NCBI GenBank assembly: GCA_964016885.1
Contig: OZ024741.1
Coordinates: 29,016,001 to 29,080,000, forward strand
Direction of reading: 5' to 3'
Source of the DNA: Eledone cirrhosa
Lineage: Eukaryota
Length of the DNA stretch: 64,000 nt
Position 1 is the stretch's first letter. Each line of letters opens with the position of its first letter. The notes beneath the pieces were generated by a model that had not been told where the DNA came from, searched no databases, and saw only the letters and a list, made by a program, of their open reading frames with translations. Made by a program: the position numbers and the translations under genes. This document shows, piece after piece, positions 1 to 64,000 of this stretch.

Positions 1-1180
1 AAACGTTGGTATTAAGGCAGGCACAGCAAACACATTGTGAATCACTGTTTTGTTGTGCGCAGGGAGTTCCGATGATCATATTTTTCTTAATCGGGTGTAA
101 TATTCCCTGGTTACGCGTTCCTTATTACAGATACCATTATAGAATATGTTCTCATCTATCCCCAGGTATCTGTAGCAGTCCTCATCAGATGTCGGTGAAA
201 CAGTTAGGCCATTGATAACAATGTTGCTAGATTGGGTTGTTGTTTTTCCCCGCTTTACAGTCATATATGAACATTCATCTTGACCAAACTCCATTCCTAT
301 ATCCTTTGAGAATGTTGAAACCAGGTCAAGATGTTTCTTCATCCCATCTATGTTCTTGGCATAGAGTTTCAGATCATCCACAAAGAAATTATGGGTTAGT
401 TTCGTATTTCTGTCCTCCTGTGAGCCAATGATGTATCCTTCACATTTCTTGAGAACAAAGGGCAAGGGGTTTAATGACAGGATAAATAGTATCACAGAGA
501 GATTGTCTCCTTGAAATATACCCCTGAGATATTCGTATGATTAGGAGTTGTTCAGCACACCCCCAAACCCCTTTCTTTCCAGCTGCTTGTTCATCTGTGA
601 TGATGTTATTATTTTCACAGTGATCTTGGAGGAATAGGTTCAGGCAGGCTGTATACATCTTATACATCAGGTTCTGGCATGCAATGGGTCGGTACATATT
701 TATATTATTTTTACGTTCAACAAATGTTGCTTGTTGGCGTAATTGTTTCGCTGTAATATGATTTAGTTCTGGATGTATTTCGTCCCAGTGTAGCTTCATA
801 TAGACAACGGAAGGATTTTTTTTGACATTTTATAGCAATTAAATAAATCATCATTAAGTTCGCAACTCTAAGAGAAATGCGATTTATAATTTCGGTTTCT
901 TCTGTAGCTACAACTGAATAACTTTTGTTTACCTTTCTCATTGTTTTGCTACGGTACTTCCTTAATGTTGTTGATGTTGTTGTGTTCACTCATGCTGTTT
1001 GTAGCAAATCCTTGTAAAATGAATTATGTATTTAGTCGGATATCTCTACGAATTCGAATAAAAGTTGTCTTCAGTGGATATAGTTAGAAGAATCCCTAGT
1101 CATTGAACATGACTGGTAGTTGTGGCATTACTGTCGGAGATCTTAAATTTAATGAATAGTGCGCCAAAATGTGCGATTCA
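1..1180 (-). mobile_element. Decayed R4/Dong-clade non-LTR retrotransposon fragment (N-terminal region and RT, internally deleted)
   Basis: ORFs 76-495 (FFVDDLKLY, GMEFGQDEC, YRYLG) and 440-799 (YRPIACQN, EQAAGKKGVWG) share motifs with the Dong-like ORFs at 13.3-16.4 kb and 18.7-21.9 kb. Runs off the window edge. Confidence 0.8.
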
Positions 1181-1187
1181 ATCATCA

Positions 1188-1832
<645 letters not shown>

Positions 1833-1868
1833 TTCTCTATCCACTGTTTTGTATAGAACCTTACTTCC

Positions 1869-1964
<96 letters not shown>

Positions 1965-1965
<1 letters not shown>

Positions 1966-2493
1966 TGTATGCATATCATTGCGATCTTGTAGCGCACACA
2001 GAGAATGATATGCAGCACATTTTGAATGTATTTTATGATGCTTGTACTGCTCTAGGATTGACTGTCAGTCTCAAGAAAACCGTCGTCATGTACCAACCTG
2101 CTCCTGGTAAGCAGTACACTGAACCAAATATCTATGTGTATGGTAAACGACTTGGTTGATCAGTTTGTCTACCTGGGAAGCACTGTCAATCGATACAGTA
2201 ATCTTGATAATGAAATTCCACCCAGGAATAGGAAAGCAAGTGATGCTTTCGGAAAGCTAGAAAGGCGCCTCTGGGGTCGGCGAAACATATGCAAGAAGGC
2301 AAAGGTAAAGGTGTACAAGGCATGTGAACTCTCTTCTCTTCTTTATGCCTGCGAGACCTGGGTCACATATCGACACCACCTTAAACAATTGGAGCGTTTC
2401 AATCAGGTGTGTCTCAGACGGATCCATGTCGTTCACTGGAGAGACCTTATCAGTGATGTCGAGATTTTGGAAAGCTCTCTCTGTGAAATATAG
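1965..2493 (+). mobile_element. RTE-clade LINE fragment (RT C-terminal part), frameshifted
   Basis: ORFs 1965-2159 and 2134-2493: ..ACTALGLTVSLKKT.., FVYLGS, AFGKLERRLW, LLYACETW, typical of the RTE RT/thumb region. Confidence 0.8.
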
Positions 2494-2589
2494 CAGGAAA
2501 ATATGATGACTATGGTCTGAATGTCAGTAGAACAATATACATTCGCTACTGAGGTGTATATATAGTTTCTACGAGCTGACGTGATCATA

Positions 2590-3022
2590 ATACAACATGC
2601 TTATGGCATAGAGTTACGGCCCTTTCTAATGCTCTTCGATTGGCAGTATCGGTAGAGAGTCGGACGCCATGCTTTTGACGCATAGAGTTACGGCTCTTGC
2701 CATTCTGAGTTCAAATCCTGCCGAGGTTAACTTTCCCTTTCATCCTTACGGGGTCGATAAAATAAAGTACCAGTAATGCACTGGGATAATTGCTGGCCTT
2801 GTGCCCAAAGAAGAAACAATTATGATTAAGAAAAAGAGCAGTAGATTGGCATTGTCATAGAACGTCGGACAACATGCTGTGCAGCATAGAGTTACGGCCT
2901 TTTCGTTCTCAGCTCAAATCCTGCCGAGGTTAACTTTGTCTTTCATCCTTACTGGGTCGATTTAGTCGACTTTTCCCCTCCCCGGAAATTGTTGGCCTTC
3001 TGCCTAAATCAGGAATCAATAT
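2590..3022 (+). mobile_element. Tandem copies of tRNA-derived SINE family A
   Basis: GATTGGCAGTATCGGTAG (A-box-like), GAGTTCAAATCC (B-box), CCTTTCATCCTTACGGGGTCGATAAAATAAAGTACCAG core and GGCCTTGTGCC..AGAAACAATT tail. Same sequence recurs many times in the window. Confidence 0.85.
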
Positions 3023-3377
3023 TACTGAAGCAATGTATCTGAAGGAGTTCTAGAACCTATAACAATATCCACACTAATATAATCAAACAATACCGTTTGG
3101 AAAGCCTTCTAATAAACTCCATTACAAAAACAATAACACTAATACTAATAACAATAACAACAAACACCAAGACCGGTAATATCTCAGTTTATAATATTTC
3201 AGATCTCAAATCTCTCTCTACAGAATACAATTAAGATTTCCTTCCCATATAAAAAGAAACCTTATAAACAGTATAAAAATAATTTATAAAAAAACTACAA
3301 CACAACATTAACGGCCTAAAGCACCATTATAGATTTAAATGGTGTTACTATCACAGGCGACATTGAGGAAACCTTTT

Positions 3378-3680
3378 TACAACAACAACAGTAACAACAA
3401 CAGTAACAACAACAGTAACAACAGTAACAACAGTAGCAACAGTAACAGCAGTAACAACAAGAGTGGCAACAACAACAGTAACAACATTAACAACAACAGT
3501 AACAACATTAACAACAACAGTAAGAACAACAACAGTAACAACAACAGTAGCAACAACAACAGTAACAACAGTAACAACAACAGTAACAACAACAGTAACA
3601 ACAACAACAGCAACAATAACAACAGTAACAACAACAGTAGCAACAACAACAACAACAAAAGCACCAATAATAATAATATA
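3378..3680. repeat. Compound (AAC)n/AGTAAC microsatellite ending in (AAT)n; left flank of the LINE nest
   Basis: Read directly from the sequence. Confidence 0.95.
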
Positions 3681-3682
3681 AT

Positions 3683-6600
3683 GATTTCTTTATTGGCCAC
3701 AAGGGCTGACATCAAGAAAAACATTACAGACGGCACAGGACGGTACGATGTGGGTTTTGTGCGTGTAAAGATTTTTATTATTTATATAAAAAAAGGAAAA
3801 AAAAGACATAGAAACATATATATAAACAATAAAAATGAAAATTGAAACAATGAAAAAATTCCCCAATAGGAGGGAACCTCTGAGGGTAACTCGTGGCGAA
3901 AACCGCACAAAAGACCACGGCCACCCTGACCACTAGGGCAAGTGCCCTCTCTCAATTTTTCCATTTATCAAACTACAGGCGTATATTCAGAGTGGTCCCG
4001 TTCACTCGGACCATTATCGCTACATTTACCCACCTTTCAACAAACTTGCTAGAAGGCAGCACTTGCCTCTCCACCTTAATTTTCCTCTTCAACTGAAGAA
4101 GTTAATTAGGGATTCGGCGAAGAGGAAAGTATCTGTCTTTAACCCTTTCAACCTTGTCCACCACACAATCTCTTTTGCCATGGCCACCAGGCAGATGAAA
4201 ACCGCCTGCCCTTCCTCCTCGAAGTCACCTCGTTTCAGTTTTTCTCCATCTGGAGGTCCGGTCCGAACTAGACCCCGAGCAATTTAACCGGTCCGTCCGT
4301 CCAATGCCCCACGACGCTGTCGGACGTCATGGACTTGCCTCTCCAGGTGCCGAGCTGCAAGCCCACCGACTTTTCCTGGTTTATCTTTGCTCCTGTCACC
4401 GCTTCGTATTCCTTGAGAGCGGTACCGAGCATCTGGACGTGTCTGGTGCTCGAAACCACCACGGTGATGTCGTCTGCGTAAGCTGACTCGGATTTCCCGC
4501 ATCCTAGTTCGCATGGGACGCTCCACATCGCCTCCAGTTTTTGCAGTAACGGCTCGAGAGCCAATACGTACAAGAGGGACGAGAGGGAACAACCCTGGCG
4601 GACCGAGCGCATGATGCTGAACGGCTGCGACAGGTGACCGTTCACTCACACAACTGAGCAGATGTCGCTAACACCTTGGCCAAAATATTCAACTTTGCGT
4701 TTAGCAGGGTTATGGGCCTAAAGTTATCGATAACATCCCCCTTGTTCGGGTCTTTTCTCAGCAGCGCCACCGCTCCCTGGCTCACAAAACTAGGAATGCT
4801 CCCGTTCTGCTGCCAGTTGCAGTAGACGTCTGCCAAGAGGTCACTGAACAAGTCTGGCATAAATGCATAAAGCTCGTAGGGCAGACCATCCAAACCTGGC
4901 GATTTACCCCTCGTACAGTTAGCCATCGCTTCCCGTATTTCCCCGGCTATTATTGGCTTTTCGCCGGTGGATTGGCAGTATCGGTAGAGGGTCGGACGCC
5001 ATGCTTTGCAGCAAAGACTTACGGCCCTTTATGGTCTGAGTTCAAATCCCGCTGAGGTCAACTTTGCCTTTCATCCTTACGGGGTCGATAAAATAAAGTA
5101 CCAGTAATGCACTGGGTAATTGCTGGCCTTGTGCCAAAAGTAGAAACAATTATTGGCTTTTCGCAACACTGTGCTGCGGTCGTCGAGAGCCGAAGCAGTC
5201 CATCGAGGTATGCACTGAAGTCCATACCCCGATCCGGCCCGCCGCTGCTCCCGAAAAGTTCAGCAAAGTGCTGCTGAAAAGCTTCACACATCTGCTCGGG
5301 TTCAAGCAACACGCGCCCGTTTTGTTGAAGGTGTTGTTGTTGTTGGCGGTGGTGTTGCCACCGGTGGTGATGGTAGTGCTAGTGTGGGTGGGGATGGTGT
5401 TGGTAGTGTTGCTGCTGTAAGTCTCTTTGCAGTAGCCTTTACCCTTTTTTCATTTCTTTCCTCCCTTTTCGAAGGCGACGATGCGCTGCTTCTGCGTTTG
5501 TGCCTTCTTGCGACTTTTTGCCATCCCCCTCCAACCTCACACTCCATGACCGATTCTGTGAGGTCGGGGAGGGGTACCAGCTCCACTCTTTCACTTGTTC
5601 TTGTTGGTGATGGTTGCAGTGGAGTCTCTGTTGCAGCTGCAGTTGGTATTACTGTTGTTGTTGTTAATACTTCCACAGCTGCTGCTGTTCTTGATTTCCG
5701 TGGCGTGGGTATGGGTGCCACGGATCTATCCTTGCTGCTTGCCGCCTGTCCTGTTGCTGGTAGCAGTGGAGCTGGTTTCGGAAGGAGGGGGATTTTCTCC
5801 TTTCTCAGGGTCTTCTCATTGCAGAAGGCCCTGAGGTGAGTCTTCGACCCACAGCGAAAGCATTTCGGGCGTTTGTCCTCAACACTTATGGGAAGTTGAG
5901 TGCCGTTATCGAAGTCTATCACATCCTGGATAGCTTCGATGCACTCCTGGTTGGTTTGAATTTACATCTCAATGGAGGCGCCGACCCAATCTTCTCGTAC
6001 TTTTTTCTGCACTTACAGTACGGTTGTTTTGTCCTCGATTCCGACGAGGACAGACCCGGCCAGCCAAGAAGAGGACATAATTTTTTGCCCGCAGCAGGAG
6101 GGCACCAACACCATTTCCTCGCTCCTTAGGGTCACAAAGGATTGAGCCTTTGCTTCCTAGGGGGTGCCAAAAAGCACATCCACGGTGGTATATTTCTTGC
6201 CTCGGGTGATATGCATTTTCCGCTGCCACACAGACCCTAAGGCTTTTTGTATTTGAGCCTCTGTGGCTCTTTCAACCCTACGTAATTTTGTGCTTACTGT
6301 ACGGTACGTGACCGTACAGTGCTGTTAGGTTTCGAAAAATTCTTCGGCTACCTTGCAGATTGCTCGGTGTCCGGTTTTCGTCACCATCTTCTTTGCTTCC
6401 TGTAATTCCTCATTTGTTATAAGGATGGTTTCCAGGTTCTTTGCGATACCTGTAAACGAGATTGGTTTTTCTTTGTTGTTGTTGTTGTTGTCGTCGTCAG
6501 AGCTGCTGTTACTTTTGTTGTTGCTGCTGGTACTACGACTGCCGCCGCCGCTGTTACTGTGGTTGTTGTTGTTGTTGCTGCTGCTGTTGTTGCTGTTGCT

Positions 6601-7187
6601 GCTGCTACTGTTGTTGTTTATGCTGCTGCTGATTTTGTTGCGGCTGCTACTAGTATTTTCCTCGCCACTGTTGCTGCTACTGCTGTTATAACGGCTCCTG
6701 CTGCTATTCTTCATGACGTCAGACGAATGAAATGGCTTTCCGTATTTACCGCACACATCTTTCGTTGTTGTCGTCGTCGTGGAGAAATGTTCCACGGTAC
6801 GCGCGTTCTCTTGATGAAGAACGCTACGAGAAACTACATTTTTCTTTTTCTTTAATGGCGTCGCCACATTTAGAGAAGGGAGGGAGACAGACAATCTTTT
6901 CTCTGACGTAATGACGATTGAGGAAGAAGACGGAAGGAGTGGGAGTGACATGTGAAAATTCTTTTTTGTAGCCATGTTTTTTTTTACGGTTTAAAATGAA
7001 TATTGGGCACAAAACCCGAATAACTGGTTATTTAACCCCGAAGGGCCAAATAACGGGCAGAAAGACCCCCACGAGGAGGAGGGTGTCTTTATCTACAATT
7101 TGGTTCAAGTTATAAATAATTTACAATTGTTATAACAGTTAAAAATTACTATACCTTACAGAGCCGAGCCTCCGTCAACCATGGCAT

Positions 7188-7189
<2 letters not shown>
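3683..7189 (-). mobile_element. Tx1-clade LINE, copy 1 (divergent subfamily; both ends present, large internal deletions)
   Basis: ORF1 pieces 6325-6975 and 5302-5922 with zinc knuckle CFRCGSKTHLRAFC. ORF2 pieces 5058-5312, 4642-4926 (GKSPGLDG) and 4268-4645 (RQGCSLS, SAYADD). 3' UTR with AATAAA homologous to copy 2. (AAT)n on both sides. Confidence 0.9.
4965..5148 (+). mobile_element. SINE family A inserted into Tx1 copy 1 with a 16-bp target-site duplication
   Basis: ATTATTGGCTTTTCGC at 4949-4964 and 5149-5164 flanks a near-full SINE. Confidence 0.92.

Positions 7190-7276
<87 letters not shown>
7190..7276. repeat. (AAT)n spacer between Tx1 copies 1 and 2
   Basis: Read directly from the sequence. 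Confidence 0.98.
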
Positions 7277-7277
<1 letters not shown>

Positions 7278-7520
7278 TTTTCTTTATTAACCACAAGGGT
7301 TCACATAAAGTAGACATTAAGGACAGTACAGGACAATACAGGACGGTACAAATGGGAATTTCTGCGTGTAAAAAAAACAGAGGTTGAAATAAAATAACAA
7401 AGAAAAATTCCCCAATAGGGGGGAGACTTCCAAGGGACATTTGTGGAGAAAGCCCATTAAAAGACCACAGTGGCCCAGACCACCAGGGCAAGTGCCCTCT
7501 CCCAGTTTTCCACCTTTAAT

Positions 7521-10500
7521 TTACAGACACATACTCAGAGAAGGCCCATTCATTCGGGCCATACTTGCTTCTCTCACCCATCTTTCAACAAAATGCTGGG
7601 AAGAGAGCACTTCCCTCTCTACCCTGACTTTCCTTTTCAAATGAAATTTGAAAAAGTTAATCAGGGCATCACCGAAGAGGTAAGTGCTCGTCTTCAGCCC
7701 TTTCAAACGTGTCCACCATACTATCTCTTTCGCCATGGCCACCAGACAGATAAAAACTGCCTGCCCTTCCAGGCTAAAGGAAGGGGGCGGGGCAATCCTC
7801 ACGATGGACTCAGCTGATAGCTGGATAGGTCCTACACGTGACAGCAGGTGTTCGACATAAACCCACAAGTCAGCAATGCTCGGACACTGGACGAGTGCGT
7901 GCAGGACGGTTTCGTCGCCCTGCGCGCATCTCGGACATACCCGGCTGACGGCACCTCCATGCCTGTAGAGTTTATCCCGAACTGGCAAAGCTCCTCGGTA
8001 GCACTGCCAGGCCAGGGATTTCTGGAAGTTGTCCATAGGCCCCGGCCCGAAAGTCCTTCCGAAGAGATTGGCTAGTTGATTTTCGTCGACGCCTAGAGTT
8101 TCTCCAAGTACGTCGTCGCTCTTCCCCTCCACTAATCCCCTATAGAACGCCAAGGTGGAGTTTCCACCGATCACATTGCCCGATTGGTCGAGGGCTGTGA
8201 GCGCCTCAAGACATTCCAGTCTCCAAGCGCTCCCTCTCGGTCTTCGCTTGACCCAGGACTGCAGCTCCGTCAAGGAGACGAGCTGGGGAAAAACGTGTCT
8301 TGCAAACGGCGACCACACCTGATCACCGTCGAGGAAGAGGTGGAGATATCGTAGCCTGAGCGCGTGTCTGCGCATCATCAGCCACGGCTTGCCCAGCCCT
8401 CCACGTAGCGGGTGTTGACAGCAGATGGACCGCCTGACCATCGGAGCGCGTCCCTTCCACAAGAAGCGAAAGAGCAAACGCTCCAACGCAGTCAGGCGGG
8501 GCTTAGGACAAGGTACGACGGTCAGGCGGTAGTAGATGACGGATGCGATGTACGCATTCGCCACCTCCGCTCGACCTTTCAGGGATAGCTTCCTCTCGGC
8601 CCATTTCTGGGTAAGAGAAGCCACCCTGCTCGTCACCTCGTCCCAGTTTTTGTCCGTCTGGAGGTCTGGACCGAACCAGACCCCTAGCAATTTAACCGGT
8701 CCGTCCGTCCAGCGCCCGACGACGCTGTTGGACGGCATGGACCTGCCACTCCAGGTGCCGAGCTGCAGGCCCACTGACTTTTCCTGGTTGATCATTGCTC
8801 CTGTCACCGCTTCGTATTCTCTTAGTGTAGTGCCGATCGCCTCGATGTGTTTGGCGTTCGACACCACTACGGTGACATCGTCGGCATATGCTGACACGGA
8901 TCCTCCGCACCCTAGTTCGCGCGGGACCCCCCTCAACGTCTCCAGTTTGTGCAGTAATGGCTCGAGAGTCAATACGTACAATAGGGACGAGAGGGGACAT
9001 CCTTGGCGGACCGAGCGCATGATGTTGAACGGTTCCGAAAGGTGACCGTTCACTCTCACTACAGAGCAGATGTCGCTGTGCATGGCAGCGATCCAGCCTC
9101 TGAAGACGGGCCCAAAGCCAGCCGCCCTCAGGACTGCCGCTAGGTAACGATGGTCGACCCTATCGAAGGCTTTCGACTGATCTAAATTGATCAAAGACCC
9201 ACCCGTGCCAGGTTCCCTAGCTACCCTCTCTACGATGTATCGCATGAGGTGGAGGTTGTCGTGGATGGATCTGTCGGGAATGGCACATGTCTGTGCCTCT
9301 CCCACCAGACCATCAACGACAAGCGCCAACCTCTTTGCTAGCACCTTGGCCAACATCTTGAACTCTGTGTTTAGCAGAGTTATGGGCCTAAAATTATCTA
9401 AGTTATCCCCCTTGTTCGGATCCTTTCTCAGCAGCGCCACCGCTCCTCGGCTCACAGAGCTGGGAATTCTCCCGTTCTGTTGCCAGTTGCAGTAGACGTC
9501 CGCCAAGAGGCCTCCGAACAAGTTTGGCATTTGTACGTAAAGTTCATAGGGCAGACCATCCAAACCAGGCGATTTACCCCTTGTGCAACTAGTCATTGCA
9601 TCCCGTACTTCAGCGGTTGTTATCGGCTTTTCGCAACACTCCGCCTCAGTGGCCGAAAGCCGCGGCAGTCCGTCGAGGTAGACACTAAAGTCCATCCCTC
9701 GATCCGGCCCGCCACTGCCCCCGAACAGTTGAGCGAAGTGTCGCTGAAAAGCTTCACACATTTGCTCGGGATCGAGTAGCATGCGCCCGTCGTGGTCCAC
9801 CAAAGACCGGATCGTGGCTTTGTTGCCACGACGCGCCTCCGCCACTCGGGCCCATTGAACGGCTTTCGTCCCCTCGTGTCTGAGAGCACGCACCCTAGCT
9901 CTGACAACGCAGCCTTCGTGCTTTGCATTGAAGAATTGGTCAAAGGCCAATTTCGCCGCAAGTACGTCAGTCGCGATGCCTTTGCTAAGCGCCTCATCTA
10001 ATTTTCTAACTAATTCTCCCTCTGCTCTATTTTTCTCTATTGCTAAAGTCTTACTAAACCTAATGCACTCTATTCTAATTGCTCTTTTCAGAGCAAACCA
10101 CCACTTGTTGTTGACGATGGCCCCCGTCAACGCCCGCTTAACTAGTTCGCTAATCCGGTCTCTGTAGGCCTTGCGCGCTGGTAAGGACGCGTTTAGCTTC
10201 CAGTAGCCGGGTCCTTGTCTATGAAGCCTATCTAAGTCAAGCACACAGATCACGAATTTGTGGTCCGTGTAGCTGACTATCTTGAATTGTGGACAGCCTA
10301 TGCTAGACCTATCTATTTCCCTACAAAATACTCTATCTAGATATGATCTGGATGACTCTATGCGATTTGTCCAAGTCCACATTGGTACATTCGGGAAATC
10401 CATTCGGTACCTGTCAGACAGTTCAAAACGTCTGAGCAGGTTGGTGAGACTCTTGCACCCTCCTTCCCTATCCACTAATCCCACACAATCCCAGCGTGCA

Positions 10501-10908
10501 TCTAAGATCCCGTTTCAGTCGCCCACTAACACTAAAGAGCGGGACGTTCCAAGAAAGGTCTCCTGTCGGGGCATAGACGGCCACTAACCTGAAAGCTTGC
10601 CCGTCTCCGCTGGTCACGTCCAGCACCACCAACTTACCTTCTGGGTCCAGGAAGATGGCCCGTATGGCAAGATCCAAACCTCTCCGAAAAAGCACAGCAA
10701 CTCCTCCCCCCGATCCCGGACGGCTGGGAGATGCGTACACATCGTAGCCGCCGAAGATCGGTGCGAAAGCCTGTGCTTCGGAGATTCTGGTCTCGCTGAT
10801 GGCCACTACATCTATGTTTAGTGACCTGAGGTCGTTGAGCAGGTGGCCCTGCTTCCATGATGACCCCAAGCCACGCGCATTTATGCTGCCTATTCTGAGT
10901 GAGGTCAT
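7521..10908 (-). pseudogene. Tx1 ORF2: APE endonuclease + reverse transcriptase + C-terminal CCHC finger, broken in the endonuclease domain
   Basis: 10468-10908: SINARGL, AISET, VYAP. 7521-10484: SYLDR, TDHK, GYWKLN, GKSPGLDG, LDQSKAFDRV, RQGCPLS, YADD, CPRC..HALVQC. Small deletion/frameshift near 10560 and GD*N stop near 10516. Confidence 0.93.
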
Positions 10909-10942
10909 GTTGAAAAGGAGTGGAAAAGATGGGAAAGACCAC

Positions 10943-12948
10943 TTACCTTACTTCTCGTAGGGGAAGGACGGTTTTTCCATCCTTTTCACTGCTTGTGGCC
11001 TCCTCAGGAAGGATGTCCTTATAAATCCTCCTGGAGAGTGCTTGTCGGAAGTCTCCGATGTCTTTGGGGAATTTTTGTTTTAGTGTCATGTACGTTTTCT
11101 GTGTGATGCGAGTGATTTGTATGTGTGGAGGTGGTGTGAATTTTGGGGTTGTTGTGTAGTCTTTTTCTTTGATGCTGGTGTTGTGTTGGATGTAGTGTAA
11201 TAATTGCTTGTTGTTCAAATTTAATGCTGTGTAGTATGTATCGTTTTGGTTGTTTTGTTTTGTTTGCGTTTGTTGTGGGTTTGTTTCTGTTTCGCATTTT
11301 GGTGACTTTTGTGGTGTAGGTGATGGTGGTGTTGGAGTTAATGATGGTGATGGTGTTGGTGTTTGGGTTGATGGGGTTGGTGATGCTGGTGTGGATGGTG
11401 GCATATCTGTCCTTAATTTTTTGTTTCTTAGTTTATTTGTTTCCCTCTGTATTTTGTTTTTGGAGGGGGAAGGAAGAGAATTTTTTCTTTTTTGGTTTCT
11501 TTTTTTTTTCCGGATATCGTTTCCCACTCCTCGTCGTCACAATCTGTCTCCAGTTGTGATAGGCCGGGGAGTGGAAAATCCTCCACAGGCGTTAGTTTTG
11601 GTTGTGGCGTGGTGGATGGTGTAGGCGCTGGTGCTAGTTCTGAAGCGTTGGGTGGTGGTGGTGTTGGTTTTGCTGGTGGTGGTGGTGGTGTTGGTTTTGC
11701 TACTGTTGCTGGGGTTGTTGCTGTTATAGTTGCTTCTGTTGCTGCTGCTACAGTTGTTGCTGCCATCTCTGCTACTGGTGGTGTTGATGGTTGTGTCACT
11801 GGGGTGGGTAGGAGAGGTGGCCTCAACCTTTTAGCCTGAGGGCAGAAAGCCCTTAGGTGGGTTCCTTCACCACAAACGACACACCTAGGTCTTCTGCCCT
11901 CGACAATTACCGTGAGGTGGCTGCCGTCAGTGAGGTCTATTACCTCTGGGATCTCCTCAATGCTTTTTTGGTCCGCTTGGATCAGGCGCTCCATCCCAGA
12001 TCCGGACCAGTTCTCCTGCTTTTCTTTTGCTATTGTTATTATTTTTGTGTTGTCTTCGATGCCGGCGAGGACGGCCGCTATTAGCCAGGGAATTTCGATG
12101 GCCGGTGGAACGTGGGTCACCCTGATCTTTACGAGTCTCTGGCCACAATAGCTTGGGACGAGTGTGAAGTCGTCACTTCTTAATGGGGCCATGGAGTGTT
12201 CTCTAGCCTCCTCTGGTGTTTCAAAGAACACGTCCACGGTTCCATACTTCTGCCCACGTCTGATGTGGGTTTTTCTTGCCCACACATATCCCAAAGCTTT
12301 TTGGATTTGGGACTCGGATGCCCGTTCCACACGGCGCGATTTTACATTTATTATCCGATACGACACTGTGCACATGCGCCGATGCTCCATTTTATTAGGT
12401 GGGGGGGGAGGGAGAGGCTGACCCTGTACCCATCTTTCTTTACCATTTGTTTGGTATTTTCTAAATCCTCCTGAGTTACCGTAAATGCTTCGAACTGCTT
12501 TGCTACCCTGGCGAAACTGAGGAGGGGGGGGGGGGTTTATAATGTCATTGTTGTTGTTGTTGCTATCGTTATTTGTGTTAATATTAATTTTAGTTTCAGT
12601 TGTGGTGGTGGTGACGTCAGTCGTCTTTGGTGGGGAAGAGTCCATTTTGCTTGATTTCTTTTCGACATCACGAGTTAATTTATTTTTTTCTTCTTTTGTT
12701 TCTGTTGTCGCGGTGGTGGTGGGGGTGGTGGTTGTCGCGGTGGTGGTGGTGGTGGAGGCTTTAACACCTGCAGTCATTGGTAATGGCGGGAAATGAATGT
12801 CTGCCTGAGACAAAATTAAAATATTGCTACTGCTTATATTTTTTTTTGTGTTGGCAAACGTAGTAACATTTACAATGGTGGTGTCGGTGGGAGGTGTTAT
12901 TTTGTGAGGAAGGCTTTCAGCTGCTTCGTGCAGAGGTGAATTATCCAT
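10943..12948 (-). pseudogene. Tx1 ORF1 (gag-like, zinc knuckle), split by a frameshift near an A-run
   Basis: ORF 11428-12948 contains CVVCGEGTHLRAFC and Thr/Pro-rich tracts. ORF 10943-11527 continues in another frame just upstream of ORF2. Confidence 0.85.
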
Positions 12949-13158
12949 TTTTTTTTCAAAGAAATTTTTTGATAATAATAAAAGTTAAAATTTTGGGCTC
13001 AAGGCCCCAATCTTTTTGGGTGTCCTTTTCGGAAAACAATGTATGTGCGCTTATATATAGTTAACAATAAAAATTTTCCATAAATGGCAATTTTTAACAA
13101 ACGGAAATAACAAACCTTTGCGGAGCTCACGATGATACGATTTACTACGTAGGTCGCC

Positions 13159-13194
<36 letters not shown>
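13159..13194. repeat. (AAT)n spacer between head-to-head Tx1 and Dong-like elements
   Basis: Read directly from the sequence. Confidence 0.98.
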
Positions 13195-13195
<1 letters not shown>

Positions 13196-16100
13196 GCACA
13201 TAGCTATTAGCACAAAGTCAGCGAAGGGAAAATGAAACATGTGTCAGTGAAAACGAGGTAAACTGTAACACTTCGAATCCCAGGGTTGGGGCGGAATCAC
13301 TGGCAACAGAACAAATTAAAGAAAGGAGCGAAAAAGTGGAGGGAGTGTATGCTCAGGATGAAACTCCAAATGAAAATAATGAGATCGTAAATGATAAAGA
13401 AATGAATGAGAATGAACTTGCCAACTTGAAGGATGAAATTATGATCGAATGGATGAAAATGAAAGAATCTGACATGGGGCAACGAGACACCCTCCCTAAG
13501 ATCCAGAACTCCAAACAGAACCAAAAGATAATACACAAGACTAACATAATTCTCAAAAACATTATCATCACAAACCAACTAAACATTACTGACTTAAATC
13601 ATCTCTATTATTCATCGGCTAAAGTCACCACTCACTTATGTGGAGTGAAGATGAAAAAACAAAGGAATTCCCACAAGAAATCTACTTGGCAAGATAACAT
13701 CAATCGCCAAATAAACCTTCTCCGATCTGACATAGAAATTTTAACAAACTATAAAGTAGGTGAACATGTTAAACAAACTAAACTTAGAAAATTGAAAAAA
13801 AAGTACAGTATAAGATCAACATGTGACATAGACATGCTGATAGAAACAATCAAGCAAAAAGTGTCGGCCAAAGCTGCTCGTATAAGGCGCTTTGAAAAAC
13901 GATCTAGATTCTATAAGGACAATAATATGTTCAAAAACAACCAAAGAAACTTCTACAGAAAAATTGGTAAGTCAACAATAACTGCTAAATCAATACCACC
14001 CAAGGAGGAAGTGCAAGAATTCAGGGAAAAGATCTGGTCCGAAGAAAAAGTTCATAACATACATGCCCCATGGATAGACAGACAAATGAAAGATACAGCT
14101 CACCTTGAAGAACAAACATGGGAAAATATAACAGTTGAACAGTTGCGCTTGGCTCTAAGAAAAACCAGCAAATGGAAATCCCCAGGAAAAGACAAAATAC
14201 AAAATTTTTGGATAAATGCCTTCACAGAGTCTCATGAGCTGTTAGCCCAACTTTACAATGAAATAGTTAAGGAGCCAGAAAAGATACCATCATGGCTAGT
14301 TAACGGCATTACATTCCTGCTACCGAAGAATGATGAGACAAACAATCCCAAAAATTACAGACGATAACCTGCTTGACCACAATGTATAAAATTTTAACAT
14401 CAGTCCTAACTGAATACACATATGACCACCTGATAACAAATTACCTATTTCCTATTGAGCAGAAAGGGTGTAAACGAGGCTCATATGGCTGTAACGATCA
14501 GCTTCTGGTTAACAAAATGATACTGGAAGATTGTCATAATAGACACAAAAATCTATCGATTGCTTGGATAGATTATAAAAAAGCATTCGATAGTTTGCCA
14601 CACAGTTGGATTGAAAAATGTTTAGAGATTTTCAAAATATCTCCCGTTGTCAGGAGGTTTTTGTCGTTCAGTATGAAGACATGGAAAACGAGACTCCTTT
14701 TGAATAGTGAAACAAAATCACTGGAAGCTGGAGAAGTTAATATTAATTGTGGAATTTTTCAGGGTGACTCTTTATCACCGCTTTTATTCTGCATCGCACT
14801 TATACCATTAAGTAAAATGCTCAATGAAACAAAACATGGATATAGAGTATTAATCACCTGTTCTACATGGATGACCTGAAACTATTTGCAAAAAATGATG
14901 AACAATTGCAAGGGCTATTATCCACTGTGAAGCAGTTCAGTGATGACATTAAAATGGAGTTTGGACTGGATAAATGCGCCAAAGCAACGTTCACCAGAGG
15001 AAAGCTGCTGAAGAGTTCAGACAGTAATCTTGATCAGGGGAACGTGATAAGAGAGCTTGATCAAGAAAAAACTTACAAATATCTAGGTGTTTGTGAAGGA
15101 GACGGAATCAAGCACTCGACAATGAGGGAAAGGATAAGGAAGGAATGTTACCGCAGAGTCAGAGCAATCTTAAGAACGGAATTGAATGCAAGGAATAGGA
15201 TCGATGCCATAAACACGCTTGCCATACCAGTAGTAACCTACAGTTACAATGTCATCAACTGGTCAAGCACAGAGATCCGTAGGCTCGATACAAAAATCCG
15301 AAAATTCTTAACCATGCACAGAATGCATCACCCTAAGGCAGACATAGATAGAATATATCTCCCTAGGAAAGAAGGAGGACGTGGGTTAATCCAGTTAGAC
15401 ATTGCGTTGAAAACTGCAACAATTGGATTATCCACATATCTAAGGGAATCACATGATTGGATGATCAAACTCGTTTTGAAACACGAAAGCACCAAAAGAT
15501 CATATTCCATTACAAAAGATGCACAAAGATACAGTAATGGACTACAAATTTCAGAAGTCCCATTTACTGCTGAAATGGAAAACACAGAAAAAGCAAAGCA
15601 GGTAAAAGTAACTGCAAAGAAAGAACTGCTACAGAAACTGGCTAAGAAATGGCAAGAAAAGCCTCTGTATGGAAAATACCAAGAGCGAGCTAACAATCCT
15701 GATGTTGACAAAACTTTAACCCATCAGTGGTTGGCATCCTCTGGACTGAAATCGGAGACTGAAGGACTGATTATATCGGCACAAGATCAGTGTCTGCCAA
15801 CAAAAAATTACCAACCCATTATGCCGTGTATGCAAAAAACAACCAGAGACCATTGACCATATAATTTCAATGTGCAGTCCTATAGCTCCAGCCGAATACC
15901 TAAACAGGCATGACAGAGCTGCACAATACATACATTGGATAATGTGTAAGCATTTTGACCTGCCCCATCAAAAGAATTGGTGGGAGCATCAACCACCTCC
16001 CATACTTGAAAAAGATCACATCTCAATCTTGTGGAACTTTAGCATCCAAACAGACCGAAAAATAGATGCAAATAGACCTGATATAGTATTGAAGGACTTT

Positions 16101-16528
16101 CAAAGGAGGGTATGCCTGCTAATTGATATGTCTGTTCCAATAGACAAGAATGTATCTATAAAAACATTTGAAAAATTGAGCAAGTATAAGGACCTGGAGA
16201 TAGAAATTGGAAAAATGTGGAAATTGAGAACTAAAACAATACCAGTGGTTGTAGGCGCTCTGGGAATGATACCTAAGGGGTCTAACGACTACTTATCGCA
16301 AATCCCAGGAAACCCGCGTATAGGAGAAATACAAAAGATAGTACTAATGGGAACTGCCCATATACTAAGGAAGATCCTGTCAATATAAGTACATCTCAAG
16401 TCTAAACACTAAGGATGCATGTGTGAATATGTATGCTCTTTCTTGAACATGGCGGACCTTGTTGTCTCTTGAGGTCACTGGTTGTGACTTGGTGATAACT
16501 CGTATGAACATAAAGCAAGATAAATGCA
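13195..16528 (+). mobile_element. R4/Dong-clade non-LTR retrotransposon, family A (RT + restriction-like endonuclease), frameshifted
   Basis: ORFs 13336-14367, 14373-14879 (IDYKKAFD, GIFQGDSLSPLLF), 14867-15856 (MDDLKL, YKYLG) and 15870-16388 (RHD, RPDIV, LIDMSVP, EKLSKYKDL). (AAT)n on both sides. Confidence 0.93.
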
Positions 16529-16570
<42 letters not shown>

Positions 16571-16754
16571 TGTTTCTACTTTATGGCACAAGGCCAGCAA
16601 TTATCCAGTGCATTACTGGTACTTTATTTTATCGACTCCATAAGGATGAAAGGCAAAGTTAACCTCGGCGGGATTCGAATTCAGAATGGCAAGGGTCGTA
16701 ACTCTATTCGTCAAAGCACAGTGTCAGACCCTCTACTGATACTGCCAATCCACC
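16571..16754 (-). mobile_element. SINE family A embedded in (AAT)n
   Basis: Reverse complement of the SINE A sequence, with (AAT)n at 16529-16570 and 16755-16769. Confidence 0.9.
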
Positions 16755-16769
16755 AATAATAATAATAAT

Positions 16770-17125
16770 ACGAGCCTGATTGTAGATGTAGCCTGCCTAT
16801 TTGACACGAAAGTGCAAGAAAATGAGAGGGAGAAAATTAACCGATACCAGGATTTAAAGTAGGAGTTAAAAAGGATCTGGAACTGATATGAAATCAAGGT
16901 CATCCCGATTGTCATAGGCGCACTAGGTACTATCTCAAAGAGTTTCCAAGGATGGTTAAAGAAGATTAGTCTAGCCTCGCTTTTTGGAACACTTCAAAAG
17001 GCATGCTTGCTGGGAACAGCAAGAACCCACCGATACGTCCTGAATACCTGAGGCAGAAGGTAGCGGCTTGATATTCATTTCAACAAACCTTCCAGTTAAA
17101 TAACATCAATGACTGAGATTCACAG
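16770..17125 (+). mobile_element. 5'-truncated 3' end of Dong-like family B
   Basis: Homologous to ~21670-22025 (IVDVAC.. region and 3' UTR ..CAATGA(C/G)TGAGATTCA). Followed by (AAC)(AAT)n. Confidence 0.9.
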
Positions 17126-17137
17126 AACAATAACAAC

Positions 17138-17214
<77 letters not shown>

Positions 17215-17774
17215 GAAGAAGAAGAAGACGCACGATGTGGTAGAAGGTCATGAAATCGCTCCCGTAAGATTTTAATTTTTAACATATTTAAATCATTTGT
17301 GAAATAACAACTCTTAGTACAAATGCTGCGTAAAGCATCCGGCTTGAGCCCCAAAAAAATTCGGACCCAAAATATATTGTTATAAGGCTCAAATATTCAA
17401 ATATTCAACTTTGTATTGTACATTGTATATTCAAAAAAGAAAATGGCTATAAATGGAAGAAGAAGAACCCCCCTCCTCTGTCTACACTATATAGAACAGC
17501 CAAACAACACCAATCTCACCAACACCAGAAACTAGATACACCACCTACCCCATCACCTGTCTGTGTACACTAAACACAACAGCCAGATAACGGCAATTTC
17601 ACCACCACCACAACCAATCTCAACATAATAATGATAATAATAAATACTATTATTATTGTCCCAAGTTTAAAAAAAATGTTTAATCCCAACATTAAGGGAA
17701 TTTATGTCAACACATATACGCGACTAACCCCATAGATTCACCGAACGGACATCAGTAACGACAACGCCGCCCAT

Positions 17775-17988
17775 CCATCATTACTACCACTATCCCATCA
17801 CCGCCGCCACCACTCCTTAATTGCTACCACCGCTACAACACCATCACTACAGTAATACGACCACATCACCACCACCACTGCCATCATTACTACCACTATC
17901 CCATCACCGCCGCCACCACTCCTTCATTGCTACCACCGCTACAACACCATCACTACAGTAATACGATCACATCACCACCACCACTGCC
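17775..17988. repeat. Tandem duplication of a ~105-bp C/A-rich unit
   Basis: CCATCATTACTACCACTATCCCATCACCGCCGCC.. occurs twice in tandem. Confidence 0.85.
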
Positions 17989-18499
17989 TCAGTATCGACA
18001 TCACCACCACCACTGTCTCAGTATCGCTACCGCCGCTATTCTCTCCCATTGCTTCCTGCTAGTTGCTGCCACCACATTATAGAATTCCTACTAAAAAAGA
18101 GGAAGGCATCAAAATATGTAGATAGACTCAAAAGAAAAAAGAAAAAAAACAAACATCAAAACCAAAGCAGCACAGCAACAACAGCAAAAAAAGAGAAAAA
18201 CAAACAGAGAAAAACAAAAACAAAAAAAAAACGTAAAGAAAATAAGAATGAAGAGAGAAACAAGCGGACGGACAGAGAAGAGAAGGGAAAAACTAAGTCA
18301 GACATTCGAACACTACATTACAATGAAACTTATGCTTATTCATTTTTTGGTTTTTTTCTGCCTGTGTGTTTGTTTGTTTATTTGTGTTCGTCTACAGCGT
18401 GGTGATAATGCCACACAAGAGCCAAGTGGAGCGGCGCAACCACCGGAGACGGTGAATCCACCGGAGACGGCGAATCCACAGATGGTTATGTAACCATAC

Positions 18500-21400
18500 A
18501 TTCGCCAATCCTCGATCAGAGTGTTTAAATATCGAACCTAAACAGTTCGAATAACGGTGAAATGTAGACTATAACGTCATGTGACAGACTCTCACCCAAC
18601 AGGTGCTCCCTGGCTCAGCAGCAGGAACCTGGCTGTCAACCAAATACTGCTGGTGTCGGAGGAAGAAGAAGGAAAGGGACCAGAACCAACTAGACGAAAG
18701 AATTGAATAGAACTGTTATGCAATGTTACCTGAAAAGTAACCCCAAGGAGAGGGGCTATAGGAGACGGATGCATAGCATCTGGAACGAGATTGGTCTATT
18801 TAAATTAGATGAACAAAAATTGGCCGGGCAGGCTCGGGTAATAAGAACTAATGGGTGGATAAGCGAGCTGGAACTGGAGGAACTGAGCAGAGAGATTAGC
18901 TTGGAGATGGAGGGTGGAGTATGCCAGGCAAACGAGCCAATGGGAAATGACGGTGAAGACGTCGAGAGAACGGAGGAACCACCCGAAGCAGACAATGATC
19001 TGAATACTGAGATAAATAATACCTGGAACAGAGATACGGCCACTGAGGAGATGAATGCTGACGGGCTAGGACAAGATTCGGTTGACATCCTAAATTTAGT
19101 GGTAGATGAATTGAACAATGATAGTGGGAGACCTATGAACCTAAGATTTGTAGACAGGAAAAAGTTAAAAGAAACAACAGCTAAGGTAAACAAAGTCATC
19201 CCATACCTTGAGGCGAGGAGCCTTCACCAGTGCAACAATATCCTCAAAGCAACAGCAAATACGGTGAGGAAGCTACTTGGTATAAAAGCGAGAGGAAACA
19301 ACAGACAAGAAAGAGCAGAGCCTTGGTGGAAGAAACGACTGAGTGGTCAAATCAGGGAAATGAGAAATGACATTGGAAAGCTTGAGTCACTACTGAATGG
19401 GACACTAAAAAACATAGGCACTAAAAATAGACTGGAAATAAAGTACAAAACTAGGAGGAAAAAGCTAAATATTATCATAGAGGAACTGAAGCAACGCATT
19501 GTAGCAAAGAGTGCAAAAATCAGGCGATACGAGAACAGAGTCAGTCAGTATAAACAGAACCGCATGTTCGACAACAACCAGAAGATGCTGTTTGGACAGC
19601 TTGAGGGGAAAGAAAGAGGCAACGACTTGATCCCTGAGGCGGAACAAACTAAAACATTCTGGAGAGGAATATGGGAGCAGGATGTTAGACATAATGACCA
19701 GGCAGGGTGGATTGAGACAGTACAGAGGGAGATCGGTGAGCAGGCACACCAACAAACTGATTTGAGTATCACAGTTGAAACTCTTAAGGGGCAGGCCAAA
19801 AAACTAACCAACTGGAAATCACCAGGCCCAGATGGTGTGCAGGGGTATTGGATTAAAAATTTAACATCCCTCCACCCGAAACTGACAACCATGTTCAATG
19901 ACTGCTTGATGTCAGGTGAGGTACCAGAGTGGTTGACAAAAGGTACCACAGTTCTGATAATGAAAGACCGAATCAAGGGTAATGATGTTACCAACTATAG
20001 ACCTATCACATGTCTGTCCGTAATGTGGAAACTGTTGAGGAGCATTGTGTCTGAGGAAATCTACCATCACCTCCACACAAACAACTTGTTACCGGACGAA
20101 CAGAAAGGATGCCGAAAGAAGTCACGTGGTAAAAAGGACCAGTTACTTATTGATAAGATGGTAATGGGGAATTGCAGGAGGAGACACACTGATCTTGCCA
20201 TGGGATGGATAGAGTACAGAAAGGCATTTGACATGGTGCCTCATTCTTGGATCACCAAAAGCCTGGAGATCTTCAAGGTGGCAGATAACATCAGACAGTT
20301 GCTGGGCAGGAGTATGAGGTCCTGGGAAACAGAGTTGACATCAACTGGAGAATCCTTGGGAAGCGTGAAGATCAAGAGAGGTATCTTCCAGGGAGATAGC
20401 CTGTCCCCTCTGTTGTTTGTCCTTGCCCTGATGCCCCTGACCATTATGCTGCGAAAAGTGAGAGCAGGATACAAGTTGGGAAAGGGAGAGCTTACCATCA
20501 ATCACCTCCTCTTCATGGACAATCTTAAGCTCTTCGGGAAGAGTGAGAAGGAGTTGGATGTTCTTGTTGACACTGTCCGTATTTTCAGCAGTGATATATG
20601 TATGCAGTTTGGTATTAGTAAGTGTGGAGTAATTGTGATGTGGAGGGGTAGGTTGAGCAGAAGTAACGGAATCCAGATACCAACAGGTGAGATGATAAAG
20701 GAAATTGACTCTGAGGAAGGATACAAGTATTTGGGCGTTCTGGAGGCTGATGGCATAAAGAACAAAAAAATGAAGGAATTGTTAAGAACTGAATACATTC
20801 GGAGAGTAAGGAGCGTATTGAAGTCACATCTGAACAGCAGAAATGCCATAAGCGCAGTAAATTCCCGAGCTGTGTCTATTATTAGGTACAGTGCGGGAAT
20901 TCTGAGATGGAATGTTGCTGAACAAAAAGAAATGGATAGGAAAACTAGGAAGCTATTGATTATCTACAACATGTTCCACAAGAGGAGTGATGTCGATAGA
21001 CTCTACCTAAGGAGATCTGAGGCTGGAAGAGGTCTTATCAGCATAGAGGACTGTGTTCAGATGGAGAAAAACAACCTACACAAATACGTGACTGATAGTA
21101 AGGAGCCAATGCTCAGAACTGTACTGAAGGAGGGGACAATAGGCCAGGGGATGTCCAAGGAGGAAATAACATCAAGGAGAAAGAGCAGCCTTCAGGGAAA
21201 ATCCCTTCATAGTACCTTCTTTGAGAAAACTGAATTTAGAGATCCACAGACATGGAACTGGTTGAGAAGAGGAGACCTCAAAAAGGCTACAGAAGGAACG
21301 TTAATGGCAGCGCAGGAGCAGGCTCTCAAAACGAAGTGGTTAAAACACCATATTTACAAGGAGGAGGCTAGCCCACTGTGCAGGATCTGTGGAGAGAGAG

Positions 21401-22025
21401 AGGAGATTGTGGCTCACATTGTATCCGAGTGTAAACACCTAGCCCAGACCCACTATAAGGGCTGGAGACATGATGTGATGGGCAGGGTGATCCACTGGCA
21501 CCTGTGCAAAGTAAACAATTTACCACATTCTGAGAAATAGTATGAGCATAAGCCTGAGGCGGTGATGGAGAACGATCAGGTGAAGGTGCTGTGGGATTTT
21601 AGGATACAGACGGACAAGAAACTGGAACACAATAGACCTGACCTGGTGGTTGTGGACAAAGAAAAAAGATCATGTCTGATTGTGGATGTGGCCTGCCCAT
21701 TCGACACGAGAGTGCAAGAGAAGGAGAGGGAGAAAATTAACTGATACCAGGACTTAAAGTGGGAGGTAAAAAGGATTTGGAACTGCCATGAAGTCAAAGT
21801 GATCCTGATTGTCATAGGCGCACTGGGGACTATCTCCAAAAGTTTCCAGGGATGGCTAAAGAAAATCGGCCCCTACACGCTTTTTGGAACGCTTCAAAGG
21901 GCCTGCTTGTTGGGAACAGCCCGAACCCTCCGATACGTCCTGAATATCTGAGGCTGCAGCTAGTGGCTTGATATTCATTCCAACGGACTTTCCAGTTAAC
22001 TAATATCAATGAGTGAGATTCAAGG
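18500..22025 (+). mobile_element. R4/Dong-clade non-LTR retrotransposon, family B, near full length
   Basis: 945-aa ORF 18703-21540: WKSPGPDG, YRPITCL, GIFQGDSLSPLLF, FMDNLKL (catalytic D changed to N), CRIC..H..C, RHD. In-frame stops at 21538 and 21742, then RPDL..IVDVACP. Ends in (AAT)n. 5' boundary uncertain. Confidence 0.93.
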
Positions 22026-22043
22026 AATAATAATAATAATAAT

Positions 22044-22613
22044 GCTTTCTTTATTAACCACAAGGGTTTACATAAAGTAGACATTAAGGGCAGTACAGGA
22101 CAATACAGGACGGTACAAATGGGCATTTCTGCGTGTAAAAAAAAACAGAGGATGTAATAAAAAATAACAATGAAAAATTCCTCAATAGGGGGGAGACTTC
22201 CGAGGGACATTTGTGGAGAAAGCCCAGTAAAAAGCCACAATGATCCTGACCACCAGGGCAAGTGCCCTCTCCCAGTTTTCCACCTTTAATTTAAAGACAC
22301 ATACTCAGAGTAGGCCCATTCACTCGGGCCATACTTGCTTCTCTCACCCATCTTTCAATAAAATGCTGGGAAGAGAGCACTTCCCTCTCTACCCTGATTT
22401 TCCTTTTCAGATGAAATTTGAAAAAGTTAATCAGGGCATCACCGAAGAGGTAAGTGCTCGTCTTCAGCCCTTTCAAACGTGTCCACCATACTATCTCTTT
22501 CGCCATGGCCACCAGACAGATAAAAACTGCCCGCCCTTCCCGGCTAAAGGAAGAGGGCGGGGCAATCCTCACGATGGACTCAGCTGATAGCTGGATCCGT
22601 CCTCCTCGTGACA
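22044..22613 (-). mobile_element. 5'-truncated 3' end of Tx1 (copy 3), same family as copy 2
   Basis: Closely similar to 7277-7843. (AAT)n at 22026-22043 and 22615-22630. Confidence 0.95.
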
Positions 22614-22614
22614 A

Positions 22615-22690
22615 AATAATAATAATAATAACAACAACAGTAGCAACAACAGTAACAACAACACAGTAAGGACAACAACAAATACAACAA
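22615..22690. repeat. (AAT)n then AACAACAGTAGCAACAACAGTAAC; right flank of the LINE nest
   Basis: Same compound motif as 3378-3660. Confidence 0.85.
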
Positions 22691-22984
22691 AATTATTCAA
22701 CGTTTATGTCACGTGCGCAGTATCTGTGTTGGTTTATACACGTTTCTCATTTTATAATATTTTCCTATTGTATTTCTATTTAGTTAAACTGTGATGGGAC
22801 AGGCGTCTCTATCAGACTGGCTGAGAAGGAAAGATGACGGCGATGACAGGACAAGTCGGAGAAGACAGTTGATGAGAGCTGTGGTTGATTGGAACAGGTG
22901 TGTTCCTGCCTCAGAAGATCTCGTTTTATATGAAACTCTATGGAAACTTGTCATGTCAACTAATGTTTGCATATTTAATTTTAT

Positions 22985-23155
22985 AACGGAGGGTCTGACG
23001 CCATGCTTTGCAGCAAAGAGTTACGGCCCTTCATGGTCTGAGTTCAAATCCCGCCGAGGTTAACTTTGCCTTTCATCCTTACGGGGTCGATAAAAATAAA
23101 GTACCAGTAATACACTGTGATAATTGCTGGCCTTGTGCCAAAGGTAGAAACAATT
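22985..23155 (+). mobile_element. SINE family A, 5'-truncated
   Basis: B-box, core and tail match the other copies. Confidence 0.85.
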
Positions 23156-23164
23156 ATATTGTAA

Positions 23165-23485
23165 TGTGAAGCTGTATGGTTTCGTGGCTAGAGCGCCGGG
23201 CTTACAATCGTGTGGTTGTGAGTTCGATTCTCGGACAGGGTTTTGCGATGTGTTCTTGAGCAAAACTTTATTTTCACGTCGCTTTCGTTCACTCATAGAA
23301 ATGAGTTGCGACGTCACTGGTGCCAAGCTGTATCGGCCATTGCCTTTTCCTTGGACAACATTTGTGGTGTGGAGAGGGAAGACTGGTATATATGGGCGAC
23401 TGCTGCTCTTCCAAAAACAACCTTGCCAGGACTTGTGCTTTGGAGGGGAACTTTCTAGGTTCAAATCCCATGGTCATTCCATGGA
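23165..23485 (+). mobile_element. tRNA-derived SINE family B
   Basis: TGGTTTCGTGGCTAG, GAGTTCGATTC and GTGTTCTTGAGCAAAAC. The body is the reverse complement of ~59900-60245. Confidence 0.8.
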
Positions 23486-24584
23486 GGTTTTTATCCTCTA
23501 CCTATATTGTAATATATTGCGATATCTTCTTGATGTAAATATATGGTAAACTGACGAAATAATAATAAAGAATTTAAGATCTGGAATTAAACAACAACAA
23601 TAACAAAATTAAATTGAAATCTTACTCCAGCCTCTCCCATCCCCACCACCACACCAACACCACAACCACCACCCGGACTACCACCTCCACCACTACCACG
23701 AGCATTACCACCACCACCACCACTACCACCACCACCACCACTCCCTCACCACGACGACGATCCCACCACCATTAATAAGAAAAAATCACAACCACCACTA
23801 TCATCACCACCAACACCACCACAACCACGACGACGATGACGGCGACCATCACCACTACCTCAGTCACCACCACTACCACCATAAACCCCCACCTCGACCC
23901 CCACCTCCGCCCATTATTAATAACATAAGATCCACACCACCATGACGATCTTCTTAAAAAAGACCACAACCATTATTACTAACCTCCTCCCCTCCCCCCT
24001 ACTACCACCACTACCCCCCCAACTCCACCATCACGGTCTTTAAAAAAGATCACAACCATCATTTCTACCATCACAGCTATGACGAAAACAAGCTAAATAT
24101 AATTTACAGGAATGTGCAAAGCTCAAACAGTGCAAATCTTTTCTAGATAAATACACAGCTATGATGCTAACTGTAGAGCACAACACCCATATATTTAAAT
24201 ATTATTTGCTTTTTGATACGATTAGCTTTCACACCAAACATGTTAAAATCGTAAATGGCTGTTGAAAACAAAGATGGCTGCCATTTTGTTGTATGTGCAT
24301 CTGCGTGTTATTTCATCCATTCTTTTCCTTTCGTCTACATTGTCTAAGGATATGTATATCTGCATGTATGTTTATTTCTGTATATTTATATACGCATGTG
24401 TCTTTCCTTGCTTGTATGTATGTTATGTATGTATGTCGTATGTATGTATGTATGTATGTATGTATGTATGTATGTATGTATGTATGTTTGTATGTATGTA
24501 TGTATGTATGTATGTATGTATGTATGTATGTATGTATGTTTGTATGTATCTATGTATGTATGTATATATGTATGTATGTATGTC

Positions 24585-25188
24585 AGGTCACCAGTTGGTG
24601 CTACTGGTAACATGTATCCCAGTACAACCTGTCCCATGGTCGGGTCGTTGGCGACTAAACTGGCAACCCCACCAAGGTTTCTTGGTGAGGAGGGTGACTT
24701 TGGACATCCTGCAGGACTAAAAACAAAACCTGTCAAAGGGCAAAGGAGCTCTTAAGAGTCAATGGCCATCCAAAATCACCGGGAGAGATGGCCCCTTAGC
24801 CTTTGTCAAGGCAGAATTCTAGGAGAAGGAAAACTCTGATATAACACCTGCAACCCTGATGGTATCCAATGATGTTGACTTGTTCTTCTTTTTGGTAAAT
24901 ATCATCTTGGTTAAGAGAGTGGGACTGGCTTTGTGCAGTGCCTTTGCCCACTATAAAAGCTTCACGGCACAGGCATTGCTTTATATCTGGAGATCTTTCT
25001 GCACTTGTCGTCACATGGTACCATGGGCCCAGCACTATGTGTCAATAATTGTCACAAGTGTAGTGTTTGTACCAGTTTTCAAGTCGCTGGCTGGACTAAA
25101 AAGTCACACTCGTTCAGCGCATCGGTAGCGGTTCTCCTACATGGATATAAAGTAGTGGCCGTACTCGAAAACGAGTTGGCAGCCACCA
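24585..25188. mobile_element. Dispersed repeat family C in (ATGT)n, with an internal inversion relative to the 52.0 kb copy
   Basis: 24859-25188 is highly similar to 52102-52431 and to the reverse complement of 45628-45936. Confidence 0.8.
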
Positions 25189-26470
<1,282 letters not shown>

Positions 26471-26845
26471 GAACACAGATATATATGCATAGCTTTAGTT
26501 AAATATGTATAGGTAAGTGGATGAATATGTTTGTGTGTATTGACTTGTAATCAATATGTGAGCCCATATTGAAAACAAGCAAAGGTACCAGCTGTTTGGC
26601 CCTTACACACACACAGATGCATAATATATGGATCGAAAAGGGATATATATATATATACTTCTTTACTTATTTATCATTATATTTTATTGTTGATGTTATT
26701 GTTTTGATTCTACGCTGTATCTCTATATATACCATGTCATATGTAAGTTCTTTCGTATTCTGAGGATTTGACCAGAGGTAAACACTATTGGAGATCGAGT
26801 GACGCAACTTCGAGTGATTAGCGGCCTTTAGACTCACCTGATCAA

Positions 26846-26939
<94 letters not shown>

Positions 26940-26942
<3 letters not shown>

Positions 26943-27203
26943 TATGTATACGTACATACATATATGTATACAGACGTAATTAGTATGTATATATATATAC
27001 ATACATGCACACATATATATATGTACGTATGGATTCACCGAACATTTATTATAATGCTCGGTGTGTTTGTAAACAAACATCCCGTATTAAGCCGCACAGT
27101 GTCTAGCAACCAGCGTTGCTCATTTGTTCAACACTGACAAAGGAACGGTGTACTAGTTTCAAGCTTATTAGCTATCGTCAGCAACGTTTACCTTCCTGCC
27201 AGA
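26940..27203. repeat. Dispersed repeat, second copy at ~34745-35004
   Basis: AGTATGTATACGTACATAC...CCTTCCTGCCAGAT is near-identical in both places. Confidence 0.85.
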
Positions 27204-27277
27204 TGATTATATATATATAATATATATATATACAGTATATATATACAGTATATATATATACAGTATATATATATACA

Positions 27278-27320
<43 letters not shown>

Positions 27321-27322
<2 letters not shown>

Positions 27323-27518
27323 GGGTGGCCCAAACGTCACACATGGGTTTTAGTTCTTATTAACTTCCTGAATTGTACAGATTGATGTATGAAATTTTGA
27401 TACAACTTAAAGGTGATAATGGAAATTATCTTGCACTCGTCAAACCTTGTCACACCTCTACATTTCTTATGAAAAAAAAATTATAATTAGTTGCGACCCT
27501 CTGTGTGACTTTTGGGCC

Positions 27519-27524
<6 letters not shown>
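27321..27524. mobile_element. Tc1/mariner-type MITE in (TA)n
   Basis: TIRs CAGGGTGGCCCAAACGTCACACA and TGTGTGACTTTTGGGCCACCCT, with TA repeats on both sides. Confidence 0.8.
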
Positions 27525-27563
<39 letters not shown>

Positions 27564-27863
27564 TATAAAGTAAAGCATGTCCAGAGAATTATTTGATAAT
27601 ATATATACATCATTTCTTCTCCCAATTAGCATAATTAACCACACAACAAATTAATTAGACCAGGCTTTAAGATTAAAAGGCACCTATGAAGAAACAGTAA
27701 ATAAATACACGACAGCGACGTCTTCGCGGCCAACCGCTATAGAATATTTACCCAACATTTCAACAGCACGTGGAAATTAATTAAATATACGGTCAATCAT
27801 ACACAATTAGGTATAAAATGAAAGTTAGAAATGCTTATATACATACCAGGATTAAATCACTAA

Positions 27864-27942
27864 ATCCCGACCCATGGGTTTCGCTCTCATTTTGAGATAT
27901 CCTATTCAGGATAAATCTCGAGTTTAGAGCTCTTCAGGGGAC
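27864..27942 (-). ncRNA. Type I hammerhead ribozyme with intact core, in a (TA)n-flanked segment at ~27562-27993
   Basis: Minus strand: GTCCC-CTGAAGA-GCTCT..GAGAT.TATCCT(gaat)AGGATA-TCTC..AGAGC-GAAA-CCCATGGG-TC^GGGAT. All three helices pair and helix III is palindromic. Confidence 0.85.
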
Positions 27943-27992
27943 AAACTCGCTAGGACAAATTATTTTCTGAAGTGGCCCCCGCCAAAATGGCT

Positions 27993-28023
<31 letters not shown>

Positions 28024-28024
28024 G

Positions 28025-28207
28025 TGTTTCTACTTTTGGCACAAGGCCAGCAATCAACCAGTGTATTACTGGTACTTTATTTTATTGACCCCGTAAGGAT
28101 GAAAGGCAAAGTTAACGTCGGCGGGATTTGAACTTAGAATGGCAAGGGCCGTAACTCAATGCGTCAAAGCATGGCGTCCGACCCTCTACCGATACTGCCA
28201 ATCCACT
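28025..28207 (-). mobile_element. SINE family A
   Basis: Reverse complement of the family sequence. Confidence 0.9.
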
Positions 28208-30559
28208 GAAAATTATTATATACAAGGTGTCCCCAAAATGTATCCACACTTTGATTACCTGTACAGGCAATATTTATTAGAATGCTGTTGATATATATAT
28301 ATATTGATACCGTTTATATGTGTGTATGTATGCAAGTTTGTTTGTATGTGTGTGTGTATATGTGAGTGTGTATGTGTAGGTTCTTAGGTTATTACAATAA
28401 CAAGTCCCAGAGAACTATGAGGTGACTACATTACGGGATATACTAATTCACACATCGAAGGAGATTAAAGTAAATTGTCTAAATATAATTGTCGAAGATA
28501 ACAAGGAATACATGATATATACCAATAATTCCAATAGACGACAATATATCTTCCTAAAAATAAAAGAAATGAAGAATTTGTTCAAATATACATATGTGGA
28601 AATAGAGAGATAGAAAATACTGTGTGTTTAATTTTTACGCGAAGATGCGTTCGTGAACGCGGCGCGTAAAGCAAATTCATTTAATTCAAGTCTATATTTC
28701 TGATAAACAAAGAAAAAAAAATTGAAAATCTCTTGCGTTATAACACATTATTTGCGCAACATGAATATTTAATAATATTTTTTCAAGAGGCGTTAACAGA
28801 CTATATATGGATTGAAAAGGGAAACAATCCTTGCGATTTAAAGTGCATTGTGAATTGTAAAATGTCATACAAGCAACTATGTATGCAAAACACTCCAGCA
28901 TATAGACATGCATAAAACAGAGTAGATAACATTGCCAACCACTGTAATATTGCGTTTTATGGAGTATTTTGACTTCAGTATGAAACATTGAAAAACAAAA
29001 GCAAAAAACTTTACGGCATAGATATCTTTAGAAGTGTTGGGTTCTGAAAGCATGTATTAACTGTTAGAGTGCAGAAATAATAATAATGAAATACAAATAT
29101 AGAAAGAAGAGAGAAAAATATAGGTGCAATGATATGACGGTTGTTTTATTAAGCAACAGAGAAAAACTTATGAGGAATGATAGCCTCTCGGATTTAATGT
29201 AAACATCCCTTTAACTTGTATTTAAAACACATAGCCATTACTGAGCAAGTGTTAAGCAGTACACAATAATAAAAATATAAAGTACAGCATTCATTGAAAA
29301 AATCAACGAGTATAGAATACACACACAGCTTGCTATTTGAAGGAAAAATAATAGTTATTTTGAAAAGCAATAACACGTGCAGCACCCCCACCCCCTTCGC
29401 GATGTAAAATAATTGCGACCCTAGCAATAACCTGCTGGGGCTGATATCGTTATTGCCTAAAATGCTGGTTGTTGTTTATGTTAAGATTACCTTGCTACTG
29501 ATGTGGAAGAAATGATATCGAAGGTATGTAGGTGGGGCACATGAATATAATGGAGATAGTTATTAATACATAAGGAAGTTGAAATAAGGGAAAAGAGGAA
29601 AGACAAAAAGCAGCTGAATGTGTCATGTATTGATTACCAAGAAAAAACAAAACAAAGCAACTTTAGCAGATTGTTTGATAATGAAGCTATTCTATGTAAA
29701 TAAAGTAGCCTTTATATTAAAGCTGTGTATCAACCACGCCACGATATAAACATTTTTGATAAAAATAAATTACATCAACTACAAAAAGTGGTAAATATTG
29801 ATAAAACATAACCTCTATATTCCTAAGAGGATATTTTCAAAGAGACACTCTATTTTACTATCTTTTTATATAGCTATGACTGTGCTAACACAGCTTATAA
29901 AACAAACATTTATGTATATACATGCTATGAGACCAGCGAGAGAGTAAAGTACACGCCAGGCATGCTAGAAATAGTAGCAAATACTCTCTTTAACATTTCT
30001 CACTGCCTAAAAATTGGAATAGAGTCTGTAATAGCAACTTTCAAGACAAAATTGACTAAACACAAAAGACGTGTTCCTCAATGCTTGAAAGACTTTCGTC
30101 ATAGTTTATCAAAGGCTGATATGAGATTATAAAACAACAACAACACACATTCTATGGCTAAATCATAAAACTCTTTTCTGTTTACAGATGATTTAAAACT
30201 TCATTTAAGACCAACAAACTGCTAGAGAACGCCATGAAAACGACATAGTGATTTGGTATTCAGAGGTGAAATGAAAATAAGTATAGGATTAAATTTATGT
30301 GAGAAATCTACCCTAAAAAGTGACATTCGTTACAATTGAAAGCCCTAAGTTAGATTTATAATGTATCATGGGTCACTTAATGATAGAGGTGAAGGAATTA
30401 AAGCCCAGAAGATGGACGAAGATGAATTTTCAACGATAGACAAAAAAATGCTCACAAGCAAGTTAAAGCTCTGGTTTAAGCACTTTTCTCTGTAACCCAG
30501 ACTGCAGTGGCCACCGATGTTTTACCAAGTTACATTGACACGTGTGGAGATAATTAAGC

Positions 30560-31625
30560 AGATATGCAATATCTATATTCGAAGGAGTAAGGACAATGCC
30601 ATGAATCAGGAGATATGGTCACAGTAGTCAACCATGTAAAAAAGGAAGTCGTGAGAAGTCGCTATGCCGCCTTGGTAAAATGTAGCCAACTGGGTCAGTG
30701 TGTTGTTTGTGAGGTTCTTTTTTAAAAGTTCGATAATAGAAGACATGTGCATATGTAGGATGGCTGGAACGATGAGGCAAATAGAGTCCTGTTGCCCATT
30801 ATGCCTGAAAAGGTTAAACCTGTCGGCATAACCAGGAGCTTGGGTACTGGCTAATGCAGTAGAAGAGAGGGTTAATAGGATGAACAATGGCGAGAAAAAG
30901 CAACTGGCGGAGAAAGGCAGGATAAAGGTTTGCAAGGAAGAAAAACACTGAAAGAAAGGAGACTGATCCAAAATGAAAGGAGGCCTCGGTTGACCTGGAT
31001 GGCAAATATCTCTTCATCACCAAGAGACCTGTTGTAGGGGAAAAACCCCGAACATCCCCGCTTAACTAAAAGTGGACTAGGCAAAATGTCTATAAATAAT
31101 AACTGATGTGAATAGTCAGTTAGACTGTGTGTACGTAAACTCTCGTTGTAGTCTCTCGTTGTAGTCTCTCGTTGTAGTCTCTCGTTGTAAGCTCTCATTG
31201 TAGACTCGCGTTGTAGTCTCTCGTTGGTAATTTGAAATTACGCCTGCTATATACTTTGATTTTACCCACGTTTCGAACAGATATACTAAACAGGTGTGTC
31301 ACACCATTATAACAAGACCCGACCTGATCTTGTTGGGAAAGGAAAAGAAAGGAAAGTGGTAAAAATAATGGAGCTTACCGTATCCTGGGAGGTGAACATC
31401 AATAATGCATTGGCCAGCAAAGTCAGAGGATACAGTGAGCTGGTTGTACTCTGTGAAATCTGCGGATGAGTGGCCTCATGTATCATTGTAGAGATTTGTT
31501 GGAACAAGGGTTGACTCGTTGCTAAGGATCATGGACTGGCGGCAAAAAAAAAAAAGAAAACACTTTTCAAGGATATTATCAGAAAGCGAGTCCCTTCATC
31601 TGGCCCAAGAAAGGAATGAATGGCA
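30560..31625 (+). mobile_element. Decayed RLE-type non-LTR retrotransposon 3' region (Hero/NeSL-like), interrupted at ~31033-31302
   Basis: Manual translation from ~31312 gives TRPDLILLGK..KIMELTVSWEVNINNALASKVRGYSEL (RPD..ELTVxWE..K..Y endonuclease motif). A degenerate CxxC finger lies near 30747. Confidence 0.7.
31141..31227. repeat. 13-bp tandem repeat (TCTCGTTGTAGTC), about 6 copies
   Basis: Read directly from the sequence. Lies inside the insertion that interrupts the RLE remnant. Confidence 0.9.
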
Positions 31626-32208
31626 TGTCTGATTCATTGAGGGGGTAGGAAACATCTTGTTATGTGTCACAACATCAGACGCATCGAATTTCAAATTGTT
31701 TTGATGGAGACATCTGGCCCGAAGTCACAACATCAAACTCATAACATTTTGTGGGTTTCTACAGAAGTTTCGTCACCTACTTCGGTGGATGACATTGAGT
31801 ACCTCTGATGTCGCAGTGCAAGTCATTAAAACTCTTACAGAGATACTTCCCCGCTTAATGAGGCATCAACTCCTGCATTCGGAGACGGAGTGCAGCAACA
31901 TACTGAACACATAAGTGACGACGTTGGGAGATACAGAATTAGAACACAATGACACATGTTTCTTGTTATGACTTACACCTGTGTGTTTTAATGTTAGTGA
32001 CCACAGTCCTAGTATGATACTGTTTTCCCGGGGGCAGGACGCAGTATTTGAATTCAGAATGTACAGAAATCAAACAAATACAAACGCCTTAACAACCCAC
32101 CGCTCTTTGAGAATTATTTTATTTATTAACATAGAAAGGGTGAAAGACAAAAGTTGACAAACAAAGATTCAGAGCGCAGGAACAAATTAGCTGCTGCTGC
32201 TGCTCCTG

Positions 32209-32625
32209 CTTCTTCTTCTTCTTCTTCTTCTTCTTCTTCTTCTTCTTCTTCTTCTTCTTCTTCTTCTTCTTCTTCTTCTTCTTCTTCTTCTTCTTCTTCT
32301 TCTTCTTCTTCTTCTTCTTCTTCTTCTTCTTCTTCTTCTTCTTCTTCTTCTTCTTCTTCTTCTTCTTCTTCTTCTTCTTCTTCTTCTTCTTCTTCTTCTT
32401 CTTCTAAGAGGGTCGTAGGGGCAGAGTCCCCAAACACTCCCACCAGTGGGTCCTGTCTGAAGCCACCGTCTCCAACTTATCCAGCTGGATTCCCAAGCCA
32501 AACCAGCCAAACTCATGGATGTTATCCAACCACCTTGATCGTGGCCTACTCCTGGGTCTTCTGGCGGCTGGTTTTGCCCGTAAAATCTTTCCCGAGACAT
32601 TCTAACCACATGCACATCGAAACAA
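32209..32625 (-). mobile_element. RTE-clade (Rex3/Expander-like) LINE 3' end with a long (GAA)n tail
   Basis: Minus-strand manual translation RRPRSRPRSRWLDNIHEFGWFGLGIQLDKLETVASDRTHWWECLGTLPLRPS*, followed directly by (GAA)n (plus-strand TTC run 32209-32405). Confidence 0.75.
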
Positions 32626-33146
32626 ATTAGCGCAAAATAATTTATCTGAAGCTTTAAAGACAATTTACTGTCTTAGTAGTTTGGAGTAGATGAAACTGAT
32701 AAAGTAAAACATACGGAAAGAAAGAGAAAATAAAGTGAGAGTAAAAGTCTAGTAATACTCAAGAGTTCCACTAATATTTACAATTGAACTCTATGCCAGA
32801 AATGAAGAAATGTTTATGAACACATTAGCCATCATTAGCATATATGTCAGTCCCAATATAATTAAAAGTTAACTGAAACGAAACTGTTCAGAGGGAAATG
32901 TAGAAAACTACTAACGTTATTTAAATACATTTTTTCAAACGGTGATATATATATATATATATATATATATCTATATATATATATATAAACACACACATAT
33001 ATATATATACATATATATATATACATATATATATATTTCGTTTCTGAATTTGTTTAGCAAGATTCTTTATCTGAAAACGTGTGTTGAAACCCAAAGCATA
33101 GCAACATATATATATATATATATGGTATACTCTTATTACATTTACT

Positions 33147-33264
<118 letters not shown>

Positions 33265-33574
33265 CATACACACACACAGACACAGAAGACACACACGCAG
33301 AGACACACAAACACACACAAAAATGTGACAAAGACGAAACAGCAAATAACAGATTCAAATATAGAGGCGACTTTGTGGTAACCAGAATTGGTTTTAGAAG
33401 AAAGAAACGGCAAAACAGTTAATATATATGAATAAATTTGTTAATAATCCCGTTTAAAAGGACGAAAAGCCTAATTTAATGCAAAACACCAAATACTCTT
33501 GGGTCACGAATAATCGTTCCAACCCCTGCTTATTAATTTTTCAAATTTTTTCCACCTTCCTGCTCTTATTCCAA

Positions 33575-34041
33575 ACTCCGTAAAGATGAAAGGCAAAGCC
33601 AACCTCGGCAAGATTTGAACTCAGAATGAAAAGGGCCGCAACTCTATGCCGGAAAGCAGAATTAATAATAGTTTCTGATTTAAGCACAAGGTCAGCAATT
33701 TTGGAGAAGGTAAAGCCGATTAAATCGGCTCCAGTGCATTACTGGTACTTTATTTTATCAACCCCGTAAGGATGAAAGGTAAAGCTAACCTCGGCCGGAT
33801 TTCAACTCAGAACGTATAGAGCCGTAACTCTATGCCGGAAAGCAGAGTTAATAATTGTTTCTACTTTTGGCACAAGGCCAGCAATTACACAGTGCATTAC
33901 TGGTACTTTATTTATCGACCCCGTAAGGATGAAAGGCAAAGTTAACCTCGGCGGGATTTGAACTCAGAATGGCAAGGGCCGTAACTCTATGCGTCAAATC
34001 ATGGCGTCCGACCCTCTAGTGATACTGCCAATTCACCGCCC
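33575..34041 (-). mobile_element. Three tandem SINE family A copies (one full, two partial)
   Basis: Repeated AAGGATGAAAGG..AACCTCGGC..GAACTCAGAA units. Confidence 0.88.
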
Positions 34042-34552
34042 TAAAGCAGAGTTAATAATGCCTGGACATCTCTAGTTAGGAAGCAAATGTTTGATTTAGC
34101 AGAACAACGTCAAAAGTTTGCCAACCAGAATAGAAGATGTTTTAAAGAAGAGGAGGTAAAATGCAAAAATGCAATTAATGACAAGAATAAGCGGCCATCT
34201 TGCTTTTGCTAGTGTAGTGAACGCAGATCAGAGACGAAGATATTTTCCTTATATTTACAATGTACTGATTTTAAAAAGAAACAATAGTAGTGGTAGTGGT
34301 GGTGATGGTGGCGGCGGTAGTTGTAGTAGTGGCAGTGGTGGTAGTAGTAGTGGTAGTGGTGGTAGTGGTGATTGTAGTGGTGGTAGTGGTGGTAGTAGTA
34401 GCAGTGATGGTGATGGTGGTAGTAGTAGTAGTGGTAATAGTAGTAGTACTGGTAATAGTAGTAGTAGTAGTAGCAACAGAAGCAGCAGCAGCAGTAGTAG
34501 TAGTAGCAGCAGCAGCAGCAGCAGCAGTAGCAGTAGTAGTAGTAGCAGCAGT

Positions 34553-34603
<51 letters not shown>

Positions 34604-35271
34604 TGCAGCACCAGCAATAACAGTAGTATCAACTACTGTTTATGTTATCTAAGTTGACATCACTTATCAAAGGTTTCTCCAAGTGCAACGATAAATGTTT
34701 CTCTTTGAAAATCTGTCACTTTGTTTAATTGTTATATTTTTGTATAAGTATGTATACGTACATACATATATGTATACAGACGTAATTAGTATGTATATAT
34801 ACATACATGCACACATATATATATGCACGTATGGATTCACCAAACATTTATTATAATGCTCGGTGTGTTTGTAAACAAACATCCCGTATTAAGCCGTAGT
34901 GTTTAGCAACCACCGTTGCTCGTTTGTTCAACACTGACAAAGGAACGCTGTACTAGTTTCAAGCTTGTTAGCTATCGTCAGCAACGTATACCTTCCTGCC
35001 AGATAGTTGAACGTCTGAAAGTATATACTTTCCTTATGCATATTAACGGCTGAGTAGCCCAATTTGCGTATCGAGTGGGTTAACAGCCGTATTAAGAGTG
35101 GGAAATGAAATTTCGTTTCATTTTTTCCATTATATGTTTGGTTTTAGTTTTTAAGTTAGATTTTATATATATTTTTAGGTGTTGGTAATTCTGTCGATGT
35201 TTAACCATACAGGTATTTCATTTATCTTTAACAATTACTTTACTTTTTACATGAACATATTATGTCGACAT

Positions 35272-35457
35272 TGTGGATTGGCAGTATCGGTAGAGGGTCG
35301 CACGCCATGCTTTGACCCATAGAGTTACGGCCCTTTCCATTCTGAGTTCAAATCTTGCCAAGGTTAACTTTGCCTTTCATCCTTACGGGGTCGATAAAAT
35401 TAAGTACCAGTAATACACTGGGTAATTGCTGGCCTTGTGCCAAAAGTAGAAACAATT
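35272..35457 (+). mobile_element. SINE family A
   Basis: Matches the family sequence. Confidence 0.9.
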
Positions 35458-35589
35458 AATTTAGAAACAGAAGTTATACAATGGTGGAAATATTTTGTTA
35501 TCATAAACATATTATGTCAACCATATTTTACAGAAGTTATATAATGCTGGAAATATTTTGTTATCTGTTATACATAAACATATGTCAAC

Positions 35590-35830
35590 TATATTTTATA
35601 AAAATAAGTTATACAATGATGGAAATATAAAAAAAAAGATAAAAACAAAATTAAGTAATAAAAAAACAAGGATGAAAAGGTAAAGAATGGCAGATTTGGC
35701 TGTATAGGAAAGTAGAGGAAAGGATTATAAATGTCAGAAACGTGAAGAAAAGGAGGGAAAGAGCAGGGACTATTAGGCAACTGGAGAAAGAGAGAGGGTG
35801 ACAGATTCTGTGCCTAAGTCGGGGCATTGA
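35590..35830 (+). repeat. Dispersed repeat family D (other copies ~44640-44985 on + and ~38540-38800 on -)
   Basis: Shared ..GAAAAGGAG(G/A)GAAAGAGCA(G/A)GGA..GTGACAGATTCT.. block. Confidence 0.7.
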
Positions 35831-35972
35831 AACATATAAAAGATAATGTGTGAATGTATATTTTTCATAGTCTTCAAATAATTTGAAAAAAGTAAAGTTG
35901 GGAATGAAAGAATAAAAACCATCTTCGCTAGTTAATCCTAGCTAATACCACCTTCTGAGAGGTCTTTAAAAG

Positions 35973-35989
35973 TGTGTAATGGTATGAAC

Positions 35990-36020
<31 letters not shown>

Positions 36021-36420
36021 GAAGAAGAAGAAGAAGAAGAAGAAGAAGAAGAAGAAGAAGAAGGGGGAGAAGAAGGAGAAGAAGAAGAAGAATGTAATGG
36101 TATGGACATAATAATAATAATAATAATAAAAAGAAGAAGAAGAAGAAGGGGAGAAGAAGGAGAAGAAGTAGAAGAATGTAATGGTATGGGCATAATAATA
36201 ATAATAATAATAAAAAGAAGAAGAAGAAGAAGGGGAGAAGAAGGAGAAGAAGAAGAAGAATGTAATGGTATGGGCATAATAATAATAATAATAATAAAAA
36301 GAAGAAGAAGAAGAAGGGGAGAAGAAGGAGAAGAGGAAGAAGAATGTAATGGTATGGACATAATAATAATAATAATAATAAAAAGAAGAAGAAGGGGAGA
36401 AGAAGAAGAAGAAGAAGAAG
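35973..36420. repeat. Minisatellite of ~80-110-bp units built from (AAT)n and (GAA)n, 5 copies, running into a purine-rich tract to ~37150
   Basis: TGTAATGGTATG..CATAAT anchor at ~35975, 36093, 36177, 36261 and 36345. Confidence 0.9.
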
Positions 36421-37451
36421 GAAGATGAGGAGAAGGGGAGAACGAGGTGAATGAAGAGGGTAAGAAGAAGAAGGAGGAGGAGGAGAAGGGAGGATGAGGA
36501 TGATGGGGTGGAAGATGAGGAGGATGACGATGATGATGATGGGGATGAGGAGGAGAAGGAGGAGGATGAGGATGGGGATGAGAAGGAGGAGAAGGAGAAG
36601 AAAAAGAAGGAGAAAAAGAAGAAGAAATAAAGAAGAAGAAGAAGAAGAAGAAGAAGAAGAAAAAAAAAAGAAATAAAGAAGAAAAAAGGTGAAATAACAA
36701 TAAGAAATAAAAAAGAAGTCAAAGAAGAATAAAAAATAAAAAATAAAGAAGAAGAAATAAAGAAGAAGATAAAGAAGAAGATAAAGAAGAAGAAAAGAAA
36801 ACAAAGACAAAGAAGAAGAAAAGGAAGAAGAAAAGGAAGAAGAAAAGGAAGAAAAAAGAGGAAGAAATAAAGAAGAAGACAATGAAGAAGAATAAGAAGA
36901 AAAAGGAGAAGTCGAAGGAGAAGAAAAAAATGAAGATGAAGAAATAAAACAGAAGATGAAGACAAAGCAGAGGAAGAAGAAGGAGAAGAAGAAGGAGAAG
37001 AAGGAGGAGAAGAAGAAGAAAAAGAAGAAAAAGAAGAAAAAAGAAGAAAAAGAAGAAAAAGAAGAAAAAGAAGAAAAAGAAGGAGAGAAGGAAGAAATAA
37101 AGAAGAAGAAGAAGGCAAAGAATAATAATAATAATAAGAAGAAGAAGAAGGTAAAGTAGAGGTAGAAAATATAATTGAATTCAGTGATATTCTGGTTGTA
37201 TTTGTTAAACCTCTTCCCATTCGAACTCGTATTATTTTGTTATTAAATAGAGAATGTTTCCCCAACGAATCAACATTAATACGTGTATTAACTAAACGCC
37301 TTTGCAAATAACATTTTACGAGTAAACTTATTTATTTATTCATTTCAATCTTTCATTTATATTCATTGATGCATAATATATTCGATTATATTCTTTCTAA
37401 GTTATATTTACACATGCATTTACATGGCAAAAAGTGGAAAAATAAAATAAA

Positions 37452-37504
<53 letters not shown>

Positions 37505-40500
37505 TATGTATATAAATAAGCCTAATAGAAAACGACCCCCCCCCTAAAAAAAACTTCCTTAAATAAAAACAAAGAAGTAAAAGGAAGCATAAACAATATA
37601 AAATGTCATAGAACATTAAGAAAGAAATAAAACATTCTATCTGATCGCTAGTCACGAGTAAAGAAGGAAAGATAATTTGAAAAATGTTGAGAAAAAGAAA
37701 TTTAGCGGACGCCATTTTCCCATTCGTTCAACGGGTTTTGGAATTTTTCTTTTTTTCATACATCTATGAATATTAGGCAATTTAGCAAGTGTTTATTGAT
37801 TTGCTACTCACCTGTGAGTTATTTCACAGTGCGATATGTATTAGAGGTATCAGATTTCTTACAAGTAGAAATGCAATGTTTCCAGAATTTGGGAACTGAG
37901 ATTTTATAGCATTTCGTATTATTCGGTGCAATTTTATCATGTTGCGTGTAAATATACTTTTTTCTCGTTTAATTATCAGAATTATTCTTATAAGACGGAA
38001 ATGATTTCAAACACAGAAAAAAGTTTCTATAGCTGGAATGGTGTAGCACTACATGCAGGAATTTAGAAAATGATTGCATAGAGTTCCTCTAGCGCTTATA
38101 TCAGACCTTTCAACTCTCCCCGTCAGAAGGGGAGATCTCCCACCTACTTTGGAGTGGGTGAGAGATCTCTTCTCTTGTGAAAATGCGTATAGCTTTCATT
38201 ATGTAAAATCTTCCCATTTTGCCTCATTTCTCCTCGTCTTGGAGCAATTTATATGGAACTCTCTGTTTGGGTTTTTAGAGGTTGGCAGGCCTGTTATATG
38301 TTATATTTTCAGTAATCCCTTTTAATGTCTGAAAACTCCAGATGTTCGATATTATCCCTTAGAAATTTTACAACAGATGCACCAATAATTATACGTAAAA
38401 TGAAAATGTGGAATCTGGGTCGAGAATGTGTAGATTTAAAATTAATTGTCCATCCTCTTTGCACCAGTTGGCGTCGAGAGACCAGGCGTCCTCAGACCTC
38501 GGACTGCTGACCTCCTCTGTAACGTTGGATTGGTATCAGTTTGAGGAAGCGTGGTGGCTGTTGCAACGTGTGTCGCTGGCGATTGTCCTTGGAAATGCCT
38601 TTGTCATTTTGTCCCCGGGGCACAGCCAAAACACTGCTCTGACTTGGGTGTAGAGTCTGTAACCCTCTCTCCTCTCCTTCCCACTTTCTTTCTTCCTTTG
38701 TCCGATAGTCCTTGCTCTTCCCTCCTTTTCCTCTCATTTATGGCATTTATAGACTTTTCCAATGCTGCTTTCTTTTTCTCTATGTTTAACCAAATAAAAA
38801 ATTCTTCTGAATTATCTTCCTTGTCCACCTGTTAGTTTCTTTGCTGGTATTGTCAATGGCAACGGATGTTATTTCACCTTCTACTCTTAAATAGAATAGT
38901 CTCTCGTAAATCTTAGAAAAAACTGTAAAACAATATTCTTAAACTGCATTTAAAATACTTTTTAAGTCGTATATAATCTAGTCGTCTCTATCTGATTAGT
39001 TTAATACGCGGATATGTTAGAAATGTGTGATTGTTACAAAACGTCGATGAAGTAGACAGTTTTATAGTTCTTTTAGTCTCTACTATCTCAACTACTAACA
39101 CAACTTGGTATTTGAATAAACTCAACACTCTCGTGTCACAGTCATCTATAACAATTTTTAAACATAGTTGTCAGTTATTTGTCTAAATTTGTCATTCGTA
39201 ATTCTGACTATTATTATGCCTTTTTTATATAGACAACAACTTATTCAATTCTAAAATCAAGATACTGCAGAGTTCGTATTCCCACAACAAATATTTCTTC
39301 TGAAACGTTTCGATACCTGCTCTGAACATGTTTCTCTATGGCTTCTGTTAAATTCTCCCATCATACACTTTCTGTATATTACGTGCTGGCTCTGACAATA
39401 TGTTTGCATTGCTTGCGGCCAATTCTTTATTGTTTATTAATGCTGACGTTTCAATTTCTCAGGTGAAGCTTATAACTATTTTTCTTTTATTGGCTAGATG
39501 GCGTTAGTTGTTATTTTGGTACTGTTTGCGTTGATGATCATGATGATAGTGGTACTCAATATTCAGCTTCTATTCAAATCTTTGTCAATGTTTTGTTTCT
39601 CAACTATTGCTAACAGTACCATTTGTTTTGGTGTTGTATGAAAACTTCCCCCCAATTGATAATAAACGTTCCAACATAATCTATTATTTTCGATAGACAA
39701 ACGGCATTGTTGTTACTCTTTTTTCTTTTATGGATATCTACATTGTTGTTAATGTTTTTTTAGTTGAATTTACATTTATTTATTTTCCTGATATCCTCAT
39801 GATAATTTTTGATCTGACCAACAATAGAATAATTGAAACAAGAATTTATCTGCTAGACATATATTTGGTTTGATAGTTGGGAAACTATTCTTGTCTTATC
39901 TCATCAATCAGTGTCAACATAAGCTCCATGGATTTCATATCAATTATATTAGAAATTCTGTCTCCTTAGGTGACAATTTTGAAAGCCCTCCTTTTAAAAA
40001 AGACCCCCCAAAACAAACCAAAAGCAAAATAAAAGTATCAGGAAATTTTTAGTTTATATTGACCAAATGCGACACTTTGTCCCCCCAAAGCACTTTATGC
40101 GTAAGACGAGAGAATTTGAAAGCGAACAAAAAGATAAAAATACATGTCTTTGAAAGAAAGTTATTGGAATGACAGGTGAAACTACATTTATAAACACGAT
40201 ATAACCAATAGATATCTCATCGACCCAGCATTCTCTATAATTGTCTACCAAGTCTATGAAATTGTAACGAAGATGATTTTACATCCACTTCTACTTATAC
40301 TACCATCTCAACTATACAGATAGTACCGAAAACAGCATTTTATTGGTAGTTATTTTACTGGACCCCGAAGGATAAGAAACGAAGTAGGGGTCTGTCTGAA
40401 GCATTTAACTATGGAAGCAAAGAAATACAACTAAATTTCTACCTTTGTCTGACACTTAATCGATTCTGCCAACTTCCAATAATAATAATAATAATAATAA

Positions 40501-40507
40501 TAATAAC

Positions 40508-40907
40508 TGTTTCTACTTTAGGCACAAGGCCAGCAATGTTTTTTGGGAAGGAAGGGAAAGTCAATTAAATCAATCCCAGTGCATTACTGGTACTTTATTT
40601 TATCGACCTTCGTAAGGATGAAAGCCAAAGCTAATCTCGGCAATTTTTGGAATTGTCTTTTCCCTTTACCCAAAATTGCTGGCATTGTACCTAAATTATG
40701 TACATAGGGCGGTGGATTGGCAGTATCAGTAGAGAGTCGGACGCCATGCTTTTCAGCAAAGAGTTACGGCTCTTTATCGCCTGAGTTCAAATCCCGCCGA
40801 GGTTAACTTTGTCTTTCATCCTTACGGGGGTCGATAAAATAAAGTACCAGTAATACACTGGGATCATTGCTGGCCTTGTGCCAAAAGTAGAAACAATTAT
40901 TATTATT
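40508..40907. mobile_element. Two divergent SINE family A copies (minus then plus), each with an (ATT)n tail
   Basis: The minus copy abuts (AAT)n at 40478-40506. The plus copy 40707-40907 ends AGAAACAATTATTATTATT. Confidence 0.85.
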
Positions 40908-41269
40908 AGAGAGTAAATTGCATGAAAGGAAATTGTTTTAGCTTTAAATTCCTGGAAGTTTCTTTCGTTAGTTATAGCGCGGTGTTGATAGGGTGAACAA
41001 AGGATGAAGCACAAGAAATGGATTGCCAAACAAGAAATCTTTTGATAAGGGTGGGGGTGTATTCCTCCCCAAATCAAATGTTTTGAGATTGTATATGAGA
41101 AAAAAAAAAGGAGGGAGAAATTTGATTTGAGTAGACAAATTCTGGGCAGGCATATTAAGGAGTTTACTTTTTTACTAAGCAGACAGGGAAGAAAATGTTT
41201 GAACGTTGTGGCCAAACAGAAAGAATTATACTGGGAAACTATTGAACTCGGACTATTTTCGTTACATCT

Positions 41270-41640
41270 ATCCATCTTTTAACAAATACACTTGGTACAA
41301 CATTTCTTTGTAAACACTCATCTTCCTTTCAAAGTGGGACTTGAAAAAGTCGATGAAAGCCTGGCTGGAAAAGAACGTATCTGTCTACAGTCCTTTCAGC
41401 CTTGTCCACCTCAAATATATTTCGTTATATCCACTAGACAAGAAAACTACTTGCCCTTCGCGGCAAAAAGAAGGAGATGATGCGATCTTCACACTGAATC
41501 AACCGAGAGCCAAATCCGTTCTACACAAGTCAGTGATACACCTCCAGCTTGGAGATAGAACTCACGACATTACTATTGCCAGACTAACACCCTAATAACT
41601 AGGCCGTACTCTAGTACGTTATCCATATAATTGGCAGATA
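41270..41640 (-). mobile_element. Old Tx1-like LINE ORF2 3' fragment
   Basis: Visible similarity to 4030-4215 and 7580-7790 (CTTTCAGCCTTGTCCACC, CTTGCCCTTC). Confidence 0.6.
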
Positions 41641-41715
41641 TTTGCGGTGTATTTTATATGTGATATGGTGATCGTAATTTTTAATGACATAATATAATAT
41701 TAATTTTGTTGTCTG

Positions 41716-41905
41716 GGCGGTGGATTGGCAATATCGGTAGAGGGTTGGACGCCATGCTTTGACGCATAGAGTTACGCCCCTTGCCATTCTGAGTTCAAAT
41801 CGCGCCGAGGTTAACTTTGCCTTTCATCCTTACGGGGTCGATAAAATAAAGTACCAGTAATGTACTGGGTAATTGCTTGCTTTGTGCCAAAAGTAGAAAC
41901 AATTA
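41716..41905 (+). mobile_element. SINE family A, full length
   Basis: Matches the family sequence. TTGTCTGG occurs on both flanks. Confidence 0.9.
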
Positions 41906-42271
41906 ATTATATTGTCTGGAAGAAAGGATGTAAAGATGAATATTGCATCCTCATTGATCAAAATCTGCTGAAACAAAACTGACATTTTGCTAAATAATTA
42001 CAATAAATAAATAAATATATATATATATATAACGGCGATGAATTAGTTTTGCGAGGTTTTTGATATGAAATCGTGTGTCGAAACAGATATTGTTATACTT
42101 GGAGAGGGTCATATTGTTGTAATAATATTGCCAGAAATAATAATAGAACACACTAACTGTTTGGTTGGTTTTCGCTTCTGTAACTTTTGTATCTCCATAG
42201 TTAATTCATTTGGCAATCAATGTTGATCATTGACTGACCAACGGCAAAAATACAGATATAAATACATATAT

Positions 42272-42325
42272 ATAGTCTAACAAAGGTCTTTCGTTGCACC
42301 TCTGCAACATCATCAGTGGTACTAT
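42272..42325 (-). ncRNA. Minimal type I hammerhead motif in the left Penelope arm
   Basis: Exact reverse complement of 43603-43656. Confidence 0.65.
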
Positions 42326-42613
42326 TATGTTTCCTCCTGTTGTATTGTATGCCTACGCCATTTTTATTTTATCTGTTTACTTATTTATTTATTTTTGTCT
42401 TCTTCTCTGCGCATGCGTTTGCGTGTGTGTATAGTGTTTGGTGTGCGGGTTCGCGTTTGGGTGACTGTGTTTTGGTTATTGTATTCTATCTTAGTTTATT
42501 AGTGTGTGTTTATATGTGTGTGTTGTTATTGTGCTTGTGTATATATTTATTTATTTATTTATTTATATTTCTCTTAAGTCAGTATTGTTTGTTTGGGTGT
42601 TGTGGTTATTCCA

Positions 42614-43195
42614 TTAATTTTTTCTGTTTAGCTTTGGCCTTCTAAGTTCTATTTCGCTTGCTTCTCTGATTTGCCTACCTGCTGGGTCATTTCTATGTTT
42701 AGATATTATTTTAATTTCTATGTTGTCTATGTTACCGTCATGTTGTTGTCTGGCATGTTCATATAGTACTGAACCGTTCTTTCTTCCTTTTAGTTCGCCC
42801 CCGGGTTGGTCTATCCTTTCACCTATGCTACGAGCTGTCTCGCCTATGTATGTTGTTGTCATGTTTCTGAAAGTACCCCCTGTACATCTTATGCTATAGA
42901 CTACATTTCTAGTTTTACAGTTTATCTGGGGGTTTACTATACATATAACACATTTCTTATTAGTACAGTGGGTTTTCTTAAAAGGGTATTTTTTGTTGAT
43001 CAGGGACTTTATAGTAGTTCCTGGCTTTTCTACCACTTTAATCTTTAAGTGGGTCTTTCTCAGGGCCTTTCTACATTGGTTAGCTAATTTCCCTCCAGGG
43101 GTAGCGTCCACGAACATGACACTCTGGTATTTCTGGTTGTCGTACCATGAGGTGGCTTTCCCTATCTTATGTTTAGTACTATCTAAGCTATTCCA
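42614..43195 (-). pseudogene. Penelope C-terminal GIY-YIG endonuclease domain
   Basis: CTNKKCVIC..CKTRNVVYSIRC..YIGETARSIGERI..SVLYEH..RQIREASEI..PKLN. Confidence 0.9.
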
Positions 43196-43602
43196 TGACG
43201 GTAACGTAGACAACATAGAAATTAAAATAATATCTAAACATAGAAATGACCCAGCAGGTAGGCAAACCAGAGAAGCAAGCGAAATAGAGCTTAGAAGGCC
43301 AAAGCTAAACAGAAAAAATTAATGGAATAACAACAACACCCAAACAAACAATACTGACTTAAGAGAAGTATAAATAAATAAATAAATAAATATATACACA
43401 AGCATAATAACAACAAACACATATAAATACACACTAATAAACTAAGATAGAATACAATAACCAAAACACAGTCACCCAAACGCGAACACACACACCAAAC
43501 ACTATACACACACGCAAACGCATGCGCAGAGAAGAAGACAAAAAAAAAAAAAATAAACAGCTAAAAATGGCGTAGACATACAATCCAACAGGAGGAAACA
43601 TA

Positions 43603-43656
43603 ATAGTACCACTGATGATGTTGCAGAGGTGCAACGAAAGACCTTTGTTAGACTAT
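43603..43656 (+). ncRNA. Minimal type I hammerhead motif in the right Penelope arm
   Basis: ATAGTACCA-CTGATGA-T-GTTGCA(gagg)TGCAAC-GAAA-GACC-TT^TGTTAGACTAT. Helix II is perfect, helices I and III are imperfect. Confidence 0.65.
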
Positions 43657-45421
43657 ATATATGTATTTATATCTGTATTTTTGCCGTTGGTCAGTTAGTG
43701 ATAAACATTGATTGCCGAATGAATTAACTATGGAGATACAAAAGATAGAGAAGCGAAAACCAACCAAACAGTTAGTGTGTTCTATTATTATTTCTGGCAA
43801 CAATATTATTACAACAATATGACCCTCCCCAAGTATAACAATATATATATATATCCAATTGAATAAAACTTTATCTAACGTTTAAAATAGTAATATAATA
43901 TCATTTTCTTCTTTCCATAATTTCCTCTAAGAAAGAGAGGGTATATGACAATTGTAACCATTTATCAGACTGTTGAGAATGATACGATTGAGGGAAAACT
44001 TAAAACAGACCTGCCAACCTATAAAAACCAAAACGGGGACTACAATGAAAAAAATGCTCCAAAACGGGGAGAAATTAGGTAAAGTGGGGAGATTTTACAT
44101 AATGAGAGCTATACCCATTTTCACAATAGAAGACATCTCTCATCGTCCGACGGGGAGAGTTGAAAGATCTGCTTAAAAAAAAAATGAAGAACATCTGTGT
44201 GTTGAGACCAAAACATCTGGAATTCTTGATCCGCAAATCACTTCCCAACTAACTTCGATTAGGATGATGATGGCCATTCACTAGAACGAGATGCAGCAAG
44301 TGGATTTAGTTATTTCAGTGCATATTCAATATTTTCAGGCAACACATTTACCAGTTTGATTGCAAGGACCACCATTACCATGACACGTTATGCATTCCTT
44401 TGTTTATTAAAACTTCAAATGATTCATGAAAAAATAATTACTATAATATATTTCATACGCTTCACTAAAGATATCCAGTAGAAGGACAACGGGGAAGCGT
44501 TGGCAGAATATAGTTTTACATACAAATGTCTATAGTAACACGAAAATTTGTTATCTGTAATATATAAAAATATTATGTCAACTATATTTTACAGAAGTTA
44601 TACAATGATGGACATATTTTGTTATATGTTATATATAAAAATATTGTCAACTATATTTTACAGAAGTTATATAATGGTGGAAATATGAAAAGAAAAATAT
44701 AAAAACAAAATTAAGTAATGAAAAGAAGGGGGAAGGGTAAAGAAGGACATATTTGGCTGTATAGGAAAGTAGAGAAAAGTACTATAAATGGCAGAAATGT
44801 GAAGAAAAGGAGAGAAAGAGCAAGGAATGTTAGGCAACGGGAGAAACAGAGGAGAAGGGGATAGTGTGACAGATTCTATCCTTAGGGCGTGGCGGTGTTT
44901 CAGCTGCGCCCCGCAGACAGAACTACAAAGGCATTTGCACAGAAAATGGCTTGCGACACCCTCTGCAACAGCCACCCAACCTTGCGGAAAACAAAATGAA
45001 AATATTGTTTTATATCCATTACTGCTGCAATAACTTACCTACATCTCTACTGCAGATTTCTCCATGTTTCTTGTAGCTAGACACACCATGATAAATACTA
45101 TTAAGTTTCAAGCATATCCCTGGTAATCTTACAGATTAATGGGATCTGTAAAGCATGTAATAGAACAACGATGATGGATGAGGCATAAACACAAGAAACA
45201 GCATAAACGTAGAACGAGCTTTCTCTACTTCAAAATACATATCTAGCTGTATTGCTCATCTGCCTCTCTCCTCTTTATAAATAAATGTATTCAATCACTT
45301 ACCACACATACACACATACACATACATACGTACATACGTACACACACACACACTCAGATATGTGTATATATATATATCTATGCATCATATATATACTTAT
45401 GCAAATATATAAGTATGCAAG

Positions 45422-45472
<51 letters not shown>

Positions 45473-45583
45473 CATAAATACACACCCATACACCTGCACA
45501 ATCATACGTACATAGACATACACAGAAATATACATATATCTCATGTATACACTTATGCAAATATATACATATATGTGTGTGTT

Positions 45584-45627
<44 letters not shown>

Positions 45628-45630
<3 letters not shown>

Positions 45631-45933
45631 TGGTTGCCAACTCGTTTTCGAGTACGGCCACTACTTTATATCCATGTAGGAGAACTCCTACCGATGCGCT
45701 GAACGACTGTGACTTTTTAGTCCAGCCAGCGACTTGAAAACTCTGGTACAAACACTACACTTGTGACAATTACTGACACATAGTGCTGGGCCCATGGTAC
45801 CATGTGACGACAAGTGCAGAGAGATCTCCAGATATAAAGCAATGCCTGTGCCGTGAAGCTTTTATAGTGAGCAAAGGCACTGCACAAAGCCAGTCCCACT
45901 CTCTTAACCAAGATGATATTTACCAAAAAGAAG

Positions 45934-45936
<3 letters not shown>
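45628..45936 (+). mobile_element. Repeat family C copy in (TA)n
   Basis: Reverse complement of ~24880-25188. Confidence 0.85.
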
Positions 45937-45969
<33 letters not shown>

Positions 45970-46063
45970 CATACATACAGACACACATAAATGCACACAC
46001 ACCTGCACACAAATACGTACAGACACACGCACACAGATATATACATCATGTATATACATATGC

Positions 46064-46104
<41 letters not shown>

Positions 46105-46116
46105 AGTATATATATG

Positions 46117-46189
<73 letters not shown>

Positions 46190-46194
46190 GTATA

Positions 46195-46254
<60 letters not shown>

Positions 46255-46441
46255 CATACAGATACATACACACACATATATATATATATGATAGGATTGG
46301 AGAAAATTAGTCGAAGAACTATAAAAGGGATTCTAAAAATCAATGTTATTCTGAAAAGATGTATAGAAGAACGAAAGCTAGACAATTAACAAGATAGAAG
46401 GAAAATTGATGTCATTCCATGTTGGTGAAAATTATAGATAA

Positions 46442-47057
46442 CTAGCAGTGGTACCCGGCGTTGCACGGGATACGGTATTTTGGAAGGCGGGCCGCCAACA
46501 GACATAATCGTGGAAAAACTGCATGCCTGGACAATATGTAAAGAAAATAAACCGAATAATCTGATGGCTGGATAATCTTTCGGATTTTCCTCGATGAAGC
46601 AGGAAAAATGCAGGTTTTCACCTAATGCCGGCCCTAGGGGATGAAGGAAATGAATTTTTTTTATAATATGCCTTGAAATATGCATAATATGCCTTGAAAT
46701 TTCGGGAAAATCTGGTAGACGTAACGACTCCAAAAAGCCATAGAAAGCTGAAAAAAGGAAGTTTATCACCTAATGCGGGCCCTAGGCCATAAAAAAGTTG
46801 GATTTTCTTTGCTCACGGTATGAAGAAGAGACTGACTAATATATAGTTACAACTTCAAGGAAATAGGTCTGACGTAACGCCTCAAAAAAACCCTAAAAAG
46901 CTTAAAAAACGCAGTTTTTTTTACCGAATAAGAGATCAAAAAGTTGAATTTTTTTCACTCCCTCAAACATAAGCAATATAAAGTTTGAAAAAAATCAGTT
47001 AGGTACTTCTCGAGTTTTAGGGATTCAAACTCACAGACCCCCCCCCCCACACACACG

Positions 47058-47097
<40 letters not shown>

Positions 47098-47408
47098 GAG
47101 GCAGACATCCTCAGGGAAGTGACGTAATGCATACAGCAGACATACATACAGATATTATAAGGGCGCGGCGTTATATGTATGTATCTATCTAAAAAGAGAA
47201 AGACTAAGAATTATAGAGCGAGATCGCTAAATCGCTTAAAGCGGTCCCTATGGCATTGAAAATTTGAAATAGTTTTTGCTCAGAACACTCCCTGAAACAT
47301 AAGTATTATGTGTGTAAAGTTTGAAAACAGTCGGTGGGTGGTTCTCGAGTTTTAGGGATTCAAACTCACACACACACATATAGAGATCCTCAGTTTTATA
47401 TATACAGA
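46442..47408 (-). mobile_element. Non-autonomous Helitron-like element
   Basis: Minus strand starts TCTGTATATATAAAA, has an internal (TG)n tract, and ends in hairpin CCCGTGCAACGCCGGG plus CTAG|T. Confidence 0.7.
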
Positions 47409-47990
47409 CTAGCAGAAAACCACCCCGGGGCGGTTTTCTGCTAGTCTATATATCTAAAACAGAGAATGTCTGTCTGTCAGCTCACTAAAACTTGAGAACC
47501 ATCCAACCGATTGTTTTCAAACTTTAGACATGTAATACTTATGGTCCTGTGAGTGATTTGAGCAAAGATTATTTCAAATTTTCAATGCCCTAGGGACCGC
47601 ATTAGGCGATTTAGCGTTCTCTCTATATAATTCTTAGTCTTTCTTTTTAGATAGATACATAGATATAACGTTGCGCCTTTATAATATCTCACTGTATGTC
47701 TGGCTGTCTGCAATACGTCATTATGACGCGCTCAGCGCGATTCCCTCGGCCTCAGTGACCAAAGTTAGTGGAGAGGGGAAGGTAATGTTTCTGTAGCACG
47801 TGGTTTAGCGTCTATTCACTCTCTCTCTCTCTCCCTCCCGCTATCCCCCTCTCGTAGTCTGTCTCTTTCTTTTACTCTCACACTCTCTCTACGCACGTGT
47901 TTCCACTGTCGGACAGACAGACAGAGAAATTGCTGGTTATATATATAAGTAGACTAGCAGAAAACCACCCGGTGGGCGGTTTTCTGCTAG
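47409..47990. mobile_element. Helitron-like composite bounded by two copies of the palindrome CTAGCAGAAAACC..GGTTTTCTGCTAG
   Basis: Palindromes at 47409-47444 and 47954-47990. 47445-47720 is a diverged inverted copy of ~47119-47408. TCTA.. 5'-type ends point inward from both palindromes. Confidence 0.6.
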
Positions 47991-48471
47991 CAAATCTAGT
48001 GTATATACTGATATTGTTGAGATTTGGATGAGAAATGTTTTCGGCACCACATGTTCACCGTCTCTCGGTGTGTCTTTTATGCATGTATAAATATATATGT
48101 TATCTATACGGTGAAATCTTTAAAATAAATATGTTAAAACGAAAAAGGAGAAAAAGAGATTAGTGACGGAAATATAAACGTTATGATATAACGATGGAAA
48201 TATATCTTCAAATGGTCCTTGGCATGGTGTCAAGTCAGAACCGCCTCGAACTGGTTACTTCTGGCTTGTGCAAGGTGTCTCTATAGCAACCAGCGATTCC
48301 CTCGGCCTCAGTGACCAAAGTCAGTGGAGAGAGGAAGGTAATGTTTCTATAGCGACAGTGTTTCTCTTGGTAGTACCAAAGTGGAGAAAGGAAGGGGAAG
48401 GTAATATTTCTGTAGCACCTACATTTGAGTTTTAGGGAAGGACAGACAGACAGACAAACAGAGAAATGCCC

Positions 48472-48480
48472 ATATATTTC

Positions 48481-48543
<63 letters not shown>

Positions 48544-48708
48544 CACACACAGAAATGTACATATATTTCTGTGTGTATATATATTACACACACAGAAATG
48601 TATATATATTTCTGTGTGTGTATATATATATATATTACACACACAGAAATGTATATATATTTCTGTGTATATATATATATTACACACACAGAAATGTATA
48701 TATATTTC
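48472..48708. repeat. Tandem array of self-complementary units ATTTCTGTGT(TA)nTTACACACACAGAAAT, about 4 copies
   Basis: Read directly from the sequence. Confidence 0.85.
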
Positions 48709-48830
48709 TTAGAACAAAATTATTATTAATGTTTTGCTGTTCATAACAATTGGAATTGAAAAATTACTTTTTAAATTATTAGTTATTTTACTAATGCTTA
48801 GATATGTAAAAATGAAGCAATGCTTCTAAT

Positions 48831-49020
48831 AATTGTTTCTACTTTTGGCACAAGGCCAGAAATTACCCAGTACATTACTGGTACTTTATTTTATCGACCC
48901 CGTGAAGATGAAAGGCAAAGTTAACCTCGGCGGTATTTGAACTCAGACCGTAAAGGGACGTAACTCCATGCTATGAAGCATGGTGTCCGACTCTCTACAG
49001 ATTCTGCCAATCCACCGCCC
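48831..49020 (-). mobile_element. SINE family A, full length
   Basis: Reverse complement of the family sequence. Confidence 0.9.
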
Positions 49021-49538
49021 TAATGTCTGTACGTAATGAGGGAGTGAGAGGGGAGAGAAAGAAAGGCAGAGGTGAAGTGACGAAGTGACTCTCTCCTCCT
49101 CCTCCTCCATCTCCCCATTCGTCACAGCGATAGAGGGGAGGATTGTTAGTGTGTTACAAAGAGAAAGAGTGAGAGTGAGAGAAACAGGCAGACTAAAAGA
49201 GAGGGATAGCTGCAGAGAGAGAGAGAGATAGCAACCACGCGCGCACGTGTTTCCACTGTCGGACAGACAGACAGAGAAATTGCTGGTTATATATTATAAG
49301 GAGATAGTATAGACCAAAAAACTGATGAATACTCTTTTTCTTATTTCAGTCATTGACTGCGGCCATGCTGTATCACTGCCTCGAATAGGTTTAGTCACTA
49401 ATATTGCCCCAGTTCTTTCTATTTCAAGTCTGGTATATATTTTATCGATCTCATTTTGTTGAACGGCTAAGTGATGTTATATAAAGAAACAGTAAACGTA
49501 CGCATATATAAACACATACACACACACACACATCACAG

Positions 49539-49571
<33 letters not shown>

Positions 49572-50422
49572 TCAACATACCCCCACGTACAACCACCACC
49601 TCCTCACTGGTCTCAAAGACACCAAACAGGTAGCAAACAAACTAACAATCAACACACGAAAACACGAATACGTGTTGAGATAGATTCACACACTCAGGGA
49701 GACACACACACACACTAACACACACACAAGTACACACTCACACACACTCACACACACGCACACACATTTATATATATAATGATAAACTTAAGAAAATCAA
49801 CAGAGGACAAGACAAGGAACGGAAACAAGGCAAAACGAAAAACAATTTTTTTAAAGGGGAAACCTTAAAAAATTATTTTTTGAGAATATAAATACAAACG
49901 AATGACACAGACCTCCAGGGTCATCTGCCATTGAGATGGACTTTGGCAGTTTCAACCCCTACCAACAGTAGTACTTGTCCACCCAGGGTAACATCGTCTG
50001 ACATAAGTCAAAGCGCTGTCCTATGGAGTAAGAGCCGAAAAAAACAACAAAAAAACAGTGACATATCAATTAAGCTATGACATGTACACATTGAATTTCA
50101 CGTGACAAGGAACAAGTATTGTGTCTCTTATAACACAAAACTTTCATGAGTGAAAAGAAGAAAAAAAGAAATAAGAAAAATAAGGAAAAAAAAACAAGAA
50201 GAAAGCAAAGATATCGAGTTAAAAATGTGAGCAATTGAAATTAATGGAGGAGAAGAGATAACAAATTCGTCACATTAATCATGATAAACTTAGGAATATT
50301 AATCGAGAGAGGACAAGACAACGAACGAAAACAAGGCAAATCGAATAACAGTTTTTAAGGGGGGAAACCGTAAAACATTCTTTTTTGAAAATAAAGATAC
50401 AAACGAAAGACACATAACTCCA

Positions 50423-50493
<71 letters not shown>

Positions 50494-50498
<5 letters not shown>

Positions 50499-50675
50499 AT
50501 AATAATAAATGTGAAGACTAAAATCCAAAGAGAGCTCAATAAGGATAAATATATATAAAATATATAAGAACCCTAGAGCTAATATTTCTTAAAATAACAG
50601 ATTAAAGTTTAAGCAAAGAATTGCTGCCCGTTAAGGGTGAAATCAGCTATTCTTTGCTTAAACTTTAATCTGTTA

Positions 50676-50681
<6 letters not shown>
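50494..50681. mobile_element. (TA)n-flanked element with a terminal fold-back; unfolded homologue at ~61271-61440
   Basis: Arms 50589-50621 and 50649-50681. Shares TAGTAATAATAATAAAT..GACTAAAATCCAAAGAG with the 61.3 kb copy. Confidence 0.75.
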
Positions 50682-50707
<26 letters not shown>

Positions 50708-51122
50708 CATTTTTTTGTCCTACTAGCATTTTAAGGGGTCCGCCGAGCTGCGGATTATTGAGTCGGGTAAGATCGATACAGATCAAACCTTGAGCTGATC
50801 AGTGGCGAAACGCGCGTCACCTACCAATAAATGTATTGAAGGAGTAACCAATCGTCCTCGTTATCTTTTCAATATAATACACTCTGTCTAGCTCTACACC
50901 TCGACACAGAAGTGAACCTAAACATCGAGTGCTCACCCGGGTGAACCTACAGTAACTCCAAGTTACACTCCCTATATATATATTTAAAGGTTAAACAAGG
51001 TTCAATGAATAAATCAAAGAATGAGTTTTACAATAGATTGGAAGCACTCAACAGATTGGTTTTCCGGAGTTATTAATATTAATTCAAAATATTAACAAAA
51101 TAGATATTCTTGTGATCAAGTA

Positions 51123-51189
51123 TATTTTATTATACATATTTCAGAGGTACTGAGTTAACTTCAACAGTACGTCTTCATCAGATAAAATA
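51123..51189 (-). ncRNA. Type I hammerhead ribozyme motif (left arm)
   Basis: TATTTTAT-CTGATGA-AGA.GTACTG..CAGTAC.TCT-GAAA-TATGTA-TA^ATAAAATA, with a perfect 8-bp helix I. Confidence 0.8.
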
Positions 51190-51270
51190 AGATGATGCAT
51201 GACATACTACTACTACTACCATGACTGAATCTTAACCATCTACCATGTCAGTGTATGTCATGCATCATCT

Positions 51271-51337
51271 TATTTTGTCTGATGAGGACGTACTGTTGAA
51301 GTTAACTCAGTACCTCTGAAATATGTATAATAAAATA
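51271..51337 (+). ncRNA. Type I hammerhead ribozyme motif (right arm)
   Basis: TATTTTGT-CTGATGA-GGA.GTACTG..CAGTAC.TCT-GAAA-TATGTA-TA^ATAAAATA. The two differences from the left arm give G-U wobbles. Confidence 0.78.
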
Positions 51338-51380
51338 TACTTGATCACAAGAATATCTATTTTGTTAATATTTTGAATTA

Positions 51381-51452
<72 letters not shown>

Positions 51453-51680
51453 GGCGGACTACCAAATTTTATTCATAGTGCATTGGTCAAATTATAGTTA
51501 TAGGGCTATAGCAAAGCTCACTTATCCAACGTCCTAGCCAGTGGGACCAAAGTCGAATCTACGAGGTTACGAAGTGAATTCCCCAACCATGCAGCTCTAC
51601 GTGCCCTTATATTGTAGAAAAAAAATGTATATTATTTGTCATTATTGTTTGTTATACAGGAAACAACGGAATATGGCATT

Positions 51681-51870
51681 TGGATTGGCAGTATCAGTGG
51701 AGGGTCGGACGCCAAGATTTCCAGCACAGAGTTATGTCCTTTTATGATCTGAGTTCAAATCCCGCCGAGGTTAACTTTGCGAGGTTAACTCCTTACGGAG
51801 TAGATAAAATAAAGTATCAGTAATACACTGGGATAATTACTGGCCTTGTGCCAAAAGTAGAAACAATTAT
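51681..51870 (+). mobile_element. SINE family A
   Basis: Matches the family sequence, with a small internal duplication. Confidence 0.85.
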
Positions 51871-52020
51871 ATTAAGTCCAGGTGAGGGTTCGATAGGGTA
51901 TGAATGATAGAGGCCTAACCATGACTGGGAACATGACTGTTCATGAAAATGTCAAAGGACATGTATGTATGTATGTATGTATGTATGTATGTATGTATGT
52001 ATGTATGTATGTATGTATGT

Positions 52021-52431
52021 AGTCCTGCAGGATGTCCAAAGTCACCCTCCTCACCAAGAAATCTGGGTAGGGTTGCCAGTTTAGTTGCCAACGACCCGAA
52101 CATGGTATCCAATGATGTTGACTTCTTCTTTTTGGTAAATATCATCTTGATTAAGAGAGTGGGACTGGCTTTGTGCAGTGCCTTTTCTCACTATAAAAGC
52201 TTCTCGGCACAGGCATTGTTTTATAACTGGAGATCTCTCTGCACTTGCCGTCACATGGTACCATGGGCCCAGCACTATGTGTCAATAATTGTCACAAGTG
52301 TAGTGTTTGTACCAGAGTTTTCAAGTCGCTGGCTGGACTAAAAAGTCACACTCGTTCAGCGCATCGGTAGGGGTTCTCCTACATGGATATAAAGTAGTGG
52401 GCGTACTCGAAAACGAGTTGGCAGCCACCAT
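52021..52431 (-). mobile_element. Repeat family C copy in (ATGT)n
   Basis: Homologous to the 24.6-25.2 kb and 45.6-45.9 kb copies. Confidence 0.85.
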
Positions 52432-52736
52432 GTATGTATGTATGCATGTATGCATGTATGCATGTATACATGTATGTATGTATGAATATTCTTCTGGTTT
52501 TATAATTTCACAAATATTTTCCCAATAGAGAGAGAGAGTCTGTTTCTAACATAGACACAAGACTCTCTCATTGGAATTTACACAACATCAACTAGGTAGA
52601 TATGTATGGATGTCTGCATGCATGTGTAGGTATGGATGTTATTGTATGTGTGCATGTGCATACGCTTTGTATCTGTACATGTGTACATGCAGTTATTAGA
52701 TGCAATGTACGTATGTGTGTATGTATGTATGTATGC

Positions 52737-52776
<40 letters not shown>

Positions 52777-52777
52777 C

Positions 52778-52885
52778 AACCAGTAAGACCCCGACGGCTG
52801 AGCTCAAGCCGTTTCGACGGCTAATTCTGGACTCAGAATTAGCCGTCGAAACGGCTTGAGCTCAGCCGTCGGGGTCTTACTGGTT
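52778..52885. repeat. Perfect 52-bp-stem hairpin made of a mirrored hammerhead 3' half
   Basis: 52778-52829 is the exact reverse complement of 52834-52885 (loop GACT). The arm reads ..AGCCGTC-GAAA-CGGCT(tgagctc)AGCCG-TC-GGGGTC. Confidence 0.85.
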
Positions 52886-52965
52886 CCTATTACCCACTCT
52901 ACTACCCCAAGTATTGAGTACTTTGGTGCGTTATGGTCCACCTGGTTCCTTACCACATTTCCTTC

Positions 52966-53001
<36 letters not shown>

Positions 53002-53253
53002 TGTGTGTGTATTTATATATATTTATATATATGTATTTGCTCTACAAGATTCTTGAGGTGAAATCGTGTGTTGAAACCGATATTGATATATTTGGGGAGG
53101 CAATACTGGGAAAATGACCATCCACACACACACACACATATGTCCCTTGTGGGTCATTGGATAGCGTATTAGACTAGGACACTAGTGGCCACGTGTTCGA
53201 ATACTGTCAACCTCAGCACGCTTCGTTTTATATATATATACATATATATATAC

Positions 53254-53284
<31 letters not shown>

Positions 53285-53317
53285 CATACACACACACACA
53301 TATATATATATATATTT

Positions 53318-53362
<45 letters not shown>

Positions 53363-53429
53363 TAGGTAATTTCAAAGGAAAAGCAAGGGAAAAAAGAGTG
53401 CTCTATGTATAGAACAGAGCTATTTAATT

Positions 53430-53580
53430 AGAAAGTGAACAACAAAATATAACTACTCCGTTACCAAAGGTTTCTGGATCACATCTCTGTCTGATGAACG
53501 ATCCAGACGTATATTATTATCCTCTGTGATCCAGAAACCTTTGGTAATGGAGTAGTTATATTTTGTGTTGTTCACTTTCT
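53430..53580 (+). ncRNA. Fold-back (~54-bp arms) overlapping a type I hammerhead motif at 53485-53552
   Basis: CTCTGT-CTGATGA-..GATCCAGA..TCTGTGATC..-GAAA-CC(ttt)GG-TA^ATGGAG. Arms 53430-53483 and 53525-53580, with (TA)n on the right. Confidence 0.65.
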
Positions 53581-53631
53581 TATTATATATATATATATAT
53601 ATGGGCGTGTTTATAGTTACATATACACTCG

Positions 53632-53730
<99 letters not shown>

Positions 53731-54528
53731 TCATAGGCTCCTAGAAACACTTATTCACCTATCCACGTAAAATATCTATTTTATTTGAGAAACATTAACT
53801 ATTGAAGAAGAAATCTGTGATAAAGTATGAGTAAAAATGAATAAACCAAAACTGTAAACCAGAACACAATGGAGGACAACATGGAAAAAGAGAAATTATT
53901 ACTTGCTTCCACCCCAACCACTTTTAATGCACATTACACATATGAATCAAGTGATATGACACGTGACGTGAATAGGAAATATAACTCAACGTTGAGATTT
54001 ACTTCACATAGTATTCTCTTTCGTTGGTTGGATAAACGACGGATATCTGGCATTTCTGAATACTAAGCGGCGTTTTAAAGAAGTCATTATCAATTTCTTT
54101 CTCACCTGTGATTTATATTTCAGTTGTCTGTGTGTATATATTTGTTGTGTAGGATTGTTTGAATGAAATATGCAGGAAAACATTGGACGAAAATTTATAG
54201 GATACCCCATTATTCAGTAACTTAAAATGGCGTTTTGATGTGTATATGCATAAAAGACGCTCGTTCACATACATACACACATACACAGACACATACACAT
54301 ACATACACACATACAGCAGCTCACTAAGACCAATATTTCAATAGTATATATGATATATATATATACATATATATATATATTATATATATATGTGTGTGTG
54401 TGTATACCACACACACACACACACACATATATAGTACTCATGCCTATGAGATTTTATTACCAATAATATAGAGGTATGAATATATTATGCATATTTCCAT
54501 AATCACACAGACAACATAGGTGTGCTTG

Positions 54529-54560
<32 letters not shown>

Positions 54561-55065
54561 CTTAAACTTATGTGTGTGTGAGTTTGTGTATGTGCGTATG
54601 GATGTGTATGTGTGTGCGAGTGTATATGTGTGTGTACTTCCTTATGATACACACATATACACATATACATACATATATAATATATATACAATTCTTCATT
54701 TCCAAAATTCATCTGCTATAGTAGACGTTGGCATGTAGCAACCTTCGTGAATGTAATCACATGCGATATGAAATATAAACTAGAATGATATCCTACAATA
54801 AATATTACGACCTATAAAATATGCTATAAAATTCTATATCCTGATATTTCCATTTACACTAGTATCCAATATCAGTGGACCTATACACACAGTTATATCC
54901 CCTTATACACCATCACCGCTCTCCTTTCTCTAATGGTTAATGGCAGAGTGATGAAAAGGTTGTGAAAAGTTAAATCATGGCTGTAGTTTAAAAATAAAAT
55001 ATTAAATTAGTGAGAAAAGGTGGTGGGGACACCATCTTACATTTTTAATGGTCGCTTGGTTTACC

Positions 55066-55770
55066 ATGTGGAGTTGCGTGGTCTAATGGTAAGGGTGTGG
55101 GACTTACGATCATAATGTCGTGGGTTCTATTCCTGGGATGGGTTGTGTGTTGTGTTCTTGAGCAAAACACTTCATTTCATGTTGCCCTGTATACTCAGCA
55201 GATAATGAGTACCAGCAATAGCTGGGGGTTTAACCTTGCGACGGATTATCGTCCTGTCCAGGGGAAGTCTTGTACTCTCTGTCTCTTCACGCCATGAAAC
55301 CGGGATAAGTACTGGCCTAACGAGCTTTAAATGGCTTATGGCAGACTTTAGACTGTTTTAGGCTTGAATTACTACAGATGTCTTACACTGTCGGTGAAGG
55401 GGTGTATCTTTGTGGTTAGGGTATTCGGCTTACAATTGTAAGCCCATGAATTCGATTCCCGGAGTAAGGTTGTGTCCTTGAACAAGACACTTTATTTCAC
55501 TTTTCTCCAGTTCACTCAGCTGGAGAAAATGTGTTGTGCCTGTAATACGAAGGGCCAGCCTTGTCATATTCTGTGTCACGGTGAATCTCCCTGAGAACTA
55601 CGTTAAGGCCACGCGTGTCTGTGGAATGCTCAGCCACTTGCACGTTAATTTCACGAGCATATCAATTGGATATCCTTTGATATTACCATATCAATTGGAT
55701 ATGATATTCTTTGATCATATCAATTGGAACACTCATCGTCGTAACCGACGGAGTACCAGTTATATTGGCA
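55066..55770 (+). mobile_element. Two SINE family B-related copies (~55066-55350 and ~55395-55770)
   Basis: GTGGTCTAATGGTAAGG or GTGGTTAGGG head, TTC(G/T)ATTCC B-box, and GTGT(T/C)CTTGA(G/A)CAA core. Confidence 0.75.
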
Positions 55771-55819
55771 GAAGTGGTTTGGTCAACGGCAAACCATATC
55801 GAATATTTTTGTGATTTGC

Positions 55820-56145
55820 TACGAGGGTCGGCTGACTATAAAGGTGTGATACTAGAGCTGTGAAATCTTGCATGCATTAATTTCAACTCTTCTTTTTAGT
55901 AACTGCATTGTTTCTTTCCAGAGGCTAAGCTGAAAAATAAACGTCATTTGGCCATTCCATGGGAGTATCTTAGTCAGCCTATGAAGGAGTGATGCTAGAC
56001 CTGTGTAATGTTGCATGCATCTATTTCATCTCTTGTCAATAACGTCATTGTTTCTTTCCAGAGACTATGTTGAAAAATAAACGTCATTTGGTCATTCCAC
56101 GAGAATATCTTGGTCAGCCTATTCATTTTTCATTCAACCCCCGTA
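55820..56145. mobile_element. Possible mariner-derived MITE with an internal duplication
   Basis: TACGAGGG.. at the left end and ..CAACCCCCGTA at the right end. A ~130-bp internal direct repeat. Confidence 0.5.
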
Positions 56146-57533
56146 TATATCGTTGTTTTAGGGATGTTAAATATGTCCTATATAGTGGAATGTTGTATGA
56201 TATATGCGACAGTGCTTTTGTTGCCAAAGATTGCAGCTTCTTCACAAAGCGCTTGAGCAAATTCCGTGTCCTTGCATTCTTAGTTCAAGGCCGACCTTCC
56301 ATTTTTTCACAGCTATTTGCGCCAGAGTTCAAATCTTAACATGGTTTAATCTGTTGCCTGATTTAACACCAATAATTTAACACCATCAACTCTGTTGCAG
56401 GTATCTGAGTCAGGTGTCAGGTTTAACGATGCCTTCTCCCCCTCCCTCATGACTACGCAGGGAAAACAACTAGATTTTAGTTACAGAACATATTTTTTGC
56501 CATTTCTTGATCTACTATAAATTGCATCTAAATCCCCAAATTAGATCTTATCATCTTAAAAATTAAAGGACGCTTTGGATAATGCAGTTCTAGATAATTA
56601 TCTAAAGATGACGAGATGATTCCGGTTGGGATGCTTTACGGAGACGGTTTTTCAGATTAAAGCTAACCTAGGGGCAAAGAACAGCAGCAGCCACCACACC
56701 CTAGTGTTTCATCCTCAGGGGGTCGATAAAATAAAGTACCAGTAACATAGTGGGGTCGATTTAATCGACTCCCCCCTCCCCAAATTACTGGCCTTGTGCC
56801 TATACTAGAAATCATTATTTCAAGTGACTCTCAAGCTGACTGAGGAAACACACGATGCAATATAGCTCACGTACACAATGTGTCATCTATTTGTCTCAAC
56901 TAAAATTACTATAACACATTCTACTCTTCTGAGTTGATGTGTTGTACGAAAATGAATTCTTCTATATGGTTGCTGGATTCGCTTGAAATAGCAATCCCCA
57001 TGTTTTGTATTGCTTCATTATATGATTTTGGAAGTTTCTGGTAAGAAGACTTTAATCTAGTGCCGTAACAAAAAAAACCTTTATTCCTAGCTCTGATTTC
57101 TGTGCGTCTCAATCAGTGGTGAGGTTTACACCACTTCTCTTTTGTTCAGCCTTCCCATGTATTAACATAATTGGTTGGGGCTTTTTGTTATCATTTTAGT
57201 ATGATGATCTGTAGTCCCATTTTCGGTCTAGTTCATAGCTTTTGCACGATTCCTGTTCTTTTTTATTACACCAACTTCTGTTTCATATTCTTTTGTATTT
57301 AGTCTTTCTGAAATCTTCTCGGAATTGATATGATAATTTACTAGTAAATTACTGCGGGTCTCTTAGATTGATACTTGTACCCCCTAGGCTTCTTCATGAA
57401 AGAGAGACTTCAGTTGATATTTCTAGAAAAATATTCATAAGGCTGCTTGCACTTTAACGAACAATAATGTGAGCACCAACACTCACACTATTCCTTGTTA
57501 TGAGCAGTGACCACAGGTATGATTAGCTTTAAA

Positions 57534-58258
57534 GGGCGATGGATTTACAGTATCGGTAGAGCGTCGGGCACCATGCATAGCAGCCTAGCGTCACGTCCCT
57601 TTATGTTCTGAGTTGAAATCTCGTCGAGGTTAGCTTTGCCTTTCATCCTTATGGGATTGATTAAATAAAGCACCAGTAACGTACTGGGGTCGATTTAATC
57701 GATCTTCCCTTACCCAAAATTGTTGGCCTTGTGCCTAACCGGAAACCATTATTAGCTTTAAAGCCTTAATAATGGAACAATATGACAGAAACCCTATAAT
57801 AACGTAGTCTAGTGGTAAGGGTGTTGAACTTCCGATCATAATATTGTGGGTTCAATTCCTGGACTGGGTTGTGTTGTGTTCTTGAACAAAACACTTTATT
57901 TCATGTTATTTCAGTATACTCAACTGGAAATTAGTACCAGAAATAGCTGGTGATTAACCCTGCGGTGGACTGGCGTCCTGTCCAAAGTGTCTTGTTCTCT
58001 CAGTCGCTTTACGTCACAGAAACCGGGATAAGAACCAGTCTGATGAGACTCCTGGCTCTACACAGACATATTGCTATTTACAGAACGACATTAGTTCATG
58101 GTGGTGGATTGGCAGTATCGGTAGAAGGTCGGACGCATGCTTTGTAGCATAGAGTTACGGCCCTTTACAGTCTGAGTTCAATTCCTGTCAACTTTGCTTT
58201 CTTCCTTACGGGGTCGATAAAATAAAGTACCAGTAATGCACTTATTGAAACAATTATT
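57534..58258 (+). mobile_element. Cluster of SINE A (~57534-57750), SINE B (~57800-58060) and SINE A (~58098-58258)
   Basis: Matches to the family sequences. A further SINE A 3' half lies at ~56706-56818. Confidence 0.8.
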
Positions 58259-58762
58259 GAAGTTTATCCCAATTACAAAAATACGCAAAACTGGTGACTC
58301 TACACCAAAGTTAGACATAGTTATATTTAAGTGTGTGTGGGGAAAGTAAATATAAAATACTTGGCAAAATATTTGATTCCACTTTGACTTATTTCAAACC
58401 ATATACGATATAGCTTGAACCATATATAATCTTAAATTATGTTGACTTTATCACTTGCTCCATTTAACACCACTGTCCATTGCTTTGCTCTTCGGTACAT
58501 TTAGACGAATCTATTTAGTTGGGTGAAGTCTCATGCCAAGAACAACTTACACGCTTCACCCCAACTGTCATAGACCCCTCCCCTAATGAGGAAAGAAAGA
58601 CAGTCTTTCATCCTTTCATTATGTCATAAAGAAGCAAATACTGCGCAAGAAATACATGTTTTAATTCTACATAAAAATAGACATAATTGCTGTATATACA
58701 AGTGCAGAAATACCGGCTACGACTGACTACTAACGAATAACACATTCTTCTACGTAATGTCC

Positions 58763-58807
<45 letters not shown>

Positions 58808-59894
58808 TCATGCTTTATTTAAGATATGAACATATATAAACACTCACATATGTATATACTCTTTTACCTGTTTCAGCAATCCGGCTGAGGCCATGCTGGG
58901 GCACCGCCCTTGGGATATATATATATATATATATATACATATACATAATGCATACACACACACGCGCACACACACACACATATATATATACATATACACA
59001 CGCATATAATATATATACATATATATATATTAATATATATACATTTCTATCTAGCTATCTATCGTTCTCACCCCCCCCCCCCTCTATATATATAGTTCAA
59101 AGGACAAATAAACAAACGCAGGAGTCAGTAGTACATAGTGTTCTTAACTTCACGCTTGGTGGGAGTGGGAGAGGTTGCGAATATATGTGTGTGTATGTGT
59201 ATGCGTATGTATGTATGTATGTATGTGTGTGTGTGTGTGTATGTCTATGTGTGTGTGCGTGTGCCTGCATATACACTCTAATAAACTATAGGTTTATATG
59301 TTTGCGTGTGTGAGAATGTGAGAAACGAGAAGAATATAAAAGCAATGAGGATAAAACAATGCAAACTTCTAGAAAGAAAGAAAAATATGAAGACATAAAG
59401 CACGTTCACGAAACTTTGATTAATAAATTATTTGATTAATTAATCTCCATCTTTATTATTTATTTGTTGTTCTCTTTATATTTACACCATTACATTTTTA
59501 GCACATGCTTATTTTGCAAGTCATTAACACTTATTGTAGTTTTAAAATTTAACGATTTTTGCTGTGTTGGCATAATTAGAAAGAACAATAAGAAATATAC
59601 TACACTCACCCTTAATGACTGCATTAAATTAGGCAGATTTATTTGTATTTATAAAGCAATAAGTATGAAGATACTTGGTAGGCTACCAAAGGTTTCGTAG
59701 TTCATATTTATTCAAGCCCCTCATATGCCAACGTATTGTAAAGTTGTTTGATAAATATATATTTAACCACTTCAGTTTCTGTTGGATCAAATAAGTCCAA
59801 GATAAGCTTATGTTATTTCACCATGATCGATCTGTGATTTAACTTTGGAGATTTTTGAAGAAAAAGAAAACATATTTTTGTTAAAAATCGAGGG

Positions 59895-60245
59895 AGGGGT
59901 AAAGGGTAAAGATCCCCTTTGGTCACGAATGACCATGGGATTTACACCTAGAATGTTCCCCTCAGAGGCACAAGTCTGGGCAAGGTTTGTTTGTGGAAGA
60001 CCGGCAGTCGCCCATGCATACCAGTCTCCCCACTCCATGGCACTGATATTGTCCAAGGGAAAGGCAATGGCCGATACAGTTTGGCACTAGTGAGGTCCTA
60101 TACATTTCTACAGCTGAGTGAACTGGAGCAACTTGAAATAAAGTGTCTTGCCCCAAAACACAATGCAGAGCAGATCCGAGAATCGAACTCTCAACCTCAC
60201 GATTGTAAGCCCGACATTCTAACCACTAAGCCATGCGCCTTCACA
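59895..60245 (-). mobile_element. SINE family B
   Basis: Reverse complement of 23165-23485. Confidence 0.8.
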
Positions 60246-60569
60246 CAGCCATGCGAGGGAGACAATTATGTTATGTGGAATTATAAAAGATTGATGCATC
60301 ATCAGTAGGAGAAAGAACACAATAGCTGTGGTGGAAGAACAAGATATGTGTTGGAGGAATATAAAAGGAAGATAAATGAGAATAGGGGGAATGTAGAAGA
60401 GTAAAGTGAAGTATAAAGTGAAGGGCTATAGAGGATTTTCTTATCTCTGCTGTGCAAACATCTCTTGCTTTCATTTTAAAATGAAATTCCATTTACTACA
60501 GCAGTCTGAAGATAGTCTTTCAATTATCAGTATTAGTCGACTATTAATTTTGCGTTACTTTATCTATAT

Positions 60570-60840
60570 ATGTGGAGAAGCGTGGTCTAGTGGTAAGGCT
60601 GTTGGACTTAGGATCATAATATTGGGATGGGTTGTGTGTTGTGTTCTTGAGCAAAACATTTCATTTCACGCCGCTCCAGTATGCTCAGTTGAAAATGAGT
60701 ACCAGCAGTAGCTGGGAGCTTAACTCTGCGACGGACTGGCATCTCGTCCAAGGGGAAGTTGTGTACTCTCAGTTGCTTCAAACCACGAAACCGGGATAAA
60801 CACCGACTTAACAAGCTTTAAATGGTTTAAGTCAGACTTT
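60570..60840 (+). mobile_element. SINE family B-related copy
   Basis: Homologous to 55066-55350 and 57800-58060. Confidence 0.8.
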
Positions 60841-61175
60841 TATCTATATATCTAAAGGACGAGGTATAACTATAAAGTGTTCGCGTAAATTTCTTTTCTG
60901 TTATAACTAAGTAACGTTTGCCTGACACTTGTAGGTTGGGATTTTTTGTGGTGACATCTCATGAATTATGGTCTCTTCGTTGCCTAATTTATCATGCTAG
61001 CATATTAGTATTCCTTCACGAACATGTGATTTTGTGTTTGTTGGAGGCTTGGTGATCTTGATATAGTATTTTTTTACATTTATGATACAGAGCCTTAGGT
61101 TGACTCGCGTTGAATAAGAAATAGAATTACGTTGTTCGCTCCAACATAGCTGTATACATACATGTATGTAAAGTT

Positions 61176-61273
<98 letters not shown>

Positions 61274-62430
61274 GTAATAATAATAAATTTGGAGACTAAA
61301 ATCCAAAGAGGGCTCGATAAGGATAAATATATATCAAATATATAAGAACCATGGAGCAAATATTTATTAAAATAACAGATTAAAGTTTAAGCAAAGAATC
61401 TCTGCTTTCACCCTTAACGGGATCTTCTGAAACTAAAAAAATCAATCTGTGAACGCAGAAGTAAATATTCGAAAAACGTTGCAACCGGAGGAAGACAGGA
61501 AGACGATACTTTGTGTTCGTGGAAACGTTCCCTGGCAAAGAACCGAAAAAAACGAAGATTATACGTCATTATGTGGAACGGTGAGATCAATTACGCGCAA
61601 AGACAAAACCACGTAAATGGTATAACTAAAGTCGTAGACTAATATTCTATTAGGTGGTTCGTGGAGACGTTCTCTGGCAATGAGCAGAAAAAACGAAGAT
61701 AATACGTCATTATGTGGAGCGTGGAGGTCGATAATATAAAGTACCAGTAATGTACTGGGTAATTGCTGGCCTTGTGCCAAATGTAGAAACAATTATGTGG
61801 AGCGATGAGAACAATTACACGCAAAGACAAAACCACGTTTATGGTATAACTGAAGTCGTAGACTAAAATTCTATTTAGGAAACCGAATCATTCTCGGCTT
61901 CAGAGTTAAGAATAATGTAAATAAATTACAGAGGTAATTGAAATCAACAAAAATTAAATATATACATGCACGCATCCATATACGTACATACACATGCATC
62001 TGCGAAAACACCCGCCATGGGGTATGCAAAATCAAGCACGCACACAAAAAAACACGCACGCACATACAGAACCTACGCAACGCCGGTACTCGCACACATA
62101 CGAACGTATACACCAAATGCACATAAACAATATATAAAAAAAATATAGTTCAAGAGTAAACAATCGTAAAGAGAGAGATGGAGTTAGGAGAGGAGATAGA
62201 AGAGGAGAAGAGAGATTGGTGAATAAGTTAGAAGCCAAAGCATAAAGGCATGTGCTCAATATGCAATGTGCAGTGGAAGGTAGCTAGGTGGCTGGGTTCA
62301 TGCAGTGGTTAGGTGCACAGAGCTGGAAATATTCATTAGTTAAGCAAAACAAGACCATAAATTTCACAAGGAAGACATTATTAAAAGATTGTCAACATAG
62401 TTTTAGTTTAATGTAAGGTATGTAGATAAA

Positions 62431-62464
<34 letters not shown>

Positions 62465-62929
62465 TTAATAATGTCCGTATACAATTGTTTCGCTACTCCA
62501 TATAATATTTCTGGATCAAATGATTATAGATCAGTATTGATCTGGTTCAGTTGAAGATAATTAAATTAGGTACAATTAGAGCACCTCATCGGAACTTCAA
62601 AAGGAATTTATATTAAAATAAAGAATGTTACATGAATGTAATGTTCCATATATTGGTATTTCACTATGGTGTCCTGGGTATATCTATTGTCTGCCATAGT
62701 CGAGCAGTATTCTTCTGTCGAGGCCGCATTGTGTGAGATATGCCTACGGGTAACAAGATGGCCGCCAATGGACATATTTACCTTACTAATTAGAGGGTGG
62801 TTTCAGGGGAAGTAACTCCTCGAGAAATTAGAAATTGGCGCTAATTTTTTTATTGAGAGACAATGTGGGGGAGGTAACTTATAATTATCTAAGTTAGCTA
62901 TAACTATTTAACTTATTAGCTATAAGTAC

Positions 62930-64000
62930 TCCTCTACACGCCACACCATTAATCCCCCCTCCACTACCCTACACCTCCACACCATTAACCTCAATCCACT
63001 CCCCTAGACCTCCACACCATTAATCCCCCCTCCATAACCTCTAGACCTCCACTCCATTAATCCCGCTCCACACCATCAATCCCCGCGCCACACCTCTAGA
63101 CCTCCACACCATTAATCCTCCCTCCACTACCCTAAACACCATTCCATTATATCCCCACTCCCCTACACCCCACTCCATTAATCCCCCATCCATTCCCCTG
63201 GACCTCCACTCCATCAATCCCACCGACACACCTCTAAACCTCCACTCCATCAATCCCACCTCCACACTTCTAGACCTCCAATACATCAATCCCACCGCCA
63301 CACCTCTAGACCTCCACTCCACCGATCCCACCGCCACACCTCTAGACCTCCACTCCATCCATCCCACCGCCACACCTCTAGACCTCCACTCCATTAACCC
63401 CCCTCCACTCCCCTAGACCTCCACTCCATTAACCCCCTTCCACTCCCTTAGACCTCCACTCCATCAATCCCACCGCCACACCTCTAGACCTCCACTCCAT
63501 CAATCCACCTCCACACCTCTAGACCTCCTCTCCATCAATCCCACCGCCACACCTCTAGACCTCCACTCCACCAATCCCACCTCCACACCTCTAGACCTCC
63601 ACTCCACCAATCCCACCGCCACACCTCTAGACCTCCACTCCACCAAATCCACCGCCACACCTCTAGACCTCCACTCCATTAACCCCCTTCCACTCCCCTA
63701 GACCTCCACTCCACCAAATCCACCGCCACACCTCTAGACCTCCACTCCATTAACCCCCTTCCACACCTCTAGACCTCCACTCCACCAATCCCACCGCCAC
63801 ACCTCTAGACCTCCACTCCATTAAGCCCTTCCATTACCCTAGACCTCCACTCCATCAATCCCACCTCCACACCCCTAGACCTCCACTCCATTAACCCACT
63901 TCCACTCCCCTAGACCTCCACTCCACAAATCCCACCTCCACACCTCCAGACCTCCACTCCACCAATCCCACCGCCACACCTCTAGATCTCCACTCCATTA
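62930..64000. repeat. 36-bp minisatellite (CCACACCTCTAGACCTCCACTCCATCAATCCCACCG)n running off the window end
   Basis: Read directly from the sequence. The overlapping ORF 63041-63394 has a 12-aa period. Confidence 0.95.

What the first reader, a model, noticed from the sequence alone, without database searches (positions are those of the whole stretch)
50589..53580. Cluster of tiny (TA)n-embedded fold-back elements built around hammerhead ribozymes
Seen: four hairpin elements with no evident sequence similarity lie within 3 kb (50589-50681, 51076-51384, 52778-52885, 53430-53580). Each has a complete or partial CTGANGA..GAAA..TH hammerhead reading outward toward (TA)n. The fold-back at 1285-1832 and the Penelope remnant at 42031-43844 have the same geometry. 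Established: Penelope-like elements carry minimal type I hammerheads in their pLTRs and often have an inverted 5' segment. Inference: these are either extreme truncation products of several PLE families or a non-autonomous retrozyme-like class, with arms from ~650 bp down to ~35 bp. If transcribed, they could form hairpin dsRNA with self-cleaving ends.
Basis: partly seen in the sequence, partly recalled or inferred. Interest (0 to 1): 0.75.

Follow-up and report, generated by a model that had tools for sequence, protein, structure and literature searches.

The report
Penelope hairpin stubs record RNA ends
These four hairpins are real, back-to-back copies of the short end piece of Penelope-type jumping genes (two tied to the element's protein gene, two likely); thousands of copies stop at one base, often with an extra G, and some stop at the predicted ribozyme cut, so they are likely dead-end copies that record where the element's RNA starts and cuts itself.

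Summary
The four hairpins are real, but each also has a 63-94 nt tail on one side, and only E2 holds a complete hammerhead. They belong to four dispersed families. E3 traces to a full-length Hydra-type Penelope-like element (PLE), E2 to a related endonuclease frame; E1 and E4 were not traced to a frame. In E3, 80% of 27,950 arms stop within about 30 nt of one A that follows a TATA-like box. A non-parental G precedes it 5,420 times, an A 890 times. The window's junction recurs 955 times, but in many subfamilies and with the tail on either arm (16 vs 13), so it forms afresh. About 290 loci end at or next to the predicted ribozyme cut. Best reading: both nicked strands of a (TA)n target prime copying at two internal RNA sites, the copies run off the capped or cut 5' end and join head to head. 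The layout is known; I found no paper on the cap and cut footprints. The scan noted both before, on this and other genomes. No RNA data were available. The cluster itself is unremarkable.

The parts
50497..50588 (-). E1 tail (sequence between the two inferred RT start sites), one side only
   Evidence: shared by many copies, ends in (TA)n
50589..50626 (-). E1 left arm, 38 bp
50627..50681 (+). E1 right arm: helix II, GAAA, helix III of a non-canonical hammerhead; core absent here (long copies read CAGAAGA)
50982..51075 (-). E2 tail, one side only
51076..51207 (-). E2 left arm with complete type I hammerhead (core starts 51181, predicted cut after 51131)
51215..51384 (+). E2 right arm; begins at the family's pile-up base (ACTACC, inferred transcription start); complete hammerhead 51271-51337, predicted cut after 51329
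52776..52833 (-). E3 tail-less arm; begins exactly at the pile-up A (52833), preceded by G (complement of 52834); 3' half of hammerhead only
   Evidence: sequence
52834..52889 (+). E3 tailed arm, begins 4 nt downstream of the pile-up A; GAAA, helix III, GTC cut triplet, 3' strand of helix I
52890..52967 (+). E3 tail; in the full-length copy L178 it runs on into the coding frame
53362..53424 (-). E4 tail, one side only, next to (GT)n
53425..53483 (-). E4 left arm, 3' half of hammerhead
53481..53583 (+). E4 right arm; starts 3-4 nt downstream of the family's pile-up A; CTGATGA at 53491, predicted cut after 53546, mismatched base of helix II

Best explanation
The four hairpins are likely dead-on-arrival insertions of four Penelope-like retrotransposon families, likely made when both nicked strands of a (TA)n target prime reverse transcription at two neighbouring internal sites near the front of the element's RNA, and the two short copies run off the RNA's 5' end and are joined head to head. 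Shown: family membership, link to coding frames for E3 and E2, one tail per insertion, pile-up of inner ends at one A per family, excess G before it, a second pile-up at the predicted ribozyme cut in E3. Inferred: that this A is the capped transcription start, that the G is the copied cap, that the second pile-up reflects cleavage in the cell, and that both arms usually come from one RNA or one source element. In E3 the inferred start lies inside loop II of a U3-A8 hammerhead, so the RNA's front copy would lack the catalytic core; this explains the missing core in the window.
For: Parent: L178 has repeat-tail-786 open codons-repeat, with DKT, RWR, CxCX5C, CxxC, CxH and a C-terminal VIY..YIG; its 3' repeat lacks the tail. 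Long E2 fold-backs hold a related endonuclease frame (3 of 4 fetched). Pile-up: E3 5,488 of 27,950 arms reach 30 nt upstream; E4 39 of 100 listed arms stop at +1, 38 run on (by eye); E2 about 17 of 100 stop at -2..+1, none at -3..-9, about 50 run on (by eye). TATA-like boxes lie about 30 nt upstream in E2 and E3. Extra G: E3 5,420 G vs 890 A, but only 7 hits among long arms; E4 20 G of 39 (p 6e-6 against 0.19); 5 abutting pairs in 100 rows have G and +1 on both arms. Two priming events: exactly one tail in 29 of 30 position-ordered E3 copies, on either arm 16:13, E2 18 of 18, E4 11 of 12; in 14 insertions the partner is a piece of tail only, which the tail-less arm cannot template. E3 arms share subfamily type in 18 of 21 pairs, 17% expected. 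Cut footprint: 563 arms; in 86 of 100 listed rows both arms end at TC/GGGG, about 30 loci with inserted A/T rather than G. In vitro a PLE protein nicks and extends both strands and starts at two internal sites bounding the tail (PMC11167929).
Against: No RNA 5' end was seen. Some of the G's can be the partner arm's own base (the window's junction is such a case), and extra C's also occur at a few cut-site junctions, so G is not proof of a cap. E3 ends spread from about -4 to +5; E4 has a second cluster at -11..-13 (12 of 100). E1's pile-up is weak (4 of 42 arms at -1..0, many at +13..+16) and its arms differ at polymorphic sites in 4 of 8 pairs. E1 and E4 were not linked to a coding frame. No compensatory change was seen in E3 or E2 helices and folding z-scores are not significant for E2-E4. 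Cut footprints are inconclusive for E1, E2 (5 loci) and E4 (10 loci); 16 of the E3 loci are perfect palindromes that CG microhomology can also give. PMC11167929 found no RNA ends at the PAc cut site. Several counts are by eye from the first 100 listed rows.
Confidence: 0.78

Rival explanations
1. One cDNA folds back and copies itself, or self-priming occurs on an antisense RNA (proposed for PLE palindromes in PMC3846280).
For: Arms match in subfamily (18 of 21); several recurrent junctions fit 1-4 bp local hairpins. It may make a minority of junctions.
Against: 14 tail-only partners; both arms ending at +1 with G and a 0-6 nt gap; either arm can hold the +1 end; left arms from other families in some selected loci.
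Confidence: 0.1
2. PLE stubs made by two priming events, but the inner boundary is an RT stall site or a splice acceptor, not a capped start.
For: E3's boundary follows a pyrimidine run and YAG; an intron ends at the hammerhead in D. virilis Penelope (PMC4209133); E1 ends cluster at the base of helix II.
Against: E3 copies keep the AG and show no fixed upstream exon; the boundary lies in an AT-rich loop; TATA-like box at about -30 and excess G in two families; A/T rather than G at the cut site.
Confidence: 0.08
3. An independently mobile, non-autonomous hairpin or retrozyme class that is copied as a unit.
For: 955 copies share the window's E3 junction; the E1 junction recurs in several top hits.
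Against: Same junction in 17 haplotypes among 30 copies, tail on either arm 16:13; it is 3.4% of arms; 25 of 28 position-ordered tailed copies are fold-backs with varied junctions; no tandem units; E1 and E3 stubs lack a core.
Confidence: 0.04

Closest known systems
EN+ PLE insertion unit: 5'-truncated copy, adjacent inverted copy, one-sided tail (PMC8557442 passages; PMC3846280 passages)
   Same: Head-to-head repeat ends, tail on one end, microsatellite target, TATA and initiator-like motifs in the repeat
   Different: Extreme shortness, tails of 63-94 nt rather than 30-40, inner ends piled at one base with extra G
Hydra clade, incl. Hydra-1_Obim (PMC8557442 section 11 and supplement hits)
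   Same: C-terminal endonuclease, DKT, CxCX5C, CxxC, CxH, (TA)n target; protein co-linear by eye
   Different: Different family; RWR for RWK; 3.1-kb unit; U3-A8 core instead of the canonical core; no tree built
PAc of Anolis (PMC11167929, parts 1-2 of 4)
   Same: Two internal RT start sites bounding the tail, near the start of the frame; both strands extended
   Different: That paper does not discuss inverted insertions or run-off at the transcription start and saw no RNA ends at the cut site
Minimal and U3-A8 hammerheads of PLEs (PMC4209133, parts 1-2 of 4)
   Same: U3-A8 core; opposite-strand hammerhead pairs 100-700 bp apart already noted
   Different: E3 has a full helix III and a 37-39 nt loop II holding the inferred promoter and start
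Animal non-LTR retrozymes (10.64898/2026.07.22.740005, part 1 of 5)
   Same: Non-coding, type I hammerhead, PLE-related
   Different: Retrozymes are head-to-tail repeats with a full ribozyme per unit; these are inverted stubs of coding elements
L1 twin priming and retroviral strong-stop DNA (recalled, no call)
   Same: Two primers on one insertion; short run-off cDNA to a capped 5' end
   Different: Here two fixed internal sites give an inverted duplication, and the primer is target DNA

Membership tests
EN+ Penelope-like element | Single frame with RT and GIY-YIG endonuclease between terminal repeats | tested here: met
   E3: L178; 2,054 relatives, top hit carries PF01541. Pfam scan of the frame itself gave no hit. 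E2: endonuclease part only.
EN+ Penelope-like element | Same, for E1 and E4 | tested here: inconclusive
   Shared upstream sequence followed for about 330 nt (E1) and up to 1.57 kb (E4) without a frame
EN+ Penelope-like element | Inverted truncated copy with one-sided tail | tested here: met
   all four families
Hydra clade | DKT, RWK, CxCX5C, CxxC, CxH, C-terminal EN | tested here: met
   Read from L178 translation; RWR in place of RWK
Hydra clade | Insertion into (TA)n | tested here: met
Hydra clade | Canonical hammerhead core | tested here: not met
   E3 parents read TTGANAA; met for E2
Hydra clade | Absence of CCHH motif; placement in RT tree | not tested
   Only a by-eye comparison with supplement alignment
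Type I hammerhead | Core plus three helices | tested here: inconclusive
   Met for E2 and for E3 parents (lowest-energy fold gives the three-way junction); partial for E4; U4A core and U at 17 for E1
Type I hammerhead | Compensatory covariation | tested here: not met
   Copies too alike; none seen in tables
Type I hammerhead | Self-cleavage | not testable with these tools
   Indirect footprint in E3 only
Non-LTR retrozyme | Tandem units each with a complete hammerhead | tested here: not met
   Inverted single stubs
Independently mobile hairpin element | One junction, one orientation, one lineage | tested here: not met

The most novel reading that the evidence does not exclude
In the E3 family the capped start inside hammerhead loop II and the ribozyme cut in the downstream repeat define a 41-nt terminal redundancy. 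The short cDNA primed at the tail would normally jump through it to the RNA's 3' end, as retroviral strong-stop DNA does, giving long tailed and partial-tandem copies; the tiny hairpins would be failed jumps. The split ribozyme would be completed only in trans or by read-through.
Probability: 0.25. Interest if true: 0.75.

Novelty: new member of a known kind. Interest (0 to 1): 0.5.

Why it matters
How PLEs make their inverted ends and tails, and whether their hammerheads cut in cells, are stated as open in the papers read (PMC8557442, PMC11167929, PMC4209133). Tens of thousands of stubs give base-exact predictions for the RNA start, both RT start sites and the cut site. E3 offers an internal control: G at the inferred capped end, A/T at the inferred cut end. 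The stubs are also a large repeat class (roughly 0.6 per 10 kb in the sample) that could be mistaken for MITEs or retrozymes.

Tried and rejected
Rfam scan: no hammerhead among listed matches. Tail-only DNA search returned no candidates. A search for a canonical CTGANGA upstream of E3 gave 49 mixed junctions and no parent; the parent has a U3-A8 core. My early idea that E3's junction is the native helix II was wrong: native loop II is 37-39 nt. First E3 hits all shared one junction because the query included it; position-ordered samples replaced them. alone excluded the window-type junction; one search added the complement. Of 25 'tail-only' calls, 11 proved to be short or diverged fold-backs and were dropped. 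E1 fold-backs were counted from both strands and are not used. Cap footprint in long arms, sought as a sign of strand transfer: 7 hits at -1 vs 9 at -2, no support. No RNA holder listed; contigs only, so no start or expression could be read. DNA contigs of run X3 show opposite-strand joints at the E3 boundary but may be the same sample. Pfam and PDB searches of the E3 frame were blank. PMC5785218 on hammerhead variants was not held, so E1's U4A core is unjudged.

Full report
Observation. The four hairpins are present and are unlike each other. Only E2 has a strict hammerhead, in both arms. E4 has a core but a mismatched base of helix II. E1 and E3 have only the 3' half. The cluster is not exceptional: 23 such hairpins in 400 kb of evenly spaced stretches, and 1 of 40 stretches has three within 3 kb.

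Families. All four are dispersed in the 3.0-Gb genome. Exact patterns give 27,950 arms for E3, 981 for E2 and 448 for E4 (lower bounds). L178 is a full-length E3 element: repeat, tail, 786 open codons, 3' untranslated part, second repeat without tail. Its motifs match the Hydra description (PMC8557442 section 11), and it is co-linear by eye with Hydra-1_Obim but is another family. Three of four long E2 fold-backs hold a related endonuclease frame. E1 and E4 continue into longer copies but were not traced to a frame; their PLE origin rests on the shared anatomy. Earlier scan notes call this an octopus genome; I did not test that.

Outer ends. One arm ends at an inner site, the other carries the tail. 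In 30 position-ordered copies of the window's E3 junction, 29 have exactly one tail, 16 on one arm and 13 on the other. E2 gives 18 of 18 and E4 11 of 12. In 14 insertions the partner is only a piece of tail and the other arm has none (11 further calls dropped). A cDNA folding on itself cannot produce that. In vitro, a PLE protein extends both target strands and starts at two internal sites that bound the tail (PMC11167929, parts 1-2 of 4). Two priming events are thus inferred. E3 arms share subfamily type in 18 of 21 pairs against 17% by chance, pointing to one RNA or one source; E1 arms differ in 4 of 8 pairs.

Inner ends. They pile up at one A per family. In E3 only 5,488 of 27,950 arms reach 30 nt upstream (by eye 33 of 128 in the first 26 Mb of C1). 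In E4, 39 of 100 listed arms stop at +1, 12 at -11..-13, 11 elsewhere, 38 run on (by eye). In E2 about 17 of 100 stop at -2..+1 and about 50 run on (by eye). E1 is weak. TATA-like boxes lie about 30 nt upstream in E2 and E3; the TATA and initiator consensus is recalled, and PMC3846280 (passages) notes such motifs in PLE repeats. A non-parental G precedes the A in 5,420 E3 arms against 890 for A, in 7 long-arm hits, and in 20 of 39 E4 arms. An extra G as the mark of a copied cap is recalled knowledge. Some G's may be partner bases, but the last 15 nt of the partner offer G and A at 4:3, not 6:1. Because the tail sits at the start of the coding frame and the 3' repeat of L178 lacks it, copying from the tail would hit the RNA's 5' end after 136 nt (58 nt from the inner site). 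This predicts the stub sizes.

Hammerhead. E3 parents read TTGANAA, the U3-A8 core described in PMC4209133 (parts 1-2 of 4), and fold into the three-way junction (z not significant). The pile-up A lies inside loop II, so stubs lack the core. A second, smaller pile-up sits at the predicted cut: 563 arms, about 290 loci; in 86 of 100 listed rows both arms end there; about 30 loci have inserted A/T, 16 are perfect palindromes that microhomology could also give. The wider pattern shows the longer arm mostly ending at that base (by eye). This likely records cleavage in cells, in trans or on read-through RNA. E1, E2 and E4 are inconclusive. No covariation was seen.

Independent mobility. The window's E3 junction recurs 955 times, 3.4% of arms, but in 17 haplotypes among 30 copies and in both orientations. 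It forms repeatedly, likely by a 1-2 bp match of the cap-derived C. A mobile hairpin class is not supported.

Novelty. The insertion layout, opposite-strand hammerhead pairs and the U3-A8 core are in print. Searches for Penelope with strong-stop, template jump, self-priming and cap, twin priming, or extra G listed no paper that, from titles, abstracts and term counts, reports run-off at the start or cut footprints; most subscription papers are not held, and I read none of the listings. PMC2377424 and PMC6765202 (passages) place the start in the upstream repeat. The scan's own unreviewed notes report the one-tail rule, cap run-off and cut footprints on this and other genomes; they are not independent support. 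How long tailed copies arise remains open: multimeric RNA, circle or strand jump; my one test of the jump was blank.

Noticed in passing
window 61275-61421 (-): Second E1-family arm with tail that runs on into longer element sequence
   Followed up: partly
window 27860-27937 (-): Strict type I hammerhead with long helix II, family not traced
   Followed up: no
window 50720-50880: Repeat end with GAAA, palindromic CGCGCG and TC but no CTGANGA; relatives in L081 and L003
   Followed up: partly
window 42031-43844: Fold-back of another, very abundant PLE family with open frames up to 1,218 codons elsewhere; canonical core near 43612; about 58-nt tail on the left
   Followed up: partly
window 53040-53120: Short piece resembling, by eye, the tail and tip of the 42031-43844 family
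   Followed up: no
window 1285-1880: Fold-back with a one-sided extension of about 45 nt ending in (TA)n; relatives in L029 and L125; no strict hammerhead
   Followed up: partly
L046, L119, L126, L127, L134, L136, L145: E3 arm joined head to head with an arm of a different hammerhead-bearing family (mostly pattern-selected loci)
   Followed up: no
E3 parents: Three copies read CTGAGAA, a mismatched C3-A8 core
   Followed up: no
E3 rows: Some junctions carry long non-templated A/T runs at the pile-up base
   Followed up: no
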